A stretch of DNA of 64,000 bases from Escherichia coli (GTDB lineage: Bacteria > Pseudomonadota > Gammaproteobacteria > Enterobacterales > Enterobacteriaceae). The translations under genes were made by a program, and so were the position numbers. Every line of letters begins with the position of its first letter. Within the stretch, counting starts at the first letter, position 1. The stretch lies in assembly GCF_016026235.1 (NCBI RefSeq), contig NZ_CP065613.1; one strand, given 5' to 3'. Positions 1-64,000 of the stretch are shown here, piece after piece. The notes under the pieces were generated by a model. The model ran no database searches and had not been told where the DNA came from. It saw nothing but the letters and a program-made list of their open reading frames with translations.

Positions 1-1743
1 GCCACCAGCGGCAGTATTTTTTCCAGCTACACCTTTACTGGCGTGCAACTCGCTTCCGACGATAATATGTTGCCAAACAGCCAGCGCGGATTTGCCCCAA
101 CGGTACGCGGTATCGCAAACAGTAGTGCAATCGTGACTATCAGGCAAAATGGTTATGTGATCTATCAAAGCAACGTGCCAGCGGGTGCCTTTGAAATTAA
201 CGATCTCTACCCCTCTTCCAACAGCGGCGATTTAGAAGTCACGATTGAAGAAAGTGACGGTACGCAACGTCGCTTTATCCAGCCTTATTCTTCATTACCC
301 ATGATGCAGCGACCTGGGCATCTAAAATATAGCGCGACCGCTGGACGCTATCGCGCTGATGCAAACAGTGATAGCAAAGAACCCGAATTTGCTGAAGCCA
401 CGGCAATATATGGTTTGAATAATACTTTTACGCTGTATGGCGGCCTGCTCGGTTCTGAAGATTATTATGCGCTGGGGATCGGTATCGGCGGCACACTTGG
501 CGCACTGGGCGCGTTGTCGATGGATATCAACAGAGCTGACACCCAATTCGATAACCAGCACTCTTTTCATGGCTATCAATGGCGTACGCAGTACATCAAA
601 GATATCCCGGAAACCAACACCAATATCGCTGTCAGCTACTATCGCTATACCAACGATGGCTATTTTAGTTTTGATGAAGCCAATACCCGCAATTGGGACT
701 ATAACAGTCGCCAAAAAAGTGAAATTCAATTCAACATCAGCCAGACAATATTTGATGGGGTAAGTCTGTATGCCTCCGGTTCACAGCAAGACTATTGGGG
801 CAATAACGAGAAAAACAGGAATATCTCTGTTGGGGTTTCCGGCCAGCAATGGGGAATTGGTTACAGCCTGAATTATCAATACAGCCGCTACACTGATCAA
901 AATAATGACCGCGCACTCTCTTTGAATCTCAGTATTCCGTTAGAACGCTGGTTACCGCGTAGCCGGGTTTCCTATCAGATGACCAGCCAGAAAGATCGCC
1001 CAACCCAACATGAAATGCGTCTTGATGGCTCACTGCTGGATGATGGTCGCCTGAGCTATAGCCTGGAACAAAGTCTGGATGACGATAACAACCATAACAG
1101 TAGCCTGAACGCCAGTTACCGTTCACCTTATGGAACCTTCAGTGCCGGATACAGTTACGGTAATGACAGCAGCCAATACAATTACGGCGTTACCGGCGGC
1201 GTGGTTATCCATCCTCATGGCGTGACGCTCTCGCAATATCTGGGCAACGCTTTTGCGCTTATCGATGCTAACGGGGCATCTGGCGTGAGGATACAAAACT
1301 ATCCGGGGATTGCTACCGATCCCTTTGGCTATGCAGTGGTTCCTTATCTCACAACTTATCAGGAAAACCGTCTCTCGGTAGATACTACGCAGCTGCCCGA
1401 TAACGTCGATCTTGAACAAACAACACAGTTTGTGGTGCCCAACAGAGGTGCAATGGTAGCGGCGCGTTTCAACGCCAATATCGGTTATCGCGTACTTGTT
1501 ACAGTCAGCGATCGCAACGGTAAACCGTTGCCCTTTGGCGCTCTTGCCAGCAACGATGATACGGGGCAACAAAGTATCGTCGATGAGGGCGGCATACTAT
1601 ATCTCTCTGGGATATCGAGTAAATCACAAAGCTGGACTGTACGCTGGGGAAATCAGGCAGATCAACAATGTCAGTTTGCTTTTAGTACACCGGGTTCAGA
1701 ACCAACAACCTCTGTATTACAAGGCACAGCGCAGTGCCATTAA
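1..1743 (+). CDS. yraJ: Fimbrial outer-membrane usher, C-terminal part (5' end cut by window edge)
   Basis: Open frame runs from the window edge to the stop at 1743; translation is usher-like and is followed by a fimbrial subunit gene. Symbol assigned from K-12 synteny. Confidence 0.85.
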   Translation, partial: ATSGSIFSSYTFTGVQLASDDNMLPNSQRGFAPTVRGIANSSAIVTIRQNGYVIYQSNVPAGAFEINDLYPSSNSGDLEVTIEESDGTQRRFIQPYSSLPMMQRPGHLKYSATAGRYRADANSDSKEPEFAEATAIYGLNNTFTLYGGLLGSEDYYALGIGIGGTLGALGALSMDINRADTQFDNQHSFHGYQWRTQYIKDIPETNTNIAVSYYRYTNDGYFSFDEANTRNWDYNSRQKSEIQFNISQTIFDGVSLYASGSQQDYWGNNEKNRNISVGVSGQQWGIGYSLNYQYSRYTDQNNDRALSLNLSIPLERWLPRSRVSYQMTSQKDRPTQHEMRLDGSLLDDGRLSYSLEQSLDDDNNHNSSLNASYRSPYGTFSAGYSYGNDSSQYNYGVTGGVVIHPHGVTLSQYLGNAFALIDANGASGVRIQNYPGIATDPFGYAVVPYLTTYQENRLSVDTTQLPDNVDLEQTTQFVVPNRGAMVAARFNANIGYRVLVTVSDRNGKPLPFGALASNDDTGQQSIVDEGGILYLSGISSKSQSWTVRWGNQADQQCQFAFSTPGSEPTTSVLQGTAQCH

Positions 1744-1753
1744 GGATAAAAAA

Positions 1754-2845
1754 ATGAAAAGAGCGCCTCTTATAACAGGACTTTTGTTGATATCCACATC
1801 CTGCGCTTATGCCTCCTCAGGAGGGTGTGGAGCCGACAGCACTAGCGGTGCGACAAATTACAGCAGTGTGGTTGATGATGTTACGGTGAACCAGACAGAT
1901 AACGTGACAGGACGGGAGTTTACCTCTGCAACGCTAAGTAGCACTAACTGGCAATACGCCTGTTCCTGCTCTGCGGGTAAGGCAGTTAAACTTGTCTATA
2001 TGGTCAGCCCCGTACTTACCACCACTGGACATCAGACAGGATATTACAAACTCAATGACAGCCTGGATATTAAAACCACATTACAGGCAAACGACATTCC
2101 AGGACTCACAACCGACCAGGTTGTCTCTGTTAACACCCAATTCACACAGATAAAAAGCAGCACCGTATATTCTGCTGCAACCCAAACGGGTGTTTGCCAG
2201 GGTGACACGTCTCGTTATGGACCCGTTAATATTGGTGCAAATACCACCTTTACCCTGTATGTCACCAAGCCATTTCTCGGCTCGATGACCATTCCGAAAA
2301 CGGATATTGCCGTCATTAAAGGCGCGTGGGTCGATGGAATGGGAAGCCCGTCTACAGGTGACTTCCATGATTTAGTCAAGTTATCGATTCAGGGAAATCT
2401 CACCGCCCCACAGTCGTGCAAAATTAATCAGGGCGATGTTATTAAGGTTAATTTTGGATTCATCAATGGTCAGAAGTTTACCACCCGCAATGCCATGCCA
2501 GACGGTTTTACTCCAGTAGACTTTGATATCACTTATGACTGTGGTGATACTTCAAAGATTAAAAACTCGTTGCAAATGCGCATCGACGGTACAACTGGGG
2601 TAGTAGACCAGTACAACCTGGTCGCCAGGCGAAGAAGTTCAGACAATGTGCCCGATGTCGGTATTCGTATTGAAAATCTCGGCGGCGGAGTTGCAAATAT
2701 TCCTTTTCAGAACGGTATCCTTCCCGTTGATCCTTCCGGGCATGGCACCGTCAATATGCGCGCCTGGCCAGTTAATCTGGTCGGTGGTGAGCTGGAAACA
2801 GGAAAATTTCAGGGCACAGCCACCATTACCGTCATCGTGCGGTAA
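1754..2845 (+). CDS. yraK: Fimbrial adhesin-like subunit
   Basis: ATG at 1754 gives 363 aa with signal peptide MKRAPLITGLLLISTSCAYA, directly downstream of the usher. The ORF-track start at 1496 is rejected because it overlaps the usher. Confidence 0.8.
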   Translation: MKRAPLITGLLLISTSCAYASSGGCGADSTSGATNYSSVVDDVTVNQTDNVTGREFTSATLSSTNWQYACSCSAGKAVKLVYMVSPVLTTTGHQTGYYKLNDSLDIKTTLQANDIPGLTTDQVVSVNTQFTQIKSSTVYSAATQTGVCQGDTSRYGPVNIGANTTFTLYVTKPFLGSMTIPKTDIAVIKGAWVDGMGSPSTGDFHDLVKLSIQGNLTAPQSCKINQGDVIKVNFGFINGQKFTTRNAMPDGFTPVDFDITYDCGDTSKIKNSLQMRIDGTTGVVDQYNLVARRRSSDNVPDVGIRIENLGGGVANIPFQNGILPVDPSGHGTVNMRAWPVNLVGGELETGKFQGTATITVIVR

Positions 2846-2887
2846 AAGAAGACGTTGCGTTTTGATTAACGCAACGCTTCGGCACTG

Positions 2888-3748
2888 TTACTCCTGCTGC
2901 TCCAGCGCATACTTATACAGCGCATTTTTCTTCACGCCGTGAATTTCTGCGGCCAGCGCCGCCGCTTTTTTCAGCGGCAGTTCTGCCTGTAGCAGAGCCA
3001 GCGTGCGCAGGGCATCAGCAGGCAGGTCTTCTTCCTGTGCTTTATGACCTTCGACAATCAGCACCATTTCGCCTTTGCGACGGTTTTCATCTTCCTTTAC
3101 CCACGCCAGCAGCTCGCCAACGGGCGCGCCGTGAATGGTTTCCCAGGTTTTGGTCAGCTCACGCGCCAGAACCACGTAGCGGGATTCGCCTAATACCGCA
3201 ACGATATCTTCCAGGCTATCTAACAGACGGTGGGTAGATTCATAAAAAATCAGCGTGCGCGGCTCCGCTTCAATGGCTTTTAGCGCATCACGGCGGCCTT
3301 TTGATTTGGCAGGTAAAAAGCCTTCGTAACAGAAACGGTCAGAGGGTAAACCCGCGGCGCTTAACGCAGTGATAGCAGCACACGGTCCGGGTAGCGGCAC
3401 CACACGAATCCCCGCTTCACGGCAGGTACGCACCAGATGGTAGCCAGGATCGTTAATTAGCGGCGTTCCGGCATCGGAAACCAGCGCAATGTTTTGCCCC
3501 TCTTGCAGCTTCGCCAGCAACGTTTCGGCTTTTTGTTGTTCGTTATGGTCGTGCAGCGCAAACAACCGGGCATTAATCCCAAAATGTTGCAGCAATAAAC
3601 CGGTGTGACGAGTATCCTCGGCGGCAATCAGATCAACGGCCTGTAATACCTCTAACGCACGCTGGGTGATATCCGCCAGATTGCCGATTGGCGTCGGTAC
3701 AATGTAAAGCTGGCCCTGAGAATTATCCGCCGATTGGTGTTGTTTCAT
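2888..3748 (-). CDS. rsmI: 16S rRNA (cytidine1402-2'-O)-methyltransferase
   Basis: 286 aa; N-terminus [15 protein letters not shown] is typical of the tetrapyrrole-methylase fold of RsmI. Confidence 0.9.
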
Positions 3749-3812
3749 TGTGTCGTCCGTATTGCCGATTTAATATTGAGCATTGCGTAAAAAAAATATC
3801 ACTGGATACATT

Positions 3813-5849
3813 ATGGTACCCTCAACATTTTCTCGTTTGAAAGCCGCGCGTTGTCTGCCTGTTGTTCTGGCAGCCCTGATTTTCGCCGGTTGTGGCACCC
3901 ATACTCCCGATCAGTCCACTGCTTATATGCAGGGCACGGCGCAGGCTGATTCTGCCTTTTATCTTCAGCAGATGCAGCAAAGCTCTGATGATACCAGGAT
4001 CAACTGGCAATTACTCGCCATTCGTGCACTGGTGAAAGAAGGTAAAACCGGGCAGGCGGTTGAGTTGTTTAACCAACTACCGCAAGAACTGAACGATTCT
4101 CAGCGTCGCGAGAAAACACTGCTGGCGGCAGAGATTAAACTGGCGCAGAAAGATTTTGCTGGCGCGCAAAACTTGCTGGCGAAAATCACACCTGCCGATT
4201 TAGAACAAAACCAGCAAGCGCGTTACTGGCAGGCAAAAATCGATGCCAGCCAGGGGCGTCCTTCCATTGATTTACTGCGCGCGTTAATTGCTCAGGAACC
4301 GCTGCTTGGCGCGAAAGAAAAACAGCAGAATATTGATGCCACCTGGCAGGCGCTCTCCTCCATGACTCAGGAACAAGCGAATACGCTGGTGATCAACGCC
4401 GACGAAAATATTCTGCAAGGCTGGCTGGATCTGCAGCGCGTCTGGTTTGATAACCGTAACGATCCCGACATGATGAAAGCCGGGATCGCCGACTGGCAGA
4501 AACGTTATCCGAACAACCCGGGCGCGAAAATGCTGCCAACGCAGTTGGTTAACGTAAAAGCGTTTAAACCAGCCTCGACCAACAAAATCGCCCTGCTGTT
4601 GCCACTGAATGGCCAGGCAGCGGTATTTGGTCGCACTATTCAGCAAGGCTTTGAAGCGGCGAAAAATATCGGCACTCAGCCAGTGGCAGCTCAGGTAGCT
4701 GCCGCACCTGCCGCAGACGTAGCAGAACAACCTCAACCGCAAACCGTGGATGGCGTTGCCAGCCCGGCACAAGCCTCGGTTAGCGATCTGACCGGTGAAC
4801 AGCCTGCAGCCCAGCCGGTGCCTGTAAGCGCCCCGGCGACAAGCTCCGCAGCGGTAATCGCACCCGCAAATCCATCCGCAGAGCTGAAAATCTACGATAC
4901 CTCATCACAACCACTTAGCCAGATCTTAAGCCAGGTTCAGCAGGATGGCGCGAGTATTGTGGTCGGTCCGTTGCTGAAAAATAACGTTGAAGAGTTGCTG
5001 AAGAGCAACACTCCGCTGAACGTACTGGCACTGAACCAGCCGGAGAATATCGAAAATCGCGTCAATATTTGTTACTTCGCGCTTTCACCGGAAGACGAAG
5101 CGCGCGATGCAGCGCGTCATATTCGTGACCAGGGTAAACAAGCGCCGCTGGTGCTGATCCCACGCAGTTCATTGGGCGATCGCGTAGCCAATGCGTTTGC
5201 ACAAGAGTGGCAAAAACTGGGCGGCGGCACCGTTCTGCAACAAAAATTTGGTTCCACCAGCGAATTACGCGCGGGTGTTAACGGCAGTTCTGGTATTGCT
5301 TTAACGGGTAGCCCGATTACTCTCAGAGCGACAACCGACTCCGGCATGACGACCAACAATCCAACACTGCAAACCACGCCAACCGATGACCAGTTCACCA
5401 ATAATGGCGGTCGTGTCGATGCGGTGTACATTGTGGCAACGCCGGGTGAAATCGCTTTTATTAAACCGATGATCGCCATGCGTAACGGTAGCCAGAGCGG
5501 TGCAACGCTGTACGCCAGCTCCCGCAGTGCGCAAGGGACCGCTGGCCCGGATTTCCGACTGGAGATGGAAGGCTTGCAGTACAGCGAAATCCCGATGCTG
5601 GCAGGCGGTAATCTACCGTTAATGCAGCAGGCACTCAGCGCGGTGAATAACGATTATTCACTGGCTCGCATGTATGCGATGGGCGTCGATGCCTGGTCGC
5701 TGGCAAATCATTTCTCACAAATGCGCCAGGTTCAGGGTTTTGAAATCAACGGTAATACCGGAAGCCTGACGGCTAACCCGGATTGCGTGATTAACAGGAA
5801 GTTATCATGGCTACAGTACCAACAAGGTCAGGTAGTCCCCGCCAGTTAA
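3813..5849 (+). CDS. lpoA: Outer-membrane lipoprotein activator of PBP1A
   Basis: 678 aa from ATG 3813; lipoprotein signal with lipobox (ALIFAGC) and a long Ala/Pro/Gln-rich linker. Confidence 0.9.
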
Positions 5850-6202
5850 CCACCAAACAGACCGGCGATGCGTGGGAAGTACAAGCGCGTCGCTGGCTGG
5901 AAGGCAAAGGACTGCGATTTGTCGCCGCTAACGTGAACGAGCGTGGCGGCGAGATCGATCTGATAATGCGTGAAGGCCGGACCACCGTTTTTGTCGAGGT
6001 GCGTTACCGCCGTTCTGCGCTTTATGGCGGCGCGGCAGCCAGTGTGACCCGCAGCAAACAACACAAATTATTACAGACTGCCCGCTTGTGGCTCGCGCGT
6101 CATAATGGGAGTTTTGATACTGTGGATTGCCGGTTCGATGTGGTAGCCTTCACCGGGAATGAGGTTGAGTGGATTAAGGATGCCTTTAATGACCACTCAT
6201 AA
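5807..6202 (+). CDS. yraN: UPF0102 family protein, predicted endonuclease fold
   Basis: 131 aa ORF whose start overlaps the lpoA 3' end by 43 nt; position and size match K-12 yraN. Confidence 0.85.
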
Positions 6203-6221
6203 TTAAGGTTTAAGGATTAGC

Positions 6222-6812
6222 GTGCAAGAAAGAATTAAAGCTTGCTTCACTGAAAGCATTCAAACTCAAATTGCGGCGGCAGAGGCGCTTCCGGATGCCA
6301 TCTCCCGTGCGGCCATGACGCTGGTTCAGTCTCTGCTCAATGGCAACAAAATCCTCTGTTGTGGTAATGGAACTTCCGCTGCCAATGCACAGCATTTTGC
6401 TGCCAGCATGATCAACCGTTTCGAAACGGAGCGGCCCAGCTTACCTGCCATTGCACTAAATACTGATAATGTTGTCTTAACGGCGATTGCCAACGATCGC
6501 TTACATGATGAAGTGTATGCAAAACAGGTGCGGGCGCTGGGTCATGCGGGAGATGTATTGTTAGCCATTTCTACCCGTGGCAACAGCCGCGATATTGTAA
6601 AAGCGGTAGAAGCTGCCGTTACGCGTGATATGACCATTGTGGCATTGACCGGCTATGACGGCGGTGAACTTGCAGGTTTGTTAGGGCCACAGGATGTGGA
6701 GATCCGCATTCCTTCGCATCGTAGTACTCGCATTCAGGAAATGCATATGCTGACGGTAAATTGCCTGTGCGATCTGATCGATAACACGCTTTTCCCTCAC
6801 CAGGATGATTAA
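6222..6812 (+). CDS. diaA: DnaA initiator-associating protein, SIS domain
   Basis: 196 aa with GTG start at 6222; SIS phosphosugar-binding fold motifs ([16 protein letters not shown]). Confidence 0.9.
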
Positions 6813-6821
6813 GGAGAATAC

Positions 6822-7397
6822 ATGAAGGCATTATCGCCAATCGCAGTCCTTATTTCCGCGCTGCTGTTGCAAGGTTGTGTTGCCGCTGCCGTAGTGGGTA
6901 CCGCTGCTGTGGGTACCAAAGCCGCAACTGACCCACGCAGTGTCGGCACCCAGGTGGACGATGGTACCCTGGAAGTGCGCGTGAACAGCGCATTGTCGAA
7001 AGACGAACAGATTAAGAAAGAAGCGCGCATTAATGTAACGGCCTATCAGGGCAAAGTGCTGCTGGTTGGGCAGTCACCAAACGCTGAACTTTCGGCTCGC
7101 GCCAAACAGATTGCTATGGGCGTAGACGGTGCCAACGAAGTGTATAACGAGATTCGTCAGGGCCAGCCGATTGGTCTGGGCGAAGCGTCTAATGATACGT
7201 GGATCACCACCAAAGTGCGTTCGCAGCTCTTAACCAGCGACCTGGTGAAATCGTCCAACGTGAAAGTGACCACCGAAAACGGTGAAGTGTTCCTGATGGG
7301 GCTGGTGACTGAACGTGAAGCGAAAGCGGCGGCAGATATTGCCAGCCGGGTGAGCGGCGTGAAGCGGGTAACTACGGCGTTTACGTTTATTAAATAG
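6822..7397 (+). CDS. dolP: Outer-membrane lipoprotein with two BON domains
   Basis: 191 aa; lipoprotein signal MKALSPIAVLISALLLQGC followed by tandem BON-like repeats. Confidence 0.9.
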   Translation: MKALSPIAVLISALLLQGCVAAAVVGTAAVGTKAATDPRSVGTQVDDGTLEVRVNSALSKDEQIKKEARINVTAYQGKVLLVGQSPNAELSARAKQIAMGVDGANEVYNEIRQGQPIGLGEASNDTWITTKVRSQLLTSDLVKSSNVKVTTENGEVFLMGLVTEREAKAAADIASRVSGVKRVTTAFTFIK

Positions 7398-7411
7398 CAG
7401 CCCCTTGTAAT

Positions 7412-7497
7412 GCCTGATGCGACGCTTGCCGCGTCTTATCAGGCCTACAACGATGCAAACCGTAGGTCGGATAAGGCGTTTACGCCGCATCCGACAT
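7412..7497. repeat. REP/BIME element, two inverted REP units
   Basis: gcctgatgcgacgcttgccgcgtcttatcaggcctac and the inverted copy gtaggtcggataaggcgtttacgccgcatccgacatg lie between the convergent dolP and yraQ. Confidence 0.6.
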
Positions 7498-7510
7498 GTT
7501 TTCCCTCAAA

Positions 7511-8551
7511 TCAGAACAACAGCGCCAGCCCGCCGACAATCACACCAGACACTGCCACCATCGCCCCTGTCAGCCATAAGGCTTTCGCCGGGAACGCTTT
7601 GCGCAGCATAATCAGTGACGGCAAACTCACTGCCGGGAGCGTCATCAACAATGCCAGCGCCGGAGCGGTTCCCATACCTGCCAGCATCATCGTTTGTACA
7701 ATCGGAATTTCTGCTGCCGTGGGAATGACAAACAAGCATCCTGCTACCGCCATCGCCACCACCCACATCAGGCTGTTATCGACAGCACCATCGGCATGGG
7801 GGAATAACCAGACGCGAGCGGCACCCAACACCAGTACTGCAAGGATGTAAACCGGGATCGTACTCCAGAAAAGCGTCCATAGCGCCCTGCCCCAGCGGCT
7901 AAAAAATCCGCCCTGTGCTTCCGGTATGTCAATTTCGACCGGTGCTTGCGTTTGCGGTGTTTCACGCACCCATTTTTGCACCAGCGTCGCAATCAGCAAC
8001 ACCATCACCAGCCCCGCCACCAGACGAATCGCCACAAACCCCCAGCCGAGGACGAACCCCATAAACACCAGCGTCGCCGGGTTTAACAACGGATTGCCCA
8101 TCCAGAATGCCAGCGCACCGCCCATCGACACCTGTTGGCGACGCATTCCCGCCGCGACCGGAGCCGCACAGCAGGTACACATCATGCCCGGCAGCGAAAA
8201 CAGCGTTCCCAGCAGCGTGCCGCGAAAGCGCGATTGCCCAAGCGTACGCAACAACCAGTCACGCGGGATCAGCACCTGAATCAACGAACCGAGGATCACC
8301 CCCAGCACCGCCGCTTTCCATACTGCGAGGAAATAGATCATCGCGTAATCCAACGCCGCTTGCCACGGATTAGCATCCGCCTGCGCAAGGATAGATTTAC
8401 CGATACTGTGGGTTTCGGCAGCAGTAAACGCTTTGCCGTAGTAAGGTTGCCATTTCACATACCAGAGACCGGCAATGACAACGAGAAAGAAAAGCGCGGG
8501 TTTCCACCACTGAATGGGCGTTGCCGCCTGAGATGAAGACTGACCAGTCAT
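7511..8551 (-). CDS. yraQ: Predicted inner-membrane permease
   Basis: 346 aa polytopic hydrophobic protein in the position of K-12 yraQ. Confidence 0.85.
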   Translation of the reverse strand: MTGQSSSQAATPIQWWKPALFFLVVIAGLWYVKWQPYYGKAFTAAETHSIGKSILAQADANPWQAALDYAMIYFLAVWKAAVLGVILGSLIQVLIPRDWLLRTLGQSRFRGTLLGTLFSLPGMMCTCCAAPVAAGMRRQQVSMGGALAFWMGNPLLNPATLVFMGFVLGWGFVAIRLVAGLVMVLLIATLVQKWVRETPQTQAPVEIDIPEAQGGFFSRWGRALWTLFWSTIPVYILAVLVLGAARVWLFPHADGAVDNSLMWVVAMAVAGCLFVIPTAAEIPIVQTMMLAGMGTAPALALLMTLPAVSLPSLIMLRKAFPAKALWLTGAMVAVSGVIVGGLALLF

Positions 8552-8623
8552 AGCATTCCCCAGGAATAAGTTATGATAATTGAGCGCGTGAATATTACGC
8601 TCACTATCAATCCTTGGGAATAA

Positions 8624-9348
<725 letters not shown>

Positions 9349-9349
9349 A

Positions 9350-9884
<535 letters not shown>

Positions 9885-9905
<21 letters not shown>

Positions 9906-10328
9906 GTCGCGTAGCCAAATCATTTTTTTACCAAAGCCCAGCGTGTTGTCGGTGAATTTGATTTCATCGAGCCGGATTTCCCACACCGGGGCCGACAGCA
10001 TTCTGGCAACCGGAAAGCGACGATTGTACGCCTTGCGCGCGAGGTCGCTTTCCTCACCTTCCAGCCTGCGGATCTCACCTTTAAACTGCACACCGCGAAT
10101 TAACGCTACCGTTTTCGGCTGACCGTTTACCGTTCCGGCAACCGCAGCCTGCGGCCCACTCATCTGCGCGTGGCGCGTTTTTTCTTCCGTCAAAATGTAG
10201 AAGGCGACTTTCTGCGCATCAAACAGATAAAAAGCATTAGCGCACCACAGTTCCCCTTCCTGCTGCACACACCAGGTGACAACATGTTGTTTTGCCAACC
10301 AACGGCTGATGGTGATGAGTGTTTCCAT
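9885..10328 (-). CDS. yhbP: Uncharacterised protein (UPF0306)
   Basis: 147 aa ORF convergent with yhbO; the two 3' ends overlap by 21 nt. Confidence 0.8.
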
Positions 10329-10378
10329 TGCTGTTCTCTTTTATACTGTGGGCCTGACCTTAACATGCGACGCAGACG

Positions 10379-10681
10379 ATGACACCCTGGTTTCTTTACT
10401 TGATCCGTACCGCCGACAATAAGCTTTATACCGGGATCACCACGGATGTCGAACGCCGCTATCAGCAGCACCAAAGCGGCAAAGGGGCGAAAGCACTGCG
10501 CGGGAAAGGAGAACTGACGCTGGCGTTTTCTGCGCCAGTGGGCGACCGTTCGCTGGCACTACGGGCGGAATATCGCGTTAAGCAACTGACCAAACGGCAA
10601 AAAGAGCGTCTGGTAGCGGAAGGCGCAGGGTTTGCAGAACTGTTGAGCAGCCTGCAAACCCCGGAGATTAAAAGCGATTGA
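10379..10681 (+). CDS. yhbQ: GIY-YIG domain nuclease-like protein
   Basis: 100 aa; N-terminal [17 protein letters not shown] is a GIY-YIG motif. Confidence 0.85.
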
Positions 10682-11171
10682 AATGCTCGTGATACTCAAC
10701 CAGACCGGTTACGCCATTCAGCGCGTCATCCGCTAAACGATGTACCTGGAAGGCGCTTTCAGTGCCCGGCCAGCGGCAACGCAGATCGTGATGCGCCGCC
10801 AGTTCAAAGCCGAAACGACTGTACAGCGCCGGATCGCCCAGCGTCACCACTGCGGCATAGCCGAACTCATTAAGCGAATCGAGTCCTTCATAGACCAGTT
10901 GGCGTGCCAGCCCCTGTCCACGGTATTTTTCATCAACCGCCAACGGTGCCATGCCGACCCATTGCAGGTCTTCGCCCTGCACATCAACCGGACTAAATGC
11001 CACATAGCCAATGACCTGACCTTCGTCATCTGTCGCCACCAGTCCCAGCGTCAGAAAGCCATCTTCACGCAGATCGTGAACCAGCTTCGCTTCCGCATCA
11101 CTTTCGAATGAGCGACGCAGCAGGGCATCAATACCCGGCGCATCAATGGGAATTTCTACTCGAATTAGCAT
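10668..11171 (-). CDS. yhbS: GNAT family N-acetyltransferase
   Basis: 167 aa; acetyl-CoA-binding segment ([11 protein letters not shown]). Confidence 0.85.
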
Positions 11172-11689
11172 GGTTCACCTACCGATGTCTGTTTGGTTTC
11201 AGGCGCGGTTTTCATTCCCGCCTCAACAAAATCCGCCAGTTGCAGCAGCATCATGCGTAAGGCTTTCGGCATTTGCTCCAGTTCAATGGCGTCCATCAGG
11301 TTTTTCACATACAGCCCCAGCTCCGTATCGCCTTCAATCACCAGCCGACGCTGGAAGAAGAGCGTATCTGGATCTTGTTTACGCGCCGCAATCATCAGCA
11401 GATCGCTGGCGTCGGCACTAAAACTCACATCAGCTTGCGCGTTCTGGCTGACCACCAGTTTGCCATTCACCACCGAGGTAAACCATTGCAGGTCAATATC
11501 ACGCACATGAATACTTAACCAGCGGCCTTCAAGAAACTCCAGCTCGCCATCATCCAGCGCCTGACGGAATTGCCAGCTTAAGACCTGCTCAAGAACCTGG
11601 CGTTTTAGCGCAAATGGCGTCAGTTTTACCGGTACACTCAACAGAGATGGCCCCAAATGCACAATACGGGAACGCAGTTTATCCAACAC
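11165..11689 (-). CDS. ubiT: SCP2-domain lipid-binding accessory factor of O2-independent ubiquinone biosynthesis
   Basis: 174 aa if started at GTG (cac at 11687-11689); the ORF track offers an ATG 8 codons upstream. First gene of the unit that diverges from ubiU. Confidence 0.75.
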   Translation of the reverse strand: MLDKLRSRIVHLGPSLLSVPVKLTPFALKRQVLEQVLSWQFRQALDDGELEFLEGRWLSIHVRDIDLQWFTSVVNGKLVVSQNAQADVSFSADASDLLMIAARKQDPDTLFFQRRLVIEGDTELGLYVKNLMDAIELEQMPKALRMMLLQLADFVEAGMKTAPETKQTSVGEPC

Positions 11690-11897
11690 GAGTTTTACTC
11701 CCTGTTTCAACAATCATCCTATTTTGCCATATCAGAAAAATAACATAGCGGTATAAATCAACAATTCCATATGAAATTGCTGCTACCACCAATACAACTT
11801 TAACTGCCTTAAATCAAAAATTGTCGCAGCAAGGTTAACTAAAATCCCAGTTCGTTAACATTTTTGCGTTTTGATAGCGCAACCTTCAGGAAAAATT

Positions 11898-12893
11898 ATG
11901 GAGCTGCTCTGCCCTGCCGGAAATCTCCCGGCGCTTAAGGCGGCCATCGAAAACGGCGCAGATGCTGTTTATATCGGGCTAAAAGATGATACCAATGCCC
12001 GTCACTTCGCCGGCCTTAACTTTACCGAGAAAAAATTGCAGGAAGCGGTGAGTTTTGTCCATCAACATCGCCGCAAACTTCACATCGCGATTAACACTTT
12101 TGCGCATCCGGACGGTTACGCCCGTTGGCAGCGCGCCGTGGATATGGCGGCGCAGCTGGGTGCCGACGCGCTGATCCTCGCCGACCTCGCCATGCTGGAA
12201 TACGCCGCCGAGCGTTATCCGCATATTGAGCGCCACGTATCGGTGCAGGCTTCGGCGACCAATGAAGAGGCGATTAACTTTTATCATCGCCATTTTGACG
12301 TTGCCCGCGTGGTGCTGCCGCGCGTGTTGTCGATTCATCAGGTGAAACAGCTGGCACGGGTCACACCTGTACCACTGGAAGTGTTTGCTTTCGGCAGCCT
12401 GTGCATTATGTCGGAAGGCCGTTGCTATCTGTCGTCGTATCTGACGGGTGAGTCGCCTAACACCGTGGGCGCGTGTTCTCCGGCCCGTTTCGTGCGCTGG
12501 CAACAAACGCCGCAGGGGCTGGAATCCCGCCTGAACGAAGTGCTGATCGACCGTTATCAGGACGGCGAAAACGCAGGTTATCCGACGCTGTGTAAAGGGC
12601 GTTATCTGGTGGACGGCGAGCGCTATCACGCGCTGGAAGAACCAACCAGTCTCAATACCCTGGAACTGCTGCCGGAGTTAATGGCGGCGAATATTGCTTC
12701 GGTGAAAATTGAAGGCCGCCAGCGTAGCCCGGCGTATGTCAGCCAGGTGGCGAAAGTCTGGCGTCAGGCTATCGACCGTTGTAAGGCCGATCCGCAAAAC
12801 TTCATACCGCAAAGCGCGTGGATGGAGACGCTCGGGTCGATGTCCGAAGGCACGCAGACCACCCTTGGCGCGTATCACCGTAAATGGCAGTGA
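11898..12893 (+). CDS. ubiU: Peptidase U32 family protein UbiU (anaerobic ubiquinone hydroxylation)
   Basis: 331 aa from ATG 11898; U32 family with a conserved Cys cluster (CIMSEGRC...C...C). Confidence 0.85.
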   Translation: MELLCPAGNLPALKAAIENGADAVYIGLKDDTNARHFAGLNFTEKKLQEAVSFVHQHRRKLHIAINTFAHPDGYARWQRAVDMAAQLGADALILADLAMLEYAAERYPHIERHVSVQASATNEEAINFYHRHFDVARVVLPRVLSIHQVKQLARVTPVPLEVFAFGSLCIMSEGRCYLSSYLTGESPNTVGACSPARFVRWQQTPQGLESRLNEVLIDRYQDGENAGYPTLCKGRYLVDGERYHALEEPTSLNTLELLPELMAANIASVKIEGRQRSPAYVSQVAKVWRQAIDRCKADPQNFIPQSAWMETLGSMSEGTQTTLGAYHRKWQ

Positions 12894-12901
12894 GAAGAGC
12901 A

Positions 12902-13780
12902 ATGAAATATTCCTTAGGGCCAGTGCTGTGGTACTGGCCAAAAGAGACGCTGGAAGATTTTTATCAGCAGGCCGCCACCAGCAGCGCCGACGTGATTTAT
13001 CTTGGTGAAGCGGTATGCAGCAAGCGCCGGGCAACCAAAGTTGGCGACTGGCTGGAGATGGCAAAATCGCTCGCAGGAAGTGGCAAGCAGATTGTGCTCT
13101 CCACGCTGGCGCTGGTGCAGGCATCCTCTGAACTGGGCGAACTGAAACGCTATGTTGAGAACGGTGAGTTTCTGATTGAAGCCAGCGATCTCGGCGTGGT
13201 GAATATGTGCGCTGAACGCAAACTGCCGTTCGTCGCCGGGCACGCGCTGAACTGCTACAACGCGGTGACGCTGAAAATATTGCTCAAACAGAGCATGATG
13301 CGCTGGTGTATGCCGGTGGAGCTTTCCCGCGACTGGCTGGTGAATCTGCTTAATCAGTGCGATGAGCTGGGCATTCGCAACCAGTTTGAAGTGGAAGTCC
13401 TGAGCTACGGTCATCTACCGCTGGCCTACTCCGCTCGCTGCTTTACCGCGCGTTCGGAAGACCGCCCGAAAGATGAGTGTGAAACCTGCTGCATTAAGTA
13501 TCCGAACGGGCGCAACGTGCTGTCGCAGGAAAACCAACAAGTGTTTGTACTCAATGGCATTCAGACCATGAGCGGCTACGTTTACAACCTCGGTAACGAG
13601 CTGACATCCATGCAGGGATTGGTTGATGTGGTCCGCCTGTCACCGCAGGGTACTGACACTTTCGCGATGCTCGACGCCTTCCGCGCTAATGAAAATGGCG
13701 CTGCGCCACTATTGTTGACGGCAAACAGCGACTGTAACGGCTACTGGCGGCGGCTGGCAGGACTGGAGCTGCAAGCCTAA
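12902..13780 (+). CDS. ubiV: Peptidase U32 family protein UbiV (partner of UbiU)
   Basis: 292 aa from ATG 12902, starting 9 nt after the ubiU stop; Cys-rich C-terminal motif (CETCC). Confidence 0.85.
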   Translation: MKYSLGPVLWYWPKETLEDFYQQAATSSADVIYLGEAVCSKRRATKVGDWLEMAKSLAGSGKQIVLSTLALVQASSELGELKRYVENGEFLIEASDLGVVNMCAERKLPFVAGHALNCYNAVTLKILLKQSMMRWCMPVELSRDWLVNLLNQCDELGIRNQFEVEVLSYGHLPLAYSARCFTARSEDRPKDECETCCIKYPNGRNVLSQENQQVFVLNGIQTMSGYVYNLGNELTSMQGLVDVVRLSPQGTDTFAMLDAFRANENGAAPLLLTANSDCNGYWRRLAGLELQA

Positions 13781-13785
13781 GTAAA

Positions 13786-13905
13786 TATGCTCGTCATACT
13801 TCAAGTTGCATGTGCTGCATCTGCATTCGTTCACCCCAGTCACTTACTTATGTAAGCTCCTGGGGATTCACTCTCTTGTCGCCTTCCTGCAACTCGAATT
13901 ATTTA
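13786..13905. repeat. ERIC (IRU) element
   Basis: The core 13828-13871, read in reverse complement, is gtgaatccccaggagcttacataagtaagtgactggggtgaacg, which matches the ERIC core consensus with one mismatch. Outer boundaries are approximate. Confidence 0.6.
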
Positions 13906-13985
13906 GAGCACAGCTCACTTTGTTAACAACTTTAACTACTCTTTAATGCAGTATTAAAGATTAATCGGTAACAAAGTGAGCTGTT

Positions 13986-14993
13986 ATGACTGATAAAACC
14001 ATTGCGTTTTCGCTACTCGATCTGGCCCCCATTCCCGAAGGTTCTTCAGCGCGAGAAGCATTCTCCCACTCTCTCGATCTCGCCCGTCTGGCTGAAAAGC
14101 GCGGCTATCATCGCTACTGGCTGGCAGAACACCACAATATGACTGGCATTGCCAGTGCTGCCACGTCGGTATTGATTGGCTATCTGGCGGCGAATACCAC
14201 CACGCTGCATCTGGGGTCTGGCGGCGTGATGTTGCCTAACCACTCACCGTTGGTCATTGCCGAACAGTTCGGCACGCTCAATACACTCTATCCGGGGCGA
14301 ATCGATTTGGGGCTGGGTCGTGCGCCAGGTAGTGACCAACGGACAATGATGGCGCTGCGTCGCCATATGAGCGGCGATATTGATAATTTCCCCCGCGATG
14401 TCGCGGAGCTGGTGGACTGGTTTGACGCCCGCGATCCCAATCCGCATGTGCGCCCGGTACCAGGCTATGGCGAGAAAATCCCCGTGTGGTTGTTAGGCTC
14501 CAGCCTTTACAGCGCGCAACTGGCGGCGCAGCTTGGTCTGCCGTTCGCGTTTGCCTCACACTTCGCGCCGGATATGTTGTTCCAGGCGCTGCATCTTTAT
14601 CGCAGCAACTTCAAACCGTCGGCACGACTGGAAAAACCATACGCGATGGTGTGCATCAATATTATCGCCGCCGACAGCAACCGCGATGCTGAGTTTCTGT
14701 TTACCTCAATGCAGCAAGCCTTTGTGAAGTTGCGCCGTGGCGAAACCGGGCAACTGCCGCCACCGATTCAAAATATGGATCAGTTCTGGTCGCCGTCCGA
14801 ACAGTATGGTGTGCAGCAGGCGCTGAGTATGTCGTTGGTAGGTGATAAAGCGAAAGTGCGTCATGGCTTGCAGTCGATCCTGCGCGAAACCGACGCCGAT
14901 GAGATTATGGTCAACGGGCAGATTTTCGACCACCAGGCGCGGCTGCATTCGTTTGAGCTGGCGATGGATGTTAAGGAAGAGTTGTTGGGATAG
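13986..14993 (+). CDS. yhbW: Luciferase-like (FMN-dependent) monooxygenase family protein
   Basis: 335 aa in the position of K-12 yhbW; family assigned from memory of the K-12 annotation. Confidence 0.85.
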
Positions 14994-15009
14994 TGTGTCT
15001 TAACGCGGG

Positions 15010-15110
15010 AAGCCTTATCCGAGCTGGCAACGCTGTCCTACGTAGACCTGATAAGCGAAGCGCATCAGGCATTGTGTAGGCAGCAGAAATGTCGGATAAG
15101 GCACCGCTGA
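15010..15110. repeat. REP cluster
   Basis: gtagacctgataagcgaagcgcatcaggcattgtg plus flanking partial REP-like units between yhbW and mtr. Confidence 0.5.
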
Positions 15111-16355
15111 TTACTGATACACCGGCAGTAAATTAAAGCTCGATAAAATATGGACCAGTGCGTTGCCAACGCCAAACACCAGAATCAGCGTAATCATCGG
15201 CTTGCCGCCCCAGACGCGGAATTTCGGGCTGCCAAAGCGTTTACGCGATGCGCGGGCTAACAGCGCCGGAACAATTGCCGCCCAGATGGTAGCTGCTAAA
15301 CCAGCATAACCAATGGCGTACAGGAATCCGTTCGGGAACAGTAGACCACCCACAACAGGCGGGGCAAAGGTCAGCAATGCCGTTTTCAAGCGCCCCAGGG
15401 CTGAGTCATCGAAACCAAACAGATCTGCCAGATAGTCAAACAAACCCAGCGTTACGCCAAGGAACGAACTCGCTACCGCAAAGTTTGAGAACACGACCAG
15501 CAGAAGGTCCAGGCTACGGCTGTTCAGCACGCCGCTTAATGCCTGTACCAGCACATCAATATTACCGCCCTTCTCTGCAATACCGATAAACTCCGGACGC
15601 GGGATGTTACCCATCGTCGCCAGCAACCAGATGGTATACAGCGCCAGTGCCATCAGCGTACCGTACACCAGGCATTTCACGATGGTTTTCGGATCTTTGC
15701 CGTAATACTTCATCAGGCTTGGCACGTTACCGTGATAACCAAACGACGCCAGGCAGAACGGCAATGTCATCAGCAGATACGGCGCATAAGATGCATTGCT
15801 TTCTGCAACGTTGAACAATGTCGCAGGCTGCACATGCCCCAACAGGCTGCCAAAGGTGAGGAAGAAGGTAATGACTTTCGCCCCCAGCACAATCGCCGTC
15901 ATGCGGCTGACGGCCTTAGTACTCAACCACACCACAAACGCTACCAGCAGTGCAAAACCAAAACCCGCCGCCCGTGCCGGGACGTTTAGCGACATCTCTG
16001 CGAAGGTGTGATGCAGAATTGAACCACTGGCAGAAATATAGGCATAGGTCAGGATATAGAGCACAAAGGCAATGGAAATACCGTTGACCACGTTCCAGCC
16101 TTTGCCCAGCAAATCTTTGGTGATGGTGTCAAAACTCGAACCGATTCGGTAATTCAGGTTAGCTTCCAGAATCATCAAGCCGGAATGCAGCATACAGAAC
16201 CAGGTAAAGATCAGCGCCGCCATTGACCAGAAAAACCACGCCCCGGACATGACCACTGGCAGAGAAAACATCCCTGCGCCAATAATGGTGCCGCCGATAA
16301 TCACCACGCCGCCAAGCAGCGACGGTGACGTTTGGGTGGTGGTTAGTGTTGCCAT
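15111..16355 (-). CDS. mtr: Tryptophan-specific permease (HAAAP family)
   Basis: 414 aa polytopic transporter in the position of K-12 mtr. Confidence 0.9.
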
Positions 16356-16406
16356 GAGGGCTTCTCTCCAGTGAAAAATAGTGCGACTGCGTTGTTATGC
16401 ATTGCA

Positions 16407-16427
16407 CTGTACCAGTACACGAGTACA
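16407..16427 (-). promoter_or_regulatory. Candidate TrpR operator in the mtr promoter
   Basis: The minus strand reads GTACTCGTGTACTGGTACAG, a degenerate GTACTAGTT-AACTAGTAC-like palindrome, 50-70 nt upstream of the mtr start. Confidence 0.35.
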
Positions 16428-16431
16428 AAAG

Positions 16432-16467
16432 ACAAAAAAAAAGCCCCGATGGTAAAAATCGGGGCTG
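16432..16467 (-). terminator. Rho-independent terminator downstream of deaD
   Basis: Hairpin agccccgat/atcggggct followed on the minus strand by a run of about 9 T. Confidence 0.6.
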
Positions 16468-16483
16468 TATATATTATTTTACA
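16466..16483. promoter_or_regulatory. Candidate TyrR box upstream of mtr
   Basis: TGTATA-N6-TTTACA fits the TGTAAA-N6-TTTACA consensus. Confidence 0.35.
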
Positions 16484-16508
16484 GATTGTGTTCGCTGTTC
16501 AGCGATGA

Positions 16509-18398
16509 TTACGCATCACCACCGAAACGACGACGACCGGTAGAGTCATCACGACGCGGAGCGCGGCCTTCACGACGTTCGCCGCTAAAACGACGACCAT
16601 CACCACGGCCACCTTCACGGCGTTCACCGCTGAAGTTACGACCGCCTTCACGACGTTCGCCACCGAAACCACGACCACCGCCACGACGCTCACCGCCAGT
16701 ATGCGGCTGTGCATCGCCCAGTAACTGCATGTTCATCGGCTTGTTGAGAATGCGAGTGCGCGTAAAGTGTTGCAGCACTTCACCCGGCATACCTTTCGGC
16801 AGTTCGATGGTGGAGTGAGAAGCAAACAGCTTGATGTTACCAATGTAACGGCTGCTGATGTCGCCTTCGTTAGCAATCGCACCAACGATATGACGAACTT
16901 CAACACCATCATCGCGGCCCACTTCAATGCGGTACAGCTGCATATCGCCAACATCACGACGTTCACGACGCGGACGATCTTCACGGTCACCACGCGGGCC
17001 ACGGTCGTTACGATCGCGCGGACCACGGTCATCACGGTCACGGAATTCACGTTTCGGACGCATCGGCGCATCTGGCGGTACGATCAGAGTACGTTCACCC
17101 TGTGCCATTTTCAGCAGTGCCGCAGCCAGAGTTTCGAGATCCAGCTCTTCACCTTCAGCAGTCGGCTGAATTTTGCTCAGCAGTGCGCGGTATTGATCCA
17201 GATCGCTGCTTTCCAGCTGCTGCTGTACTTTAGCGGCGAATTTTTCCAGACGGCGTTTGCCTAGCAGTTCTGCGTTCGGCAGTTCTACTTCCGGAATAGT
17301 CAGCTTCATAGTACGTTCAATGTTGCGCAGCAGACGACGCTCGCGGTTCTCAACGAACAGCAGCGCGCGGCCAGCACGACCCGCACGACCGGTACGACCG
17401 ATACGGTGAACGTAAGACTCAGAATCCATCGGGATATCGTAGTTAACTACCAGGCTGATACGCTCAACGTCCAGGCCACGGGCTGCAACGTCGGTCGCAA
17501 TCAGGATGTCCAGACGACCATCTTTCAGGCGTTCCAGTGTCTGTTCACGCAGCGCCTGGTTCATGTCACCGTTCAGCGCGGCGCTGTTGTAGCCGTTACG
17601 CTCAAGAGCTTCAGCCACTTCCAGAGTCGCGTTTTTGGTACGAACGAAGATAATCGCCGCATCAAAATCTTCCGCTTCCAGGAAACGTACCAGTGCTTCG
17701 TTTTTGCGCATACCCCAGACAGTCCAGTAGCTCTGGCTGATGTCAGGACGGGTAGTCACGCTGGACTGAATGCGCACTTCCTGCGGCTCTTTCATAAAGC
17801 GGCGGGTAATGCGACGAATCGCTTCCGGCATGGTTGCAGAGAACAGAGCGGTCTGATGACCTTCCGGGATCTGCGCCATAATGGTTTCAACGTCTTCGAT
17901 GAAGCCCATGCGCAGCATTTCGTCAGCTTCATCCAGAACCAGACCGCTCAGTTTAGAGAGGTCCAGAGTGCCACGTTTCAGGTGGTCCAGCAGACGGCCC
18001 GGAGTACCGACAACGATCTGCGGCCCCTGACGCAGGGCGCGTAATTGCACGTCATAACGCTGGCCGCCGTACAGAGCAACCACATTTACGCCGCGCATGT
18101 GTTTAGAGAAATCCGTCATTGCTTCAGCAACCTGTACCGCCAGTTCGCGGGTCGGTGCCAGCACCAGAATCTGTGGTGCTTTCAGCTCAGGATCAAGATT
18201 CTGCAACAGAGGTAAAGAGAATGCTGCAGTTTTTCCGCTCCCCGTCTGGGCCATACCCAGAACGTCGCGGCCATTCAGCAGATGTGGAATACACTCTGCC
18301 TGAATTGGAGATGGTTTTTCGTAACCCAGATCGTTAAGGGCTTCAAGGATAGGAGCCTTCAGGCCCAGATCTGCAAAAGTGGTTTCGAATTCAGCCAT
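16509..18398 (-). CDS. deaD: Cold-shock DEAD-box ATP-dependent RNA helicase
   Basis: 629 aa from ATG (cat at 18396-18398); AQTGSGKT and DEAD motifs; RGG/ERREGG-repeat C-terminal tail. Confidence 0.9.
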
Positions 18399-18471
18399 GT
18401 AGTACGTGTGCCTCAAAATTAATGGCGGCCAGTCTACATAACTCATCATGAAATTGATCAGCAATTTTCAT
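18391..18471 (-). CDS. yrbN: Small upstream ORF (26 aa) overlapping the deaD start codon
   Basis: The minus strand translates to [26 protein letters not shown] with a stop overlapping the deaD ATG. This matches my recollection of K-12 yrbN, but the call is unverified. Confidence 0.45.
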
Positions 18472-18577
18472 TGAAAAGTGTGAACCGGCTCAAAGTAGGT
18501 GTATTAACGAACAACAACGCCCTCACCCGTTAAGGTGATGGCAATCAAAAAAGATTACGGGCTGATGTGTACGTCAG

Positions 18578-19462
18578 CTATTGCTGGTCCGATTCTGCCA
18601 GGTCATCTTGGTCCTGGCCCAGGAGCGATAATTCCAACAATGCGTATCGGTGCTCAACAAAGTTATGAACGTTGTTGGCAACCGCCAGTTTGAACAGTGC
18701 CGTGGCGCTGTCCAAATCCCCCAGACTTAGGTAGTACTTACCTAAATAGAAGTTGGTTTCACTGAGATGCTCAGCGAGCGAGGTGTTATCCGTTGCGTCC
18801 GCCTTGAGCCTTTCCATTAACGTTTGTTCGCTAATGTTGCCCAGGTAGAACTCGACAATGTTCCATCCCCACTGTTCCTTATCCGATTTTTCGAAGTGCT
18901 GTTTCAACACTTCTTTAGCCTGCTTCTCATCGAGCTTCTGCTCGGCGAGATAAAGCCACAGACTACGGAAAGGATCATTGGGATCGTCTTGATAAAACGC
19001 CAGCAGATCATCTTGCGCTAACTTGTCACGACCGCCGTAATATAATGCGATCCCGCGATTCAAGTGCGCGTAGTTGTAAGTTGGATCAAGCTCAAGTACA
19101 GAATCAAACGCTTCATAGGCAGCATCAAAATTGCCTGCCTGCGTTAAATATATGCCTAAGTAATTGAATACTTCAGGCATATCCGGTCGGATTGCCAGCG
19201 CTTGCGAAAAATCGTTACGCGCTAATGCCCTCAGACCGAGACTATCATACAACACTCCGCGCTCATATAAAAGCTGTGCGCGTTCGTCATCGGTTAAAGC
19301 CCGACTGGCAAGGATTTGTTCCATACGTGCCAGAATCACTTCCTGCTGTAAAGTCGGTTGCAATGGTACCGCGAGGACTTCACTTTTACGCCAGGAAGTA
19401 TTACTGCATCCTGCAAGCGTAAGTGCTGTCGCAACGAAACACCAGCGCAAAAAAGGCTTCAT
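18578..19462 (-). CDS. nlpI: TPR-repeat outer-membrane lipoprotein
   Basis: 294 aa; lipobox LTLAGC followed by TPR repeats. Confidence 0.9.
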
Positions 19463-19570
19463 TTCCCACTCCCGAAGACCACGGTTGAATGAACGTCCTG
19501 TTCCCGGTTGCTAACAAGGCGTCCTGCCCGGTTAAAAGCCCCCCGCCGCAGCGGAGGGCAAATGGCAACC

Positions 19571-21706
19571 TTACTCGCCCTGTTCAGCAGCCGGAGCTTC
19601 CGGTGCTGCAGCAGGTTGAGACTGCTCAGTCGCTTCTTTAATGCTCAGACGGATACGGCCCTGGCGATCAACTTCCAGAACTTTCACCGGTACTTCCTGA
19701 CCCATCTGCAGGTAATCGGTCACTTTCTCAACGCGTTTGTCAGCGATTTGAGAGATGTGGACCAGACCTTCTTTACCGCCGCCGATGGCAACAAATGCGC
19801 CAAAGTCAACGATACGGGTCACTTTACCAGTGTAGACGCGGCCCACTTCGATTTCTGCAGTGATCTCTTCGATACGACGAATAGCATGTTTCGCTTTCTC
19901 GCCGTCGGTCGCTGCGATCTTCACAGTACCGTCATCTTCGATTTCGATGGTAGTGCCAGTTTCTTCGGTCAGGGCACGGATAACAGAGCCGCCTTTACCG
20001 ATAACGTCTTTGATCTTATCCGGGTTGATCTTGATGGTATGGATACGCGGTGCGAACTCAGAGATATCGCCACGCGGCGCGTTGATCGCCTGTTCCATTA
20101 CGCCCAGGATATGCAGACGCGCACCTTTAGCCTGGTTCAGCGCAACCTGCATGATCTCTTTGGTGATACCTTCAATTTTGATATCCATCTGCAATGCAGA
20201 GATACCCTCGCGGGAACCCGCAACTTTGAAGTCCATATCGCCCAGGTGATCTTCGTCGCCCAAAATGTCAGACAGTACAACGTAGTTGTCGCCTTCTTTC
20301 ACCAGACCCATTGCGATACCCGCAACGGCAGCTTTGATCGGCACACCTGCGTCCATCAGCGCCAGAGACGCGCCGCACACGGAAGCCATAGAAGAGGAAC
20401 CGTTGGATTCAGTGATTTCAGACACAACACGTACGGTGTACGGGAATTTGTCCATATCCGGCATGACTGCCAGCACGCCGCGCTTCGCCAGACGACCGTG
20501 ACCAATTTCACGACGCTTCGGAGAACCGACCATGCCGGTTTCGCCTACGGAGTACGGAGGGAAGTTGTAGTGGAACAGGAAGGTATCGGTACGTTCGCCC
20601 ATCAGTTCATCAAGAACCTGCGCGTCACGAGCAGTACCCAGCGTTGCGGTAACCAGCGCCTGCGTTTCACCACGGGTGAACAGCGCAGAACCGTGAGTAC
20701 GCGGCAGCACGCCAGTACGCACATCCAGACCACGGATCATATCTTTTTCACGACCGTCGATACGCGGTTCGCCTGCCAGTACGCGGCTACGAACAACGTT
20801 TTTCTCGATAGCGTGCAGAATTTCACCCAGTTCGTTTTCGTCCAGGGTTTCGTCTTCAGCAAGCAGCGTCGCGATGGTTTCAGATTTGATGACATCAACC
20901 TGCGCATAACGCTCTTGTTTGTCGGTGATGCGGTAAGCATCGCTCAGGCGAGCTTCAGCCAGTGCAGCAACGCGCGCGTTCAGCGCTTCGTTTACCGGCT
21001 CCGGCTGCCAGTCCCAACGCGGTTTACCGGCTTCTTTCACCAGTTCATTGATGTTCTGAATAACAACCTGCTGTTGTTCATGACCGAACACTACTGCGCC
21101 CAGCATCTGGTCTTCGCTCAGCAGTTCAGCTTCAGATTCAACCATCAGTACAGCGGCTTCAGTACCCGCAACAACCAGATCCAGTTTGCTCTCTTTCAGC
21201 TCGTCCTGAGTCGGGTTCAGTACGTACTGGTCATTGATGTAACCTACGCGGGCAGCACCAATCGGGCCATTGAACGGAATACCAGACAGAGACAGTGCTG
21301 CGGAAGCACCAATCATCGCGACGATATCCGGGTTAACCTGCGGGTTAACAGAAACCACGGTGGCGATAACCTGAACTTCGTTGACGAAGCCTTCCGGGAA
21401 CAGCGGGCGAATCGGGCGGTCAATCAGACGCGCGATCAGGGTTTCGCCTTCGCTTGGACGACCTTCACGACGGAAGAAGCTACCCGGGATACGACCAGCA
21501 GCGTAGGTACGCTCCTGATAGTTAACGGTCAGTGGGAAGAAGTCCTGACCTGGTTTGGCTTTTTTCTGGCCAACAACGGTAACAAATACCGCGGTGTCAT
21601 CCATGCTAACCATAACAGCGGCAGTAGCCTGACGAGCCATCATGCCGGTTTCCAGAGTCACGGTGTGTTGGCCGTACTGGAATTTACGAACGATCGGATT
21701 AAGCAA
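19571..21706 (-). CDS. pnp: Polynucleotide phosphorylase
   Basis: 711 aa from a UUG start (caa at 21704-21706); two RNase PH domains plus KH and S1 domains. Confidence 0.9.
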
Positions 21707-21906
21707 TGTAATATCCTTTCTCTTTCTTAGACAGTACCTTACGGCACTGGTGTTAATACCCGATCTTCTGCGCATCCTCGCGACTAATGACAACCCTAAC
21801 CCAGCTCTATGTGGGTAAAGCCTCTCATTAGCCGCGCGAACCTCTGCAACGGAAGATCATTCATAGCAACAATACATTAGTTTCCAGTGAATTGCTGCCG
21901 TCAGCT

Positions 21907-21936
21907 TGAAAAAAGGGGCCACTCAGGCCCCCTTTT
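21907..21936 (-). terminator. rpsO rho-independent terminator
   Basis: Hairpin aaggggcc/ggcccctt with a T-run on the minus strand, just downstream of rpsO. Confidence 0.6.
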
Positions 21937-21952
21937 CTGAAACTCGCAAGAA

Positions 21953-22318
<366 letters not shown>

Positions 22319-22370
22319 TTAAGCGGCAGTATTCTACTCGTAGCGACCTGTTATCGCAAGACGGTTAACA

Positions 22371-23315
22371 TTACGCCGGGTATTCAACCACCAGGCGACG
22401 AGGCGCAACGCGGCCTTCATCGTCAATTTCGCCCATACCGATAAATTTGCCGTTCTCACCTTCCGTGACGCGAACCAGTCCTTCCAGCGGCGCACCAGAT
22501 GTACGAACCGGGTTACCATTTTTGAAGTAAACAGAAGACGTTAACGGAAGATTCACCACCGGATAGTCCGAAGCTGGACTGTCCATTGGCATCAGTAATG
22601 GATCAAGTAACTCCGCAGCCGGAATATCCTGCTGTTCAGCTTGCTCAACAAGTTCACGCAGGTGCTCCAGGGTCACCATCCGTTCAACCGGATATTTACT
22701 TACCGCCAGACGGCGCAGGTAAATAACATGCGCGCCACAACCGAGTTTTTCACCCAGGTCATCAATGATGGTGCGGATATAAGTGCCTTTTGAGCAGTGA
22801 ATTTCCAGCTCCAGCTCATTGCCTTCATGGCGAATAAACAGCAATTCATAAACGGTAATCGGACGCGCTTCACGCGGAACTTCAATGCCCTGACGCGCAT
22901 ATTCGTACAGTTTTTTGCCCTGGTATTTCAGTGCTGAATACATCGATGGGATCTGTTCGATATCGCCACGGAAAGTATCCAGTGCCACCGCCAGTTGTTC
23001 TGCACTAAAGGTTACCGGACGCTCTTCAACGATTTGTCCGTCGGCGTCAGAAGTATCAGTACGCTGTCCAAGACGCGCAATGACCCGATAGCGTTTGTCG
23101 GAGTCCAGCAGATACTGGGAAAACTTCGTCGCTTCCCCGAGGCAAATCGGCAACATGCCGGTCGCCAGCGGGTCCAGCGCACCGGTATGACCGGCACGGT
23201 TGGCGTTATAAATCCGTTTCACTTTTTGCAGCGCATCGTTGCTGGACATACCCTGAGGTTTATCCAGCAACAAAACGCCGTTAATGTCGCGACCGCGACG
23301 ACGAGGACGACTCAT
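22371..23315 (-). CDS. truB: tRNA pseudouridine-55 synthase
   Basis: 314 aa with the [12 protein letters not shown] catalytic-Asp motif. Confidence 0.95.
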
Positions 23316-23716
23316 TAGTCCTCCTTGCTGTCGTCCGGGTTAACACGACGTTCTTCGTCATGTTTGACCACGCTGGTCACCAGGTTTGACATGCGCATCC
23401 CTTCAACCAGAGAGTTGTCGTAGAAGAAGGTCAGTTCCGGCACGATACGCAGGCGCATCGCTTTCCCCAGCAGGCTGCGGATGAAACCAGAAGCTTCTTG
23501 CAACGCTTTGATGCCCGCTTTAACCGCGTCTTCATCTTTGTCGTTGAGGAACGTCACATATACTTTGGCATACGCCAGGTCGCGAGACATTTCGACACCG
23601 GAAACGGTGGTCATCATGCCCAGACGAGGATCTTTAATTTCACGCTGCAGGATGAGAGCGATCTCTTTTTGCATTTCCTGCGCTACGCGCTGCGGGCGAC
23701 CAAATTCTTTCGCCAT
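23315..23716 (-). CDS. rbfA: Ribosome-binding factor A
   Basis: 133 aa from [20 protein letters not shown]; its stop overlaps the truB start by 1 nt. Confidence 0.9.
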
Positions 23717-23793
23717 AATAAATTCTCCTGACAAAAAAGGGGCTGTTAGCCCCTTTTTAAAAATTAATTTCAGGTGGAAGGGCTGTTCACGTT

Positions 23794-23867
23794 GGCCTGA
23801 TAAGACGCGCCAGCGTCACATCAGGCAATCCATGCCGGATGCGGCGTAAACGCCTTATCCCGCATGG
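23794..23867. repeat. REP/BIME element
   Basis: ggcctgataagacgcgccagcgtcacatcaggc and gccggatgcggcgtaaacgccttatcccgcatg between infB and rbfA. Confidence 0.5.
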
Positions 23868-23880
23868 AACCCTAAAAACC

Positions 23881-26553
23881 TTAAGCGATGGTACGTTGGA
23901 TCTCGATGATTTCGAATACTTCGATCACATCGCCAGTGCGGACGTCGTTGTAGTTCTTAACGCCGATACCACATTCCATACCGTTACGGACTTCGTTAAC
24001 GTCATCTTTGAAGCGGCGCAGGGACTCCAGCTCGCCTTCATAGATAACCACGTTGTCACGCAGAACGCGGATCGGGTTGTGACGTTTAACCACACCTTCG
24101 GTAACCATACAGCCTGCGATGGCACCAAATTTCGGCGATTTGAACACGTCACGAACTTCCGCCAGACCGATAATCTGCTGTTTCAGTTCCGGAGACAGCA
24201 TACCGCTCATCGCCGCTTTCACTTCGTCGATCAGGTTATAGATGACGGAGTAGTAACGCAGATCCAGGCTTTCCGCTTCAATCACTTTACGTGCAGAGGC
24301 ATCAGCACGTACGTTGAAGCCAACCAGGATGGCGTTGGACGCCGCAGCCAGGGTGGCGTCGGTTTCGGTGATACCACCTACGCCAGAACCGATGATCTTC
24401 ACTTTAACTTCGTCAGTAGACAGTTTCAGCAAGGAGTCGGAGATCGCTTCCACAGAACCCTGTACGTCTGCCTTCAGGACGATATTCACTTCGTGAACTT
24501 CGCCTTCGGTCATGTTGGCGAACATGTTCTCGAGTTTAGATTTCTGCTGACGCGCCAGTTTAACTTCGCGGAATTTACCCTGACGATAGAGTGCAACTTC
24601 ACGCGCTTTCTTCTCGTCACGTACAACGGTAACTTCATCACCCGCAGCCGGAACACCGGATAAGCCGAGGATTTCCACCGGAATGGACGGACCCGCTTCC
24701 AGCACTTCCTGACCCAGTTCGTTACGCATCGCACGAACACGACCGTATTCGAAGCCACACAGAACGATATCGCCCTTGTGCAGAGTACCTTCACGTACCA
24801 GAACGGTAGCAACCGGACCACGACCTTTATCGAGGAAGGATTCGATAACCGCACCGCTCGCCATACCTTTACGTACCGCTTTCAGCTCCAGAACTTCCGC
24901 CTGCAGCAGGATAGCGTCCAGCAGTTCATCGATACCGGTACCCGCTTTCGCAGATACGTGTACGAACTGGCTTTCACCGCCCCACTCTTCCGGCAGGATG
25001 CCGTACTGGGAGAGTTCGTTCTTAACGCGATCCGGATCGGCTTCTGGTTTATCGATCTTGTTCACTGCAACCACCACCGGTACCTGCGCCGCTTTCGCGT
25101 GCTGGATTGCTTCGATGGTCTGCGGCATTACGCCGTCGTCGGCAGCAACAACCAGGACTACGATGTCAGTTGCCTGCGCACCACGTGCACGCATTGAAGT
25201 AAACGCAGCGTGCCCCGGGGTGTCCAGGAAGGTGATCATGCCGTTTTCAGTTTCAACGTGGTATGCACCAATGTGCTGGGTAATGCCGCCCGCTTCGCCA
25301 GAGGCCACTTTCGTTGAGCGAATGTAGTCCAGCAGAGAGGTTTTACCGTGGTCAACGTGACCCATGATGGTCACAACCGGCGCGCGCGGTTCAGCCGCAG
25401 CACCCGTGTCACGGTCGCTCATTACCGCCTCTTCCAGCTCGTTTTCACGACGCAGGATAACTTTGTGGCCCATCTCTTCAGCAACCAGCTGTGCGGTTTC
25501 CTGATCGATAACCTGGTTGATGGTTGCCATTGCGCCCAGTTTCATCATCGCTTTGATGACCTGAGAGCCTTTAACCGCCATCTTGTTCGCCAGTTCGCCA
25601 ACGGTGATGGTTTCGCCGATCACAACGTCACGGTTAACGGCCTGAGCTGGCTTCTGGAAGCCTTGCTGCAGGGAAGAACCTTTACGTTTTCCGCCTTTAC
25701 CGCCACGTACTGCTGCGCGTGCTTCTTCACGATCAGCTTTTGATTCAGCGTGTTTGTTGCCTTTCTTCGGACGCGCTGCTTTCGCGTTACGACCACGGCC
25801 ACGGCCGCCTTCGACTTCACGATCGCTTTCGTCTTCTGCCTGGCGAGCATGTTGAGAAGTAGTGACGTGATAATCGCTGGAATCTTCAGTCGGTTCCGCG
25901 TTATCAGTCCATTTGTTTTCTTCCGCCATACGACGTGCTTCTTCAGCAACGCGACGTGCTTCTTCTTCGAGTTTACGACGCGCTTCTTCTTCGGCTTTAC
26001 GCTTGAGCTCTGCAGCTTCCTGCTCACGGCGGGCTTTTTCAGCTTGGGCGTTTTTAGTCATATCGTCTTGTTGATTGCTCACTTTGTCTTTTTCCGCAGC
26101 TTCACGTTTCGCTTGTTCAGCAGCTTCACGCTTAGCTTGTTCTGCGGCCTCACGTTCAGCTTTTTGTTGCGCCTCGCGTTTAGCCGATTCTTCTGCCTCA
26201 CGACGGGCTTGCTCTTCCGCTTCACGCTGCGCTTGCTCTTCCGCTGCAAGGCGTTCAGCCTCTTGCGGATCGCGTTTCACAAAGGTGCGTTTCTTGCGGA
26301 CTTCGATTTGTACCGATTTGCTTTTTCCACCGGTACCAGGAATGTTAAGGGTGCTGCGTGTTTTACGTTGCAGCGTCAATTTGTCCGGGCCTGAATTTTT
26401 CTGATTCAGGTGGTCAATCAAAGTCTGTTTCTCTTGTGCAGACACAGAGTCGTCAGCAGACTTCCGGATACCTGCATCAGCAAATTGCTGTACCAGGCGT
26501 TCCACGGAGGTCTGTCGCTCTGCGGCCAGCGTTTTAATCGTTACATCTGTCAT
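23881..26553 (-). CDS. infB: Translation initiation factor IF-2
   Basis: 890 aa; G-domain motifs ([17 protein letters not shown]); repetitive EAxxQAKREA N-terminal region. Confidence 0.95.
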
Positions 26554-26577
26554 GCTGTTCCTTCCTGCTACAGTTTA

Positions 26578-28065
<1,488 letters not shown>

Positions 28066-28092
28066 CGCGGGCTTTTCACCTCATCCAGACTA

Positions 28093-28545
28093 TTAAAAGT
28101 GGGGAACCAGGTTCGCCTTCTGGATATTACTCAGCGCGAACACTTCATCTTTACCTTCGACGGTAACTGTGATCATTTCACCGTCTACCGCTTTGATAAC
28201 GCCCTGCCATTTACGACGGTTTTGTACCGCCATACGGAGAACCAGAGTCACCTCTTCTCCGACAAAACGGGCGTAGTGTTCAGCCGTGAACAGTGGGCGA
28301 TCGAGACCCGGTGAGGAGACTTCCAGGTTATAAGCAACGGTGATGGGATCTTCAACATCCAGCACAGCACTTACCTGGTGGCTCACATCAGCACAATCAT
28401 CAACATTGATGCCATCTTCACTATCAATATAGATGCGCAGTGTGGATGTGCGACCGCGAATAAATTCGATGCCAACCAGTTCAAAACCCAGGGCCTCAAC
28501 TGGCGCAGTAATCATCTCTGTTAATTTTTGCTCTAATGTGGACAA
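28093..28545 (-). CDS. rimP: Ribosome maturation factor RimP
   Basis: 150 aa if initiated at UUG (caa at 28543-28545); the ORF track offers an ATG 4 codons upstream. Confidence 0.85.
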
Positions 28546-28751
28546 GCCCACCCCCAAGACATAAAAAAAGGGCCTAAAGCCCAGTTATTCTGTAGTCAGA
28601 TAACAAAAAACCCCGATAAATCGGGGCTTTATATAACTGAACCCTATAACCGCAACTGCGGTCTGGAGCACTTTCCAGAAGGATTTTTTCAAATCCCACT
28701 ACGAAGGTCGAAGTCTTCACAGTATATTTGAAAAAGGACTCTAAGGGAAAG

Positions 28752-28828
<77 letters not shown>

Positions 28829-29086
28829 CCTGAAACGTGGCAAATTCTACTCGTTTTGGGTAAAAGATGCAAATACTGCTGGGATTTGGTGTACCGAGAC
28901 GGGACGTAAAATCTGCAGGCATTATAGTGATCCATGCCACATTTTGTCAACGTTTATTGCTAATCACGTGAATGAATATCCAGTTCACTTTCATTTGTTG
29001 AATACTTTTGCCTTCTCCTGCTCTCCCTTAAGCGCATTATTTTACAAAAAACACACTAAACTCTTCCTGTCTCCGATAAAAGATGA

Positions 29087-29125
29087 TTAAATGAAAACTC
29101 ATTTATTTTGCATAAAAATTCAGTG
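29087..29125 (+). promoter_or_regulatory. Candidate tandem ARG boxes (ArgR operator) upstream of argG
   Basis: aaTGAAaactCATTta and tTGCATaaaaATTCAg resemble the TGAAT-N8-ATTCA ARG-box consensus, 50-90 nt upstream of the argG ATG. Confidence 0.35.
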
Positions 29126-29160
29126 AGAGCGGAAATCCAGGCTCATCATCAGTTAATTAA

Positions 29161-30519
<1,359 letters not shown>

Positions 30520-30537
30520 TATCATAGCTTTCGTGCT

Positions 30538-30563
30538 AAAGGCCGCAAATGCGGCCTTTTTTT
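30538..30563 (+). terminator. argG rho-independent terminator
   Basis: Hairpin ggccgca/tgcggcc followed by a run of 7 T. Confidence 0.6.
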
Positions 30564-30702
30564 ACGGCTAAGAGAATGTGACTGCGTTTAGGGGCCACCA
30601 TGTCCGAATTCGGAATTAAAGTAAAAGTTAAATGAAATAAAGTAAATTTCAGCGCATTCTATTTTTGCTTTATGTTTTTATGCTCAGTAAAAGGAATGAC
30701 CG

Positions 30703-31656
30703 ATGAATGGTAAATATTTTGTACGCCTCGCATTACATACTCTGAAATGCACTCAAAAAGATTTAGCAAGCCACTTAGGTGTTTCCTCAACACAAATTAG
30801 CAAGTGGAAAAAAGGGGAACACATGTCCGCTGATATGGAAAAAAAGTTCAGAAATATTACACAAATAGGAGATTATTCTCCTCAACTAGTTGAATGGACA
30901 GGCTCAGTCGCGAATGCTGAGAAATGGGATCGACTTATCCATTTTCTTGCTCGACGAGCTATGGACGATGCTGAAACGGGTTATATAACACAACTTCTTA
31001 CTGACGAAGATGGTTTTTTGGTTGAAGAAACAATTGATGTATTAAAGCGAATAGGTTTTCCTACACCTCTTTCCTTTCCTGAAGGACTTAATATTGACGA
31101 CGATAATGCTGATGAAGAAGAGGCTTTTTGGGAGATATTAGAGAGCAATGCTCATTGTTCTGTAATTAATGATATTTATCATGCTCTGAATGATGTTTAT
31201 GGTTTCTACATAGCATATGTTGATGAGTTGATTCAGGACGACGATTTAGATGTCTATTCAAGCGAAGCCATCAATATTCAGAGTTCATTGATATCACTTG
31301 CTGCATGCAAAATTGAAATTGATACTCCTGTTGCGTCAAACTTTAAAGAATTTCGTTATAGAGTTAAAAAAGACTACGAAAATTGGTTGAATCAACTCAA
31401 GATGATGGCATTCAGGGCGGGAATTCCGTTAAGAGCCGAACTTCTGGAAATGGTTTATAACACCGCTGACCAACTTAGCGTTGCAGCAGAAGCCGAACGT
31501 TTCGATTTCAATAAATCTCGCATTCATCCAGATATATACATGAACGAGATCCTTACTGGCATGAGAATAATTCACCAAGTGCTTCCGGTAATAATGCAAA
31601 AGTTAGAAATTACAGATTTCAAACTAGATGAAACAGATTTATGCCTGGGTAAATAG
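30703..31656 (+). CDS. Uncharacterised 317-aa protein with N-terminal XRE-type HTH and acidic C-terminal domain of unknown function (replaces yhbX of K-12 at this locus)
   Basis: Only long frame in a roughly 1.1-kb AT-rich block; RBS aagga lies 8 nt upstream of the ATG. Residues about 10-45 (LKCTQKDLASHLGVSSTQISKWKKGEH) fit the Cro/C1 HTH pattern. I recognise no motif in the remainder. Confidence 0.6.
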   Translation: MNGKYFVRLALHTLKCTQKDLASHLGVSSTQISKWKKGEHMSADMEKKFRNITQIGDYSPQLVEWTGSVANAEKWDRLIHFLARRAMDDAETGYITQLLTDEDGFLVEETIDVLKRIGFPTPLSFPEGLNIDDDNADEEEAFWEILESNAHCSVINDIYHALNDVYGFYIAYVDELIQDDDLDVYSSEAINIQSSLISLAACKIEIDTPVASNFKEFRYRVKKDYENWLNQLKMMAFRAGIPLRAELLEMVYNTADQLSVAAEAERFDFNKSRIHPDIYMNEILTGMRIIHQVLPVIMQKLEITDFKLDETDLCLGK

Positions 31657-31692
31657 TTATCAAATTAAGAATACTTAACCTGGCTTATAAAA

Positions 31693-31725
31693 CGAAAAAA
31701 GACGCTTTTCAGCGTCTCTTTTCTG
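31693..31725. terminator. Bidirectional rho-independent terminator (tRNA-Leu/secG operon and the islet gene)
   Basis: Hairpin gacgct-tttc-agcgtc flanked by an A-run on one side and a T-rich tract on the other. Confidence 0.55.
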
Positions 31726-31730
31726 GAATT

Positions 31731-31817
31731 TGGTACCGAGGACGGGACTTGAACCCGTAAGCCCTATTGGGCACTACCACCTCAAGGTAGCGTGTCTACC
31801 AATTCCACCACCTCGGC
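31731..31817 (-). tRNA. leuU: tRNA-Leu (anticodon GAG)
   Basis: The reverse complement reads GCCGAGGTGGTGGAATTGGTAGACACGCTACCTTGAGGTGGTAGTGCCCAATAGGGCTTACGGGTTCAAGTCCCGTCCTCGGTACCA, an 87-nt class II tRNA. Confidence 0.9.
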
Positions 31818-31831
31818 ACGGAAACTACTTT

Positions 31832-32164
31832 TTAGTTCGGGATATCGCTGGTCGGCTTAGCCGGAGCAGCTGGCTGAGTTTGTTCGGTTTTCGCCGGCGC
31901 ACTCAGGTTTTCCCATTCGCTACCTTTATTGGTTTTGTTGCTATTGATGTTACCCAGCACCAGACTGATGATGAAGAATAACGTTGCCAGCAACGCCGTC
32001 ATGCGGGTCATGAAGTTACCAGAACCACTTGAACCAAACAGCGTAGCGGAAGCGCCTGCTCCGAAGGAGGCTCCCATATCAGCGCCTTTACCTTGCTGCA
32101 GCATGATCAGACCAACAAGGCCAATTGCCACAATAAGGAAAACTACCAAAAGAGCTTCGTACAT
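31832..32164 (-). CDS. secG: Preprotein translocase subunit SecG
   Basis: 110 aa from MYEALLVVFLIVAIGLVGLIMLQQGKGADMG. Confidence 0.9.
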   Translation of the reverse strand: MYEALLVVFLIVAIGLVGLIMLQQGKGADMGASFGAGASATLFGSSGSGNFMTRMTALLATLFFIISLVLGNINSNKTNKGSEWENLSAPAKTEQTQPAAPAKPTSDIPN

Positions 32165-32391
32165 AATCAACCTGTTCCTTGCGGAGTTGCCGCGTACCAA
32201 TGCTTCAACCAATAAAGCGGGAGTTTTTAATCTTTCCCACTGAAGCGGGTGTGAATACTAACCAAAGCGAATGACCTTCGCAAGGGCAATTTTATCGCAT
32301 TGTATCAACTGCGGAAAAAAACAGCAAAACCGATGTGTTCGCCGAGAAAAAAGGCGACAATCGCCGCCTTTTTAGCCAGTTATCTAACGCT

Positions 32392-33729
32392 TTAAACGGC
32401 TTTTACTGCATCGGCGATGCGGTGTGCAAATTCAGTCACCTGCGCTTCGTCTTCGCCTTCCACCATCACGCGAATTAACGGTTCGGTGCCGGATTTACGC
32501 AACAGCACACGTCCACGGCTACCCAGCGCCGCTTCAACTTCTGCGGTCACGGCTTTAACTGACTCATGCTCAAGCGGATCGCCGCTACCTGCGGTGTAAC
32601 GCACGTTTACCAGGATTTGCGGGAACATTTTCATGCCGCTGCAAAGGTCGTGCAGGCTCATATGGTTACGCGCCATCGCCGCCAGCACCTGCAAACCAGC
32701 AACGATGCCGTCACCGGTAGTGGTTTTATCCAGCAGGATCACATGACCGGAATTCTCTGCACCGATACGCCAGCCTTTCTCCTGCATTTTTTCCAGTACG
32801 TAGCGGTCACCCACTTTCGCGCGCGCAAATGGAATACCTAACTGTTTCAGCGCCAGTTCAAGCCCCATGTTGCTCATCAATGTACCCACAGCGCCACCAC
32901 GCAGCTGGCCCTGACGAAGACCTTCACGCGCGATGATATACATGATCTGATCGCCATCGACTTTATTGCCTTCATGGTCAACCATAATCACGCGATCGCC
33001 GTCGCCGTCGAAGGCAATACCGAGATCCGCTTTTTCAGCCAGCACACGAGCCTGGAGCGCGCGAACGTCGGTAGCCCCCACTTCGGCATTGATGTTTACA
33101 CCGTTTGGCTCACAACCGATAGCGATAACATTCGCTCCCAGTTCGCGCAGCACGTTCGGCGCGATGTGATAAGTCGCACCGTTTGCGCAATCCACCACAA
33201 TCTTCAGTTCACTGAGGCTAAGTTCGTTCGGGAACGTGGCTTTGCAAAACTCGATATAGCGACCCGCAGCATCAACGATACGGCTGGCTTTACCCAGTTC
33301 TGCCGAATCAACACAGCTGATCTCTTTTTCCATTTCCGCTTCGATGGCTTCTTCAACTGCATCCGGCAGCTTAGTACCGTCAATAGAAAAGAATTTAATG
33401 CCATTATCGTAGAACGGGTTATGCGATGCAGATATCACAATTCCGGCCTCTGCGCGGAAGGTACGCGTCAGATAAGCCACGGCCGGTGTTGGCATCGGGC
33501 CAGTGAAGAGTGCGGAAAGGCCCGCAGCCGCCAGCCCCGCTTCCAGTGCTGACTCCAGCATATAGCCAGAAATACGCGTGTCTTTACCAATAATAATCTT
33601 ACGGGAGCCGTGGCGCGCCAGCACTTTACCCGCGGCCCAACCCAGCTTAAGCACAAAATCAGGTGTGATCGGCGCATCCCCTACACGACCACGAATCCCA
33701 TCGGTACCGAAATATTTACGATTACTCAT
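32392..33729 (-). CDS. glmM: Phosphoglucosamine mutase
   Basis: 445 aa; active-site serine loop SASHNP. Confidence 0.95.
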
Positions 33730-34570
33730 AGCGTTTGTTTTCCTTTGCAGACAGAGTGGCTTCCACCACCCGCATCGCTTCTACGGTTTCTTTGACGTCA
33801 TGAACACGAATGATGTGCGCGCCTTGCATTGCGGCAATGACCGCACAGGCCAGACTACCGCTCAGGCGCTCGGACGGCCCCACGTTCAGCAGCTGCCCAA
33901 TCATCGATTTTCGTGACATACCCACCAACAGCGGCAGGTTGAAATGGTGAAATTCAGCCAGGCGCGCCAGTAATGAATAGTTATGGGAGAGATTTTTACC
34001 GAAACCGAATCCGGGGTCGAGCAACAATTTCTCTTTTGCGATACCCGCCTGCTCGCAACGTGCTATTTGCTCAATAAAGTAGCGATTCACTTCTGCAAAG
34101 ACATCGTCATACTTCGGGGCTTCCTGCATGGTTTTTGGATTTCCCTGCATATGCATCAGACAAACCGGTAAACCGGTTTCTGCAGCCGCCTCCAGAGCGC
34201 CAGGTTCGGAAAGGGAGCGGATATCGTTAATAATGTGAGCGCCAACTTTCGCTGACTCACGGATGACTTCTGGTTTGGATGTATCGACCGAGATCCAGAC
34301 TTCGAAGCGTTGAGCAATTGCCTCAACCACAGGAATAACACGTTGCAACTCTTCTTCAACGCTAACTTCCGCCGCCCCTGGGCGCGTGGACTCGCCACCA
34401 ACGTCAATGATCGTCGCGCCAGCGTTGATCATCAGATTCGCATGTTTCACCGCATCTATCAGCGAGTTATGCGTGCCACCATCCGAAAAGGAATCAGGCG
34501 TGACGTTGAGGATCCCCATTACGTGAGGATGGCTAAGGTCCAGTGAAGTGCCCTGGGCAAAGAGTTTCAT
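33722..34570 (-). CDS. folP: Dihydropteroate synthase
   Basis: 282 aa from [32 protein letters not shown]; the 5' end overlaps the glmM start by 8 nt. Confidence 0.9.
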
Positions 34571-34586
34571 GGTGTTATCCCTGGTA

Positions 34587-34616
34587 TGAATTGATAAGAA
34601 AAAACCCCGGAGCACG
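34587..34616 (-). terminator. Rho-independent terminator downstream of ftsH
   Basis: GC-rich hairpin ccccgg/ccgggg followed on the minus strand by a run of 6 T. Confidence 0.5.
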
Positions 34617-34659
34617 CCCCGGGGTTTTCGGTACAAATACAGTCATCTGATGCGGGAAC

Positions 34660-36594
34660 TTACTTGTCGCCTAACTGCTCTGACATGGTGTTACCCGGGT
34701 TCGGCGTACGCGGTTCATCAACCGGACGAGGAGCCTTTGGACTACCATTGTCGCCAGAATTGTTAGAAGCGCCTGGTTCTTCCCAGCCCGCTGGCGGACG
34801 TACATCGCGACGTGCCATCAGGTCATCAATCTGCGGTGCGTCGATAGTCTCATATTTCATGAGAGCATCTTTCATCGCATGCAGAATATCCATATTGTCG
34901 GTCAGAAGCTGACGCGCACGATTATAGTTACGCTCAATCAGTGCTTTCACTTCCTGGTCGATGATACGTGCAGTTTCATCGGACATATGTTTCGCTTTCG
35001 CTACGCTACGGCCGAGGAACACTTCACCTTCTTCTTCCGCGTACAGCAGTGGACCCAATTTCTCAGAGAAGCCCCACTGAGTCACCATGTTACGTGCCAG
35101 GTTGGTCGCAACTTTAATATCGTTGGACGCACCGGTAGAAACATGTTCCGGCCCGTAGATGATCTCTTCTGCCAGACGACCACCGTACAGCGTAGAAATC
35201 TGGCTTTCCAGTTTCTGACGGCTGGCGCTGATTGCGTCGCCCTCAGGCAAGAAGAAAGTCACACCCAGCGCACGACCGCGTGGGATAATCGTCACTTTGT
35301 GCACCGGATCGTGCTCCGGCACCAGGCGACCGATAATCGCATGACCCGCTTCGTGGTAAGCCGTCGATTCTTTCTGCGCTTCCGTCATCACCATGGAGCG
35401 ACGTTCCGCACCCATCATGATTTTGTCTTTCGCTTTCTCGAACTCAACCATCGACACAACGCGTTTGTTGCCACGAGCAGCGAACAGTGCCGCTTCGTTC
35501 ACCAGGTTCGCCAGGTCAGCACCGGAGAAACCAGGAGTACCACGGGCAATGATTGCCGCGTCGATATCGGGTGCCAATGGTACGCGACGCATGTGAACTT
35601 TCAGGATCTGCTCACGACCGCGAACATCTGGCAAGCCGACCACAACCTGACGGTCGAAACGGCCAGGACGCAGCAGGGCTGGGTCGAGAACGTCCGGACG
35701 GTTAGTCGCGGCGATAACGATGATACCTTCGTTACCTTCGAAGCCATCCATCTCAACCAGCATCTGGTTCAGAGTCTGTTCACGTTCATCGTGACCACCG
35801 CCCAGACCTGCGCCACGCTGGCGGCCTACGGCGTCGATTTCATCGATAAAGATGATGCACGGTGCCGCTTTCTTCGCCTGTTCGAACATGTCACGAACAC
35901 GGGATGCACCCACACCGACGAACATTTCTACGAAGTCAGAACCGGAGATAGTAAAGAACGGAACTTTCGCTTCGCCTGCAATCGCTTTCGCCAGCAGCGT
36001 TTTACCGGTACCTGGAGGACCGACCATCAGGACGCCTTTCGGGATCTTACCGCCGAGTTTCTGGAAGCGGCTCGGCTCGCGCAGATACTCAACCAGTTCA
36101 GCAACTTCTTCTTTTGCTTCGTCGCAGCCCGCAACGTCAGCAAAGGTCGTTTTGATCTGATCTTCCGTCAGCATGCGCGCTTTGCTCTTACCAAACGACA
36201 TGGCACCTTTGCCACCGCCGCCCTGCATTTGACGCATGAAGAAGATCCAGACACCAATCAGCAACAGCATCGGGAACCAGGAGATGAAGATAGAAGCCAG
36301 CAGGCTTGGTTCTTCAGGCGGTTCACCGACAACCTTGACGTTCTTGGTCAACAGGTTATCCAGTAATTTCGGATCCTGAACCGGAATGTAAGTGGTATAA
36401 CGGTTACTATCTTTCTTGGTAACGTTGATTTCACGTCCGTTGATACGCGCTTCACGAACCTGGTCGTTATTGACCTCTTGTAGGAAGGTAGAGTAATCCA
36501 CCTTACGGCCATTAGACTCGCTGGGCCCAAAGCTCTGGAATACTGACATCAGCACAACGGCAATGACCAGCCAGAGTATTAGGTTTTTCGCCAT
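34660..36594 (-). CDS. ftsH: ATP-dependent zinc metalloprotease FtsH
   Basis: 644 aa; Walker A (GPPGTGKT), AAA second region of homology and HEAGH zinc motif. Confidence 0.95.
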
Positions 36595-36693
36595 GTCACT
36601 CAAGGGATTAACCTCTTATTACAACTGTGTTAAAAACAGCGTCAGGATACTCTATATCCAGCATCTTTCAAACTTTCGTCTGAAATCTCCCGG

Positions 36694-37323
36694 TTAGGGT
36701 TTACGCCCGGTCGCTACAATATACACTTCCCGCGAACGTGCACGAGAAGAGTCCGGCTTACGAACTTTGACCTTCGTAAACAGGGAGCGAATTTCCCTTA
36801 GATACTCATCGAAACCTTCGCCCTGGAACACCTTCACTACAAAACTGCCACCTGGCGCTAATACATCACGACACATTTCTAGCGCCAGTTCCACCAGATA
36901 CATGGCACGGGGGATATCCACCGCCGGTGTTCCGCTCATGTTTGGTGCCATATCGGACATGACAACCTGGACTTTGCTGTCGCCAACGCGCTCCAGCAGT
37001 GCTTTCATCACCAGTTCATCACGAAAATCGCCCTGAAGAAAGTCCACACCAACGATAGGATCCATAGGTAAAAGATCGCAAGCGATGATGCGGCCTTTGC
37101 CGCCAATTTGGGTGACCACATATTGTGACCAACCACCCGGAGCAGCACCAAGGTCGACAACCGTCATTCCCGGTTTAAAGAGTTTGTCACTTTGCTGTAT
37201 TTCATCAAGTTTAAACCAGGCACGGGAACGTAACCCCTTTTTCTGTGCCTGTTGAACATATTTATCGCTAAAGTGTTCCTGAAGCCAGCGGCTGGAGCTG
37301 GCAGAACGCTTCTTACCTGTCAT
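36694..37323 (-). CDS. rlmE: 23S rRNA (uridine2552-2'-O)-methyltransferase
   Basis: 209 aa; SAM-binding [13 protein letters not shown]. Confidence 0.95.
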
Positions 37324-37448
37324 TTAACTTTCCCATGGGGATAACTCATCGTAACCAATTGCGTAAATTTTTACGCGCCTATTTGGTGATATATGGGAGA
37401 TGGCGGTAGAATGACCCGTTTTCAATCCCAACGTAAGCAAAAAATACG

Positions 37449-37742
37449 ATGAATCTGAGTACTAAACAAAAACAGCACCTGAAAGGTCTGGCACATCCGC
37501 TCAAGCCAGTTGTTCTGCTTGGCAGTAATGGTTTGACCGAAGGGGTGCTGGCCGAGATTGAACAAGCGTTAGAGCACCATGAACTCATCAAGGTGAAAAT
37601 CGCCACCGAAGATCGCGAAACTAAAACCTTGATCGTGGAAGCTATCGTGCGCGAAACCGGCGCCTGTAATGTACAGGTCATCGGTAAAACGCTGGTGCTT
37701 TATCGCCCAACTAAAGAACGTAAAATCTCGCTGCCACGCTAA
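37449..37742 (+). CDS. yhbY: CRS1/YhbY-domain RNA-binding ribosome assembly protein
   Basis: 97 aa, divergent from rlmE. Confidence 0.9.
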   Translation: MNLSTKQKQHLKGLAHPLKPVVLLGSNGLTEGVLAEIEQALEHHELIKVKIATEDRETKTLIVEAIVRETGACNVQVIGKTLVLYRPTKERKISLPR

Positions 37743-37830
37743 GATTATCCTAAAGTTACACACATTTGCTGTGTAAAACGAGGGGTTTTCCGCAGGCAGG
37801 AGAGCAAAATGCCACGCTCTGTTCGTTGAT

Positions 37831-37856
37831 AAAAGGCCGCATAGCGGCCTTTTTCC
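37831..37856. terminator. Bidirectional terminator between convergent yhbY and greA
   Basis: Hairpin ggccgc-atag-gcggcc flanked by aaaa and tttt. Confidence 0.55.
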
Positions 37857-37897
37857 TTTCTTTACAATACATCAACATCTTGAGTATTGGGTAATTC

Positions 37898-38374
<477 letters not shown>

Positions 38375-38621
38375 TTGTTATACCTCTTGAATATTCCTGA
38401 TGGGGCAAGTCTTCACCCACCCCGGCTGTTCGGCCTGCCCGGCATAACTCCTCACCGGGACCAGAAGCAAAAAAATACCGACCCAGGTACAAGTCCCAGG
38501 TCAGCTACAATTCACATTTTGATAGTCATTTTACCCTGAAGTTCCCGAAGGGTCATCGTTTACTTTATAGGGCGTTGCGCCGTAGTATGACGGCTCGATT
38601 CCAGGTTGTTAGCGCGAGATT

Positions 38622-40055
38622 ATGCGATTTTCCAGATTTATCATCGGATTGACCAGCTGTATAGCGTTTAGTGTTCAGGCCGCAAATGTTGATGAGTACA
38701 TTACTCAACTCCCCGCTGGTGCCAACCTTGCCCTGATGGTGCAAAAAGTCGGCGCGTCGGCCCCCGCTATTGATTACCACAGTCAGCAGATGGCGCTGCC
38801 CGCCAGTACGCAGAAAGTGATTACTGCGCTGGCGGCGTTGATTCAACTCGGCCCCGATTTTCGTTTCACCACGACGCTTGAAACCAAAGGCAATGTGGAA
38901 AACGGCGTACTTAAGGGTGACTTAGTGGCGCGATTTGGTGCCGATCCGACGTTAAAACGTCAGGATATTCGCAATATGGTCGCGACTTTGAAAAAATCTG
39001 GCGTCAACCAAATTGATGGCAATGTGTTAATAGATACCTCCATTTTCGCCAGCCACGATAAAGCCCCCGGCTGGCCATGGAATGACATGACACAATGCTT
39101 TAGCGCTCCGCCTGCCGCCGCCATAGTTGACCGCAACTGTTTCTCCGTCTCGCTCTACAGTGCCCCAAAACCTGGTGATATGGCTTTTATACGCGTGGCA
39201 TCTTATTACCCCGTTACGATGTTCAGCCAGGTACGCACCCTCCCCCGTGGTTCTGCCGAAGCGCAATACTGCGAACTGGATGTCGTACCAGGCGACCTGA
39301 ACCGCTTTACGCTAACGGGATGCCTGCCGCAACGTTCTGAGCCGCTCCCGTTGGCTTTTGCCGTGCAGGATGGAGCCAGCTATGCCGGGGCAATTCTGAA
39401 AGATGAGTTAAAACAGGCAGGTATCACCTGGAGCGGAACACTGCTGCGCCAGACTCAGGTTAACGAACCTGGAACGGTAGTTGCCAGTAAACAGTCGGCC
39501 CCGTTGCACGATCTGCTTAAGATTATGCTGAAAAAGTCGGACAACATGATCGCCGATACGGTTTTCCGCATGATAGGCCATGCGCGCTTCAATGTGCCTG
39601 GAACATGGCGGGCCGGGTCGGACGCCGTGCGTCAGATCCTGCGCCAGCAAGCCGGTGTCGATATTGGAAACACCATTATTGCCGATGGTTCAGGGCTTTC
39701 GCGGCATAACCTGATTGCCCCCGCCACCATGATGCAGGTGCTGCAATACATTGCCCAACACGACAATGAACTTAACTTTATCTCCATGCTGCCGCTGGCG
39801 GGCTATGACGGCTCTTTGCAGTACCGTGCAGGTCTGCATCAGGCGGGCGTGGATGGAAAAGTCTCAGCGAAAACCGGTTCGTTGCAGGGGGTATATAACC
39901 TGGCGGGATTCATTACCACAGCGAGCGGGCAACGAATGGCGTTTGTACAATATCTTTCTGGCTATGCAGTAGAACCGGCGGATCAGCGTAATCGCCGTAT
40001 TCCGTTAGTGCGTTTTGAAAGCCGTTTGTATAAAGATATTTATCAGAACAATTAG
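38622..40055 (+). CDS. dacB: D-alanyl-D-alanine carboxypeptidase/endopeptidase PBP4
   Basis: 477 aa with signal peptide and the SxxK active-site motif (STQK). Confidence 0.95.
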   Translation: MRFSRFIIGLTSCIAFSVQAANVDEYITQLPAGANLALMVQKVGASAPAIDYHSQQMALPASTQKVITALAALIQLGPDFRFTTTLETKGNVENGVLKGDLVARFGADPTLKRQDIRNMVATLKKSGVNQIDGNVLIDTSIFASHDKAPGWPWNDMTQCFSAPPAAAIVDRNCFSVSLYSAPKPGDMAFIRVASYYPVTMFSQVRTLPRGSAEAQYCELDVVPGDLNRFTLTGCLPQRSEPLPLAFAVQDGASYAGAILKDELKQAGITWSGTLLRQTQVNEPGTVVASKQSAPLHDLLKIMLKKSDNMIADTVFRMIGHARFNVPGTWRAGSDAVRQILRQQAGVDIGNTIIADGSGLSRHNLIAPATMMQVLQYIAQHDNELNFISMLPLAGYDGSLQYRAGLHQAGVDGKVSAKTGSLQGVYNLAGFITTASGQRMAFVQYLSGYAVEPADQRNRRIPLVRFESRLYKDIYQNN

Positions 40056-40069
40056 TCAAAAAGAAACCC

Positions 40070-40082
40070 CGGCACATGGCCG
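40070..40082. repeat. IS4 target-site duplication, left copy
   Basis: cggcacatggccg, identical to 41508-41520. Confidence 0.85.
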
Positions 40083-40100
40083 TAATGCCAGTCAGTTAAG
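40083..40100. repeat. IS4 terminal inverted repeat, left
   Basis: taatgccagtcagttaag, 16 of 18 matches to the reverse complement of 41490-41507. Confidence 0.85.
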
Positions 40101-41423
40101 CAACTGACTGGCTCTTTTTCGGGGCTGTGGGGTATTTCCAGGGCCTCTCCTTTACCACTCTCGGGAAGGCCCTTCCCCTTCTCGTCGGTAATTTCACAAG
40201 TTGTCCCATACTTGCAAGATCGCGCATCAGCTCCGGTATACGTCCCGGTGAAGCGCCCTGCAATGTCATCAGCATTCTCATCACCATTCCGCATGATTCT
40301 GAGAAACTCAGTTGATTCGGCCAGTAACCTTTCAGATGTTCCGCCATTTTAATCATCTGATATCTCACCAGATTATAAGCCAGTAAGACACCCCACAGCT
40401 CTTGCTCCACAAGCTCCGGCTTTTTACTTCTCAGCGTCAGCCTGCTCAGTTGCATCGTCTGTTTTATCTCCCTGTATCCCAGTTCGATTTCCCAGCGATG
40501 ACTGTACAGATCCGCCATTTCTCCTCCGGGGAAGCGCATGGCGTCCGTCATCGACGTCAGCAGATGGCAGACTTTTCCTTTGCGCGTCACGGTCAGCAGG
40601 CGGGCTGTCACTTCATTTCCCAGTCCCGGCCACTTTTTTCGTGCCTGCGGGCTGGTTTTCAGCTTCACCAGATGATCGCCTTTACCCAGTTTTCTGAGCT
40701 CTTCATATTGCGCTCCCTTTCTGAGAGGTATCATCCAGTGGCGGTGTTCTCCCGCCAGGCTCCAGGCATTTAACAGTCCCAGTGAGTAATAACCTTTATC
40801 CATTAACGTCAGAGTGTTATCGCCGGTTTGTTCTATAAGTTGCTCAGCAAGCTCATTTTCGCTGTTCTTCATCGTGCCGAAGGCTGCAGCCGTCAGCAGA
40901 TGGCTGGTCAGTTCCATCTGGCAGACCATTTTGACCTGCGGGTAGAGCGCCGGGTTCCCGGCATGTGTCTGGCGGGGAAGGCTGCATCGTTCTCTGGTGT
41001 ATCCGGTGTGCGCCAGAACACACCATCGATGGCCAGCAGGGTCAGGCCGCACCAGTGCGGATGCGGCGTGGCGTTATGCCAGAGCTGCGCTGTTTTCGTG
41101 AACACGCGGCGGACAGCCTCACTTCCCAGGCGCTGGCGGGCCTGAATAACGGCACTGGGGGCAACGAAGGGGCGATTGCCCGGCAGCATGATGTCCAGGC
41201 GATTCACAATCTGGTGAAGAGGTTCTTTACGCTCAAGCGCCATGCCAACAATACACCAGACCATCATTTCGAGGGGAAGACGGCGCTTGCGTAGCGTTAC
41301 AGTACCTGATTCGGCAAGGCAACGAGAGATGAGTTCGGGGTCGAGGTAATCCCCCAGAGAAGTCAGTGGGTTACGCAGAGAATCGTAACGGGATACCAGA
41401 TCAAGAGCCTGTCCAATGTGCAT
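40096..41423 (-). pseudogene. insG: IS4 transposase interrupted by a -1 frameshift
   Basis: Two overlapping minus-strand ORFs (40908-41441 and 40096-41052) together encode 150 + 292 = 442 aa of one continuous transposase. The frame changes at a G4 run, 40974-40977. Confidence 0.8.
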
Positions 41424-41489
41424 AAAAAAATCCGGAAACAAGTGAGCGTTTCCGGATTCTTACACAGCCACTGGATCGGTCAACTGATC

Positions 41490-41507
41490 CTTAACTGATC
41501 GGCATTA
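41490..41507. repeat. IS4 terminal inverted repeat, right
   Basis: cttaactgatcggcatta. Confidence 0.85.
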
Positions 41508-41520
41508 CGGCACATGGCCG
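41508..41520. repeat. IS4 target-site duplication, right copy
   Basis: cggcacatggccg. Confidence 0.85.
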
Positions 41521-41532
41521 GGGTTTTGCTGA

Positions 41533-42720
<1,188 letters not shown>

Positions 42721-43686
42721 TCATTCGCCTGCGCGGGGTTGCGATACCACCGTTGTATGCTTACGTAATCCGCCCCAAATACGATGACCAATGGCGGAAT
42801 ACATCGCGCCCGCAACCACGACAAACGCACCGAGATAACCTAAAAGGTTTAACATCGGTCTGGCGAAGAAATCGGGCCAGGCCAGTGATAAAAGATCTGA
42901 AAAAAACAGCGTAAACAGTGGGGTGAGCGTGATGATCGCGCTCACCTGCGCTGCCTGCCAGCGAGCCATCGCTTCCGCCAGGGCGCCATATCCTACCAAG
43001 GTATTCAGTCCGCAAAAAATTAAACATGCGAGCTGCCAGTGGCTAAGCTGCGCTATCACTCCAGGCTTTGCCAGAGGGAAGAGCGCAATTGTACATAAAG
43101 TGTACAGTAAAAACAGGATCTGCGGTGAGGCCAGCCGACGCAATAAAACCTTTTGCGCCACGCCATAACTCACCCAAACCGTCGCCGCACCGACCCCAAA
43201 GATAACTCCCCAGGTGTAATCGGTGAGCTTTGTAAATATCTCGACCAGACTGGTGTTAAAAAACATCACCAGGCCGCTCAGGAGCATCAATGCCCCTACA
43301 ACCTGAGTGCTGCGCATTTTCTCTTTCAGGATAAATACGCTGGCAACCATCATGCCAACTGGCGAGAGTTGCCCAATCACCTGCGAAGCGGTCGGACTCA
43401 GGTATTGCAAGGATGAGCTGAACAGGATGAAGTTCCCAAACAGCCCGGCGGTCGCCACTGCCAACAAAATCAACCAGCGTGGCTTACGAAACACGCGTAA
43501 TGGCGGCAACCTCTTCTTCACCGCAAGAATGGCACCCAGGCCAATACTCGCCATCAAGAAACGGTAAAACACGATTGTCGGAGGTTCCATCACCTCCAGC
43601 ACCTGCTTCATTGCGATTGGCAACGCCCCCCAGCAAATTGCTGTGGTGAGCGCCAAAAGAATGCCAATGCCTGCCTGCTGCTTCAT
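42721..43686 (-). CDS. yhbE: EamA/DMT family inner-membrane transporter
   Basis: 321 aa polytopic hydrophobic protein. Confidence 0.9.
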   Translation of the reverse strand: MKQQAGIGILLALTTAICWGALPIAMKQVLEVMEPPTIVFYRFLMASIGLGAILAVKKRLPPLRVFRKPRWLILLAVATAGLFGNFILFSSSLQYLSPTASQVIGQLSPVGMMVASVFILKEKMRSTQVVGALMLLSGLVMFFNTSLVEIFTKLTDYTWGVIFGVGAATVWVSYGVAQKVLLRRLASPQILFLLYTLCTIALFPLAKPGVIAQLSHWQLACLIFCGLNTLVGYGALAEAMARWQAAQVSAIITLTPLFTLFFSDLLSLAWPDFFARPMLNLLGYLGAFVVVAGAMYSAIGHRIWGGLRKHTTVVSQPRAGE

Positions 43687-43754
43687 ACCGTATTCCCTGC
43701 AAAGCGCATTTGCGGATTAACGTCGCACCATGCGCATTTTTACCGGTTATCGAA

Positions 43755-43787
43755 TGTAAAAAGCCCCGCAACGTGTTGCGGGGCTTT
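43755..43787 (-). terminator. rplU-rpmA operon terminator
   Basis: Hairpin agccccgcaac/gttgcggggct followed on the minus strand by a T-run. Confidence 0.6.
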
Positions 43788-43812
43788 CATCCGTTACCGG
43801 GACGCGAAAAAC

Positions 43813-44438
<626 letters not shown>

Positions 44439-44660
44439 TCAGAGTGCGCTATAAATATTCACAATAGGGCGCGAATATTACGCAAAACGCACGCCTTTGA
44501 CAAGTGCTACAGTCAATACACGAAGAAAAAAAACACAACTTGTACGGTAACGTTTATCTGTGCCATTTTTTCAGTACAATCACCCTATATTCCTAACCAT
44601 AAACCCTAAGTTGCCTTTGTTCACAGTAAGGTAATCGGGGCGAAAAGCCCGGCTTTTGCG

Positions 44661-45632
44661 ATGAATTTAGAAAAAATCAATGAGTTAACCGCGCAAGATA
44701 TGGCGGGTGTTAATGCGGCAATCCTTGAGCAGCTTAATTCCGACGTCCAACTGATCAATCAGTTAGGCTATTACATCGTCAGCGGCGGCGGTAAACGTAT
44801 TCGTCCGATGATTGCTGTACTGGCTTCACGAGCTGTTGGCTATGAGGGAAATGCGCATGTCACCATTGCTGCCCTGATCGAGTTTATCCACACGGCGACT
44901 CTGCTACACGACGACGTTGTGGATGAATCAGATATGCGCAGGGGTAAAGCTACCGCCAACGCTGCATTTGGCAATGCCGCCAGCGTGCTGGTAGGCGATT
45001 TTATTTATACCCGCGCGTTCCAGATGATGACCAGCCTCGGTTCGCTCAAAGTGCTGGAAGTCATGTCAGAAGCCGTAAACGTCATCGCAGAAGGTGAAGT
45101 TCTGCAACTGATGAACGTTAACGATCCGGACATCACTGAAGAAAACTACATGCGCGTTATCTATAGCAAAACCGCGCGTCTGTTTGAGGCTGCCGCGCAG
45201 TGTTCCGGGATTCTGGCTGGCTGTACGCCGGAGGAGGAGAAAGGCCTGCAGGATTATGGGCGCTATCTCGGCACTGCTTTCCAGTTGATCGACGATTTAC
45301 TCGATTACAATGCCGATGACGAACAGTTAGGTAAAAATGTCGGCGACGATCTGAACGAAGGTAAACCGACGCTGCCGCTGCTGCACGCGATGCATCATGG
45401 CACACCAGAACAGGCACAGATGATCCGTACCGCCATCGAACAGGGTAACGGTCGCCATCTTCTGGAACCGGTTCTGGAAGCAATGAACGCTTGTGGATCT
45501 CTTGAATGGACGCGTCAGCGTGCCGAGGAAGAAGCAGACAAAGCCATCGCAGCGTTACAGGTGCTCCCGGACACCCCTTGGCGAGAAGCACTCATCGGCC
45601 TCGCGCACATCGCTGTTCAACGCGATCGTTAA
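44661..45632 (+). CDS. ispB: Octaprenyl diphosphate synthase
   Basis: 323 aa with two Asp-rich motifs (DDVVDES and DDLLDY). Confidence 0.95.
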   Translation: MNLEKINELTAQDMAGVNAAILEQLNSDVQLINQLGYYIVSGGGKRIRPMIAVLASRAVGYEGNAHVTIAALIEFIHTATLLHDDVVDESDMRRGKATANAAFGNAASVLVGDFIYTRAFQMMTSLGSLKVLEVMSEAVNVIAEGEVLQLMNVNDPDITEENYMRVIYSKTARLFEAAAQCSGILAGCTPEEEKGLQDYGRYLGTAFQLIDDLLDYNADDEQLGKNVGDDLNEGKPTLPLLHAMHHGTPEQAQMIRTAIEQGNGRHLLEPVLEAMNACGSLEWTRQRAEEEADKAIAALQVLPDTPWREALIGLAHIAVQRDR

Positions 45633-45859
45633 TCCCCTCCCCTCATCCCGCGCAGCGCGCGGGATGGTTCCAGTAAATTCCATAAAAACACTTATTCAGC
45701 TCTATAACACCCGAAAAACAGGGCTGTGCATCTTTATATATTCTGAATATTCACACTCTTTACAGGAACTTTTTAGAGCAATAGGCCATCAGGAGTATAG
45801 TGATGCTCGACAGAAGAAGTGTTCTGAATGAAAGCGACTAACTTAAGGAGTGAGGAAAG

Positions 45860-46138
45860 ATGGAAAGTAATTTCATTGACTGGCATCCCGCTGACATCAT
45901 TGCGGGTTTGCGCAAGAAGGGAACGTCAATGGCGGCGGAGTCTCGCAGAAATGGTTTGAGTTCCTCAACGCTGGCGAATGCATTATCGCGCCCATGGCCG
46001 AAAGGAGAGATGATTATTGCGAAAGCCCTGGGAACTGACCCCTGGGTTATCTGGCCATCACGCTACCATGATCCGCAGACCCATGAGTTTATCGACAGAA
46101 CGCAGTTGATGCGTAGCTACACTAAACCGAAAAAATGA
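45860..46138 (+). CDS. sfsB: Ner-like DNA-binding regulator (sugar fermentation stimulation protein B)
   Basis: 92 aa, MESNFIDWHPADIIAGLRKKGTSMAAESRRNGLSSSTLANAL. Confidence 0.9.
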   Translation: MESNFIDWHPADIIAGLRKKGTSMAAESRRNGLSSSTLANALSRPWPKGEMIIAKALGTDPWVIWPSRYHDPQTHEFIDRTQLMRSYTKPKK

Positions 46139-46185
46139 GTGGTCTGGCGGTAGCCCCGCGAACGGGGCTGCCAGCTCTCAGACGA

Positions 46186-47445
<1,260 letters not shown>

Positions 47446-47499
47446 TTAGTTTGTTCTCAGTTAACAATTCATATCCGCTACCGGCGAATCGCCCATAGC

Positions 47500-47754
47500 T
47501 CAAAAGCCGTTCAGTTTGCGATCGCGCGCCCACTCCGCAGGGGTATACGCTTTGATCGACACAGCATGAATGCGGTTATCCGCAATATATTCCATCAGCG
47601 GGCCATAGACCGTCTGCTGTTTTTTAACCCGACTCATGCCGTCAAACAACTCACCCACGGCAATAACCTGAAAGTGGCTGCCATCGCCGGAAACGTGGAC
47701 TTCCTGGAGGGAGAGAGCGTTCATCAACACGCTCTGAATTTCATTATTTTCCAT
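47500..47754 (-). CDS. ibaG: BolA-family acid-stress protein
   Basis: 84 aa from [14 protein letters not shown]. Confidence 0.85.
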
Positions 47755-47872
47755 GGGATCTTCAATCATCAGTTAATAAACCAGCGAAACATCTTAGAGC
47801 AAAGTTGCGCTGGCATAAATAAGCAAAAAGCCTCGCTGATAAATCAGACAAGGCTCGACTTGCAGGCAGGTT

Positions 47873-47905
47873 TGCCGGACAGGCGGTTAACGCCATATCC
47901 GGCCT
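47873..47905. repeat. REP-like element
   Basis: tgccggacaggcggttaacgccatatccggcct between ibaG and mlaB. Confidence 0.4.
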
Positions 47906-47913
47906 GAAAAAAT

Positions 47914-48206
47914 TTAACGAGGCAGAACATCAGCAGGCAAATTATACAATTTCGCCAGGGTATACACTTTGTCGTTTACCCCCTGAAGCGTCACATTGTT
48001 GCCCTGCTTTTTCGCCAGATCGATAAGATGGAGCAGCAGTGCCAGTCCCCCCGTATCCACGCGGGACACACGGCTAAGATCGATGCAGGTAATCCCCTTC
48101 ACCGCTTCCTCACGCATTTCCCAAAGCGGTAGCAGAACGTCCTGATCCAACTCTCCGGATAACGCCAGCGTGTCACCCGTCTGCATCCAGCTCAGTGACT
48201 CGCTCA

Positions 48207-48207
<1 letters not shown>
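47914..48207 (-). CDS. mlaB: STAS-domain component of the Mla phospholipid transport system
   Basis: 97 aa from MSESLSWMQTGDTLALSGELD; its ATG overlaps the mlaC stop (ATGA). Confidence 0.85.
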
Positions 48208-48860
<653 letters not shown>

Positions 48861-49412
48861 TTATTTCGTTGTACCCACAGGTTCAGTGGTTTCATTATTA
48901 CCTGGCGCAGCAGCTGGCGCATCGCCACTATTCTTATTGTCATCGCCTTTACTACCGTAAAGGAACTGACCAATGAGATCTTCCAGCACCATCGCAGACT
49001 TGGTGTCCTGAATTGTATCGCCATCCTTCAGGATAGCAGTCCCCAGTTCCGGGTCTTCAAAACCGACGTTTAATGCCAGATATTGTTCTCCCAGCAGGCC
49101 GGAAGTACGAATGCTCAGCGAACTGGTATCAGGAATGTGGTTATAACGTTGTTCAATTTCCAGCGTTACGCGTGGCAGATAGGTTTTCGGGTCCAGCGTA
49201 ATATCCGCCACCCGGCCCACAACAACGCCACCAATACTGACCGGAGAGCGCGCTTTCAGGCCGCCAATGTTATCGAACGTCGCATAAAGCGTGTAGGTCG
49301 GTTCAGTACGTATGGACGTCACGTTCGCCGCCTTCAGGCAAACAAACAGCGCCGCCAGTAGTGCTGCTAATAAAAAGATACCCACCCAAATTTCATTTTT
49401 TTTCGTTTGCAT
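48861..49412 (-). CDS. mlaD: MCE-domain protein MlaD
   Basis: 183 aa from MQTKKNEIWVGIFLLAALLAALFV. Confidence 0.9.
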   Translation of the reverse strand: MQTKKNEIWVGIFLLAALLAALFVCLKAANVTSIRTEPTYTLYATFDNIGGLKARSPVSIGGVVVGRVADITLDPKTYLPRVTLEIEQRYNHIPDTSSLSIRTSGLLGEQYLALNVGFEDPELGTAILKDGDTIQDTKSAMVLEDLIGQFLYGSKGDDNKNSGDAPAAAPGNNETTEPVGTTK

Positions 49413-49416
49413 GAAC

Positions 49417-51016
<1,600 letters not shown>

Positions 51017-51225
51017 AATTCACCCTTCGTCTTGCGTTGATTTTCTAAGCATGGCGCTCAATTTAACCTTGAACCCAACATATTTACAGAATATTACCCG
51101 CCGTGGTTAGCGAAAGCTGGCATTTGTTTTACTTTTTAGCCGCATAAAGTCAAAATTAAGAATCCGTTACGGCTTTCTGAAAATCTTCAGCGGACCGGCG
51201 AGTATACCTGAAGAAAGGACGTTAG

Positions 51226-52203
51226 ATGCTTTTAGCTACGGCACTGTTAATTGTTGGTTTACTTTTGATCGTTTACAGTGCCGACCGCCTGGTTTTTGCC
51301 GCGTCTATTCTTTGCCGAACCTTTGGCATCCCGCCGCTGATCATCGGCATGACGGTGGTCAGTATTGGTACATCGTTACCAGAAATCATCGTCTCGCTTG
51401 CCGCGTCTCTGCACGAACAACGCGATTTAGCCGTTGGTACAGCCCTCGGCTCAAACATTATCAATATATTGCTGATCCTCGGTCTGGCTGCGCTGGTTCG
51501 TCCTTTTACCGTCCATTCTGATGTTCTACGCCGTGAATTACCCTTAATGTTGTTGGTCAGCGTGGTGGCCGGTTCCGTACTCTATGACGGACAACTTAGT
51601 CGCAGCGATGGTATCTTTCTCCTCTTTCTGGCTGTGCTATGGCTGCTGTTCATTGTTAAACTTGCACGTCAGGCTGAACGTCAGGGGACTGACAGCCTGA
51701 CCAGAGAGCAGCTTGCAGAGCTGCCGCGTGACGGCGGATTGCCCGTCGCGTTTTTATGGCTCGGCATTGCGCTTATCATCATGCCAGTGGCCACCCGGAT
51801 GGTGGTTGATAACGCCACGGTGCTGGCGAATTACTTTGCCATCAGCGAGTTGACGATGGGTCTGACGGCAATTGCTATCGGAACCAGCCTGCCGGAACTG
51901 GCAACCGCAATAGCGGGGGTTCGCAAAGGTGAAAACGACATTGCTGTCGGAAATATCATTGGCGCAAACATTTTTAATATTGTCATCGTGTTGGGTTTAC
52001 CCGCGCTGATAACGCCAGGAGAGATTGATCCACTGGCGTACAGTCGTGACTACAGCGTGATGTTGCTGGTGAGCATTATTTTTGCGTTGCTGTGCTGGCG
52101 GCGCTCCCCACAACCGGGCCGTGGTGTAGGGGTATTATTAACTGGCGGATTTATCGTATGGCTGGCGATGTTGTACTGGTTATCGCCAATACTCGTTGAA
52201 TAA
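51226..52203 (+). CDS. yrbG: CaCA-family cation antiporter-like inner-membrane protein
   Basis: 325 aa with two alpha-repeat motifs (GTSLPE). Confidence 0.9.
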   Translation: MLLATALLIVGLLLIVYSADRLVFAASILCRTFGIPPLIIGMTVVSIGTSLPEIIVSLAASLHEQRDLAVGTALGSNIINILLILGLAALVRPFTVHSDVLRRELPLMLLVSVVAGSVLYDGQLSRSDGIFLLFLAVLWLLFIVKLARQAERQGTDSLTREQLAELPRDGGLPVAFLWLGIALIIMPVATRMVVDNATVLANYFAISELTMGLTAIAIGTSLPELATAIAGVRKGENDIAVGNIIGANIFNIVIVLGLPALITPGEIDPLAYSRDYSVMLLVSIIFALLCWRRSPQPGRGVGVLLTGGFIVWLAMLYWLSPILVE

Positions 52204-52216
52204 CTGGAAACGCATT

Positions 52217-53203
52217 ATGTCGCACGTAGAGTTACAACCGGGTTTTGACTTTCAGCAAGCAGGTAAAGAAGTCCTGGCGATTGAACGTGAATGCCTGGCG
52301 GAGCTTGATCAATACATCAATCAGAATTTCACGCTTGCCTGTGAAAAGATGTTCTGGTGTAAAGGGAAAGTTGTCGTCATGGGGATGGGGAAATCGGGGC
52401 ACATCGGGCGCAAAATGGCCGCAACGTTTGCCAGCACCGGTACACCTTCATTTTTCGTCCATCCTGGTGAAGCCGCGCATGGTGATTTAGGCATGGTCAC
52501 CCCACAGGATGTGGTGATTGCTATCTCTAACTCAGGTGAATCCAGCGAAATCACTGCCTTAATTCCAGTGCTTAAGCGTCTTCACGTACCGTTAATCTGC
52601 ATCACCGGTCGCCCGGAGAGCAGCATGGCGCGCGCCGCAGATGTGCATCTGTGTGTTAAAGTAGCGAAAGAAGCCTGTCCGTTAGGGCTGGCACCGACCA
52701 GCAGCACCACCGCCACGCTGGTAATGGGCGATGCCCTCGCTGTCGCGCTGTTAAAAGCACGCAGCTTTACTGCTGAAGATTTTGCGCTCTCACACCCAGG
52801 CGGCGCACTGGGTCGTAAACTTCTGCTGCGCGTAAACGATATTATGCATACGGGCGATGAGATCCCGCATGTTAAGAAAACGGCCAGTCTGCGTGACGCG
52901 TTACTGGAAGTTACCCGCAAAAATCTTGGTATGACTGTCATTTGCGATGACAATATGATGATTGAAGGCATCTTTACCGACGGTGATTTACGCCGTGTCT
53001 TCGATATGGGCGTGGATGTTCGTCAGTTAAGTATTGCCGATGTGATGACGCCGGGGGGAATACGCGTGCGCCCTGGCATTCTGGCCGTTGAGGCACTGAA
53101 CTTAATGCAGTCCCGCCATATCACCTCCGTGATGGTTGCCGATGGCGACCATTTACTCGGTGTGTTACATATGCATGATTTACTGCGTGCAGGCGTAGTG
53201 TAA
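52217..53203 (+). CDS. kdsD: D-arabinose 5-phosphate isomerase
   Basis: 328 aa from MSHVELQPGFDF; SIS domain plus tandem CBS domains. Confidence 0.9.
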   Translation: MSHVELQPGFDFQQAGKEVLAIERECLAELDQYINQNFTLACEKMFWCKGKVVVMGMGKSGHIGRKMAATFASTGTPSFFVHPGEAAHGDLGMVTPQDVVIAISNSGESSEITALIPVLKRLHVPLICITGRPESSMARAADVHLCVKVAKEACPLGLAPTSSTTATLVMGDALAVALLKARSFTAEDFALSHPGGALGRKLLLRVNDIMHTGDEIPHVKKTASLRDALLEVTRKNLGMTVICDDNMMIEGIFTDGDLRRVFDMGVDVRQLSIADVMTPGGIRVRPGILAVEALNLMQSRHITSVMVADGDHLLGVLHMHDLLRAGVV

Positions 53204-53223
53204 AGATTCAAGGATAAACAACA

Positions 53224-53790
53224 ATGAGCAAAGCAGGTGCGTCGCTTGCGACCTGTTACGGCCCTGTCAGCGCCGACGTTATAGCAAAAGCAGAGAACAT
53301 TCGTCTGCTGATCCTCGATGTCGATGGCGTACTGTCAGATGGCCTGATTTATATGGGCAATAATGGCGAAGAGCTGAAAGCGTTCAATGTTCGTGACGGT
53401 TATGGCATTCGTTGTGCGCTCACCTCTGATATTGAAGTCGCTATCATTACTGGGCGAAAGGCTAAACTGGTAGAAGATCGTTGTGCCACATTGGGGATCA
53501 CTCACTTGTATCAGGGGCAGTCAAACAAACTGATCGCCTTTAGCGATCTGCTGGAAAAACTGGCGATTGCCCCGGAAAATGTGGCTTATGTCGGCGATGA
53601 TCTCATCGACTGGCCGGTAATGGAAAAAGTGGGTTTAAGCGTCGCCGTGGCCGATGCGCATCCACTGTTGATCCCGCGCGCCGATTACGTGACGCGCATT
53701 GCTGGCGGTCGTGGCGCAGTGCGCGAAGTTTGCGACTTATTACTCCTGGCGCGGGGCAAACTGGATGAAGCCAAAGGGCAATCGATATGA
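53224..53790 (+). CDS. kdsC: KDO 8-phosphate phosphatase
   Basis: 188 aa; HAD motif LLILDVDGVLSDG. Confidence 0.95.
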   Translation: MSKAGASLATCYGPVSADVIAKAENIRLLILDVDGVLSDGLIYMGNNGEELKAFNVRDGYGIRCALTSDIEVAIITGRKAKLVEDRCATLGITHLYQGQSNKLIAFSDLLEKLAIAPENVAYVGDDLIDWPVMEKVGLSVAVADAHPLLIPRADYVTRIAGGRGAVREVCDLLLLARGKLDEAKGQSI

Positions 53791-54362
53791 GTAAAGCCAG
53801 ACGTTGGGTTATCATTGTGCTATCACTGGCGGTTCTGGTGATGATCGGCATTAATATGGCCGAAAAAGACGATACCGCCCAGGTGGTCGTCAACAACAAT
53901 GATCCCACCTATAAAAGCGAGCATACGGACACGCTCGTCTATAACCCAGAAGGGGCACTAAGCTATCGATTGATTGCTCAACACGTTGAATATTATTCCG
54001 ATCAGGCCGTTTCGTGGTTTACGCAGCCGGTACTTACCACGTTTGATAAGGATAAAATCCCGACATGGTCCGTAAAAGCAGATAAAGCCAAGCTGACCAA
54101 TGACCGGATGCTCTATTTATATGGACACGTTGAAGTCAACGCACTTGTGCCGGACTCTCAACTTCGCAGAATCACGACGGATAACGCGCAGATCAATCTG
54201 GTGACGCAGGATGTTACCTCTGAAGACCTCGTCACGTTATACGGAACAACATTTAACTCCAGCGGTCTGAAAATGCGCGGCAACTTACGCAGCAAGAACG
54301 CCGAGCTGATTGAAAAGGTTAGAACATCCTATGAAATTCAAAACAAACAAACTCAGCCTTAA
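53787..54362 (+). CDS. lptC: LPS export protein LptC
   Basis: 191 aa with an N-terminal transmembrane anchor; its start overlaps the kdsC stop. Confidence 0.95.
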   Translation: MSKARRWVIIVLSLAVLVMIGINMAEKDDTAQVVVNNNDPTYKSEHTDTLVYNPEGALSYRLIAQHVEYYSDQAVSWFTQPVLTTFDKDKIPTWSVKADKAKLTNDRMLYLYGHVEVNALVPDSQLRRITTDNAQINLVTQDVTSEDLVTLYGTTFNSSGLKMRGNLRSKNAELIEKVRTSYEIQNKQTQP

Positions 54363-54888
54363 TCTTGTGCTTGCCAGCTCACTTCTGGCCGCCAGCATTC
54401 CGGCATTTGCCGTAACCGGAGACACTGATCAGCCGATCCACATTGAATCGGACCAGCAATCTCTTGATATGCAAGGCAACGTGGTTACCTTTACCGGTAA
54501 TGTCATCGTCACCCAGGGCACCATCAAAATTAATGCCGACAAAGTGGTCGTTACCCGTCCGGGTGGCGAACAAGGTAAAGAAGTGATTGACGGCTACGGT
54601 AAACCGGCAACGTTCTACCAGATGCAGGACAACGGTAAACCCGTTGAAGGTCACGCTTCCCAGATGCACTACGAACTGGCAAAAGATTTTGTCGTTCTGA
54701 CGGGTAATGCTTATCTGCAGCAGGTCGATAGCAACATTAAGGGCGATAAGATCACTTACCTGGTGAAAGAGCAGAAAATGCAGGCTTTCAGCGACAAAGG
54801 CAAGCGCGTAACCACCGTTCTGGTGCCGTCGCAGCTGCAGGACAAAAACAACAAAGGCCAGACCCCGGCACAGAAGAAGGGTAATTAA
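54331..54888 (+). CDS. lptA: Periplasmic LPS transport protein LptA
   Basis: 185 aa from MKFKTNKLSLNLVLASSLLAASIPAFA; overlaps the lptC 3' end by 32 nt. Confidence 0.9.
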   Translation: MKFKTNKLSLNLVLASSLLAASIPAFAVTGDTDQPIHIESDQQSLDMQGNVVTFTGNVIVTQGTIKINADKVVVTRPGGEQGKEVIDGYGKPATFYQMQDNGKPVEGHASQMHYELAKDFVVLTGNAYLQQVDSNIKGDKITYLVKEQKMQAFSDKGKRVTTVLVPSQLQDKNNKGQTPAQKKGN

Positions 54889-54894
54889 TTCGTT

Positions 54895-55620
54895 ATGGCA
54901 ACATTAACTGCAAAGAACCTTGCAAAAGCCTATAAAGGCCGTCGCGTGGTAGAAGACGTCAGCCTGACCGTCAACTCTGGGGAAATTGTCGGTCTGCTGG
55001 GGCCAAACGGTGCCGGTAAGACCACCACTTTCTATATGGTTGTTGGCATTGTGCCGCGCGATGCGGGCAACATCATTATTGATGATGACGATATCAGTCT
55101 GCTGCCTCTGCATGCACGCGCGCGCCGCGGTATCGGATATCTGCCGCAGGAAGCCTCCATTTTCCGTCGCCTCAGCGTTTACGATAACCTGATGGCGGTA
55201 CTGCAAATTCGTGACGACTTGTCTGCTGAACAACGTGAAGACCGCGCGAACGAGCTGATGGAAGAGTTTCACATTGAGCACCTGCGTGACAGCATGGGGC
55301 AGTCACTCTCCGGGGGTGAACGTCGCCGTGTAGAAATTGCCCGCGCACTGGCTGCGAATCCGAAATTTATTCTGCTCGACGAACCGTTTGCCGGGGTTGA
55401 CCCGATCTCGGTTATCGACATTAAACGCATCATTGAGCACCTGCGCGACAGCGGCCTGGGCGTGCTGATCACTGACCACAACGTGCGTGAAACACTGGCG
55501 GTTTGTGAACGCGCTTATATCGTCAGTCAGGGGCATTTGATCGCCCACGGCACGCCTACAGAAATCTTACAAGACGAACACGTTAAGCGTGTATACCTTG
55601 GGGAAGACTTCAGACTCTGA
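54895..55620 (+). CDS. lptB: LPS export ABC ATPase LptB
   Basis: 241 aa; Walker A (GPNGAGKTT) and ABC signature (LSGGERRR). Confidence 0.95.
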
Positions 55621-55667
55621 TAGGGTAGAAGTTTGCGACGTTTTAGCAGGAGAGTACGATTCTGAAC

Positions 55668-57101
55668 ATGAAGCAAGGTTTGCAACTCAGGCTTAGCCAA
55701 CAACTGGCGATGACGCCACAGCTTCAACAGGCAATTCGTCTGTTGCAGTTGTCGACGCTGGAACTTCAGCAGGAGCTACAGCAGGCGCTGGAGAGTAATC
55801 CGCTGCTTGAGCAAATCGACACTCATGAAGAAATCGACACCCGCAAAACGCAAGACAGTGAAACGCTGGACACCGCCGACGCGCTCGAACAAAAAGAGAT
55901 GCCGGAAGAGCTGCCGCTCGATGCCAGTTGGGACACCATTTACACCGCTGGTACACCATCCGGCACCAGCGGTGACTACATTGACGACGAGCTACCGGTC
56001 TATCAGGGCGAAACGACGCAGACCTTGCAGGATTACCTGATGTGGCAGGTCGAGCTGACACCGTTTTCCGACACTGACCGCGCTATTGCTACCTCTATCG
56101 TCGATGCCGTTGATGACACCGGTTATCTGACTGTCCCGCTGGAAGATATTCTCGAAAGTATGGGCGATGAAGAGATCGACATCGACGAGGTTGAAGCCGT
56201 CCTTAAGCGGATCCAACGGTTTGATCCGGTCGGTGTGGCGGCAAAAGATCTGCGTGACTGCCTGCTGATCCAACTCTCCCAATTCGATAAAACCACGCCG
56301 TGGCTGGAAGAGGCCAGACTGATCATTAGCGATCATCTCGATCTGTTAGCCAATCACGACTTCCGCACTTTAATGCGCATCACGCGTCTGAAAGAAGATG
56401 TGCTGAAAGAAGCCGTCAATCTGATCCAGTCGCTCGATCCGCGCCCCGGGCAGTCGATCCAGACTGGCGAACCTGAGTATGTCATTCCAGATGTGCTGGT
56501 GCGTAAGCATAACGGTCACTGGACGGTAGAACTCAACAGTGACAGCATTCCGCGTCTGCAAATCAACCAGCACTACGCCTCGATGTGCAATAACGCGCGC
56601 AATGATGGTGACAGCCAGTTTATCCGCAGCAATCTGCAGGATGCCAAATGGTTGATCAAGAGTCTGGAAAGCCGTAACGATACGCTACTGCGCGTGAGTC
56701 GCTGTATCGTTGAACAGCAGCAAGCCTTCTTTGAGCAAGGCGAAGAATATATGAAACCGATGGTACTGGCCGATATCGCCCAGGCTGTCGAAATGCATGA
56801 ATCGACGATATCTCGCGTGACCACGCAAAAATACCTGCATAGTCCACGAGGCATTTTTGAACTGAAGTATTTCTTTTCCAGTCACGTCAATACCGAGGGC
56901 GGCGGCGAAGCTTCCTCCACGGCGATTCGTGCGCTGGTGAAGAAATTAATCGCGGCGGAAAACCCAGCGAAACCGTTGAGCGACAGCAAGTTAACCTCTT
57001 TGCTGTCGGAACAAGGTATCATGGTGGCACGCCGCACTGTTGCGAAGTACCGAGAGTCTTTATCCATTCCGCCGTCAAACCAGCGTAAACAGCTCGTTTG
57101 A
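55668..57101 (+). CDS. rpoN: RNA polymerase sigma-54 factor
   Basis: 477 aa with a Gln/Leu-rich N-terminus and the C-terminal RpoN-box region. Confidence 0.95.
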
Positions 57102-57123
57102 CCCAACCGATAAGGAAGACACT

Positions 57124-57411
57124 ATGCAGCTCAACATTACCGGAAATAACGTCGAGATCACCGAGGCACTGCGCGAATTTGTTACAGCCAAATTTGCCAA
57201 ACTTGAGCAATATTTTGACCGAATCAACCAGGTCTATGTTGTTCTGAAAGTGGAGAAAGTCACCCACACCTCAGATGCAACACTGCATGTAAACGGTGGT
57301 GAAATTCATGCCAGCGCGGAAGGTCAGGACATGTACGCTGCCATTGATGGCTTAATTGATAAGCTGGCACGCCAGTTGACCAAACATAAAGATAAACTGA
57401 AACAACACTAA
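57124..57411 (+). CDS. hpf: Ribosome hibernation promoting factor
   Basis: 95 aa from MQLNITGNNVEITEALREFV. Confidence 0.9.
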   Translation: MQLNITGNNVEITEALREFVTAKFAKLEQYFDRINQVYVVLKVEKVTHTSDATLHVNGGEIHASAEGQDMYAAIDGLIDKLARQLTKHKDKLKQH

Positions 57412-57528
57412 TTGTCCGGGCAATTAGCATGTGCATGGCGGCCTGTTGTGCGGCACAACGGGCCATTTGTACGGTTAATGCTCCGAGCCTGTTCCACTGT
57501 TTGAGTGGGCAGGTTCTTAGGTGAAATT

Positions 57529-58020
57529 ATGACAAATAATGATACAACTCTACAGCTTAGCAGTGTTCTTAACAGGGAATGTACGCGAAGCCGCGTCCAC
57601 TGTCAGAGCAAAAAACGCGCCCTGGAAATCATCAGCGAGCTGGCGGCGAAACAACTTAGCCTGCCGCCTCAGGTGGTTTTTGAAGCTATCCTGACGCGGG
57701 AAAAAATGGGCAGTACCGGTATCGGCAATGGTATTGCCATTCCGCATGGCAAACTGGAAGAAGATACTCTGCGTGCCGTTGGCGTTTTCGTTCAGCTCGA
57801 AACGCCTATAGCTTTCGATGCCATCGACAACCAACCGGTGGACTTACTTTTTGCCCTGCTGGTGCCGGCAGACCAAACTAAAACGCACCTGCATACTCTG
57901 TCGCTGGTGGCGAAACGTCTGGCGGACAAAACCATCTGCCGCCGTTTACGCGCAGCCCAGAGCGATGAAGAGCTGTATCAAATCATTACGGATACCGAAG
58001 GTACTCCGGATGAAGCGTAG
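57529..58020 (+). CDS. ptsN: Nitrogen-PTS EIIA-Ntr
   Basis: 163 aa from MTNNDTTLQLSSVL; phosphorylatable His in the GIAIPHG motif. Confidence 0.9.
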   Translation: MTNNDTTLQLSSVLNRECTRSRVHCQSKKRALEIISELAAKQLSLPPQVVFEAILTREKMGSTGIGNGIAIPHGKLEEDTLRAVGVFVQLETPIAFDAIDNQPVDLLFALLVPADQTKTHLHTLSLVAKRLADKTICRRLRAAQSDEELYQIITDTEGTPDEA

Positions 58021-58065
58021 TTATTCGGTAATGTCTCTTTTAGACGTTGTGAGGAGAAACAGTAC

Positions 58066-58920
58066 ATGGTACTGATGATCGTCAGCGGACGTTCAGGTTC
58101 AGGTAAATCTGTCGCCCTGCGTGCGCTGGAAGATATGGGTTTTTACTGCGTGGATAACCTTCCCGTAGTGTTGTTACCCGATCTGGCTCGAACCCTGGCC
58201 GATCGCGAGATTTCTGCCGCCGTCAGCATTGATGTTCGTAATATGCCGGAGTCACCAGAAATATTCGAACAGGCGATGAGTAACCTGCCTGACGCTTTCT
58301 CACCGCAACTCCTGTTCCTGGATGCCGACCGTAATACCTTAATTCGTCGTTACAGTGACACGCGCCGACTGCATCCGCTTTCCAGCAAAAACCTGTCGCT
58401 GGAAAGTGCTATCGACAAAGAAAGCGATCTGCTGGAGCCTCTGCGTTCGCGAGCGGATCTGATTGTCGATACCTCAGAAATGTCCGTTCACGAGCTGGCA
58501 GAAATGCTGCGTACCCGTCTGCTGGGTAAACGTGAACGCGAACTGACCATGGTCTTTGAGTCTTTCGGCTTCAAACACGGTATCCCTATCGATGCAGATT
58601 ACGTCTTTGACGTGCGCTTCTTGCCGAACCCGCACTGGGATCCGAAACTGCGTCCAATGACAGGTCTTGATAAGCCTGTCGCCGCGTTCCTCGACCGCCA
58701 CACAGAAGTACACAATTTTATCTACCAGACGCGAAGCTATCTTGAGCTATGGTTACCTATGCTGGAAACCAACAACCGTAGCTACCTGACGGTCGCCATT
58801 GGTTGTACCGGCGGGAAGCACCGTTCGGTGTATATTGCAGAGCAACTGGCTGACTACTTCCGCTCGCGCGGTAAAAACGTCCAGTCACGCCATCGTACGC
58901 TGGAAAAACGTAAACCATGA
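58066..58920 (+). CDS. rapZ: RNase adaptor protein RapZ
   Basis: 284 aa with an N-terminal Walker A (SGRSGSGKS). Confidence 0.95.
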
Positions 58921-59189
58921 CCGTCAAGCAAACTGTTGAAATCACAAACAAGCTGGGCATGCATGCCCGGCCTGCAATGAAGCTGTTTGAATTAATGCAG
59001 GGTTTTGACGCTGAAGTGCTGTTACGTAATGACGAAGGCACCGAGGCTGAAGCCAACAGCGTTATTGCGCTGCTGATGTTGGATTCTGCCAAAGGGCGGC
59101 AGATTGAAGTTGAAGCGACCGGTCCACAGGAAGAGGAAGCACTGGCCGCCGTTATCGCCCTCTTTAATTCTGGTTTTGATGAAGATTAA
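58917..59189 (+). CDS. npr: Nitrogen-PTS phosphocarrier NPr
   Basis: 90 aa HPr-like protein (GMHARPA); its start overlaps the rapZ stop. Confidence 0.95.
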
Positions 59190-59335
59190 TCTTCATCACT
59201 TTGACATACAACTCCCTTCAAACTCCCCCCGACAATAAGAAAATCACGTACTGAAATCGTTCTCAATCAACGTCAATTGTACATTTCGTGCGCTTTTTAC
59301 TTTCAGAAGAACCTTAAGAAAACCTTAAGAAGCAT

Positions 59336-59352
59336 TGTTTAGGTTTCGTTTA
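59336..59352 (+). promoter_or_regulatory. Candidate PhoP box in the yrbL promoter
   Basis: TGTTTA-ggttt-CGTTTA is a direct hexamer repeat with 5-nt spacing, 12 nt upstream of a -10-like catact and about 50 nt upstream of the yrbL ATG. Confidence 0.5.
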
Positions 59353-59402
59353 AGTTAATCGACCATACTGGAGATCGTCAGAAAATATTTCCAGGAGATG
59401 GC

Positions 59403-60035
59403 ATGATTCGCTTATCTGAACAAAGTCCCCTGGGCACCGGAAGACATCGGAAATGTTATGCGCATCCGGAAGATGCCCAACGCTGTATCAAGATTGTCTA
59501 CCATCGTGGCGATGGTGGCGATAAAGAGATCCGTCGTGAGTTAAAGTACTACGCGCATCTTGGTCGCCGGTTAAAAGACTGGAGTGGAATACCGCGCTAT
59601 CACGGTACCGTTGAGACGGATTGCGGAACCGGTTATGTCTACGATGTGATTGCCGATTTTGACGGCAAGCCCTCCATTACGCTGACCGAATTTGCTGAAC
59701 AATGCCGTTACGAAGAAGACGTTGCACAACTGCGCCAGTTACTGAAACAGCTGAAGCGTTATTTGCAGGATAACCGTATCGTGACGATGTCGCTGAAGCC
59801 GCAGAATATCCTCTGTCACCGCATTAGTGAGTCAGAGGTTATCCCCGTCGTCTGCGACAACATTGGTGAAAGCACATTGATTCCACTGGCGACCTGGTCA
59901 AAGTGGTGTTGTCTGCGTAAGCAAGAGCGGTTGTGGAAACGATTTATCGCCCAACCGGCGCTGGCTATTGCCCTGCAGAAAGATCTGCAACCTCGTGAGA
60001 GCAAAACGCTGGCCCTCGCTTCGCGCGAAGCTTAA
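59403..60035 (+). CDS. yrbL: PhoP-regulon protein YrbL
   Basis: 210 aa, [33 protein letters not shown]. Confidence 0.9.
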
Positions 60036-60760
60036 TCCAGCTGGTGTTGTTGCATAAACGGCTCACCGCCTAACTGATACATCTGCCGTAAAATCCACGC
60101 CTGACGGCTGCGCACGTAGCCCGATGGCGCGGAGACTTTGAAACGAAGTGGATTAGGTAATACAGCTGCCAGTAAGGCAGCTTCCGATCGGGTAAGTTTG
60201 CTCGCGGGTTTGTGGAAATAACGTTGTGCCGCAGCTTCGACGCCAAACACACCGTCGCCAAATTCGGCGATATTCAGGTAAACCGTCAGGATACGCTTTT
60301 TGCTCCAGACAGTTTCTATCCCCAGCGTTAATCCGGCTTCCAGCCCTTTTCGAACCCAGCTACGCCCATCCCATAAAAAGAGATTTTTGGCTGTCTGTTG
60401 AGAAATCGTTGAAGCACCGCGAATACGGTTTTCATTGCGCTCATTGTGCGCCAGGGCTTTCTCAATGGAAGCGACATCAAAGCCCCAGTGCTCAGGAAAT
60501 TTCTGATCTTCTGCGGCAATCACCGCCAGTCCCATCCACGGCGAGATTTGATCCATACTGACCCAGTCAGAATGTGCCACGTAACGAAAATTGCCATGCA
60601 GCCAGGCGCTGACCTGTCGCTCGACCATTACCGCTGAGAAGGGAACAGGCGCAACGCTAAACAACGCGATGCCCCCGCCCCAGTAAACGGCGAGGACAAC
60701 CATTAACCGCAGAAGAAAACGGCGAACAAAACTAAACACCGTTAAGCGGCTTTTACTCAT
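60032..60760 (-). CDS. mtgA: Monofunctional peptidoglycan glycosyltransferase
   Basis: 242 aa; GT51 motifs ([10 protein letters not shown] and RGASTISQQ). Confidence 0.95.
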
Positions 60761-61410
60761 TCAGCCAGAACCAGCACACGGGCAACCAGCTTATCAATGC
60801 CGCTCGCCGCTTCTGCAATGTTCTGCGCCAGCATATATGCTGGGGTGGTGACAATCTTATTGTCTTCATCAACCACGATATCATCGACAGGACACGGCAC
60901 ATGCTCCGCGCCCATCTCTTCCAGCACTTCTGCGGTATCGATATCAGTACCGATGGTCAAACGCAGCGGGAAATCGAAAATTTTCGGCAGCATCGCCGGG
61001 GCAATACACATAAAACCAAGCGGTTTTCCGGCCTGATGCATCGCTTGTGCCAGCGCCTTTAATTCACGGTCAACGGTGCATTCGCGACCAAGACTGGCAA
61101 AATTACTTAAATTCTTTGCCGCGCCAAACCCCCCCGGCACAATCAACGCATCCAGTTCAGCGGCATCGGCCTGGGCCAGAGGACGGATTTCACCGCGCGT
61201 TATTCGTGCCGCTTCAATCAGCACATTGCGCGTATCCGTCATCGCTTCGCCAGTTAAATGATTGATAACATCAACCTGCTGCTTATCAGGTGCAAAGCAG
61301 ACCGCCTGCGCACCGCTGCGTGAAATAGCTAACAACGTCAACACCGCTTCATGAATTTCAGAACCGTCATAGACGCCGCATCCGCTCAGAATTACGCCAA
61401 TTTTCTTCAT
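60757..61410 (-). CDS. elbB: DJ-1/PfpI family glyoxalase ElbB
   Basis: 217 aa from [24 protein letters not shown]. Confidence 0.9.
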
Positions 61411-61526
61411 TGTGATCATCCTTTCGCAATTGACTGAAACACATTAATTTTTTTAATAAAAATGGTACGCATCACACATTTAACTGATTCATGTAACAAA
61501 TCATTTAAGTTTTGCTATCTTAACTG

Positions 61527-61647
61527 CGTGCGGCCTGAAAAACAGTGCTGTGCCCTTGTAACTCATCATAATAATTTACGGCGCAGCCAAGATTTCCCTG
61601 GTGTTGGCGCAGTATTCGCGCACCCCGGTCTAGCCGGGGTCATTTTT
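61527..61647 (+). ncRNA. arcZ: Hfq-dependent small RNA ArcZ
   Basis: GTGCGGCCTGAAAAACAGTGCTGTGCCC...CACCCCGGTCTAGCCGGGGTCATTTTTT matches the ArcZ sequence as I remember it; its terminator overlaps the arcB stop on the opposite strand. Confidence 0.85.
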
Positions 61648-63976
61648 TAGTGGCTTTTGCCACCCACGCTTTCAGCACTTCTACGTCGTGACGCCACTCT
61701 TCTTTCATCTCTTCAATCCATTCACCGACGTTATCTTCCCAGGCAGGAAGGTCAGGAGACTGAATTTGCTGACCCAGCTGTTGCAGATGGCGTAACCCCA
61801 CTGACCCCGCCGCACCTTTAATTTTATGTCCTTCCTCAACAATGCCTTTTTTATCCTGCGCCGTCAGATTCGACTCCAGCACGCTGACATAGCCCGGCAT
61901 CATCTTCTCAAACACCGCTAACCCGTCGGTGATCAGCTTCGGTCCTACAAGTTCGAGATACTGTTCCAGCATGGGAATATCGAGCAATGCTTCTGATTTA
62001 CTGTTCTCTTCTGTCGTCACCGTACTCTCCTCATCATCCTGGGTATCCCAGAATTTCTTGATCATCGCGGTTAGCGCCGGAACAGAAAGCGGCTTACTCA
62101 GCACATCATCCATTCCAGCATTGAGGTACTCTTGTTTGTCTTTCAGCACGTTAGCGGTTAAGGCCACCAGCGGCGGTAAATCCTCTCGCGGATAACGCTT
62201 CGTCAGTTCACGAGAGATATCCAGCCCGGTCATATCTGGCAACTGAATATCCAGTAACACCAGGTCGTATTCGCCCGGTTTAAACATCTCTAGCGCCGCC
62301 TTGCCGGTCATGGCGACATCAACGCTGTTACCTAATTTTTCCAGCACAGAACGCGCGACAATCACGTTCAGTTCAATGTCTTCCACCAGTAGCACATTCA
62401 GCGCCGGTAAAGGCATATCGTCTTCATCAAACGCATCATCGACCTCTTCTGCCACCGACGGTGCGTGGATCGTCAACGTAAAGGTTGAACCTTTGCCCTG
62501 TTCGCTGGTAACCGTAATATCGCCACCCATATTTTTCGCCAGACGACGAGAAACGGCCAGACCAATACCGGTGCCGGTGGCAGGTTTACCGCCATGACTG
62601 TCTTTCACCTGGTAATACATGGCGAAGATTTTATCCAGCTCATCCTGCGGAATGCCGATACCAGAATCTTCCACTTCAAAATGCAGCATATCGCCTTCAT
62701 CGTAGCGCACGCGCACGGTAACCTGGCCTTGCTGGGTGAATTTGACGGCGTTACTGATGAGGTTCCACAGGATCTGCCGTAAACGCGTCCCGTCGGTAAT
62801 GACCTGATGCGGTAATGGCAGCGTAGGCTCCAGGTTAAAGCGCAATCCTTTTTGTTGCGCCTGCAATGCGGAGAGATTTTCCAGATCGGCAAGGAAGCTG
62901 GTGAAATCAACCGGCTGATTATCAAGCTGGACCTTGCGCCGTTCCATCTTATCCATGTCGATAATATCGTTAAAGATATTCCCCAGCGTGACGGCCGAAA
63001 CATGGATAGTTTTGAGATATTTTTCCTGCTCGGCGGTGAGTTCGGTATCCAGCAGAATGCGGCTCAGGCCGACGATACCGTTCAGCGGTGTACGCAATTC
63101 GTGACTGATGGTGGAGATAAACGTCGTTTTGTCGCGGCTGGCCCGTTCAAGCGCATCCTGATACCGCTTACGCTCGGTAATGTCGCGACCAAAGCCCATC
63201 AAACCGTGACGTTTACCCACGCGGTCGTAGTACGGCACTTTACGGATTTCAAAGCAGGCTTTGCGCCCGTCCGGGTAATCCAGCCACTGTTCATAGGTCA
63301 GTGACACATTATGACGGAACACTTTTTCATCGGTTTCAATGACTTTCGCAGCGGCTTCCGGTGAGTAAACATCAGCAGGTTTCAGATGAACCAGTTGTTT
63401 TTCGCTTTTTCCGGTCAGCAGCTCCATCGCGCGGTTACAGCCGGAAAACTCTTTATCTTCGTTACGATAAAAAACCAGGTCGGGTGAAGCATCAAGGAAG
63501 GAACGTAAGAATGAGGATTGCTGCTCGAGCTGAATTTGTGTCTCTTCGCGCTCTTTGATTTCAATTTTCAGTTGGCCGAAGGTTTCCTGCAGTTCTGCTT
63601 CCGCTTTTTCACGAACGGCAATTTCCTGATTTAGCTGGGCAATATTATCTTTTAACTGAACGTTGAGGCTCAAATCGCGCTCGCGCATCTCCTCCAGTTT
63701 TTGCACCAGCCGTGACAGACGTTGTCGTGACTCCTCCAGTTGCTCGACGACCACCGATAGAAAGTAGACCGCCCACGGCGTAATCAGCAAACCAAAGAAG
63801 ATAGAACGAATAACATCAATGCTTTCGACCTGACCATGCAGCACCATGGTTACCGCCATTTGTACCACAATGGCAAGAACGACGAGGGCCAGCGCCAGCA
63901 ACATTGAGAAGCGCACCAGACCTAACTTCATCATCAGGTCAACATAATACTGCGCCAGCAGACGAATTTGCTTCAT
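61640..63976 (-). CDS. arcB: Aerobic respiration control sensor kinase ArcB
   Basis: 778 aa; transmembrane, PAS, HisKA (H-box SHELRTPLN), receiver and HPt domains. Confidence 0.95.
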   Translation of the reverse strand: MKQIRLLAQYYVDLMMKLGLVRFSMLLALALVVLAIVVQMAVTMVLHGQVESIDVIRSIFFGLLITPWAVYFLSVVVEQLEESRQRLSRLVQKLEEMRERDLSLNVQLKDNIAQLNQEIAVREKAEAELQETFGQLKIEIKEREETQIQLEQQSSFLRSFLDASPDLVFYRNEDKEFSGCNRAMELLTGKSEKQLVHLKPADVYSPEAAAKVIETDEKVFRHNVSLTYEQWLDYPDGRKACFEIRKVPYYDRVGKRHGLMGFGRDITERKRYQDALERASRDKTTFISTISHELRTPLNGIVGLSRILLDTELTAEQEKYLKTIHVSAVTLGNIFNDIIDMDKMERRKVQLDNQPVDFTSFLADLENLSALQAQQKGLRFNLEPTLPLPHQVITDGTRLRQILWNLISNAVKFTQQGQVTVRVRYDEGDMLHFEVEDSGIGIPQDELDKIFAMYYQVKDSHGGKPATGTGIGLAVSRRLAKNMGGDITVTSEQGKGSTFTLTIHAPSVAEEVDDAFDEDDMPLPALNVLLVEDIELNVIVARSVLEKLGNSVDVAMTGKAALEMFKPGEYDLVLLDIQLPDMTGLDISRELTKRYPREDLPPLVALTANVLKDKQEYLNAGMDDVLSKPLSVPALTAMIKKFWDTQDDEESTVTTEENSKSEALLDIPMLEQYLELVGPKLITDGLAVFEKMMPGYVSVLESNLTAQDKKGIVEEGHKIKGAAGSVGLRHLQQLGQQIQSPDLPAWEDNVGEWIEEMKEEWRHDVEVLKAWVAKATKK

Positions 63977-64000
63977 TAGGGAATTCCTTCACGACAACCT

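Follow-up and report, generated by a model that had tools for sequence, protein, structure and literature searches.

Assignment of an Escherichia coli usher-adhesin gene pair to the distal part of the yraHIJK chaperone-usher fimbrial operon

When a stretch of DNA opens in the midst of a fimbrial operon, the question arises which operon this is and whether the visible genes belong to a complete assembly system or to the remnant of one. This question is posed by positions 1 to 2845 of the window, that is, the whole stretch of 64,000 nucleotides of E. coli DNA that was analysed, which a sequence-only reading had interpreted as the tail of a cryptic chaperone-usher operon. The segment almost certainly belongs to the chromosomal chaperone-usher fimbrial operon yraHIJK of E. 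coli, of which it comprises the distal part with the last 580 codons of yraJ and the whole of yraK. Sequence analysis of the window and of complete genomes established that both reading frames are intact, as well as their domain content, synteny and distribution among strains. The yraHIJK operon is one of 12 chaperone-usher operons in strain MG1655 (PMC8174762), and yra genes are among the adhesin genes catalogued for E. coli (PMC8174762, PMC3559732, PMC11184843).

Identity of the locus and its two genes

In a megablast search among 5,426 complete E. coli genomes, strain FDAARGOS_943, the nearest genome among the matches listed, was 99.9% identical over 2,900 nt, and every one of these listed matches carries the annotation yraJ, yraK and rsmI. 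Identity of the DNA to K-12 amounts to 99.1-99.3% (99.1% over 4 kb, with rsmI and lpoA downstream), and the entire window is collinear with K-12 positions 3,289,588-3,353,049, from yraJ to arcB, at 98.8-99.3% identity except for three indel or replacement sites. This near-identity, together with the conserved position between agaI and rsmI, identifies the genes as orthologues of yraJ and yraK of the K-12 Yra fimbriae. The counterpart in K-12 MG1655 is yraHIJK (b3142-b3145): the genes and their chromosomal site agree, with the convergent rsmI lying beyond yraK, and only allelic differences from the window are found, those of YraK being clustered in the N-terminal domain. The yraJ-yraK pair is an already catalogued locus that differs from K-12 in alleles only. 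The coordinates of all features are compiled in Table 1.

Table 1. Features of the distal yraHIJK operon and the adjoining gap, in window coordinates
Feature	Position	Strand	Basis
yraJ, 3' 69% (codons 259-838 and stop), outer-membrane fimbrial usher	1..1743	+	open frame, Pfam, identity to annotated YraJ
Likely Shine-Dalgarno sequence AAGGA of yraK (function inferred)	1742..1746	+	read from sequence
yraK, complete, 363 aa and stop, predicted two-domain fimbrial tip adhesin	1754..2845	+	ORF, annotation, homology, model
Predicted Sec signal peptide of YraK, MKRAPLITGLLLISTSCAYA, putative cleavage after AYA	1754..1813	+	sequence pattern
YraK N-terminal domain (about residues 21-210), predicted receptor-binding (lectin)	1814..2383	+	LpfD alignment, all-beta model
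YraK C-terminal pilin domain (residues 211-362)	2384..2839	+	Pfam PF00419
G+C-rich hairpin, likely shared terminator of yraK and rsmI (function inferred)	2848..2880		folding and terminator scan

No stop codon interrupts frame +1 before the TAA at 1741-1743, and 580 amino acids are encoded from base 1 onwards, while the 5' 774 nt of yraJ fall outside the window, the first base of which corresponds to codon 259. The encoded fragment shows 0 amino acid differences from residues 259-838 of YraJ of FDAARGOS_943, a protein of 838 aa, and deviates from K-12 at 5 of 580 residues. It matches the Pfam families PF00577 Usher (E 3.5e-194, profile positions 56-549 of 549) and PF13953 PapC_C (E 2.1e-19), and contains both the beta-barrel/plug region and the C-terminal domain of an outer-membrane usher. 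The N-terminal domain, which binds chaperone-subunit complexes, sits before window base 1 and forms part of the complete 838-aa protein in FDAARGOS_943 as well as in K-12. The former designation 'usher C-terminus' is correct in that a part of the usher is present, but understates its extent, since the piece constitutes 69% of the protein and includes part of the barrel, plug and C-terminal domains. In a sequence search, FimD emerged as the closest solved relative of the fragment (E 1.2e-128), and PapC was also matched. The best NCBIfam matches are ushers of the LpfC/FimD type, all of which remain under their equivalog cut-offs; such matches would presumably fit the gamma-1 clade for YraJ. Several antisense or off-frame ORFs within yraJ and yraK, for instance those at 322..729 (135 aa) and 1123..1572 (149 aa) on the minus strand, were dismissed as by-products inside strongly supported genes.

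The start codon of yraK, ATG at 1754, lies ten bases past the yraJ stop, and its TAA occupies 2843-2845, which coincides exactly with the end of the fimbrial segment at 2845 as given by the sequence-only reading. Length and position equal those of the annotated yraK in FDAARGOS_943 and K-12, and the gene bears this name in thousands of genomes. The likely Shine-Dalgarno sequence overlaps the yraJ stop codon and precedes the ATG by 7 nt. A longer ORF starting with TTG (1496..2845, 449 aa) was considered as yraK and rejected because it overlaps yraJ by 248 nt, while the ATG at 1754 features the putative Shine-Dalgarno sequence, the predicted signal peptide and the annotated 363-aa product. A database entry of 429 aa, P0002, resembles the same kind of over-extended YraK start. 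Residues 1-17 exhibit pLDDT values below 50 in the AlphaFold2 model. A scan for an internal yraK promoter yielded one promoter-like site where chance alone would give 1.7, and hence no evidence for such a promoter.

The genes yraK and rsmI (2888-3748, minus strand) are convergent and separated by a spacer of 42 nt. The hairpin in this gap has a minimum free energy of -18.4 kcal/mol and a z-score of -4.3, with none of 200 shuffled sequences being as stable. The terminator scan places it on the minus strand, i.e. on the rsmI side, where it is followed by a T-rich tail, while the T run on the plus strand is weak. Beyond rsmI, the genes lpoA, yraN, diaA and dolP follow as in K-12.

Completeness of the operon and variation between strains

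In both FDAARGOS_943 and K-12 MG1655 the gene order is agaI, a spacer of approximately 400 nt, yraH, yraI, yraJ, yraK and the convergent rsmI, all of these genes being annotated as intact. The gene for the fimbrial subunit, yraH (585 nt), and the chaperone gene yraI (696 nt) are located directly upstream of yraJ, so that the expectation of a chaperone and a major subunit upstream of the window is borne out in the nearest genome, which is 99.9% identical, and in K-12. A head query, composed of the agaI-yraH spacer, yraH, yraI and the 5' end of yraJ, was found in 3,468 complete E. coli genomes (3,261 at a coverage of at least 80%), and the operon tail in 3,521 of 5,426 (3,448 at a coverage of at least 80%). 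These counts imply that a tail without a head is rare. As judged from its relatives, the window's own genome very probably carries intact versions of yraH, yraI and the yraJ 5' end.

A remnant in this particular strain, in which the yraJ/yraK part is intact but yraH, yraI or the yraJ 5' end has been deleted or disrupted and no fimbria would be formed, is quite unlikely. The notion draws on the location of precisely these segments outside the window, on the slightly smaller number of genomes with the head than with the tail, and on instances of decay elsewhere: strain H89 carries an IS1 insertion and has lost part of the head, strain H46 contains usher fragments, and in Shigella flexneri yraH as well as yraJ are pseudogenes (PMC6854044). 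Nevertheless, the complete and intact operon occurs both in the nearest genome, at 99.9% identity over the part within the window, and in K-12, about 95-98% of the genomes that carry the tail also carry the head, and neither a stop nor a frameshift interrupts the 580 and 363 codons that are visible. A complete operon is therefore the preferred reading.

Variation of the locus between strains, which had likewise been anticipated, takes the form of both absence and disruption. The yra genes are carried by about 65% of the 5,426 complete E. coli genomes and are absent from about 35%. A 4-kb query reaching into rsmI and lpoA was matched by 5,424 of the 5,426 genomes, only 3,468 of which cover the yra part, and in the sampled genomes devoid of yra the match was limited to window positions 2893-4000. 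In strain 550, the one genome of this kind that was examined, agaI abuts rsmI across a gap of 49 nt that holds no further gene, and the 3' ends of both genes differ slightly (768 versus 756 nt for agaI, 864 versus 861 nt for rsmI). In an alignment of the yra-containing and yra-free junctions, homology breaks within the 3' ends of agaI and rsmI.

In genomes that possess the operon, the adhesin gene itself is subject to variation. YraK of the window differs by 1 amino acid from that of FDAARGOS_943 and by 3 of 363 residues from that of K-12 (Q129R, S135N, S136N), all three in the N-terminal domain. Strain 122, an O157:H7-like isolate from cattle, encodes a 244-aa form generated by an in-frame deletion of residues 108-226, which removes half of the N-terminal domain along with the start of the pilin domain. 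In other strains, IS1 or IS1203 is inserted in yraK.

YraK and its fimbrial relatives

Residues 211-362 of YraK match the Pfam family PF00419 Fimbrial (E 1.4e-30), identifying a subunit of Ig-like pilin fold, while the Pfam search returned no family for the preceding N-terminal portion of about 190 residues. The homology of the two proteins to their usher and fimbrial families is strong and greatly exceeds what chance would produce. The only solved sequence relative is LpfD (5AFO; E 8.8e-12), the alignment of which spans residues 45-360 and therefore crosses both domains. Homologues with 36-54% identity are found in Citrobacter, Salmonella, Klebsiella, Kluyvera, Escherichia whittamii and Ewingella. 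An alignment of 29 homologues exhibits conserved cysteines and a conserved core; from this alignment an AlphaFold2 model was built, which is all-beta with a mean pLDDT of 82.4. When compared with the PDB by Foldseek, the full-length model retrieved LpfD at the top (E 5.4e-20), followed by CupB6, FimH, PapG and CfaE. The C-terminal half matched FimA, FimG and PapA with target-normalised TM-scores of 0.6-0.73, and the N-terminal half gave partial matches to F17-G lectin domains. Since two-domain adhesins top this list, the assignment of YraK as an adhesin-like terminal subunit is well supported structurally. In conjunction with the position of yraK as the last operon gene before the convergent rsmI, the modelled combination of a predicted receptor-binding N-terminal domain and a C-terminal pilin domain places YraK with the two-domain tip adhesins of the FimH/LpfD/PapG type. 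The usher and the terminal adhesin-like subunit proposed from the sequence can therefore be named as YraJ and YraK on the basis of annotation, Pfam, the relative LpfD and the fold of YraK.

It is very unlikely that YraK is instead a structural or minor subunit, or an initiator of assembly, whose large N-terminal domain is devoid of lectin function. In favour of such a role it may be stated that no ligand of YraK is known, that the N-terminal domain gave no match to a Pfam family, that identity to LpfD in the structural alignment is only about 19%, and that TM-scores for the whole protein are modest (0.49), the latter in part because the orientation of the domains differs. On the other hand, known tip adhesins share with YraK its size, its place at the end of the operon and its construction from two domains; every top structural match over the full length is an adhesin, and the partial ones are F17-G lectin domains. 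Moreover, cysteines and core are conserved in the homologues of Citrobacter, Salmonella and Klebsiella, and the K-12 annotation reads 'putative fimbrial adhesin'. The tip adhesin thus remains the favoured role.

Given this predicted role, the residues Q129, S135 and S136 (R, N and N in K-12), which lie in the predicted receptor-binding domain, could conceivably reflect selection on the specificity or affinity of binding. Together with the recurrent inactivation of yraK in some lineages, through the O157:H7-type in-frame deletion and the IS insertions, these clustered substitutions would then mark YraK as an adhesin in use. Selection of this kind is known for FimH alleles. For YraK, it is regarded as a highly improbable explanation; if it held, the protein would be used and selected in the host and would not be truly silent.

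Among known fimbriae, the long polar fimbriae resemble Yra in that LpfC (E 1.8e-161) is the best NCBIfam match of the usher and LpfD (E 2.9e-20) that of the adhesin. LpfD also shares the build of YraK, as deduced for the latter from the model, with a lectin domain joined to a pilin domain. The scores are nonetheless under the equivalog cut-offs, with 539 versus 1271 bits for LpfC and 73 versus 412 bits for LpfD, and the matches of YraK, which comprise adhesins of the LpfD/StgD/BcfD/FimH type, all fall far below theirs, from which it follows that Yra, though related, constitutes a type of its own. In addition, Yra is unlike Lpf in having four genes, in residing at a different locus and in the low identity between the two adhesins. 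Hence, Yra is a fimbrial type distinct from Lpf. Type 1 fimbriae resemble Yra in that FimD is closest to the usher fragment among solved structures and the structural matches of YraK include FimH. Unlike type 1, however, the annotated Yra locus of FDAARGOS_943 and K-12 comprises neither FimF/FimG-like adaptor genes nor an invertible switch with fimB and fimE.

Assembly, expression and biological meaning

The chaperone-usher mechanism is established for type 1 and P pili, and the assembly mechanism of type 1 fimbriae is assumed to be common to Yra. By analogy, the Yra subunits would cross the inner membrane via the Sec system and would be captured in the periplasm by the chaperone YraI, which would complete their incomplete Ig-like fold. 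The complex of YraI and YraK would be the first to engage the pore of YraJ, and YraK would therefore end at the tip of the fibre. Subsequently, the fibre would grow at its base as YraH subunits are incorporated by donor-strand exchange, and the N-terminal domain of YraK may bind a putative receptor.

The description of the operon as cryptic in laboratory conditions stems from the literature. According to PMC3559732, which cites Korea et al. 2010, many chaperone-usher operons of commensal E. coli are H-NS-repressed and cryptic, and yraHIJK is reported in this sense to be silent under laboratory conditions, in K-12 in an H-NS-dependent manner. In PMC12711010, which apparently cites the same study by Korea et al., the yra operon in K-12 is stated to promote adhesion to bladder cells. 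One transcriptome study of STEC found yraHIJ to be expressed more highly in strains obtained from cases of haemolytic uraemic syndrome (HUS) (PMC6033998), so that the silence is conditional rather than absolute. In the reference genome, the G+C content is 30% in the agaI-yraH spacer, 43-50% in the body of the operon and 52-56% in the downstream housekeeping genes. The low value of the spacer is compatible with regulatory DNA bound by H-NS, to which the operon may be linked.

Taken together, the importance of the yra locus is small beyond its correct annotation. Models of outcome in O157:H7 have flagged yraK variation as a predictor (PMC12711010), and the presence, absence or disruption of the yra genes constitutes a strain marker.

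Insertions and replacements relative to K-12

Between dacB and obgE, an insertion of about 1.45 kb relative to K-12 (window 40083-41529) is an IS4 element, the transposase of which is divided over two overlapping ORFs on the minus strand and, judging by this split, is probably frameshifted. The site is unoccupied in K-12 as well as in FDAARGOS_943, the genome nearest to that of the window. Matches in E. coli number 4,379 records; the 8 with the highest scores are IS4 copies at 98-99% identity, and the two among these 8 for which a neighbouring gene is displayed are both located at other sites.

In the argG-leuU interval, unrelated DNA (window 30512-31688) takes the place of K-12 yhbX, a gene on the minus strand for a putative hydrolase. 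The replacing DNA contains an ORF of 317 amino acids, the N-terminus of which weakly matches the helix-turn-helix family HTH_19 (E 1.7e-5, short of the cut-off), and besides this match no family was hit by the predicted protein. FDAARGOS_943 carries a gene of equal length at the equivalent position, annotated as 'helix-turn-helix domain-containing protein'. Furthermore, the spacer between ubiV and yhbW (window 13793-13911) contains approximately 119 nt that are extra relative to K-12. This sequence, which we take to resemble an ERIC/IRU intergenic repeat, lies in DNA that carries no annotation, and E. coli genomes have a median of 5 copies of it. All RNA features expected for this chromosomal region were found in the window and are compiled below together with the ORFs.

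Coordinates of RNA features and of ORFs at the dacB-obgE and argG-leuU sites
Feature	Window position	Strand
SraG	21765-21936	
S15 leader	22166-22280	
naRNA4	23794-23864	
rimP leader	28563-28663	
tRNA-Met (metY)	28752-28828	
ORF, 317 aa, within DNA replacing yhbX	30703..31656	plus
tRNA-Leu (leuU)	31731-31817	
greA leader	38470-38591	
IS4 transposase ORF, DDE_Tnp_1	40096..41052	minus
IS4 transposase ORF, Nterm_IS4	40908..41441	minus
ArcZ	61528-61635	

Variation in the adhesin gene yraK

In the O157:H7-like E. coli strain 122 (locus L004, 5754-6488), yraK has suffered an in-frame deletion of 357 nt covering residues 108-226. The protein that is left, 244 amino acids long, has lost one half of its predicted receptor-binding domain along with the beginning of the pilin domain. 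In other O157 strains, IS1203 or IS1 resides inside yraK. Two matches from the protein database bear unexpected labels: a YraK cluster assigned to Salmonella enterica (P0004) is 94% identical to YraK of the window, and a protein of 229 amino acids termed 'putative prophage side tail fiber protein' (P0013) is 98% identical over 47% of YraK. Mislabelling of samples or chimeric gene calls may explain these labels, as may a genuine transfer of the gene.

Absence and uneven divergence of the yra operon

In strain 550, the one yra-negative genome examined (locus L003, 8176-9856), agaI and rsmI are separated by 49 nt, and both genes possess changed 3' ends, agaI measuring 768 nt versus 756 nt and rsmI 864 nt versus 861 nt in yra-positive strains. 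In a single alignment with yra-positive sequence (FDAARGOS_943 locus L001, 3683-4438, and window 2846-2900), homology ends within the ends of agaI and rsmI.

Where the operon is present, its head, comprising the spacer, yraH, yraI and the 5' part of yraJ (L001 4439-7000), has diverged between strains much more than its tail (window 1-2900). Identity to the head of FDAARGOS_943 is 99% or higher in only 27 genomes, and the sampled K-12-derived laboratory strains reach about 97-98%, whereas the tail attains at least 99% identity in 2,169 genomes, with K-12 at 99.1%. This sequence contrast suggests that the operon is a mosaic produced by recombination, or that the major subunit and the regulatory region evolve faster.

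Follow-up and report, generated by a model that had tools for sequence, protein, structure and literature searches.

Gene order and coding overlaps of the yhb cluster

The stretch of Escherichia coli DNA analyzed here, 64 kb in length and referred to as the window, contains a compact group of five genes, yhbO, yhbP, yhbQ, yhbS and ubiT (yhbT), in which two pairs converge with shared 3′ coding ends and the last two genes overlap in tandem (Table 1). A further convergent pair, yrbL and mtgA, shares bases elsewhere in the window. The original prediction described these four overlaps, of 21, 14, 7 and 4 nt, and they are borne out at those positions by the open reading frames (ORFs), the sequence and the RefSeq annotation; the gene identities and overlap lengths given there were likewise correct. 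The geometry is identical in the RefSeq annotation of MG1655, and the same five-gene coordinates come from the PGAP annotation of a strain with 100% identity over 9300-11800.

Table 1. Coding sequences, shared ends and RNA 3′-end features at the two loci, in window positions
Feature	Position	Strand	Basis
yhbO CDS (DJ-1/PfpI deglycase, 172 aa)	9387..9905	+	ORF, PGAP, Pfam
yhbP CDS (YhbP family protein, 147 aa)	9885..10328	-	ORF, annotation, conservation
yhbQ CDS (GIY-YIG nuclease, 100 aa)	10379..10681	+	ORF, annotation, Pfam
yhbS CDS (GNAT acetyltransferase, 167 aa)	10668..11171	-	ORF, annotation, Pfam GNAT
ubiT (yhbT) CDS (SCP2-domain accessory factor, 174 aa, GTG start)	11165..11689	-	ORF, annotation, Pfam SCP2
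yhbO/yhbP convergent 3′-end overlap, 21 nt	9885..9905	both strands	ORFs, sequence, annotation
yhbQ/yhbS convergent 3′-end overlap, 14 nt	10668..10681	both strands	ORFs, sequence, annotation
ubiT/yhbS tandem overlap, 7 nt, ATGCTAA	11171..11165	-	sequence
Tandem junction: Shine-Dalgarno-like GGTAGGTGA (11183..11175), then ATGCTAA (11171..11165)	11165..11183	-	sequence
yrbL (59403-60035 +)/mtgA (60032-60760 -) convergent overlap, 4 nt TTAA	60032..60035		
yhbP/yhbQ divergent gap between start codons, 50 nt	10329..10378		sequence, annotation
yhbP-proximal stem-loop CGGCUGG-UAA-CCAGCUG (9847..9831), then AUCUUUAUCG	9821..9847	-	terminator-like site, fold, conservation
Strong stem-loop, ~-25 kcal/mol, no U tract, inside yhbQ coding tail	10626..10663	-	fold
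Stem-loop (60094-60133) in mtgA antisense, then published yrbL 3′ end ~60142, 107 nt past stop	60094..60142	+	fold, Term-seq
Published Rho-dependent termination region, yhbP-strand transcript inside yhbO	9515 (MG1655 3299102)	-	Adams et al. 2021

The convergent pairs are real opposite-strand genes whose 3′ coding ends share bases. Pfam domains were recognized in four of the five cluster proteins (YhbO, YhbQ, YhbS and UbiT), and a Pfam search with YhbP returned no match. The DJ-1_PfpI domain spans residues 3-168 of YhbO (E=1e-57), and GIY-YIG spans residues 4-76 of YhbQ, with a 24-aa C-terminal tail outside the domain.

Overlaps of this kind are no more numerous here than chance would give. Three of the ten convergent junctions in the window overlap, and the same 64 kb holds ten tandem overlaps of 1-43 nt. 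The E. coli genome has 75 convergent overlapping pairs (Huvet & Stumpf 2014, PMC4161906), which, over our own estimate of ~620 convergent junctions, corresponds to p ~0.12 per junction and a binomial P(>=3 of 10) of ~0.11. An unusual clustering of overlaps was rejected on this basis.

Conservation and origin of the overlaps

The cluster was compared across 80 Enterobacteriaceae loci from species-level genomes. In most of the 80 genomes that hold them, the five ORFs are conserved and uninterrupted, with YhbP at 74-98% amino acid identity. Of 79 loci, 76 have a yhbQ/yhbS overlap of 14 nt and three, all from Citrobacter, one of 4 nt (TTAA). The yhbO/yhbP overlap is 21 nt long in 38 loci, with another 13 at 15 nt and a single one at 39 nt. 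The yhbO gene is absent from 24 of the 80 loci, where YhbP terminates directly after its core with ...WLR(D/DL/QE) or ...WQR, and in several of these lineages (E. albertii, E. whittamii, the C. freundii complex and Trabulsiella) yraR follows directly after yhbP on the same strand. The tandem junction reads ATG[CT]T[AG]A in all 74 loci that hold the ubiT 3′ end, and the yhbP/yhbQ gap, with conserved TAACAT and TATAAA/TAGCAT-like motifs, is 49-56 nt long in 78 of the 79 measurable loci (212 nt in the other). Judged across these loci, the overlap geometry is old and stable in the Enterobacteriaceae. Selection acting on the overlap could likewise account for the strong conservation across genera and for the synonymous constraint.

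The two members of each convergent pair in the cluster differ in how their ends evolve, with conserved C-termini in YhbO and YhbS and variable tails in YhbP and YhbQ among the loci compared. The YhbP tail, SGTEQA and its stop, is what results when the sequence for the end of YhbO, (A)LRLLGA and its stop, is read in antisense. In 52 of 52 loci, the yhbP stop is antisense to rare leucine codons (TTA/CTA) in yhbO, namely those for L166 (39 loci) or L168 (13 loci). Similarly, the conserved Phe-Asn codons of YhbS are spanned by T[CT]A, whose antisense is the yhbQ stop, T[GA]A. Both tails behave as unconstrained extensions: that of YhbP is gone where yhbO is missing, and that of YhbQ is variable and lies outside GIY-YIG.

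In the account that we favor, the C-terminus of one partner per pair is under functional constraint (YhbO ...ALRLLGA, which belongs to the DJ-1/PfpI domain, and YhbS ...HFNRF), and the YhbP and YhbQ frames overrun their own cores as far as the first in-frame stop antisense to that C-terminus. Overlap length is therefore set by the conserved partner. At the level of sequence, stop-codon run-on is shown to be the best account of the convergent overlaps. More broadly, the locus would be best explained as a set of ordinary, ancient, compact junctions without intergenic DNA and with no special device, a reading to which we give a probability of roughly 0.85.

At the tandem junction, yhbS begins with an ATG that has GGTAGGTGA upstream, and a motif of this type is near-invariant at that position among the junctions listed. 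The C-terminal window of ubiT shows the strongest synonymous constraint of the entropy scan (-0.76). Co-transcription of ubiT and yhbS has been shown by RT-PCR (PMC10470549). The junction combines the features of coupled genes, with overlapping start and stop codons, a Shine-Dalgarno sequence inside ubiT and one published transcript. ATGCTAA with its upstream Shine-Dalgarno sequence would be a standard coupled junction in a co-transcribed operon, and from it we infer translational coupling itself.

Antisense read-through and embedded stem-loops

Each convergent transcript had been predicted to enter its partner gene in antisense, and this claim follows from the coding overlap and agrees with published data. 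The extension is forced: no mRNA can lack the stop codon of its own gene, and that codon lies inside the partner coding sequence. The yhbO-yhbP, yhbQ-yhbS and yrbL-mtgA pairs all appear in the list of 165 convergent excludons compiled for MG1655 (Sanmartin et al., NAR 2025, PMC12288877). In 146 of the 165, the predicted terminator of one gene is embedded in the transcription unit of its neighbor, and excludon pairs show higher synteny than other neighbors (PMC12288877). The overlaps and their antisense transcription are already known, being catalogued in the excludome, and are ordinary genome compaction.

Published termination data bear on two of the strands. For the yhbP strand, Adams et al. 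2021 (PMC7815308, supplementary file 2) reported a Rho region inside yhbO with a Rho score of 4.79 (p=2.7e-9), across which coverage goes from 77 to 20 in untreated cells and from 115 to 143 with bicyclomycin; it was placed in the window by coordinate conversion via the MG1655 annotation. For the yrbL strand, the same study lists a Term-seq 3′ end inside mtgA, 3349181/2 (+), classed as “antisense mtgA” (supplementary file 1) and located in the window by sequence match, and a further Rho region at 3349699 with a Rho score of 14.6. Adams et al. 2021 contains no curated Term-seq 3′ end for yhbO, yhbP, yhbQ, yhbS or ubiT and no Rho-region entry for the yhbS, yhbO and yhbQ strands, and Kim et al. 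2012, consulted for mapped transcription start sites and 3′ ends, has no entries for the cluster genes. Dependence on Rho thus has published support in yhbP and yrbL and is presumed for yhbS, yhbO and yhbQ. Most likely, Rho would load on the C-rich, untranslated antisense RNA once the ribosome stops and would terminate transcription a few hundred nucleotides downstream, and exonucleases would then most likely trim the RNA as far as a stem-loop within the partner coding sequence.

The existence of such stem-loops touches two further parts of the original prediction. Its premise that no intrinsic terminators fit in these junctions is weak and misleading, as it assumes that intergenic space is needed, and three candidate 3′-end stem-loops, after yhbP, yhbS and yrbL, are found inside the partner coding sequences. 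It also took 3′ ends mapped within coding regions as pointing to mistaken start or stop calls; this was ill-posed, as 3′ ends inside the partner gene are what is expected.

The yhbP-proximal stem-loop begins 38 nt past the yhbP stop, inside yhbO codons Q148-R153. The site (9847..9821) has a 7-bp stem with five GC pairs, a hairpin energy of ~-10.5 kcal/mol and the tail AUCUUUAU (5 U in 8), and it passes a terminator scan that gave no overall enrichment (7 terminator-like sites over 8500-12500 against 5.5±2.5 expected). Across 51 loci, 96.9% of cells are paired, compared with 1-61% for slid controls. Covariation in the same 51 loci is not above shuffles; the support consists of synonymous invariance and G-U-tolerant changes, with no compensatory pairs. 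The hairpin region is the lowest synonymous-entropy window in yhbO and the sixth of 646 windows; T151 is encoded by ACC in 52 of 52 loci, and the adjacent R153, T154 and P155 vary freely. The hairpin emerged only from a targeted pair count and the synonymous-entropy scan. The element is a candidate yhbP 3′ stem-loop or weak intrinsic terminator.

The yhbS-proximal stem-loop begins 4 nt past the yhbS stop, and the 120-nt fold that contains it has z=-3.3. Escherichia and Citrobacter share the hairpin at -20 to -25 kcal/mol, Salmonella has a weaker form, and Klebsiella, Kluyvera and Kosakonia lack it; 75.5% of cells are paired, compared with 29-48% for slid controls, and one pair varies as GC:23/CG:13. 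As this palindrome lies upstream of the yhbQ stop, it cannot terminate yhbQ. The C/G ratio is 1.1-1.45 in all antisense 3′ regions, and it reaches 2.10 at +53..+130 past the yhbP stop, right after the hairpin, and 1.62 at +27..+104 past the yhbS stop. Dar & Sorek (2018, PMC6061677) found that stable stem-loops lacking U tracts are followed directly by rut sites, and, following their work as the standard for a protective stem-loop, we find here a stable stem-loop without a U tract and a C-rich (rut-like) stretch directly downstream. The structure at 10626..10663 is a candidate protective 3′ stem-loop of the ubiT-yhbS mRNA.

Other searches were negative within their scope. A plus-strand U6 hairpin (10165-10187) was considered as a yhbO terminator and rejected, since its fold equals that of shuffles (z=0.0) and its five pairs are kept in 2 of 51 loci. 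RNAalifold consensus structures across genera were unconvincing 3′ of yhbO, yhbP and yhbQ (-3.0, -2.7 and -1.1 kcal/mol, respectively), and folds, pair counts and the entropy scan found no conserved structure 3′ of yhbO and yhbQ. An Rfam scan of 8000-13000 found no family, with a CRISPR-DR22 match (E=0.39) attributable to chance. The scan of 8500-12500 found no consensus sigma-70 promoter in the yhbP/yhbQ gap, which must nevertheless hold or overlap both promoters.

Alternative readings and relation to known systems

It is conceivable, and in our judgment unlikely, that the overlaps were kept because convergent transcription represses the partner gene, through polymerase collision or RNase III cleavage of the duplex, with stress-induced yhbO acting against yhbP or Fnr-induced ubiT-yhbS against yhbQ. 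The excludome listing of all three pairs, the synteny of excludons (PMC12288877), the geometry conserved across the Enterobacteriaceae and the synonymous constraint beside the yhbO/yhbP junction would all suit such a role. However, any expressed pair with overlapping coding sequences satisfies the coverage criterion for an excludon automatically, and protein constraint on one partner explains the conservation. Moreover, the yhbO-less loci show no replacement partner in the junctions examined, and the repeated absence of yhbO argues against an obligatory yhbO-yhbP partnership; reciprocal-expression data for these pairs were not found in the literature searched. A wider reading, which we hold to be similarly doubtful, is that the genes of a pair harbor, under selection, RNA signals that serve their partners and, in its fullest form, that the whole cluster is a pair of interdigitated, mutually tuned transcription units. 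As parts of it, the stem-loop in yhbO codons 148-153 would be under synonymous selection as a yhbP 3′-end or terminator element, and the rare yhbO leucine codons would be kept as the source of the yhbP stop.

Quite improbable is an arrangement of interleaved noncontiguous operons, with ubiT-yhbS-yhbP(-yraR-yraQ) on the minus strand, read across yhbQ and yhbO in antisense, and yhbO-yhbQ on the plus strand, read across yhbP in antisense. The alternating strands, overlapping 3′ ends and mere 50 nt between the yhbP and yhbQ starts are compatible with it, as are the failure to find a consensus sigma-70 promoter in that gap and the position of yraR after yhbP in yhbO-less lineages. Nevertheless, ExcludonFinder gives only three such operons in MG1655, none of them at the yhb cluster, and does not place yhbP-yhbQ among its 16 divergent excludons (PMC12288877). 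The Rho region in yhbO antisense, ahead of yraR, interrupts the path from yhbP to yraR, a strong stem-loop follows the yhbS stop, and the gap carries conserved -10-like motifs. Finally, an annotation artefact, in which a gene is unreal or a start or stop mis-called and the overlaps do not exist in vivo, can be rejected as having almost no chance of being right, for while YhbP lacks a Pfam match and the yhbS start could in principle shift, the convergent overlaps depend on nothing but stop codons, which cannot be mis-called, the five ORFs and the yhbS ATG with its upstream motif are conserved as described above, and YhbS-SPA and UbiT-SPA fusions were tagged at these very C-termini, with synthesis of YhbS-SPA described in PMC10470549.

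The preferred reading, that of ordinary and ancient compact junctions, has little importance beyond housekeeping. It confirms that the annotation at the locus is sound and that the pairs represent genuine, obligatory overlap of sense and antisense transcripts. The cluster also offers a clean worked example of how an unconstrained tail, encoded antisense to a constrained C-terminus, yields a short convergent overlap, and it shows that 3′-end signals can sit in the coding sequence of a neighbor and leave a footprint at synonymous sites. In practical terms, recoding or deletion of the last codons of yhbO or yhbS will also alter yhbP or yhbQ, and possibly mRNA 3′ ends.

Among known systems, the excludons of MG1655 are defined by overlapping UTR transcription and have a mean intergenic distance of 95 nt (PMC12288877), whereas in the yhb and yrbL-mtgA pairs the overlap reaches into the coding sequences, so the transcripts are bound to overlap. 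The Rho-dependent 3′ ends of Dar & Sorek and of Adams et al. share with this locus a stem-loop after the stop, C-rich RNA downstream and bicyclomycin-sensitive read-through on the yhbP and yrbL strands. Unlike those of Dar & Sorek, the candidate yhbP and yhbS structures lie inside the coding sequence of another gene rather than in intergenic DNA. Collision-driven bidirectional terminators (Ju et al. 2019; Wang et al., preprint, 10.1101/2022.10.23.513370) likewise involve a convergent pair and a palindrome near the junction, here that at 10626-10663 without a U tract, but they lie between gene boundaries and are Rho-independent, whereas the yhbP strand shows Rho dependence.

The ubiT/yhbS junction resembles coupled tandem overlaps (ATGA, TAATG or ATGNTRA) in its shared stop and start, ATGCTAA, its Shine-Dalgarno sequence in ubiT and its co-transcription. 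It differs in that an overlap of 7 nt is less common than one of 1 or 4 nt, and in that UbiT and YhbS have no known shared function, YhbS having been shown to play no part in making ubiquinone. The closest match for the convergent junctions is the class of tail-to-tail overlaps arising from stop-codon loss and extension (PMC4161906), with which they share short lengths of 4, 14 and 21 nt and one unconstrained, lineage-variable tail (15/21/39 nt and 4/14 nt); the TTAA of yrbL/mtgA is the classic 4-nt form. There is no substantive difference from these known overlaps, of which the window holds three cases, two of them at adjacent junctions.

Overlapping gene ends of the yhbO-ubiT cluster

All four overlaps of the original prediction, three convergent and one tandem, were found at the lengths and positions claimed. 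The annotation was transferred from NZ_CP065615.1, with which positions 9300-11800 share 100% identity; of 5426 complete E. coli genomes, 5424 contain a match to this region. The whole 64 kb is ~99.94% identical to that record, with the caveat that the two differ by two IS insertions. An IS4-family element of ~1.4 kb between dacB and obgE (40083-41507), its transposase frame apparently split (overlapping ORFs 40096-41052 and 40908-41441), is missing there in NZ_CP065615.1, and an ISEc60 copy between ftsH and folP in NZ_CP065615.1 is missing from the window (junction near 34609-34620). Moreover, a gene for a 317-aa helix-turn-helix-domain protein lies at 30703-31656 between tRNA-Leu (leuU) and argG, a position at which MG1655 carries yhbX. 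The argG-yhbX pair is listed in the excludome paper (PMC12288877).

Coordinates of genes, overlaps and embedded hairpins (for the five genes, the ORF list, the sequence and PGAP annotation of NZ_CP065615.1 and MG1655 agree)
Feature	Position	Strand	Remarks
yhbO	9387-9905	+	
yhbP	9885-10328	-	
yhbQ	10379-10681	+	
yhbS	10668-11171	-	
ubiT (yhbT)	11165-11689	-	
yhbO/yhbP overlap	9885-9905		21 nt, convergent
yhbQ/yhbS overlap	10668-10681		14 nt, convergent
ubiT/yhbS overlap	11165-11171	-	7 nt, tandem; ATGCTAA
yrbL/mtgA overlap	60032-60035		4 nt, TTAA, convergent
Hairpin after yhbP stop	9847..9821	-	CGGCUGG-UAA-CCAGCUG, then AUCUUUAUCG
Hairpin after yhbS stop	10663..10626	-	~-25 kcal/mol, no U tract; in yhbQ coding tail

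Three of the ten convergent junctions in the window overlap, the remaining gaps measuring 39-155 nt. E. coli has 663 overlapping adjacent pairs, 75 of them convergent (Huvet & Stumpf, PMC4161906); by our own estimate of ~620 convergent junctions, ~12% overlap, and at that rate the probability of at least three among ten is ~0.11. The three are not above chance, and their lengths lie inside the usual short range. Tandem overlaps in the window also number ten (1-43 nt), and two in the transferred PGAP annotation, yraN/lpoA (43 nt, 5807-5849) and lptC/lptA (32 nt, 54331-54362), exceed every overlap treated here.

Origin and conservation of the convergent ends

Eighty Enterobacteriaceae loci were drawn from one YhbP scan of species-representative genomes, and the five orthologues were placed by tblastn, each extended to its stop codon. 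The yhbQ/yhbS overlap is 14 nt in 76 of 79 loci and 4 nt (TTAA) in three Citrobacter loci, and all 74 ubiT/yhbS junctions read ATG[CT]T[AG]A, with a GGTAGGTGA-type motif upstream that is near-invariant among the junctions listed. The yhbO/yhbP overlap is 21 nt in 38 loci, 15 nt in 13 and 39 nt in K. pneumoniae, the junction being disturbed by frameshifts or pseudogenes in four.

The YhbO C-terminus is highly conserved and belongs to its Pfam domain, which covers residues 3-168 of 172, and the YhbP tail past the conserved ...GFGKKxxWLR core is variable. From its Ser codon on, that tail (DSGTEQA in E. coli) is the antisense reading of the last yhbO codons, and the yhbP stop, TAA or TAG, is antisense to the rare yhbO Leu codons TTA or CTA. 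Of 52 loci, 39 have this codon at L166 and the remaining 13, which make up the 15-nt class, at L168. Likewise, YhbS has a conserved C-terminus (...HFNRF), and YhbQ carries a variable tail beyond its GIY-YIG domain, which spans residues 4-76 of 100. The yhbQ stop, T[GA]A, lies antisense to a T[CT]A that straddles the conserved YhbS Phe-Asn codons; since either Phe codon yields a yhbQ stop, the 14-nt overlap is "locked". The overlaps thus arose in the classical way for tail-to-tail pairs, by stop-codon run-on. In K. pneumoniae ATCC 13883 (locus L084, junction ~3420-3460), GGC replaces the yhbO stop codon and YhbO is six residues longer (…LLGAGITPPV*), a natural case of stop-codon drift extending a convergent overlap.

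Within ~3 kb of downstream sequence, yhbO was not found beside yhbP in 24 of the 80 loci (L009, L010, L012, L015, L016, L018, L019, L021, L023, L024, L026, L027, L031, L037, L051, L052, L060, L069, L071, L074, L077, L079, L081 and L083), the groups being E. albertii, E. whittamii, the C. freundii complex, Kluyvera and Trabulsiella. YhbP there ends right behind the core (WQR*, WLRD*, WLRDL* or WLRQE*). In E. albertii, Trabulsiella, E. whittamii and the C. freundii complex, yraR directly follows yhbP on the same strand, and a CTATAGTTA motif is common to the E. albertii and Citrobacter junctions. Either repeated precise deletion or a single yhbO insertion could account for the pattern.

Antisense transcripts and embedded hairpins

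An mRNA must contain its own stop codon, so sense-antisense overlap cannot be avoided once both partners are expressed. The antisense read-through originally predicted is thus forced by the coding overlap, and published data agree. For example, yhbO-yhbP, yhbQ-yhbS and yrbL-mtgA are among the 165 convergent excludons (pairs with overlapping antisense transcripts) found by ExcludonFinder in at least 50% of 58 MG1655 transcriptomes, and 146 of these 165 pairs have predicted terminators embedded in the neighbour's unit (PMC12288877). At a Rho termination region at MG1655 3299102 (minus strand, "antisense yhbO"; window 9515, ~370 nt beyond the yhbP stop; score 4.79, p=2.7e-9), coverage drops from 77 to 20 in untreated cells and changes from 115 to 143 when bicyclomycin is added, a Term-seq 3' end of yrbL mapped to 3349181/2 ("antisense mtgA"), and a further yrbL Rho region lies at 3349699 (Adams et al. 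2021, PMC7815308). By sequence match, this yrbL end is window 60142, 107 nt beyond the stop, and a stem-loop (60094-60133) sits just before it. Furthermore, RT-PCR has shown ubiT and yhbS to be co-transcribed (PMC10470549).

That no intrinsic terminators fit in the junctions proved beside the point, as candidate 3' hairpins are embedded in the partner's coding sequence. The yhbP-side hairpin starts 38 nt past the stop, within yhbO codons Q148-R153, and 96.9% of cells are paired in 51 loci versus 1-61% in slid controls. On the minus-strand RNA its substitutions turn G-C pairs into G-U, and on the plus strand they would leave A-C mismatches; covariation across the 51 loci was not above shuffles. 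In an unbiased synonymous-entropy scan of the five genes it is the lowest yhbO window and sixth of 646 overall, below it only ubiT ends. Codons T151 (ACC, 52/52), L149 (CTG, 47/52) and S152 (AGC, 49/52) are held, and the adjoining R153, T154, P155 and L158 vary freely.

The yhbS-side hairpin region (z=-3.3 for a 120-nt fold) has 75.5% of cells paired versus 29-48% in slid controls, with one pair alternating GC (23 loci) and CG (13 loci); Escherichia and Citrobacter have a strong form of the hairpin and Salmonella a weaker one, and Klebsiella, Kluyvera and Kosakonia lack it. A second, weaker minus-strand hairpin downstream of the yhbS stop (ACCAGACGCUCUUUUUGCCGUUUGGU, 10588-10614) was the only structure RNAalifold recovered across all 78 loci; it lies opposite the conserved YhbQ peptide TKRQKERLV and may reflect mere protein conservation. 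Downstream of yhbO and yhbQ, no conserved structure was found across the loci compared.

Competing readings and known systems

The best-supported reading, to which we give a probability of about 0.85, is incidental compaction: antisense read-through is obligatory, Rho would end it, and transcripts would be trimmed back to stem-loops embedded in the partner gene. Rho dependence has been published for the yhbP and yrbL transcripts and would extend to those of yhbS, yhbO and yhbQ. It is doubtful that the pairs are instead regulatory excludons, with overlaps kept because convergent transcription represses the partner, as protein constraint accounts for their conservation, many related genomes lack yhbO, and a literature search found no reciprocal-expression data specific to these pairs. 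Interleaved noncontiguous operons, in which same-strand genes are co-transcribed across an opposite-strand gene, would suit the alternating strands and the short yhbP/yhbQ gap, but they are improbable given the Rho region in yhbO antisense, the yhbS-proximal stem-loop and the lack of support in the excludome paper (PMC12288877). In that gap, the divergent start codons are 50 nt apart (10329-10378; 49-56 nt in 78 of 79 measurable loci), and conserved TAACAT (yhbQ sense) and TATAAA/TAGCAT (yhbP sense) lie 12-14 nt upstream of each ATG, implying very short leaders if these are -10 boxes. An annotation artefact (an unreal gene or a mis-called start or stop) is scarcely credible and was rejected, because stop codons alone fix the convergent overlaps, which are therefore not annotation choices, and the ORFs are conserved: Pfam domains are clear in four of the five proteins (DJ-1/PfpI, GIY-YIG, GNAT and SCP2), and YhbP, for which the Pfam search gave none, is conserved as an ORF in 80 species-level genomes.

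None of the overlaps is new: every annotation has them, and the published excludon list includes the three convergent pairs. What this analysis adds is small, namely the asymmetric overlap origin, the finding that yhbO is repeatedly missing and YhbP truncated to match, and the embedded hairpin's synonymous-site footprint, all of which exemplify known principles. Finally, the four antisense 3' regions are all C-rich (C/G 1.1-1.45, peaking at 2.1 right behind the yhbP-side hairpin), and in this they match the Rho-dependent transcripts of Dar & Sorek, in which a stable stem-loop lacking a U tract is followed directly by a rut site.

Follow-up and report, generated by a model that had tools for sequence, protein, structure and literature searches.

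The founding characterised UbiTUV system is that of Escherichia coli K-12 MG1655, encoded by ubiT (b3157), ubiU (b3158) and ubiV (b3159) (Pelosi et al. 2019, PMC6747719). In this strain, UbiU and UbiV form a heterodimer, bind Fe-S and are needed for the anaerobic synthesis of ubiquinone-8 (UQ8) (PMC6747719, PMC10990095), with prephenate acting as the oxygen donor for hydroxylation (PMC10990095). The third component, UbiT, is an SCP2 lipid-binding protein proposed to handle hydrophobic intermediates, replacing the aerobic factor UbiJ. Two further members of the U32 family are found in E. coli as paralogues: TrhP (YegQ), a prephenate-dependent tRNA U34 hydroxylase whose substrate is RNA and not a prenylated quinone precursor, and RlhA (YdcP), which the literature associates with hydroxylation of RNA independently of O2 and which likewise acts on RNA. 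Neither TrhP nor RlhA is known to need a heterodimer of the UbiU-UbiV type or an SCP2 partner. The U32 domain and the four-cysteine motifs are common to TrhP/RlhA and UbiU/UbiV, as is, probably, a prephenate-dependent, O2-independent chemistry (PMC6747719, PMC10990095).

Positions 11165-13780 of the window analysed here, a stretch of 64,000 nucleotides of E. coli DNA, almost certainly correspond to the E. coli ubiT/ubiU-ubiV locus, the O2-independent branch of ubiquinone-8 biosynthesis, an assignment against which no finding speaks. The cluster is an ordinary, previously well-studied and already known one; E. coli chromosomes match the window at 99.9%, with ubiT, ubiU and ubiV annotated. The likeness to K-12 extends to gene order, orientation, gene lengths and start codons, to an identical control region and UbiT, to the eight cysteine ligands and both Fnr sites and to the same overlap with yhbS, and the differences are confined to two residues in UbiU, four in UbiV and an ERIC element present in the window only. 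The heterodimer, Fe-S binding and the anaerobic role in UQ8 synthesis have been published for K-12 proteins that are 98.6-100% identical to those of the window, and by analogy these properties may be expected here.

The coordinates and the divergent arrangement of ubiT against ubiU-ubiV given in the initial annotation agree with the sequence and with RefSeq, and its naming of the three genes is borne out by scores above curated equivalog cut-offs and by near-identity to the K-12 proteins. The first gene, ubiT (yhbT; 11165-11689, minus strand), encodes a 174-aa accessory factor with an SCP2 domain from a GTG start; it reaches 153.4 bits against the NCBIfam equivalog NF047962 (cut-off 46.9) and 8.7e-20 against Pfam SCP2, is identical to K-12 UbiT at 174/174 residues (100%) and bears the name ubiT in RefSeq. 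It adjoins ubiUV, being divergent from ubiU across 208 bp. On its other side, the start of yhbS (hqbA; 10668-11171, minus strand), which encodes a GNAT acetyltransferase, overlaps the ubiT stop by 7 nt (ATGCTAA), as read from the sequence. RT-PCR has placed yhbS in the ubiT transcription unit, and the gene has no ubiquinone phenotype and hence lies outside the ubiquinone pathway (PMC10470549).

On the plus strand, ubiU (yhbU; 11898-12893) encodes the 331-aa U32-family [4Fe-4S] subunit of the O2-independent hydroxylase. The protein aligns over residues 1-331 of 331 with the NCBIfam equivalog NF047963 (560 bits, cut-off 440), matches Pfam Peptidase_U32 (PF01136) at 1.6e-67, above the gathering score, and is 99.4% identical to its K-12 counterpart (329/331), from which it differs by I190V and V303I. 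The second U32-family [4Fe-4S] subunit is encoded by ubiV (yhbV; 12902-13780, plus strand; 292 aa), which scores 358.5 bits against NF047965 (equivalog, cut-off 275) and 2.9e-08 against PF01136, again above the gathering score. Its RefSeq product name is still 'U32 family peptidase', since an older model, NF011991, scores higher than the UbiV one. The NCBIfam E-values (3e-45 for ubiT, 1.6e-168 for ubiU and 2.9e-107 for ubiV) identify all three as real genes and not chance open reading frames. The longest mechanically derived frames begin farther upstream (TTG at 11713, TTG at 11871 and ATG at 12884); the annotated starts of UbiU and UbiV are backed by HMM alignments that run end to end, those of ubiT and ubiU by Shine-Dalgarno-like sequences, and all three by the RefSeq annotation. 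The spacing of ubiU and ubiV, initially given as 9 nt, is in fact 8 nt from the ubiU stop codon to the ubiV ATG (GAAGAGCA, 12894-12901, plus strand), and the co-translation deduced from it is better phrased as co-transcription, with possible translational coupling of the two heterodimer subunits across this spacer. A search for Rfam families found no RNA family within 11000-14100.

The cysteine ligands of both U32 proteins were defined and mutated in K-12 (Pelosi et al. 2019, mBio, PMC6747719). UbiU of the window carries a cysteine at all four [4Fe-4S] ligand positions, C169, C176, C193 and C232 (CX6CX16CX38C), and UbiV likewise at C39, C180, C193 and C197 (CXnCX12CX3C), so that the comparison with characterised proteins that had been suggested returns all eight published ligands. 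The two motifs first noticed in the translations can be placed within this set: CIMSEGRC spans UbiU residues 169-176 and CETCC spans UbiV residues 193-197, the C196 of the latter being variable across the family and not a ligand. None of the four UbiV ligands varies across a diverse set of 64 UbiV-family sequences (29-49% identity), all classed as UbiV by NCBIfam, and no difference from K-12 in UbiT, UbiU or UbiV touches a cysteine ligand. Sequence searches of the PDB with UbiU and UbiV gave no match, and a fold search with a confident AlphaFold2 model of UbiV (pLDDT 96.4) returned generic TIM barrels only; together, the PDB sequence and fold searches retrieved no solved structure of a close UbiU/UbiV relative. 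The sole U32 entry among the fold-search matches was the Mk0906 U32 peptidase of Methanopyrus kandleri (PDB 5D88), which has a TIM-barrel-like fold and no relationship detectable by sequence, and whose TM-score of 0.46 to the UbiV model is no better than that of generic TIM barrels such as MetF.

The divergent control region between ubiT and ubiU (11690-11897, 208 bp, 34% GC) matches that of K-12 MG1655 at 208/208 positions, and in each of the 5,424 E. coli genomes in which a match was found its identity is 99% or higher. Across Pseudomonadota, 96% of divergent ubiT/ubiUV arrangements have an FNR site predicted in the intergenic region, and conservation of the Fnr site has been published for 1,566 ubiTUV loci (PMC11707229). 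The anaerobic-regulator site that the initial annotation had expected in this region is present in the form of two published Fnr sites, reproduced verbatim: F1 (TTGATTTAAGGCAG, 11804-11817, minus strand), the activating site of the ubiUV promoter, and F2 (TTGATTTATACCGC, 11748-11761, minus strand), that of ubiTp2, the proximal ubiT promoter. Both are exact matches to sites that were defined, mutated and found to be Fnr-dependent by Arias-Cartin et al. 2023 (PMC10470549). The proposed scan for TTGAT-N4-ATCAA does recover them, unconvincingly and only at three mismatches: each has one perfect TTGAT half-site and three mismatches to the full palindrome, no match with two or fewer mismatches lies within 11690-11897, and at up to three mismatches the window holds 299 matches against about 240 in shuffled sequences. 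Since matches with three mismatches are common in the window, a motif scan alone cannot pick out F1 and F2, and their status rests on the published experiments and not on the scan, palindrome matches being both weak and common.

The published distances allow candidate promoter elements to be placed on this sequence. With the start site 36 nt downstream of F1 (PMC10470549), the ubiUVp transcription start may lie near 11853, preceded by a candidate -10 hexamer TAAAAT (11840-11845, plus strand), which would put the centre of F1 (11810.5) about 42 bp upstream, as at class II Fnr promoters. On the minus strand, distances of 33 nt and 19 nt (PMC10470549) suggest a ubiTp2 start near 11714-11715, with the candidate -10 hexamer CAAAAT at 11721-11726, and a start of the constitutive ubiTp1 near 11780-11781. 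A generic scan for sigma-70 promoters and terminators over 11100-14050 showed no excess (two promoter-like sites against 2.3 expected from shuffles), and its single promoter match in the control region, at 11871-11899, was set aside as being at odds with the published start site. Nor is there support for the F1 TTGAT half-site doubling as the -35 element of the constitutive ubiTp1 (TTGATT, with a 17-nt spacer and TATTGG), given that the mutF1 allele replaces exactly those bases and leaves UbiT levels unchanged (PMC10470549).

Downstream of the cluster, two new but minor observations were made. A 125-bp ERIC element (13787-13911), which is polymorphic and which K-12 lacks, begins 6 nt past the ubiV stop, and a strong hairpin at 13910-13984 covers the likely ribosome-binding region of yhbW.

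A third observation, also new but minor, concerns UbiV itself. The protein is 98.6% identical to K-12 UbiV (288/292), the differences being E19D, G131S, A235T and P271L, and codon comparison shows that codon 131 (13292-13294, plus strand) reads AGC (Ser) in place of GGC (Gly). Among the UbiU and UbiV differences from K-12, only G131S falls at a conserved position (90% or more in alignment A1): the residue is Gly in 63 of 68 UbiV-family representatives (about 93%) and Ser in none. When a 131-nt query was used to check the allele, the A at 13292 was absent from all 5,424 complete E. coli genomes in which the region was matched. In the AlphaFold2 model, residue 131 sits in a two-residue turn that links helix 121-129 to strand 132-136, a kind of turn position at which glycine is favoured. 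The private substitution could destabilise the helix-to-strand turn and lower or abolish O2-independent ubiquinone synthesis, which would modify and not replace the identification of the locus as ubiTUV; if so, G131S would represent a natural loss of function at an E. coli locus that is otherwise conserved universally. We regard this as unlikely. Position 131 accepts N, D, R or K in the remaining 5/68 sequences, so that Gly is not strictly required, surface turns often tolerate a change from Gly to Ser, the ubiV reading frame is intact with a model score well over the cut-off, and the A at 13292 could stem from an erroneous base call in the source assembly. The near-invariant Gly131 is a conserved position and not a published defining feature of the family, and the Ser found here is compatible with membership in UbiV; normal activity of the S131 variant is assumed.

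Readings that would take the locus out of ubiquinone synthesis altogether fare far worse. Given the shared U32 fold, the cysteine motifs and the probably prephenate-dependent chemistry of these families (PMC10990095), and a partial match of UbiU to the TrhP model at 2.1e-48, UbiU and UbiV might be taken for TrhP- or RlhA-type enzymes that hydroxylate RNA and not quinones; both proteins fall far below the cut-off of that model, however (NF011996, cut-off 534; UbiU 165.3 bits, UbiV 19.9 bits), a U32 gene pair lying divergent to an SCP2 gene is the signature of ubiTUV (PMC6747719, PMC11707229), and the published K-12 data run opposite to a mutant phenotype in which cmo5U or ho5C modification of RNA is lost but anaerobic UQ8 is not, which together make this reading extremely improbable. 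Scarcely any probability attaches either to the historical annotation of YhbU and YhbV as collagenase-type U32 peptidases with no role in quinone synthesis, which draws on the Peptidase_U32 domain of both proteins and on the RefSeq product name of ubiV, since over their full length the two proteins match the UbiU and UbiV equivalogs best, with scores above the cut-offs, near-identical proteins are Fe-S proteins required for anaerobic ubiquinone hydroxylation by genetics and biochemistry (PMC6747719, PMC10990095), and published genetics has already refuted the peptidase reading for K-12.

As a ubiTUV locus, the cluster would be expected to operate as follows, in the way published for proteins and control DNA identical or nearly identical to those of the window. 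UbiU and UbiV, produced from one operon, would assemble into a heterodimer carrying one [4Fe-4S] cluster per subunit, each held by four cysteines, and the three hydroxylations would take their oxygen atoms from prephenate and not from O2; we know of no in vitro reconstitution of UbiUV hydroxylase activity. A drop in O2 would bring Fnr to F1, activating the ubiUV promoter, and to F2, activating the proximal ubiT promoter, while the distal constitutive ubiT promoter would maintain UbiT, together with the co-transcribed YhbS, under aerobic conditions too. All of the biological significance of the pathway has already been reported in E. coli, to which the window adds minor strain-level variants only. 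What the pathway provides is a means for facultative anaerobes to keep producing ubiquinone over the whole O2 range, using prephenate as an unusual organic oxygen donor, and it contributes to gut colonisation.

The 3 kb between positions 11000 and 14000 are matched over at least 80% of their length in 5,424 of the 5,426 complete E. coli genomes, and the closest of these, FDAARGOS_943 (99.9%), is annotated there as yhbS, ubiT, ubiU, ubiV and yhbW. The genes of O2-independent ubiquinone (UQ) biosynthesis, also known as yhbT, yhbU and yhbV, comprise ubiT on the minus strand (11165-11689, GTG start, 174 aa) and, on the plus strand, ubiU (11898-12893, ATG start, 331 aa) and ubiV (12902-13780, ATG start, 292 aa). 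Mechanical ORF calling gives longer versions, starting at TTG 11713 (ubiT), TTG 11871 (ubiU) and ATG 12884 (ubiV). The annotated starts are preferred because the NCBIfam model alignments span residues 1-331 of 331 in UbiU and begin at residue 2 in UbiV, Shine-Dalgarno-like sequences lie ahead of the ubiT GTG (GGGAG) and the ubiU ATG (AGGA), and the RefSeq annotation of two genomes uses the same starts. The initial annotation had placed the intergenic region exactly, at 11690-11897 (208 bp, 34% GC), and its observations are confirmed save for an off-by-one: the spacer between ubiU and ubiV, put at 9 nt, is read from the sequence as 8 nt, GAAGAGCA, a distance over which translation of the two genes may be coupled. 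At the other end of the locus, the ubiT stop and the start of yhbS (10668-11171) overlap by 7 nt (ATGCTAA). yhbS is co-transcribed with ubiT and plays no part in UQ synthesis (PMC10470549); YhbS is apparently the Hfq-binding acetyltransferase HqbA (PMC10710024).

The three products score above the cut-offs of their NCBIfam equivalogs, UbiT with NF047962 (153.4 bits, cut-off 46.9), UbiU with NF047963 (560 bits, cut-off 440) and UbiV with NF047965 (358.5 bits, cut-off 275), while the model for TrhP, the paralogous U32 tRNA hydroxylase, gives UbiU 165 bits and UbiV 20 bits, short of its cut-off of 534 bits. Pfam domains are SCP2 in UbiT and Peptidase_U32 in both UbiU and UbiV. Compared with the characterised proteins of K-12 MG1655, UbiT is unchanged, UbiU carries I190V and V303I, and UbiV carries E19D, G131S, A235T and P271L. 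RefSeq names the gene at 12902-13780 ubiV and still calls its product 'U32 family peptidase'. The protein scores higher with an older NCBIfam model, NF011991 (436 bits), than with NF047965 for UbiV (358 bits), and the product name follows from this; it is a peculiarity of the annotation with no biological meaning.

In K-12, UbiU pairs with UbiV in a heterodimer whose subunits each bind one [4Fe-4S] cluster, both proteins are needed for O2-independent hydroxylation, and mutagenesis has established the cluster ligands as C169, C176, C193 and C232 of UbiU and C39, C180, C193 and C197 of UbiV (PMC6747719). All eight cysteines are found in the window proteins at exactly the published positions. The motifs noticed earlier are real, CIMSEGRC being UbiU 169-176 and CETCC UbiV 193-197; within the latter, C196 is a non-ligand that varies in the UbiV family. 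A search with UbiV against 1.84 billion cluster representatives returned 63 full-length matches (29-49% identity), and in the alignment of these with the query all four UbiV ligands are invariant across the 64 sequences, every one of which NCBIfam assigns to UbiV. Since the ligands are invariant and the assignments unanimous, neither of the two grounds that the initial annotation had named for abandoning its reading, a lack of four-Cys clusters or a grouping with collagenase-type U32 peptidases, refutes it, and the interpretation as the ubiTUV locus is supported. The oxygen donor in all three hydroxylations is prephenate in K-12 (PMC10990095), and the SCP2 domain of UbiT has been proposed to fill the aerobic role of UbiJ (PMC6747719). 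Sequence searches of the PDB found no chain related to UbiU or UbiV. The AlphaFold2 model of UbiV is confident (pLDDT 96.4), and a fold search with it retrieved generic TIM barrels only, the sole U32 entry being 5D88 (TM-score ~0.46).

Among the UbiV substitutions, G131S arises from AGC at codon 131 (13292-13294), which is GGC in K-12 and the nearest genome. A 13230-13360 query matches no closer than 99.2% (one mismatch) among 5,424 E. coli genomes, and a 47-nt query centred on the variant base has no match in the collection; the allele is therefore absent from those genomes. Of 68 family representatives, 63 have Gly at residue 131 and the others N, D, R or K, never S; in the AlphaFold2 model this residue falls in a turn of two residues that links helix 121-129 to strand 132-136. 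The change may have no effect or destabilise the protein mildly, or it may stem from an error in base calling.

Beyond ubiV, a 125-bp insertion relative to K-12 begins 6 nt past the stop codon (13787-13911), and 1,422 of the 5,426 E. coli genomes have it at the same place. We take it to be an enterobacterial repetitive intergenic consensus (ERIC) element from an exact match to the ERIC1R primer at 13850-13871. Two perfectly matched 16-bp arms, 13910-13925 and 13969-13984, form an inverted repeat around a second, 9-bp hairpin; the repeat stops 1 nt short of the yhbW ATG, is shared with K-12 and is conserved throughout E. coli. The RNA folds at -28.7 kcal/mol (z = -5.1), has no U-tract and matches no Rfam family, and as modelled it would bury the likely yhbW ribosome-binding region. 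UbiV G131S, the ERIC element and this hairpin are absent from the literature, and all are minor. Rfam features elsewhere in the window, none of them unexpected in this region of the E. coli chromosome, are the SraG sRNA (21765-21936), the S15 leader (22166-22280), naRNA4 (23794-23864), the rimP leader (28563-28663), tRNAs (28755-28828 and 31734-31817), the greA leader (38470-38591) and ArcZ (61528-61635). One plasmid record of the E. coli collection also contains the ubiT-ubiU intergenic region together with ubiV and the stretch ahead of yhbW, and a few genomes hold two copies.

The intergenic region had been suspected of holding an anaerobic-regulator site. It contains no good TTGAT-N4-ATCAA palindrome, and a scan of 11690-11897 gives just two matches with three mismatches each, a quality that is commonplace (299 in the window against ~240 expected). 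Both are nevertheless the Fnr sites defined and mutated in PMC10470549: F1, TTGATTTAAGGCAG (11817-11804, minus strand), and F2, TTGATTTATACCGC (11761-11748, minus strand), so the suspicion was well founded. Fnr acts through F1 on the ubiUV promoter ubiUVp and through F2 on the proximal ubiT promoter ubiTp2, while the distal promoter ubiTp1 is Fnr-independent and maintains UbiT in air; mutation of F1 abolishes anaerobic UbiV production, and mutation of F2 causes loss of anaerobic UbiT induction only (Arias-Cartin et al. 2023, PMC10470549). The 208 bp are identical to K-12 (0 differences, ~3.3 expected at the coding-sequence divergence rate), and these results therefore transfer directly to the window. 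Placed from the distances reported in that study, transcription would start near 11853 (ubiUVp), 11714-11715 (ubiTp2) and 11780-11781 (ubiTp1), with plausible -10 hexamers for ubiUVp (TAAAAT, 11840-11845, plus strand) and ubiTp2 (CAAAAT, 11726-11721, minus strand), and the Fnr site centres would lie ~40-43 bp upstream of the starts, as for class II activation. The ubiT-ubiUV locus is already fully known, its regulator site included, and in a survey of 1,566 ubiTUV loci 96% of those with this divergent architecture have a predicted intergenic FNR site (PMC11707229). Within E. coli, every one of the 5,424 genomes that carry the control region keeps it at 99% identity or more, whereas the whole 3-kb locus is just 95-99% identical in 4,340 genomes and the flanking coding DNA lies in that range in most, a sequence-level difference consistent with dense regulatory constraint.

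Follow-up and report, generated by a model that had tools for sequence, protein, structure and literature searches.

The ubiV–yhbW intergenic region

The window, that is the whole 64,000-nucleotide stretch of Escherichia coli DNA analysed here, carries ubiV at 12884-13780 and yhbW at 13986-14993, both on the + strand. The two genes are co-directional, and the convergent arrangement given in the preliminary description of this DNA is consequently wrong. The RefSeq annotation of FDAARGOS_943, an identical E. coli genome, likewise places ubiU, ubiV and yhbW on one strand, and has mtr and deaD further downstream in the opposite orientation. The ubiV stop codon (TAA, 13778..13780, + strand, as read from the sequence, the open reading frames and the annotation) is separated from the yhbW ATG (13986) by 205 nt, and two features lie within this interval. 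The first, starting 5 nt after the stop codon, is a complete 127-bp ERIC (IRU/RU-1) element at 13786..13912, counted with its flanking TA and CA dinucleotides and placed on the minus strand in the conventional consensus orientation. The assignment is based on gapless consensus alignments, on the length difference between filled and empty alleles and on an alignment to the Rfam V_AS5 model; with identity, boundaries and insertion polymorphism taken jointly, it leaves little room for doubt. The second feature is a conserved dyad with 16-bp arms, distinct from ERIC, which runs on the + strand from the insertion point to 1 nt before the yhbW ATG (13910..13985).

Identity and boundaries of the ERIC element

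The 44-nt ERIC core, GTGAATCCCCAGGAGCTTACATAAGTAAGTGACTGGGGTGAGCG, is found on the minus strand at 13828..13871 and matches the consensus at 43/44 positions, the sole change being GAGCG to GAACG. The near-consensus core with one mismatch noted earlier was thus recovered as described, and no core match with ≤3 mismatches occurred in 100 dinucleotide-preserving shuffles. Similarity is not restricted to the core. The 127-nt E. coli RU-1/ERIC consensus aligns to 13786-13912 without gaps at 107/127 identical positions (43/44 in the core and 64/83 elsewhere), and the Salmonella SeRU-1 reference copy likewise aligns gaplessly with 112/127 identities, 75/83 of the positions outside the core being the same. 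Both reference sequences were taken from Table 1a of Delihas 2007 (PMC2759123). Taken together, the window copy is 84-88% identical to the published references over the full length and 77-90% identical outside the core. The preliminary description had named a poor alignment outside the core as the result that would speak against an ERIC; since the whole element aligns gaplessly to both references, this was not what was found, and its identification of the element as an ERIC is upheld.

Read on the + strand, which is the sense strand for ubiV and yhbW, the element has the form TATGCTCGTCATAC...TTTAGAGCACA. Its right boundary, 13912, was set by the consensus alignment in combination with the 125-bp difference between filled and empty alleles. 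Consequently, of the extent proposed earlier (13786-13905), the left end stands and the right end falls 7 nt short of the true one. The reverse orientation ascribed to the element is correct relative to the conventional consensus strand, and in no other sense.

The element is present in several copies in E. coli, with a median of 6 megablast places per genome. Further copies were located between ybhI and ybhJ and upstream of rpiA; the ybhI-ybhJ copy of strain UTI89 is 96% identical to the window copy over its whole length. Two open reading frames that overlap the element, 13806-13946 on the + strand and 13709-13843 on the minus strand, were considered as genes and rejected; we take both to be known spurious reading frames of ERIC. 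The open frame of the element that starts at 13786 does not share the reading frame of ubiV.

Insertion site and target duplication

Comparison of filled and empty alleles defines the insertion site to the nucleotide. Empty alleles read GTAAA-TA-GCTCAC with a single TA, and filled alleles read GTAAA-TA-(123 bp)-CA-GCTCAC. The target is thus the TA located 5 nt 3' of the ubiV stop codon, which has been duplicated upon insertion. The left copy of the duplicated target lies at 13786..13787, and the right copy, at 13911..13912, has been mutated to CA in the window as well as in the other four filled E. coli alleles examined. Both E. albertii and a single E. coli strain, Z1323PEC0010, have an intact TA...TA arrangement. 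Terminal inverted repeats, TA termini and duplication of a TA target are established properties of ERIC (PMC2229807, PMC2759123), and the insertion is a non-autonomous miniature inverted-repeat transposable element of enterobacteria. The clean pair of filled and empty alleles, together with the intact TA...TA of E. albertii and of the one E. coli strain, supports a transposon-like origin of ERIC.

The Z1323PEC0010 element at ubiV-yhbW (locus L095, 110-366) shows 8 differences from the window copy inside the element and 0 in about 130 nt of flanking sequence. This pattern suggests either that an ERIC copy elsewhere served as donor in an ectopic gene conversion or that an older allele has been retained.

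Presence and absence across E. coli

Among 5426 complete E. coli genomes, 5416 contain the ubiV-yhbW locus and 1422 (26%) have a filled site. Throughout the unfilled genomes (74%) the region is exactly 125 bp shorter. Strains with an empty site include K-12 MG1655, BL21 derivatives, O157:H7, ST131, UTI89 and Nissle. The earlier expectation that ERIC presence would vary in this same intergenic region is thereby borne out, within E. coli (1422/5426 filled) as well as between species, E. albertii being filled and Citrobacter, Superficieibacter and more distant genera empty. Strain-to-strain variation of ERIC has been noted before, a passage in PMC10969869 that cites Wilson & Sharp 2006 giving 14 extra loci in non-K-12 strains. 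As K-12 has no copy at ubiV-yhbW, the locus is missing from K-12-based lists, and the present analysis adds one strain-variable ERIC locus outside such catalogues.

The four filled E. coli alleles compared with the window all carry an ERIC identical to the window copy, with flanks that differ by up to ~2.5%. The filled allele of strain 07B21 combines a K-12-like left flank (2 differences) with an ECC-1470-like right flank (3 differences). Likewise, the empty allele of 13E0725 and the filled allele of ECC-1470 differ at only 3 + 5 nt in ~1870 nt, and the 13E0725 junction is of the B2 type, GCGTAAGTATATAGCTC. Alignment of window positions 12900-14900 with loci L001, L002 and L085-L093 revealed mosaic flanks and breakpoints, apparently of recombination, within or close to the ERIC. 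The mosaic structure and the near-identical flanks of filled and empty alleles indicate that presence and absence have been moved among haplotypes by short-tract homologous recombination. In one of the filled genomes, E. coli UID2309220010 (L087), ubiV is annotated as a frameshifted pseudogene owing to a 1-nt length difference, which may be an assembly error.

The E. albertii copy and the age of the insertion

A genome scan with YhbW returned at least 12 enterobacterial loci among the matches listed, with ubiV upstream in 11; no E. fergusonii, E. marmotae, Shigella or Salmonella locus was among them. The E. albertii type strain carries an ERIC at the same TA, interrupted internally at two sites by insertions of 78 and 68 nt (L009, 1155-1425). 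No ERIC was detected in the other eleven loci among the matches listed, and direct reading of the ubiV-yhbW intergenic region in nine genera among these matches gave the same result. The ERIC-free regions read were those of Citrobacter (two species), Superficieibacter, two isolates labelled Enterobacter, Mangrovibacter, an isolate labelled Klebsiella, Erwinia, Brenneria and Acerihabitans.

Once the two insertions are removed, 6/127 positions (4.7%) distinguish the E. albertii copy from that of the window. The flanks of the two species differ to a similar degree, at 43/~881 and 59/~988 aligned positions (~5-6%). Furthermore, the two copies have in common the variants G4/C124, T45 and T89, which neither the other copies nor the consensus sequences show. 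Because these private variants are shared and the divergence of the copies is approximately that of their flanks, we take the E. coli and E. albertii copies to be orthologous, in which case the insertion would predate the split of the two species; E. albertii is represented by one genome. If the insertion is indeed ancestral, the empty state in E. coli would have arisen by precise loss that restored the single TA, and would then have spread. Such a loss, if true, would be direct evidence of clean ERIC removal.

The same distribution could be produced by independent insertions of ERIC into one TA hot-spot beside the dyad in E. coli and E. albertii, with the empty E. coli alleles being ancestral. 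YPAL repeats have been reported to target sites next to dyad symmetry (PMC2229807), and the genera outside Escherichia among the matches listed are empty, as would be expected in that case. However, separate insertions account neither for the variants private to the two copies nor for a divergence between them that equals that of the flanks. Independent insertion is less parsimonious than ancestral insertion followed by loss, and we regard it as improbable. Recent introgression of the element from E. albertii was rejected, as the immediate flanks of the filled alleles are E. coli-like and the copies differ by 6 positions and two insertions. The long E. albertii form was found at ubiV-yhbW in 0/5426 E. 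coli genomes.

The 78-nt insert also occurs elsewhere. A sequence 98.7% identical to it is present in 649 E. coli genomes, at 1-3 places in each. The ERIC upstream of rpiA in E. coli E2348/69 (L094, 351-637) has the 78-nt insert at the same internal ERIC position as in E. albertii, together with a second, different insert on the other side. From these sequences the 78-nt insert resembles a small element with a specific target site within ERIC.

Palindromic structure and folding

A consensus fold computed from five copies and the consensus sequences contains 36 pairs, with columns 1-27 pairing with columns 101-127. These columns correspond to the left terminal inverted repeat at 13786..13812, for which the single-sequence folds agree, and to the right terminal inverted repeat at 13886..13912; the two repeats form the arms of the hairpin. 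A central GC-rich core hairpin, CCCCAG...CTGGGG at 13834..13865, appears in single-sequence and consensus folds alike. Three of the pairs in the consensus fold (4/124, 6/122 and 27/101) are kept via changes on both sides. Covariation of this kind is expected of a hairpin, whether of RNA or of DNA, and equally of two termini recognised by one transposase, and it does not discriminate between them. Folding of the + strand ERIC RNA gave -36.8 kcal/mol (z -3.7) and that of the minus-strand RNA -52.8 kcal/mol (z -6.6), the weaker hairpin being that of the + strand.

ERIC is not represented by a family in Rfam. The window element matches RF02818 (V_AS5, Vibrio RNA AS5), the full model (1-129) aligning to 13791-13913 on the minus strand with 38.8 bits and E = 5.2e-06. 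This score lies below the gathering threshold of 96, and the element is therefore not a member of the family as curated. V. cholerae carries ERIC copies (PMC2267715), and because of this the match reflects common ERIC ancestry, not an sRNA gene; the V_AS5 family itself appears to be an ERIC-derived transcript. The alternative, that the window element gives rise to a minus-strand antisense or small RNA like AS5 from a hybrid ERIC/flank promoter, would fit the full-length V_AS5 match and the much better fold of the minus strand. It would also have a candidate promoter in the site TTAACA-17-AATAAT at 13926->13898 (minus strand), which matches at 10/12 positions, straddles the boundary between ERIC and flank and is directed back towards the ERIC and the 3' end of ubiV. 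However, 1 such promoter-like site was found where 0.6 are expected by chance, and 38.8 bits is far below 96. Production of such an RNA is accordingly rated as very improbable, and common ERIC ancestry is retained as the explanation of the match.

Elsewhere in the window, Rfam matches above the gathering score occur at 21765-21936, 22166-22280, 23794-23864, 28563-28663, 28755-28828, 31734-31817, 38470-38591 and 61528-61635. The families concerned are SraG, the S15 leader, naRNA4 (a REP-derived nucleoid-associated RNA), the rimP leader, two tRNAs, the greA leader and ArcZ, a set that is expected E. coli content.

The conserved dyad upstream of yhbW

The dyad next to the insertion point, recognised by cross-genus comparison and in the context fold, is formed by ACAGCTCACTTTGTTA (13910-13925), which pairs with TAACAAAGTGAGCTGT (13970-13985), and an inner palindrome, CTTTAAT-N5-ATTAAAG, lies between these arms. 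Escherichia, Citrobacter and Superficieibacter have identical arms, and Mangrovibacter shows a compensatory change in them (GCTCGC/GCGAGC). The arms are also kept in two isolates labelled Enterobacter despite loop insertions of ~70 nt. The right arm overlaps the yhbW ribosome-binding region. In read-through RNA the dyad could act as a hairpin in translational control or as one for RNase III; alternatively, it could be a pair of activator sites.

The loop insertions in the latter isolates (Enterobacter sp. BIGb0383 and Ag1 by label; L005 and L010, ~1390-1470) amount to 65-75 extra nt. The extra stretch folds into a strong hairpin, CTTTTCTGGCCGG...CCAGGCTGGAAGAAG, shows no likeness to ERIC in blastn and may be another small inserted repeat. 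Rfam matches of the yhbW dyad to mir-1285 were dismissed as chance similarity of a long hairpin, and no other Rfam family matches the dyad.

RamA targets yhbW directly in Klebsiella, and the gene belongs to the mar/sox/rob regulon (PMC4310594, PMC6561319) and has its own putative promoter. Scanning for a marbox gave a best match with 3 mismatches, in the left arm of the dyad (ACAGCTCACTTTGTTAACAA), the arms having 3-4 mismatches overall; this likeness is suggestive only. The insertion point lies exactly at the 5' edge of the dyad, and the DNA upstream of it has been moved by 125 bp. The insertion might thus be thought to alter yhbW regulation, either by shifting activation by MarA/SoxS/Rob or by insulating the gene from ubiUV read-through, and the regulon membership and the marbox-like arm would be in keeping with such an effect. 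Nevertheless, filled alleles retain the stretch from the dyad through the ATG without change, the dyad being intact in filled and empty alleles alike, and the likeness to a marbox is weak, no greater than chance would produce in AT-rich DNA. Altered regulation of yhbW therefore appears distinctly unlikely. Because the dyad-to-ATG stretch is the same in the filled alleles, little effect of the ERIC on yhbW is to be expected.

Probable transcription of the element and possible effects on ubiUV

No sigma-70 promoter or intrinsic terminator was found on the + strand in or beside the ERIC (13786-13912). Because both neighbouring genes lie on the + strand and no terminator-like site was detected on that strand between ubiV and yhbW, ubiUV transcripts probably run into the ERIC, which would be co-transcribed as ubiUV 3'UTR or read-through RNA. 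In such an RNA the element would form a long imperfect hairpin beside the yhbW-leader hairpin; in the context fold the two (~13789-13909 and 13910-13985) indeed stand side by side. The right arm of the element, which is the 3' arm in + strand RNA, contains the AU-rich stretch AAUUAUUUA (13897-13905, + strand). By analogy with the Yersinia model (PMC2229807, PMC10969869) this stretch is a candidate RNase E site. The ability of ERIC RNA to alter the stability of flanking mRNAs, mentioned in the preliminary description, derives from studies of Yersinia (reviewed in PMC2229807 and PMC10969869) and would plausibly extend to the window copy.

Stop-proximal ERICs that follow a co-directional gene were examined in three places, after ubiV, after ybhI and after a LysR fragment upstream of rpiA, and had the same orientation in 3/3 cases. 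In Yersinia, ERICs beside stop codons reportedly share the 'B' orientation and exert an effect that needs translating ribosomes (De Gregorio et al. 2005). Because the window copy begins 5 nt after the stop codon, contains AAUUAUUUA in its 3' arm and is oriented as the two other stop-proximal copies are, it plausibly belongs to this stop-proximal 'B' class, a putative assignment made from reviews, the reported properties of that class and the position of the AU-rich stretch. If the element is effective, ribosomes terminating at ubiV would hold the left arm unpaired. The AU-rich stretch of the right arm would then be open to RNase E, and ubiUV mRNA would be modestly lower.

On this basis the ERIC might be a working cis-regulatory RNA that destabilises ubiUV mRNA via ribosome-dependent unmasking of an RNase E site, so that strains with and without it would differ in expression of the anaerobic ubiquinone pathway. 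The position of the element 5 nt 3' of the ubiV stop codon, the AU-rich stretch in the + strand 3' arm and the common orientation of all three stop-proximal copies are in line with such a role. A precedent exists in Yersinia, where ERICs co-transcribed with an upstream gene lower its transcript in an orientation-dependent manner, with an RNase E site exposed in the terminal repeat, as reviewed in PMC2229807, PMC3184786 and PMC10969869. Conversely, 74% of strains are without the element and have no known phenotype, and E. coli ERICs are not known to destabilise upstream mRNA. A role of this kind is accordingly put forward as a tentative proposal that we consider doubtful. Somewhat the better supposition is that the window ERIC is a near-neutral passenger, a transposon relic, and its effect on the neighbouring messages would be modest at most.

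A broader conjecture, in our judgement unlikely, is that the polymorphism constitutes a natural cis-regulatory variant in 26% of E. coli. It would lower the mRNA of ubiUV (O2-independent ubiquinone synthesis) via translation-dependent RNase E cleavage and, as it adjoins the conserved dyad with its putative marbox, maybe shift the stress induction of yhbW, and it has as its evolutionary counterpart the origin of the empty alleles by precise loss of an ancestral ERIC. Apart from any such role, the filled and empty alleles provide natural, isogenic-like material for asking whether stop-proximal ERICs affect the stability of upstream mRNA in E. coli.

Comparison with known systems

Among the systems to which the element can be compared, the 'B-oriented' ERICs of Yersinia enterocolitica (De Gregorio et al. 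2005, J Bacteriol 187:7945) resemble it in lying a few nt after a stop codon, in their probable co-transcription with the upstream gene and in having an AU-rich stretch in the 3' arm. The species differs, however, and the 'B' orientation of the window copy is putative. The Vibrio RNA V_AS5 aligns over its full length and has the same hairpin architecture, but the distance between the 38.8 bits obtained and the gathering threshold of 96 sets the two apart.

Long ERIC variants with internal insertions have reportedly been described by Sharp in 1997 (Mol Microbiol 24:1314) and by Wilson and Sharp in 2006. The orthologous E. albertii copy, with its 78- and 68-nt internal insertions, is of this kind, whereas the window copy is the short 127-bp form.

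The closest likeness is to the enterobacterial repetitive intergenic consensus itself, ERIC or IRU/RU-1, known from the work of Sharples & Lloyd 1990, Hulton et al. 1991 and Wilson & Sharp 2006, and the basis of ERIC-PCR typing. The following features by which an ERIC is recognised were found in the window copy: the 127-bp length, the core (43/44), similarity over the full length (84-88%), a long imperfect palindrome, TA termini with duplication of the TA target, an intergenic location, several copies per genome and a presence that varies among strains. The differences are nothing essential, consisting of a compensated G-C pair at 4/124 and the T to C change in the right target duplicate. In combination, these comparisons identify the window element as an ordinary member of the ERIC family that was described in 1990-91 and has since been analysed genome-wide.

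Follow-up and report, generated by a model that had tools for sequence, protein, structure and literature searches.

The region analysed lies in a 64,000-nt stretch of an Escherichia coli genome (hereafter the window), in which mtr occupies positions 15111–16355 on the minus strand and deaD is located likewise on the minus strand. A 901-bp query taken around the control region between the two genes matched 5,425 of 5,426 complete E. coli genomes with an identity of 99.9–100%, and the features at the matching loci are annotated as mtr, coding for tryptophan permease, and deaD. The gene names proposed in the first-pass annotation, which was made from the sequence alone, agree with those of all 5,425 genomes and of the reference strain MG1655. 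In MG1655 the genes are found on the complement strand at 3304573–3305817 (mtr) and 3305971–3307860 (deaD), the MG1655 coordinate being equal to the window coordinate plus 3,289,462. The intergenic gap is 153 nt long, and the control region shares 180 of 181 bases with MG1655, the sole difference being a substitution at 16435 (T here, C in K-12). The MG1655 RefSeq record contains no annotated regulatory features for the deaD–mtr control region. In the mtr sense, the elements follow one another in the order of the deaD stop codon, a probable weak TyrR box, the strong TyrR box, the terminator, a weak -35, the TrpR operator with an extended -10, and the mtr start codon (Table 1).

Table 1 Features of the deaD–mtr control region in window coordinates, listed in the mtr sense.
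Feature	Position	Strand	Basis and remarks
deaD stop codon TAA	16509–16511	-	ORF list, MG1655 annotation
Probable weak (distal) TyrR box CGTAATCATCGCTGAACA	16496–16513	-	Overlaps the deaD stop codon; probable assignment
Strong (proximal) TyrR box TGTAAAATAATATATACA	16466–16483	-	Consensus, weight matrix, geometry, conservation
deaD intrinsic terminator	16434–16466	-	Hairpin 16466–16442, T9 run 16442–16434
Putative weak -35 TTGTCT (CTGTCT in K-12)	16430–16435	-	18 bp upstream of TACAGT; placed by geometry
TrpR operator GTACTCGTGTACTGGTAC	16409–16426	-	Weight matrix, pattern search, conservation
TG-extended -10 TGgTACAGT	16406–16414	-	Within the right half of the TrpR operator; putative promoter assignment
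mtr start codon ATG	16353–16355	-	ORF list, MG1655 annotation; ATG at the same position in all orthologues

The strong TyrR box TGTAAAATAATATATACA reads TGTATA-TATTAT-TTTACA on the plus strand, where the first-pass annotation had pointed out a TyrR-like TGTATA-N6-TTTACA sequence, and TGTAAA-ATAATA-TATACA in the mtr sense. It matches 11 of the 12 positions of the consensus TGTAAA-N6-TTTACA, with both G2 and C17 present, and its far edge is situated 128 nt from the mtr ATG, which places both of the motifs proposed in that annotation within 130 nt upstream of the gene, as claimed. Weight matrices were constructed with mtr excluded, using the upstream regions of MG1655 aroF, tyrP, aroL, aroP, tyrB, aroG, tyrR, trpL, aroH and trpR, from which 11 TyrR boxes and four TrpR operators were recovered by consensus as training sites. 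The mtr box scored 20.6 bits, the best value among 127,966 window positions, with the next best at 12.1 bits (a margin of 8.5 bits). The 11 known TyrR boxes scored 4.5–21.6 bits when each was left out in turn, and the mtr box has its place among the higher-scoring ones (15.6–21.6 bits). The runner-up matches at 59376–59393, 11752–11769 and 2692–2709 reached 11.5–12.1 bits, which is well below the mtr strong box and similar to the weaker known boxes.

The TrpR-type palindrome is represented by GTACTCGTGTACTGGTAC, the only match of the TrpR pattern search in the window, with 0.04 expected. With the matrix derived from the operators of trp, aroH, trpR and aroL, it was given 18.9 bits, which is the best score in the window (the next one is 8.2, a margin of 10.7) and lies inside the 12.6–21.0-bit range covered by those four known operators. 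It carries a directly repeated GTACT (GTACTcgtGTACT). Compared to the ideal palindrome of about 18 bp with GNACT half-sites, GTACTAGTTAACTAGTAC, it has four mismatches, with the corresponding numbers being four for trpR, five for aroL and one for trp, so the palindrome itself was recognized correctly while its description as degenerate was an overstatement. The weight-matrix scan suggested together with the first-pass annotation, in which the motifs might have scored below true sites, put each of them at the top of the window and within the range of the known sites.

The suggestion that the two motifs are non-functional chance resemblances in an AT-rich spacer draws on the AT-rich composition of the TyrR box and on the consensus search at two mismatches, which found two sites in the window with 2.18 expected and is therefore uninformative at that stringency. 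At no more than one mismatch, however, one site was found against 0.17 expected, and the two sites are the top matrix matches of the window by 8–11 bits, are both located upstream of the one window gene known to be under both regulators, and are both conserved across genera amid diverging flanks. A coincidence of this kind is considered extremely improbable.

Downstream of the terminator hairpin, the only plausible core promoter is formed by TGgTACAGT and a poor -35, and mtr transcription would start at about 16400–16398. Both the spacer and the extended -10 of this putative promoter are covered by the operator, which thus overlaps core promoter elements. A poor -35 combined with an invariant extended -10 (see below) is the profile expected of an activator-dependent promoter. 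GTACTCGTGTACTGGTAC is a predicted TrpR operator covering the mtr promoter, with the binding being known from the literature: PMC5343134 refers to Czernik 1994 and Jeeves 1999 for TrpR binding at mtr, and in the same paper mtr is described as a gene under TrpR repression and TyrR activation.

The T at 16435 lengthens the T-run of the terminator from seven to nine relative to MG1655 and turns the -35, CTGTCT in K-12, into TTGTCT, which alone among the 78 Enterobacteriaceae sequences compared below reaches a 4/6 match. The exact 60-mer with this T occurs in five of 5,025 matching E. coli genomes, indicating a rare allele, which could lead to higher basal expression of mtr or to more efficient termination.

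According to PMC4374768, the TyrR boxes of mtr are situated upstream of the -35, the strong one being proximal and the weak one distal with eight base pairs between them. The centre of the strong box lies 42 bp upstream of the -35, and TyrR activates mtr by contacting the C-terminal domain of the α-subunit of RNA polymerase. This account is a paraphrase of earlier papers, those cited on the K-12 mtr region being Heatwole & Somerville 1991, Sarsero, Wookey & Pittard 1991 and Sarsero & Pittard 1991, and an mtr-lacZ fusion serves as a TyrR-activated reporter or control (PMC5554520). In the window, the centre of TGTAAAATAATATATACA (16474.5) is separated from the centre of the putative -35 (16432.5) by 42 bp, and because this is exactly the distance given in PMC4374768, TGTAAAATAATATATACA was identified with the published strong box. 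The comparison with published operator positions, also suggested by the first-pass annotation, is thus favourable with regard to both the 42-bp distance and the location of the box upstream of the -35. TGTAAAATAATATATACA is a predicted TyrR activator site of mtr, its binding by TyrR being taken from the literature.

The first-pass annotation placed the control region at 16407–16483. The elements are indeed present there, but the region extends further, to the probable weak TyrR box CGTAATCATCGCTGAACA. This sequence keeps the G-N14-C frame, matches eight of the 12 consensus positions and scores 5.1 bits, close to the weak box of tyrP (4.5 bits), with 117 window positions scoring higher. It is 12 bp away from the 18-bp core of the strong box, which corresponds to 8 bp between boxes of 22 bp and, read in that way, would fit the "eight base pairs" mentioned in PMC4374768. 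Among the candidates for the weak box it is the best and a probable one, and it is not conserved in the orthologues, even in E. whittamii (L004) and Escherichia sp. E1V33 (L005). Another sequence, CGCTGAACAGCGAACACA (16504–16487, 21 bp centre to centre), was considered because it is aligned with a consensus-like box in Phytobacter; it scored -10.8 bits versus 5.1 for CGTAATCATCGCTGAACA and was rejected for E. coli. Just 3′ of the deaD stop codon there is also a 5-bp hairpin, UCGCU-GAAC-AGCGA (16505–16492, minus strand), overlapping the probable weak box, and other genera possess short inverted repeats at the equivalent place, such as GCGTAAG-C-CTTACGC in Enterobacter.

The intrinsic terminator of deaD starts 43 nt after the TAA codon. 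The hairpin detected by the terminator scan, AGCCCCGAT-ttttacc-ATCGGGGCT, has a 9-bp stem with six G-C pairs and a 7-nt loop, and it dominates the RNA fold. A16466 is the final base of the strong TyrR box as well as the one with which the terminator stem begins, which bears out the observation in the first-pass annotation that the box directly adjoins the hairpin. The accompanying statement that the terminator and the activator site are nearly contiguous was right about the adjacency and understated its extent, since the terminator fills the spacer from the strong box to the -35. This puts the TyrR boxes inside the 3′ untranslated region of deaD. The 3′ end expected from this terminator is not listed in the supplements of Dar & Sorek 2018 or Adams 2021, and the full-text searches for the box and operator sequences gave a primer in an unrelated paper as the sole match.

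Several further observations concern RNA 3′ ends and terminator calls in the vicinity. A table in the supplement of Adams et al. 2021 (PMC7815308) includes an RNA 3′ end that is antisense to mtr, at MG1655 position 3305003 on the plus strand, corresponding to approximately 15541 in the window, and an internal RNA 3′ end in deaD at MG1655 position 3307737. The hairpin at 16442–16466 is also terminator-like on the plus strand, where it is followed by a weak T-rich tail (GTATATATTA); this call is probably irrelevant because no convergent gene ends there.

For the comparison across the Enterobacteriaceae, 80 orthologous mtr loci were fetched, one genome per species, and the 77 with enough upstream sequence were analysed together with the window, giving 78 sequences. 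The operator core GTACTnnnGTACTGGTACA is found in all 78 with its columns invariant, as is TG at -15/-14, and the -10 hexamer is TACAGT or TACAAT in 74, while the -35 matches just two to three of six consensus positions in 77. A strong TyrR box scoring above 12.9 bits is present in 74 of the 78 sequences and always abuts the hairpin. Both the box and the operator are conserved across genera, whereas the sequence of the flanking spacers diverges. The distance from the start of the box to the start of the operator is 56–58 bp in 73 of the 78 sequences (57 bp in 62 of them); that between the operator and the ATG ranges from 48 to 75 bp and that between the deaD stop and the box from 9 to 28 bp. 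As to the hairpin, 99.4% of the cells are paired across 75 distinct orthologous sequences, five of the nine pairs are changed on both sides, and none of 500 shuffles reached the observed value of the pairing or the covariation score.

Three Cedecea sequences (L059, L063, L068) and one from Shimwellia (L081) have no strong TyrR box, and the hairpin, the T-run and the TrpR operator are kept. In Cedecea, a second hairpin, CTGCCG...CGGCAG, takes the place of the TyrR box about 60–100 nt upstream of the TrpR operator. As these taxa keep the terminator and the operator without the box, the TyrR input can be regarded as a separable layer, and the distribution of the elements suggests a gain or loss of TyrR activation at mtr that did not depend on the control by TrpR.

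It might also be supposed that the hairpin and the T-run are not, or not only, the deaD terminator but a leader attenuator of an mtr transcript started farther upstream. Inside the two TyrR boxes there is indeed a sigma-70-like sequence, TGAACA-17-AATAAT (9/12), at 16501–16473 on the minus strand, and the stretch from 16432 to 16528 shows weak sub-threshold Rfam similarity to the Trp_leader and trpB motifs. The start predicted for this promoter-like site, however, would coincide with the hairpin's first base, so that no leader would remain for sensing, and its -35 TGAACA is specific to E. coli and not conserved, because of which the site is probably fortuitous. The Rfam search returned only sub-threshold terminator-shaped matches, and those to Trp_leader and trpB, with 20–24 bits versus gathering scores of 41–59, are far under the thresholds and explained by the generic shape of a terminator. 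Moreover, the invariant extended -10 inside the TrpR operator is located downstream of the hairpin, the TyrR boxes are upstream of the -35 according to PMC4374768, and the operon list of Dar & Sorek gives deaD-yrbN with mtr absent. An attenuator is thus regarded as highly improbable.

The identity of the locus, the motif scores, the match with the literature, the terminator, the phylogenetic footprint and the promoter type all favour the explanation that the locus is the native mtr regulatory region of E. coli, packed into the 153-nt gap 3′ of deaD, to which we assign a probability of about 0.93. The interpretation given in the first-pass annotation is supported as essentially right. The mtr control region is already known, being a long-studied textbook dual-control promoter, and the present locus corresponds to the promoter-operator region of K-12 mtr, with which the order of the elements, the promoter-proximal position of the strong box and the 42-bp distance from the box to the -35 agree as these are described in PMC4374768.

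Some features of this region are shared with other control regions of MG1655. The trpEDCBA operator is, like that of mtr, an 18-bp palindrome with GNACT half-sites; it has one mismatch to the ideal palindrome, whereas the mtr operator has four plus the direct repeat. The trpEDCBA operator overlaps the -10. The tyrP region contains a strong and a weak TyrR box with 20.1 and 4.5 bits, similar to the 20.6 and 5.1 bits at mtr; the centre-to-centre distance is 23 bp for the tyrP boxes and 30 bp for those of mtr, both of which are upstream of the -35. In aroL, as in mtr, TyrR boxes and a TrpR operator are combined in one short control region, with both motif types having been recovered in MG1655. 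Both proteins repress aroL (PMC5343134), in contrast to mtr, where TrpR is the sole repressor and TyrR acts as an activator from a position upstream of the -35.

The following order of events can be proposed, in which the motifs, scores, hairpin, conservation and spacing were computed here, and the binding, activation, repression and contact with the α-subunit come from the literature. RNA polymerase leaving deaD would terminate at the GC-rich hairpin and the U-tract. Directly downstream lies the putative sigma-70 promoter of mtr with its poor -35 and TG-extended -10, which would rely on the extended -10 and on TyrR. In the presence of tryptophan, TrpR would occupy the 18-bp operator and exclude RNA polymerase, resulting in repression. 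In the presence of phenylalanine or tyrosine, TyrR would bind the strong box, centred approximately 75 bp upstream of the putative start, and with phenylalanine it would additionally bind the weak distal box, acting as a class I activator of the weak promoter through the C-terminal domain of the α-subunit of RNA polymerase. The DNA of the terminator hairpin and T-run may serve as a spacer of fixed length (57 bp from the start of the box to the start of the operator) by which TyrR would be kept on the correct face of the helix.

Whether the terminator contributes anything to activation beyond its length is a separate matter. It is quite probable that the packing of the terminator and the activator site reflects genome compaction without mechanistic meaning, so that an arbitrary spacer of suitable length would suffice: selection for termination fully explains the hairpin, and the four Cedecea and Shimwellia taxa, by keeping the hairpin and the operator without the TyrR box, indicate that the parts are separable. 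Against this speaks the distance of 56–58 bp between the box and the operator in 73 of the 78 sequences while the neighbouring distances drift by 19–27 bp; this fixed length shows a constraint on spacing but is no evidence that activation depends on the hairpin sequence as such. The other reading, that the deaD terminator is dual-use, functioning as an RNA terminator for deaD and as a DNA part of the mtr activation module, appears unlikely. If it were true, the length of the terminator would set the helical phasing of TyrR, the T-tract, situated just upstream of the -35 and reaching into it, would offer a bent or UP-like surface to which the α-subunit C-terminal domain recruited by TyrR could dock, and the terminator and promoter would co-evolve as one unit across the Enterobacteriaceae.

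What the comparison adds to the known picture is that the TyrR box, the terminator, the T-run, the weak -35 and the operator with the extended -10 constitute a rigidly spaced conserved block in the set of 78 sequences. A textbook dual-control promoter together with the terminator of its neighbour could be recovered from the sequence alone, which matters little beyond annotation. The locus is a neat case of the regulatory DNA of one gene residing within the 3′ untranslated region of the preceding gene, an illustration of compactness rather than a discovery.

Follow-up and report, generated by a model that had tools for sequence, protein, structure and literature searches.

The window, that is, the whole 64,000-nucleotide stretch of Escherichia coli DNA that was analysed, carries on its minus strand an ORF ending at 16509, which is deaD (csdA), the gene of the cold-shock RNA helicase DeaD, and encodes 629 amino acid residues from an ATG at 18398. 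The NCBIfam DeaD equivalog NF008642 matched the protein with 1397.5 bits (cut-off 989), residues 1–629 being aligned to profile positions 1–628. Pfam gave the domain order DEAD (PF00270), Helicase_C (PF00271), DeaD_dimer (PF25399), DbpA (PF03880) and DeaD_C (PF12343). A 501-nt query over the 3′ end of deaD had matches in 5,425 of the 5,426 complete E. coli genomes, all annotated as deaD in RefSeq. ORFs of mtr and nlpI flank deaD in the window, and the RefSeq records examined have the same order, the context nlpI-yrbN-deaD-mtr being found there. The features are listed in Table 1.

Table 1. Positions of deaD, its C-terminal tail and neighbouring features in the window.
Feature	Position	Strand	Basis and remarks
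deaD (csdA) CDS, 629 aa + stop	16509–18398	−	ORF list, NCBIfam NF008642, Pfam, RefSeq
YrbN, 26-aa small protein	~18391–18471	−	RefSeq
Arg/Asp-rich linker, aa 444–484	16947–17069	−	Between dimerization domain and RBD
DbpA-type RNA-binding domain (RBD), aa 489–558	16725–16934	−	Pfam PF03880, E 1.3e-20; AlphaFold2 beta-alpha-beta-beta-alpha-beta; directly upstream of tail
C-terminal tail, predicted disordered, aa 565–629 + stop codon	16509–16706	−	Pfam PF12343, FoldIndex, AlphaFold2
Repeat unit 1, 11 residues, aa 568–578	16665–16697	−	Unit alignment; TRF period 33
Repeat unit 2, 11 residues, aa 579–589	16632–16664	−	Unit alignment; TRF period 33
Repeat unit 3, 15 residues, aa 590–604, 45 nt	16587–16631	−	45-nt repeat spacing (families D1, D3)
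Repeat unit 4 + terminal segment, 25 residues, aa 605–629	16512–16586	−	Unit alignment
15-nt unit TGGCGGTGAGCGTCG (GGERR), then partial copy TGGCGGTG	16684–16698	−	One copy in window; allele DNA alignment
Site of +12 nt tandem duplication GTCGTGAAGGYG, adds GGRE, 633 aa	16643–16654	−	161 genomes (e.g. strain 042, PCN033)
8-nt microhomology GCGTCGTG, first copy	16682–16689	−	Coding offset 17; bounds FXCREC035 deletion
8-nt microhomology GCGTCGTG, second copy	16550–16557	−	Coding offset 149; 132 nt from first
Spurious antisense ORF, 110 aa, Pro/Ser/Arg-rich	16486–16818	+	Mechanical ORF list
Spurious alternative-frame ORF, 71 aa, Val-rich	16499–16714	−	ORF list; frame read by frameshifted DeaD entries of public assemblies
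Intrinsic terminator-like hairpin, then T9	16442–16466	−	43 nt 3′ of deaD stop; 9 pairs, 6 G-C, loop of 7, TTTTTTTTGT tail

Some observations concern the surroundings of the gene. YrbN lies just upstream of deaD with an 8-nt overlap at the deaD start codon. The mechanical ORF list starts deaD at a TTG at 18464, which gives 651 residues; RefSeq uses the ATG named above. The terminator-like hairpin separates deaD from mtr, which lies downstream on the same strand. It has A9 on one flank and T-rich sequence on the other, and so resembles a terminator whichever strand is scored. When the window strain was compared with the haplotype carrying the +15 tail allele described below (L007; window ~14172–19202), deaD had 10 mismatches in ~1.9 kb (0.5%) and the adjacent mtr 44 in 1.25 kb (3.5%). 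This difference suggests either a recombination boundary or far stronger constraint on deaD.

The first-pass annotation had taken the last roughly 65 codons of this ORF to be the deaD C-terminus, and the peptide which it quoted is present exactly in the ORF translation. Its interval of 16509–16704 was rightly located and ended 2 nt short of the codon boundary; counted in whole codons, the last 65 residues and the stop codon occupy 16509–16706. The tail is composed of 31% Gly, 29% Arg and 11% Glu, and its codons are mainly CGT (17), GGT (13), GGC (7) and GAA (6). Compared with the window, the O157 tail has four synonymous changes and one non-synonymous change.

The tail had also been described as repetitive, with degenerate DNA repeats, and the repeat analysis bears this out. 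Tandem Repeats Finder (TRF) reported a period of 33 nt with 2.9 copies, 71% matches and a score of 108 at 16602–16697, and a repeat search returned families of 20–42 nt with 33- and 45-nt spacing in the tail DNA. In the protein, four imperfect units, each starting with [G/S]GERR, follow the consensus [G/S]GERR[E/G]GGR..F. They had been called GGERREGG / RGG-type repeats; tandem repeats they are, but "RGG" is a loose label for a tail with one RGG and the unit given here. The best off-diagonal self-score of the tail protein was 91; residue shuffles gave 45.6 ± 8.2, and 2 of 2000 reached 91. For the tail DNA the score was 24; codon shuffles gave 12.4 ± 2.2, and 2 of 1000 reached 24. Both tests indicate that the repetition exceeds what Arg/Gly richness alone would give. 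At the DNA level the units are degenerate: pairs with 7–8 of 9 residues in common agree at only 21 of 27 bases, 3–4 of their codons being synonymous variants. This synonymous divergence indicates that the duplications are old and that the repeat has been maintained at the protein level.

Disorder of the tail, which had likewise been raised, is predicted by each of the approaches used. Pfam family PF12343, "DeaD helicase C-terminal disordered region", matched residues 568–629 over profile positions 1–62 of 62 (E 9.2e-12, 45.6 bits, gathering cut-off 23.3). The FoldIndex value of the tail was −0.505 vs +0.17 for the RBD, and its mean hydropathy (H = 0.276) was under the boundary of 0.457, which places it on the disordered side by the Uversky/FoldIndex criterion. 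Net charge per residue (NCPR) was moderately positive at +0.12, since Glu and Asp offset many of the arginines. In an AlphaFold2 model covering residues 443–629, built from an input alignment of 33 sequences, residues 564–629 had a pLDDT of ~41 and no secondary structure, and the RBD in the same model had a pLDDT of 70–85. The DeaD chains returned by a PDB sequence search (E at most 1e-20) were two, spanning residues 6–210 and 218–445 only, and the tail lies outside both. On these models the tail is predicted to be intrinsically disordered.

A second low-complexity segment was observed, the Arg/Asp-rich linker on the other side of the RBD. It has short DNA direct repeats of its own (families D5, D6 and D8), a FoldIndex value of −0.73, a pLDDT mostly of 47–51 (below 50 in several stretches) and many indels between species.

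To compare the tail between species, 33 C-terminal sequences from Enterobacterales and relatives were aligned. A protein database search with the C-terminal 165 residues returned mostly fragments, along with many frameshifted entries; the matches were filtered for the tail comparison and do not form a species-resolved set of orthologs. Within this alignment the tail ranged from 49 to 90 residues and was rich in indels, and the RBD was nearly invariant. In Klebsiella-like tails an additional GERREGGR unit was present and the APRRDD segment was duplicated; Yersinia- and Serratia-like tails were richer in Pro and Ala; the tail of an aphid-associated endosymbiont-like sequence (P0090) was rich in Asn, Lys and Ser. 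The motifs GERR and GGR and the terminal RRRFG(G)DA recurred in most of the compared tails. Judging from this alignment, what is conserved is composition and short motifs, not sequence, a pattern typical of functional disordered regions.

The first-pass annotation had expected tail length to vary between strains, and a comparison of 3′ ends showed that it does, but uncommonly. About 212 of the 5,425 complete genomes (3.9%) differed from the reference tail length, and ~96% kept it exactly. Four non-reference lengths were found, and every change was in-frame. The changes were micro-duplications of 12 or 15 nt or one large deletion, with no gain or loss of whole 33-nt units. It is between species that tail length varies widely.

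The commonest variant was the 12-nt tandem duplication of GTCGTGAAGGYG. Its count was obtained among the 5,426 complete genomes as those with at least 99% identity to the +12 allele over 228 nt, and it agrees with the 163 genomes in the 90–95% identity band with the reference query. The 15-nt unit TGGCGGTGAGCGTCG, which is followed by the partial copy TGGCGGTG, was found in two tandem copies in 98193-type strains, giving 634 residues. At least two copies were present in 50 genomes, and within these at least one genome (CFIAFB20180511) had three, giving 639 residues. The +15 count came from a junction-specific 46-mer that is unable to seed on the reference allele; the whole +15 variant tail was uninformative as a BLAST query, as reference-length matches split into two 100%-identical pieces. 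In strain FXCREC035, the only such genome, a 132-nt deletion between the two copies of GCGTCGTG gave a protein of 585 residues that had lost 44 of the 65 tail residues. Several sequenced E. coli strains matched the window tail DNA itself over 216 nt with 100% identity.

Eight +15 carriers from China, Switzerland, Botswana, the USA, Galapagos and Panama, on four continents, were identical over 5,046 bp and had the common protein WP_064221452.1. One identical haplotype in all eight indicates that the +15 allele was inherited from one origin and is not recurrent. Repeated origin of this allele at a slippage hot spot was therefore rejected for the sample (8 of 8 carriers), and the sampled carriers are clonal in this sense. 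As a separate observation, NZ_CP042934.2 and NC_017626.1 are both labelled E. coli 042, yet they measure 4.69 vs 5.24 Mb and carry a reference-length tail and the +12 allele, respectively; one of the two is probably mislabelled.

Slippage of replication at direct repeats 8–15 nt long would account for the rare length variants. Traces of such slippage are the perfect tandem copies of the 15-nt unit (one, two or three), the 12-nt tandem duplication and the 132-nt deletion bounded by GCGTCGTG.

We consider it quite likely that the tail is a disordered, net-positive Arg/Gly/Glu segment of four old, diverged units that serves as an electrostatic arm for RNA, perhaps with a part in condensates, and whose variants come from slippage. 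The tail would hang from the folded DbpA-type RBD as a flexible arm, in which arginines would contact the RNA backbone non-specifically and phenylalanines could take part in base stacking. Such an arm would raise the local RNA affinity of the helicase and aid strand annealing, and its multivalent mixed-charge blocks may add to the salt-sensitive condensates of DeaD.

We infer RNA binding by the tail from the literature on DEAD-box C-terminal extensions and on the CsdA C-terminal regions (PMC3590231, PMC11850223, PMC11260450). The positively charged C-terminal domain of CsdA is described as the longest and is the proposed seat of the ATP-independent annealing activity (PMC3590231). In PMC11850223, which cites Xu et al. 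2017, deletion analyses treat a CsdA "C-terminal tail" as distinct from the RBD's RRM, and the RBD is given as the main RNA anchor. Removal of the C-terminal intrinsically disordered region (IDR) lowered the RNA affinity of RhlE helicases 7- to 65-fold (PMC11260450). In vitro, DeaD phase-separates in a salt-dependent manner, and condensates of it form in vivo; that work did not map the region responsible (PMC12758526). The only moderately positive NCPR (+0.12) counts against this reading. In addition, the clinical isolate without 44 of the 65 tail residues keeps an intact annotated gene, so that viability does not depend on the greater part of the tail.

A rather unlikely alternative is that the tail serves chiefly in protein-protein interaction and not as an RNA tether, for instance in docking to RNase E in the cold-shock degradosome, to ribosomal particles or to a regulator such as RraA. 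There is a precedent in RhlB, whose unstructured, positively charged C-terminal extension binds RraA (PMC3814787), and the retention of the terminal RRRFG(G)DA in many Enterobacterales would suit such a role. However, a specific docking motif would be expected to be conserved, and over most of the tail both sequence and length are conserved poorly; our literature search found no partner mapped to the tail segment.

That the tail evolves almost neutrally, as a low-complexity appendage under weak constraint with a composition set by mutation and slippage dynamics and not by function, is quite unlikely. The heavy turnover of length and sequence between species would fit this, as would the drift of the P0090 tail to an Asn/Lys/Ser-rich composition and the deletion of 44 residues in a clinical isolate. 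Neutrality accords poorly, however, with the persistence of the Arg/Gly-rich character and of the GERR, GGR and RRRF motifs across Enterobacterales, or with the exact tail length in 96% of E. coli genomes. Most tail substitutions are synonymous, and the synonymous divergence of the units shows a protein repeat that outlasted its DNA repeat.

A further proposal, which we regard as decidedly improbable, is that the lineage-specific in-frame alleles (+GGRE, +GGERR and the 44-residue deletion in one urinary isolate) are non-neutral and tune the RNA affinity or the condensate threshold of DeaD. If this were true, cold growth, ribosome biogenesis or antibiotic persistence would be altered in those clones.

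The occurrence of the 15-nt unit as a single, double or triple perfect copy might recall a contingency (hypermutable) locus, at which frequent copy-number change would switch or tune DeaD. We give this idea very little credence. Frequent recurrent copy-number change among close relatives, the mark of a VNTR or contingency locus, was not seen, just ~3.9% of the 5,425 genomes varying in length. All indels seen were in-frame, and the degeneracy of the units at the DNA level suppresses slippage. The single 5,046-bp haplotype and shared protein accession of eight +15 carriers from four continents point to inheritance.

The tail DNA is also open in other frames. The spurious long ORFs which the first-pass annotation had reported are there, among them the Pro/Ser/Arg-rich plus-strand frame of 110 residues (Table 1). 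Stop codons are absent from four of the six frames across the tail because CGT, GGT, GGC and GAA and their reverse complements make no stops. The open alternative frames and the repetitiveness of the DNA are thus passive by-products of the use of these codons. That the 110-residue plus-strand ORF or the 71-residue minus-strand ORF is a real overlapping gene has next to no chance of being right, although both are open over at least 70 codons: the RefSeq records examined annotate neither, the encoded products mirror the deaD codons and are of extremely low complexity, codon composition explains their openness, and variation tracks the deaD frame in the allele alignment. Both were therefore rejected as genes.

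Many database proteins from Logan and ENA assemblies were seen to be DeaD C-termini that switch in mid-tail into the Val-rich frame and close on a common 10-residue sequence (P0011–P0013, P0021, P0088, P0101 and others). These entries are either assembly or sequencing frameshifts or real mutants. In practice, gene callers and readers should disregard long alternative-frame ORFs in the deaD tail, as frameshift errors there yield plausible-looking Val-rich "proteins" that are already present in public databases.

The feature as such is already known and ordinary, a catalogued disordered tail with a Pfam family of its own. It is a textbook bacterial low-complexity, disordered helicase tail, of little import beyond correct annotation. 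The additions made here are modest, namely a list of the natural E. coli alleles that differ in tail length, and the finding that frameshifted versions of the tail are common in public assemblies. The natural allelic series, with tails of 21, 65, 69, 70 and 75 residues, offers ready-made variants for relating tail length to RNA binding or condensates.

With regard to known systems, the region matched by PF12343 in E. coli DeaD/CsdA is the same as the tail in the window, with no difference between them. Eukaryotic RGG/RG boxes (FUS, hnRNPs, LAF-1 and the tails of Ded1/DDX3) are, like the DeaD tail, rich in Arg and Gly, disordered and interspersed with aromatic residues, and they are associated with RNA binding and condensates. 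The DeaD tail differs from them in its one literal RGG, the lack of di-/tri-RGG spacing and its high Glu content (ERRE). Arginine methylation is typical of eukaryotic RGG boxes; it is not known for DeaD.

Under the definitions that Thandapani et al. are said to have given in 2013, di-/tri-RGG or di-/tri-RG denotes two or three motifs 0–4 residues apart. The tail has one RGG (residue 572), three GGR and three RG. The pattern RGG.{0,4}RGG was looked for in the tail and was absent, so neither di- nor tri-RGG occurs there, and the tail was rejected as a canonical RGG box. One di-RG (RGGGRG at 572–577) and no tri-RG were present, no more than a minimal match to the RG definition. On sequence grounds, then, "RGG-type" is a term that fits the chemistry of the tail and not its membership of the class.

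Closer likenesses are found among bacterial helicases. In Thermus thermophilus Hera and the equivalent parts of CshA, the order is the same as in DeaD: core, dimerization domain, RRM-like RBD and basic tail, with the RBD as the principal anchor for RNA (PMC11850223). The DeaD tail of E. coli is much longer than theirs, repetitive and of mixed charge (ERRE blocks). The C-terminal IDRs of RhlE1 and RhlE2 of Pseudomonas aeruginosa and the basic extension of RhlB are, like the DeaD tail, disordered and positively charged (PMC11260450; PMC3814787). These extensions raise RNA affinity, and those of RhlE drive phase separation (PMC11260450; PMC3814787). Their sequences differ from that of the DeaD tail and have no repeat unit in common with it; moreover, they join the helicase core directly, whereas the DeaD tail follows a folded RBD. 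By analogy, the role of the DeaD tail would be similar to that of the basic tails in Hera, CshA, RhlB and RhlE.

Follow-up and report, generated by a model that had tools for sequence, protein, structure and literature searches.

yrbN, a 26-codon open reading frame overlapping the deaD start codon in Escherichia coli, and its conservation in Enterobacterales

Results

The gene deaD (csdA), which encodes the main cold-shock RNA helicase of Escherichia coli, lies on the minus strand of the 64,000-nt stretch of DNA analysed here (the window). Directly upstream of it, on the same strand and downstream of nlpI, is the small gene yrbN (Table 1), an arrangement that is common to 76 Enterobacterales loci. 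The ORF is real, as the initial annotation had it: the ORF listing shows 26 codons from an ATG start to a TGA stop on the minus strand (18471..18391). Its tentative identification as yrbN was correct as well. RefSeq places 'protein YrbN' (WP_010723222.1) at exactly the same position, and the peptide matches the NCBIfam profile NF033440 (small_YrbN, equivalog) over positions 1-26 of 26 with 76.3 bits and E = 9.4e-22, the curated cutoff of this family being a whole-protein HMM score of 33 bits. In RefSeq, yrbN is annotated in 5425 of the 5426 complete E. coli genomes. It carries the identifiers b4685 and UniProt C1P618 (YRBN_ECOLI), the databases give no function for it, and its UniRef title is 'Uncharacterized protein YrbN'.

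The known gene and the ORF of the window do not differ in sequence, in their position between nlpI and deaD, in their length of 26 aa or in the 8-nt overlap with deaD. Both the ORF and its overlap are already known from databases and from a 2021 preprint, which also proposes a leader-peptide role; according to that preprint, yrbN is a conserved small-protein gene identified by Hemm et al. (2008). An ORF of 26 codons alone is not beyond chance, because 63 ORFs of at least 20 aa were listed within 4 kb. What sets yrbN apart from chance is its conservation.

Table 1. Features of the nlpI-yrbN-deaD region and their positions in the window
Feature	Coordinates	Strand	Basis or remark
nlpI CDS	18578..19462	-	3' two-thirds shared with the deaD 5' leader (its first ~660 nt)
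Main deaD promoter (-35 TTTATA, -10 TATGAT), inside nlpI	19244..19271	-	Promoter scan
Non-coding flank TTTGAGCCGGTTCACACTTTTCA, nearly invariant, adjoining the yrbN ATG on its 5' side	18472..18494	-	Mean majority fraction 0.967 (60 unique sequences)
yrbN CDS, 26 codons plus TGA, within the deaD 5' leader	18391..18471	-	ORF listing, RefSeq, NCBIfam NF033440
Predicted alternative hairpin H1	18428..18489	-	Non-coding GCCGGUU pairs with GACUGGC (yrbN codons 13-15)
Predicted hairpin H2	18393..18443	-	yrbN codons 10-16 (AGUUAUGUAGACUGGCC) pair with the deaD SD-to-AUG region (GGCACACGUACUACAUGGCU)
deaD Shine-Dalgarno (SD) sequence GAGG, inside yrbN codons 20-21, 12 nt upstream of ATG	18411..18414	-	
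Stop/start overlap of 8 nt, ATGGCTGA, holding the deaD ATG and the yrbN TGA	18391..18398	-	Read from sequence
deaD (csdA) CDS, DEAD-box cold-shock RNA helicase, start MAEFETTF	16509..18398	-	RefSeq start and 76-locus alignment agree

Two other candidates were discarded. An alternative-frame ORF of 22 aa with a GTG start lies across the yrbN start (18526..18458), and neither its length nor its stop position is conserved. The cold-shock-induced small protein labelled 'yrbN_PAIR_0' in a figure legend (VanOrsdel 2018) is YnfR, encoded next to cspI; its sequence is unrelated and the name is an artefact.

The -10 element found by the promoter scan is the one mutated by Ojha and Jain (PMC7430678). 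With it, transcription starts near 19236, the leader measures 838 nt up to the deaD ATG, and yrbN occupies about +766..+846 of this leader. This leader is a proven target of Rho-dependent termination and autoregulation, and Rho products of 400-900 nt were obtained in vitro, a range covering the yrbN region (PMC7430678). Deletion of -101..-820, which leaves yrbN and the two hairpins H1 and H2 intact, abolishes both autoregulation and Rho dependence (Ojha and Jain, PMC7430678), indicating that essential elements lie upstream of yrbN. The deaD-lacZ fusions of these authors were expressed and autoregulated, and yrbN is not mentioned. It is considered neither in the 2020 study of the deaD leader nor in a 2025 review on Rho, which discusses no uORF at deaD and describes its cold antitermination with the words 'exact mechanism undetermined' (PMC12360218). 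A composition scan, which is a crude proxy, revealed a single stretch with C>G, at +451..510, and nothing rut-like (C-rich, G-poor) in yrbN or its vicinity, and no terminator-like sites were found in the search for an intrinsic terminator in 18300..19350. In Erwinia, yrbN and the helicase gene are co-induced, by 3.6-fold and 3.8-fold, respectively (PMC9371280).

With the deaD ATG at 18398..18396 and the yrbN TGA at 18393..18391, the ORF overlaps the deaD start in a different frame, as initially described. The 8 nt that are shared, counting the stop, are ATGGCTGA, read as CAT GGC TGA in the yrbN frame and as ATG GCT GAA in the deaD frame. That the ORF ends 5 nt past the first base of the deaD ATG was approximately right: the last sense codon ends at +5 relative to this A and the TGA begins 5 nt past it, while the ORF including its stop extends to +8. 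In none of the 76 loci does the yrbN stop lie outside -17..+11 relative to the deaD ATG. The overlap measures 8 or 11 nt in 59 loci and is not universal, as the stop lies 13-17 nt upstream of the ATG in the other 17, mostly Erwinia/Pantoea, plus Dickeya. The T at a deaD wobble site that creates the yrbN TGA is present in 75 of the 76 loci, the mean majority fraction of deaD wobble sites being 0.68; without that TGA, the next in-frame stop would follow 16 codons further on.

Conservation of the small ORF, which had been suggested as a check, was confirmed: the yrbN ATG is present and the ORF intact in all 76 Enterobacterales loci. No stop interrupts the frame before codon 18 in any of them, and those that occur (17/76) always come after this codon, whereas each of the two other frames contains stops in all 76 loci. 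Indels are in phase with a single exception, found in Dickeya downstream of the early stop of that species. The loop lengths (6, 9 or 12 nt) and the spacer (7 or 10 nt) differ in phase, Dickeya excepted. Genuine synonymous changes are seen at His8 (CAC 37, CAT 15) and Asp9 (GAT 37, GAC 35).

At the peptide level, conservation is uneven. Seven families share the core F[HL]DELCRLAA unchanged. Free variation, including radical substitutions, is seen at residues 3-6 and 17-19, and the C-terminus is variable (HG, HD, DY, DH), with the last 8 residues lost in most Erwinia/Pantoea (18 aa) and in Dickeya (19 aa). In one lineage (L083) the frame is kept and the peptide has changed beyond recognition by the YrbN profile. 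Over the 76 loci we found no conserved arrest or sensing motif in YrbN and no proline-rich or RAPP-like motif, and the peptide has no run of regulatory codons, unlike an attenuation leader of the trpL/hisL type. The core is frozen at its wobble sites too, which points to a constraint on the RNA. Taken together, the free residues, the missing C-terminus in most Erwiniaceae and the frozen wobble sites speak against control through the peptide sequence, one of the two options raised in the initial annotation.

Codon periodicity is weak in yrbN (conservation of 0.91, 0.93 and 0.85 at codon positions 1, 2 and 3) when compared with deaD (0.94 at positions 1-2 and 0.68 at position 3). ORF columns within the predicted stems reach a mean conservation of 0.939 versus 0.716 for the rest (p = 1e-6), and wobble sites 0.967 within predicted stems versus 0.587 outside. 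As far as the structure models go, conservation thus tracks the predicted RNA stems and not codon periodicity, and an RNA constraint overlies the coding constraint. Outside the Enterobacterales, ORFs ending near the deaD start were not enriched (15 of 70 loci versus 14-18 of 70 in controls). Of 85 divergent DeaD loci, 76 have an assigned start, and the YrbN profile matched none of the ORFs upstream of these 76 significantly.

Two mutually exclusive hairpins, which use the same yrbN bases, are predicted for this region. H2, whose loop is formed by the variable yrbN codons 17-19, has a calculated dG of -19.5 kcal/mol (z -3.72), a stability reached by 1 of 200 shuffles. All 8 lineages tested have H2 as their minimum-energy structure, with z between -2.4 and -4.6 in 7 of them, despite a 3' arm that is not the same from lineage to lineage. 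In 99% of 70 unique loci, the predicted probability of the deaD AUG being unpaired is below 0.2; the single-sequence shuffle control for this pairing is weak, with 18% of the shuffles at least as paired. H1 would enclose the yrbN AUG in its inner stem and the variable codons 3-6 in its loop (dG -18.5 kcal/mol, z -3.14; 0 of 200 shuffles as stable). Its outer stem is invariant apart from three changes, two of which keep the pairing (G.U to A-U and U-A to U.G). The energies of the two hairpins differ by a median of only 0.2 kcal/mol over 50 unique sequences. With sequences this close to invariant, covariation does not reach significance for either hairpin, and H2 offers no compensatory changes. 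An Rfam covariance-model scan of 18200..19600 returned no match at E <= 1.

The deaD SD forms an anti-SD duplex of about -5.6 kcal/mol, and its GAGGCA motif is conserved in all loci. For yrbN, no SD was detected in the 5' flank, where the best anti-SD duplex (-3.6 kcal/mol) is part of the H1 stem and separated from the ATG by 10 nt or more. Between 10 and 42 °C, 3 of 4 species tested show a flat equilibrium accessibility of the yrbN AUG and of the deaD SD and AUG. An equilibrium RNA-thermometer model found no support, as accessibility had no consistent temperature dependence over this range.

Discussion

With moderate confidence we propose that yrbN acts in cis: its translation would melt H2 and deliver ribosomes to deaD. 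The deaD SD and AUG would be masked by pairing with yrbN codons 10-16. A ribosome translating yrbN would melt this hairpin and terminate on or just before the deaD AUG, after which deaD would be translated either by a new 30S subunit binding the exposed site (UTNI) or by the terminated ribosome reinitiating (TeRe). Selection would then act on translation itself and on the stop-codon position, not on the YrbN sequence. H1, which competes for the same bases and partly buries the yrbN AUG, could turn the region into a two-state switch. Such a coupling fits the anatomy and the comparative data read from the sequences, namely the placement of the stop, the wobble T found in 75 of 76 loci and the predicted pairing of the ribosome-binding site.

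Several observations count against coupling. The sequence of yrbN offers ribosomes no SD at which to start. The deaD gene has a moderate SD of its own and could initiate independently whenever H1 forms. The shuffle control for pairing of the deaD AUG is weak, covariation is not significant for either hairpin, and the deaD-lacZ fusions of Ojha and Jain were expressed and autoregulated with yrbN left out of account.

More tentatively, and with considerable doubt, yrbN together with H1 and H2 may form a bistable translational switch that supplies the missing mechanism of deaD control. H1 would form first during transcription and leave the deaD ribosome-binding site open, and refolding to H2 would mask the site unless yrbN is translated. 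This refolding would be slow in the cold and sped up by CspA or the helicase activity of DeaD itself, and the degree to which ribosomes then occupy the leader end would set the access of Rho and RNases. A switch of this kind would account for the cold-induced antitermination as well as for the negative autoregulation of deaD, whose mechanisms are called undetermined in the literature. If yrbN translation does gate a masked deaD start, it would provide a simple link between RNA unwinding capacity, translation and Rho termination, and a function for a small protein found in thousands of annotated genomes and still labelled 'uncharacterized'.

The main effect of yrbN translation could instead be on Rho-dependent premature termination and deaD mRNA decay, comparable to tnaC, speFL, mgtL and corL. 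The yrbN ribosomes, or the fold they impose, would then decide whether Rho and RNase gain access to the end of the leader and the deaD start. Such control would be compatible with translational coupling and could underlie cold-induced antitermination and DeaD autoregulation. We regard it as a real but rather unlikely possibility. It is in agreement with the proven role of the leader in Rho control and autoregulation, with in vitro products whose size range includes the yrbN region (PMC7430678), with the 'undetermined' mechanism of cold antitermination (PMC12360218) and with the nearly equal predicted energies of H1 and H2. However, the deletion that eliminates autoregulation and Rho dependence spares yrbN and both hairpins, the crude composition scan shows no rut-like stretch near or within yrbN, and a C-terminus that varies and is truncated in Erwiniaceae holds no conserved arrest motif. 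A role of YrbN in trans, through binding to a partner such as DeaD, the ribosome or the degradosome, would make its position a matter of ordinary operon organisation. This is improbable in our view, even though seven families keep the core unchanged, NCBIfam curates YrbN as an equivalog and the preprint, referring to Hemm et al. (2008), lists a conserved small-protein gene. The core coincides with the predicted stems and is invariant at wobble sites, so the peptide is not needed for its conservation; moreover, positions 3-6 and 17-19 take radical substitutions, the last 8 residues are missing in most Erwinia/Pantoea and in Dickeya, and one lineage retains the frame but not a recognisable peptide.

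The opposite proposal, in which the ORF is incidental and a pure RNA element switches between H1 and H2 to control access to the deaD ribosome-binding site without functional translation, draws on the same pattern of conservation. Stems and loops, not codon periodicity, are followed; the non-coding flank is as conserved as the ORF; and yrbN lacks an SD and has its AUG in the H1 stem. Nevertheless, we give it little credence. A hairpin loop need not vary by threes, yet loops of 6, 9 and 12 nt occur by family with no frame break before the stop. The ATG is retained in 76/76 loci, only the yrbN frame is open throughout while both other frames are closed, and the T that makes the TGA is fixed at a deaD wobble site. 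We also considered that the conserved sequence belongs to an N-terminal extension of DeaD, as in older 646/651-aa models that start at an in-frame ATGATG or TTG, and not to a separate ORF. In E. coli, the deaD frame is indeed open for 23 codons upstream of the ATG and contains an in-frame ATG ATG and a TTG. Several lineages, however, have in-frame stops there (L015-type, L033, Photorhabdus, L053, Dickeya), the upstream in-frame ATG is absent in 20 of 76 loci and variable in position in the rest, and the RefSeq start is MAEFE. On the grounds of these stops and of the missing or variable ATG, the extension was rejected as extremely improbable.

Action of yrbN in cis can be compared with several known leader systems. 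Attenuation leaders of the trpL/hisL type differ in that yrbN has no regulatory codon run and no terminator-like site lies in 18300..19350. In tnaC-tnaA, speFL-speF, mgtL-mgtA and corL-corA (PMC12360218), as in deaD, a short uORF is part of a long leader that is a proven target of Rho. In contrast to these, yrbN has no conserved arrest motif and abuts deaD with no rut-containing spacer in between, and the leader deletion that abolishes Rho control of deaD leaves yrbN in place; the review of Rho does not list deaD among the uORF-mediated cases (PMC12360218). The leaders of ermCL-ermC and catA86 resemble the model predicted here in two respects: the downstream ribosome-binding site pairs with the 3' portion of the leader ORF, and two alternative hairpins use a common arm. 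They differ in that yrbN has no known stalling signal or inducer, and plain translation, not a stall, would open the site. An RNA thermometer or a cspA-type switch would require alternative structures whose balance, and with it the access to the ribosome-binding site, shifts with temperature; here two nearly isoenergetic states are predicted, but the equilibrium accessibility, as noted above, is flat in 3 of 4 species.

Stop/start overlaps of 4 nt or 1 nt are the most common classes, whereas yrbN and deaD overlap by 8 or 11 nt or, in 17 of 76 loci, do not overlap, the stop preceding the ATG by 13-17 nt. In this the pair differs from TeRe; the similarity lies in a stop that overlaps the downstream start and in a deaD SD located inside yrbN. 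Both TeRe and UTNI have been defined previously, the latter with the examples atpHA, rplJL and infC-rpmI-rplT (PMC6728339). Compared with UTNI, where the upstream partner is a full-length protein gene, yrbN is an ORF of 26 codons in a long 5' leader and lacks its own SD, and the dependence of deaD translation on it is a prediction. What deaD would share with UTNI is a predicted pairing of its SD and AUG with coding bases of the ORF upstream, which translation of that ORF would open.

Identity of yrbN and its overlap with deaD

The genes in the window follow the order pnp-nlpI-yrbN-deaD-mtr, all on the minus strand. The initial annotation had described a 26-codon ORF running into deaD in another frame and named it as yrbN. 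Its coordinates, peptide and frame relation were all confirmed by the ORF listing and by sequence reading. The distance of 5 nt past the A of the deaD ATG holds for the first base of the stop codon, whereas the last base of the stop lies 7 nt past this A. Direct reading gives an overlap of 8 nt (ATGGCTGA), read in different frames.

With 63 ORFs of 20 aa or more listed within 4 kb, the size of the ORF alone is unremarkable. Its identity was borne out by a RefSeq feature ('yrbN: protein YrbN') at the match and by a full-length match of the peptide to the NCBIfam equivalog NF033440 'small_YrbN' (76.3 bits, cutoff 33). Megablast found the region, with the same feature beneath the match, in 5,425 of 5,426 complete E. 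coli genomes, and in one annotated record the yrbN CDS (WP_010723222.1) extends 8 nt into deaD. The NCBI name 'protein YrbN' is already attached to variants from Salmonella, Yersinia, Serratia, Photorhabdus, Cedecea, Pectobacterium, Edwardsiella and Pantoea, UniRef has it under the title 'Uncharacterized protein YrbN', and a 2021 bioRxiv preprint names Hemm et al. as the discoverers. This is a real ORF, its identification as yrbN was correct, and, given the database annotations and the preprint, it is already known.

Coordinates of the features discussed
Feature	Position	Strand	Description
yrbN ORF	18391..18471	minus	ATG start; ORF listing
deaD ATG	18398..18396	minus	sequence reading
yrbN TGA	18393..18391	minus	sequence reading
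H1 (predicted)	18489..18428	minus	non-coding GCCGGUU pairs with GACUGGC
H2 (predicted)	18443..18393	minus	AGUUAUGUAG-AC-UG-GCC pairs with deaD initiation region GGC-CA-GU-CUACAUGGCU
yrbN codon 13	18433-18435	minus	rare Arg codon AGA
In-frame ATG ATG and TTG	18444-18464	minus	upstream of annotated deaD ATG
nlpI-yrbN intergenic region	18472-18577	minus	106 nt; highly conserved across Enterobacterales, including GGGCGTTGTTGTTCGTT
-10 element TATGAT	19249..19244	minus	promoter scan
Marine/environmental uORF	L152:~930-1000, L160:~1310-1380, L121:~1405-1500		upstream of DeaD homologue start

Maintenance of the yrbN frame in Enterobacterales

DeaD loci were fetched from 80 Enterobacterales species, and 76 usable loci, the window counted in, were analysed. 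The small ORF proved to be conserved across this set: its ATG is present in 76/76 loci and the frame stays open, with lengths of 18, 19, 24, 25 or 26 codons. Two segments vary, with 6, 9 or 12 nt and with 7 or 10 nt, so that all length changes are in phase except in Dickeya, where yrbN already ended upstream of the sole out-of-phase change. Between the yrbN ATG and the deaD ATG, stops in the yrbN frame occur in 17/76 loci and always after codon 18; the other two frames each contain stops in all 76. Synonymous codons alternate in a balanced manner at His8 (CAC 37, CAT 15) and Asp9 (GAT 37, GAC 35). The T that creates the TGA, at a deaD wobble position, is found in 75 loci, the only exception being Dickeya with its earlier yrbN end, and without this TGA E. 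coli yrbN would extend 16 codons further. The combination of ATG, phase, open frame, synonymous alternation and fixed TGA is hard to explain unless ribosomes translate the yrbN frame.

In 59/76 loci the yrbN stop falls within deaD, and the shared stretch measures 8 nt (ATGRCTGA) or, in Yersiniaceae and Morganellaceae, 11 nt (ATGACYACTGA). The ORF of most Erwinia and Pantoea has 18 codons and ends 17 nt ahead of the deaD ATG, at a TAA that immediately precedes the deaD Shine-Dalgarno sequence (SD); the Dickeya TGA lies 13 nt before the ATG. The conserved feature is a yrbN stop no more than about one ribosome footprint away from the deaD start, and not the overlap as such. Some Yersinia records (P0154) give YrbN a length of 24 aa, with the second Met (codon 3) as its start. 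This codon is ATG in 38/76 loci, which gives half of the lineages an alternative start two codons downstream.

Constraint on peptide and RNA

Radical substitutions are tolerated at residues 3-6 and 17-19, and the C-terminal 8 residues can be missing altogether. Wobble positions are frozen too in the invariant core F[HL]DELCRLAA (TTA 75/76, AGA 75, CTG 76, GCC 76), compared with a mean wobble majority of 0.71 for deaD codons of invariant amino acids in the same genomes. Codon periodicity is weak (0.91, 0.93 and 0.85 at positions 1, 2 and 3), and the 23 non-coding nt 5' of the yrbN ATG are equally conserved (0.967). The alignments thus point to a weakly constrained peptide and a strongly constrained RNA. 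The initial annotation, which had proposed translational coupling or leader-peptide control, named a conserved nucleotide sequence with a non-conserved peptide as evidence against it; judged in this way over the 76 loci, a role depending on the peptide sequence is disfavoured, whereas a role of translation as such is supported.

Predicted hairpins in the deaD leader

The E. coli leader is predicted to adopt two mutually exclusive folds, H1 (-18.5 kcal/mol, z = -3.1) and H2 (-19.5 kcal/mol, z = -3.7), with yrbN codons 10-15 common to both. Predicted H1 holds the yrbN AUG in its inner stem and variable codons 3-6 in its loop, and predicted H2 covers the SD, AUG and codon 2 of deaD, with variable yrbN codons 17-19 as the loop. 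H2 was the minimum-energy fold in 8/8 lineages tested, despite differing 3' arms (ACGUACUAC, GUGUAC, AGUUUAC, CCAUUAC). The probability of an unpaired deaD AUG was <0.2 in 99% of 70 unique loci, the single-sequence shuffle control being weak. Among ORF columns, those in one or other of the predicted stems are much more conserved (0.939) than those outside them (0.716; p = 1e-6). The comparison is not circular, as only the E. coli sequence was used for structure prediction. Constrained folding of 50 unique sequences gave a median energy gap of 0.2 kcal/mol between H1 and H2. Covariation was not significant for H1/H2, since the aligned loci contain no compensatory substitutions; the equilibrium model showed no consistent temperature dependence, and Rfam holds no family for the yrbN/deaD leader region.

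Two of the frozen codons are rare ones, AGA (codon 13) and TTA (Leu, position 11). Pairing in both modelled hairpins would explain their retention, and slow decoding at a conserved site in this part of the switch might have a bearing on timing as well.

Promoter, spacer and Rho control

About 90% of deaD transcription comes from a start 838 nt upstream of the ATG (Ojha and Jain, PMC7430678). The -10 element of these authors was recovered in our promoter scan and puts the start of transcription at about 19236, within nlpI. DeaD represses itself via mRNA decay and Rho-dependent termination, for which the leader is required; a deletion from -101 to -820 abolished regulation and left yrbN intact, and yrbN is nowhere mentioned by the authors (PMC7430678). 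In a 2025 review on Rho, deaD figures among the targets of cold-responsive antitermination, 'exact mechanism undetermined', and is absent from the uORF-mediated cases (PMC12360218). Erwinia amylovora shows co-induction of yrbN (3.6-fold) and its neighbouring helicase gene (3.8-fold; PMC9371280). A cold-shock-induced small protein is called 'yrbN_PAIR_0' in the Figure 2 legend of a further study, whose text and table say YnfR (PMC6001520). We rejected it as YrbN, as YnfR has 21 aa, lies next to cspI and is unrelated in sequence; this naming inconsistency could mislead text mining on YrbN cold induction.

In the nlpI-yrbN spacer, one predicted hairpin (GCUGA...UCAGC) directly follows the nlpI stop. 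A second (CAUCACC/GGGUGAG), followed by a U-rich tract, was not called as a terminator by a simple terminator scan. The spacer might function as a processing site or as an attenuator of nlpI; a 5' end at -173 was reportedly mapped by primer extension in an old study.

Distribution of yrbN and other deaD leaders

An AT-rich bacterium (L083) with a DeaD of 72% identity and pnp-nlpI-deaD synteny carries a 28-codon ORF before deaD. Relative to the recognisable GAGTTR...CTGGC nucleotides, this ORF is in the yrbN frame; 12 nt are inserted in phase, and its stop lies 13 nt ahead of the deaD ATG. Its altered core GUAAGCU is predicted to pair still with the altered pre-AUG AGUUUAC, and its peptide gave no match to the YrbN profile. 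The Pasteurellaceae-like loci (L088-L091) are without yrbN, and start-proximal uORFs are not enriched at DeaD genes of ~50-60% identity (15/70 vs 14-18/70 controls). By these three observations, yrbN is characteristic of Enterobacterales and near relatives.

A different conserved leader uORF (peptide M[KN][SN]LGVYCAAS[KQ][SP]G[HP][KQ]KPKPQV[IN]) is common to three marine/environmental DeaD homologues, whose own N-terminus is MSSTDFAELGISAPVLKAV. The uORF closes with TAATG, its stop and the helicase start having 1 nt in common, and it may represent an analogous case of deaD coupling that is independent of yrbN. Two further loci, L087 (~1377-1460) and L109 (DeaD ~56-64% identity), have in common a 7-bp hairpin GCGCCUC/GAGGCG upstream of the start that is predicted to sequester the SD GAGG. 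A short ORF (MRASLN..RR.NV) begins just 5' of it and in L109 ends in ATGTCTGA, with the 8-nt overlap geometry of E. coli. As there are only two examples, the resemblance could be chance.

Proposed translational coupling and alternative readings

An N-terminal extension of DeaD was rejected as a rival explanation of the conserved sequence, because in-frame stops interrupt it in several lineages and the upstream in-frame ATG is absent in 20/76 loci. In E. coli the deaD frame is open upstream of the annotated ATG, hence a 651-aa form in the ORF listing, and this is probably the reason for longer older gene models; conservation of this extension does not reach other genera. A trans-acting YrbN peptide is improbable and sits less well with the data, among them the tolerance of radical residue changes; a purely RNA element is just as improbable and likewise less consistent with the data, which include the maintained frame. 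More credible than these two, though still doubtful, is that yrbN acts on Rho access and mRNA decay, besides or instead of coupling. This reading is the more novel one and would bear on how deaD is cold-induced and autoregulated.

We lean towards a cis-acting yrbN, whose translation would both open H2 and bring ribosomes to deaD, by delivery or by recruitment. Since yrbN has no SD (best anti-SD pairing -3.6 kcal/mol, within the H1 stem), how and when it initiates is likely the regulated step. The proposed coupling of yrbN and deaD is plausible and draws support from frame maintenance and structure prediction. Huber et al. define two forms of bacterial translational coupling (PMC6728339): unmasking of the downstream initiation region (UTNI), in which this region pairs with the upstream ORF, and termination-reinitiation (TeRe), in which stop and start codons overlap. 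The yrbN-deaD anatomy resembles UTNI in its predicted pairing and TeRe in its stop/start arrangement, and this fit to both forms favours a cis-acting role of yrbN.
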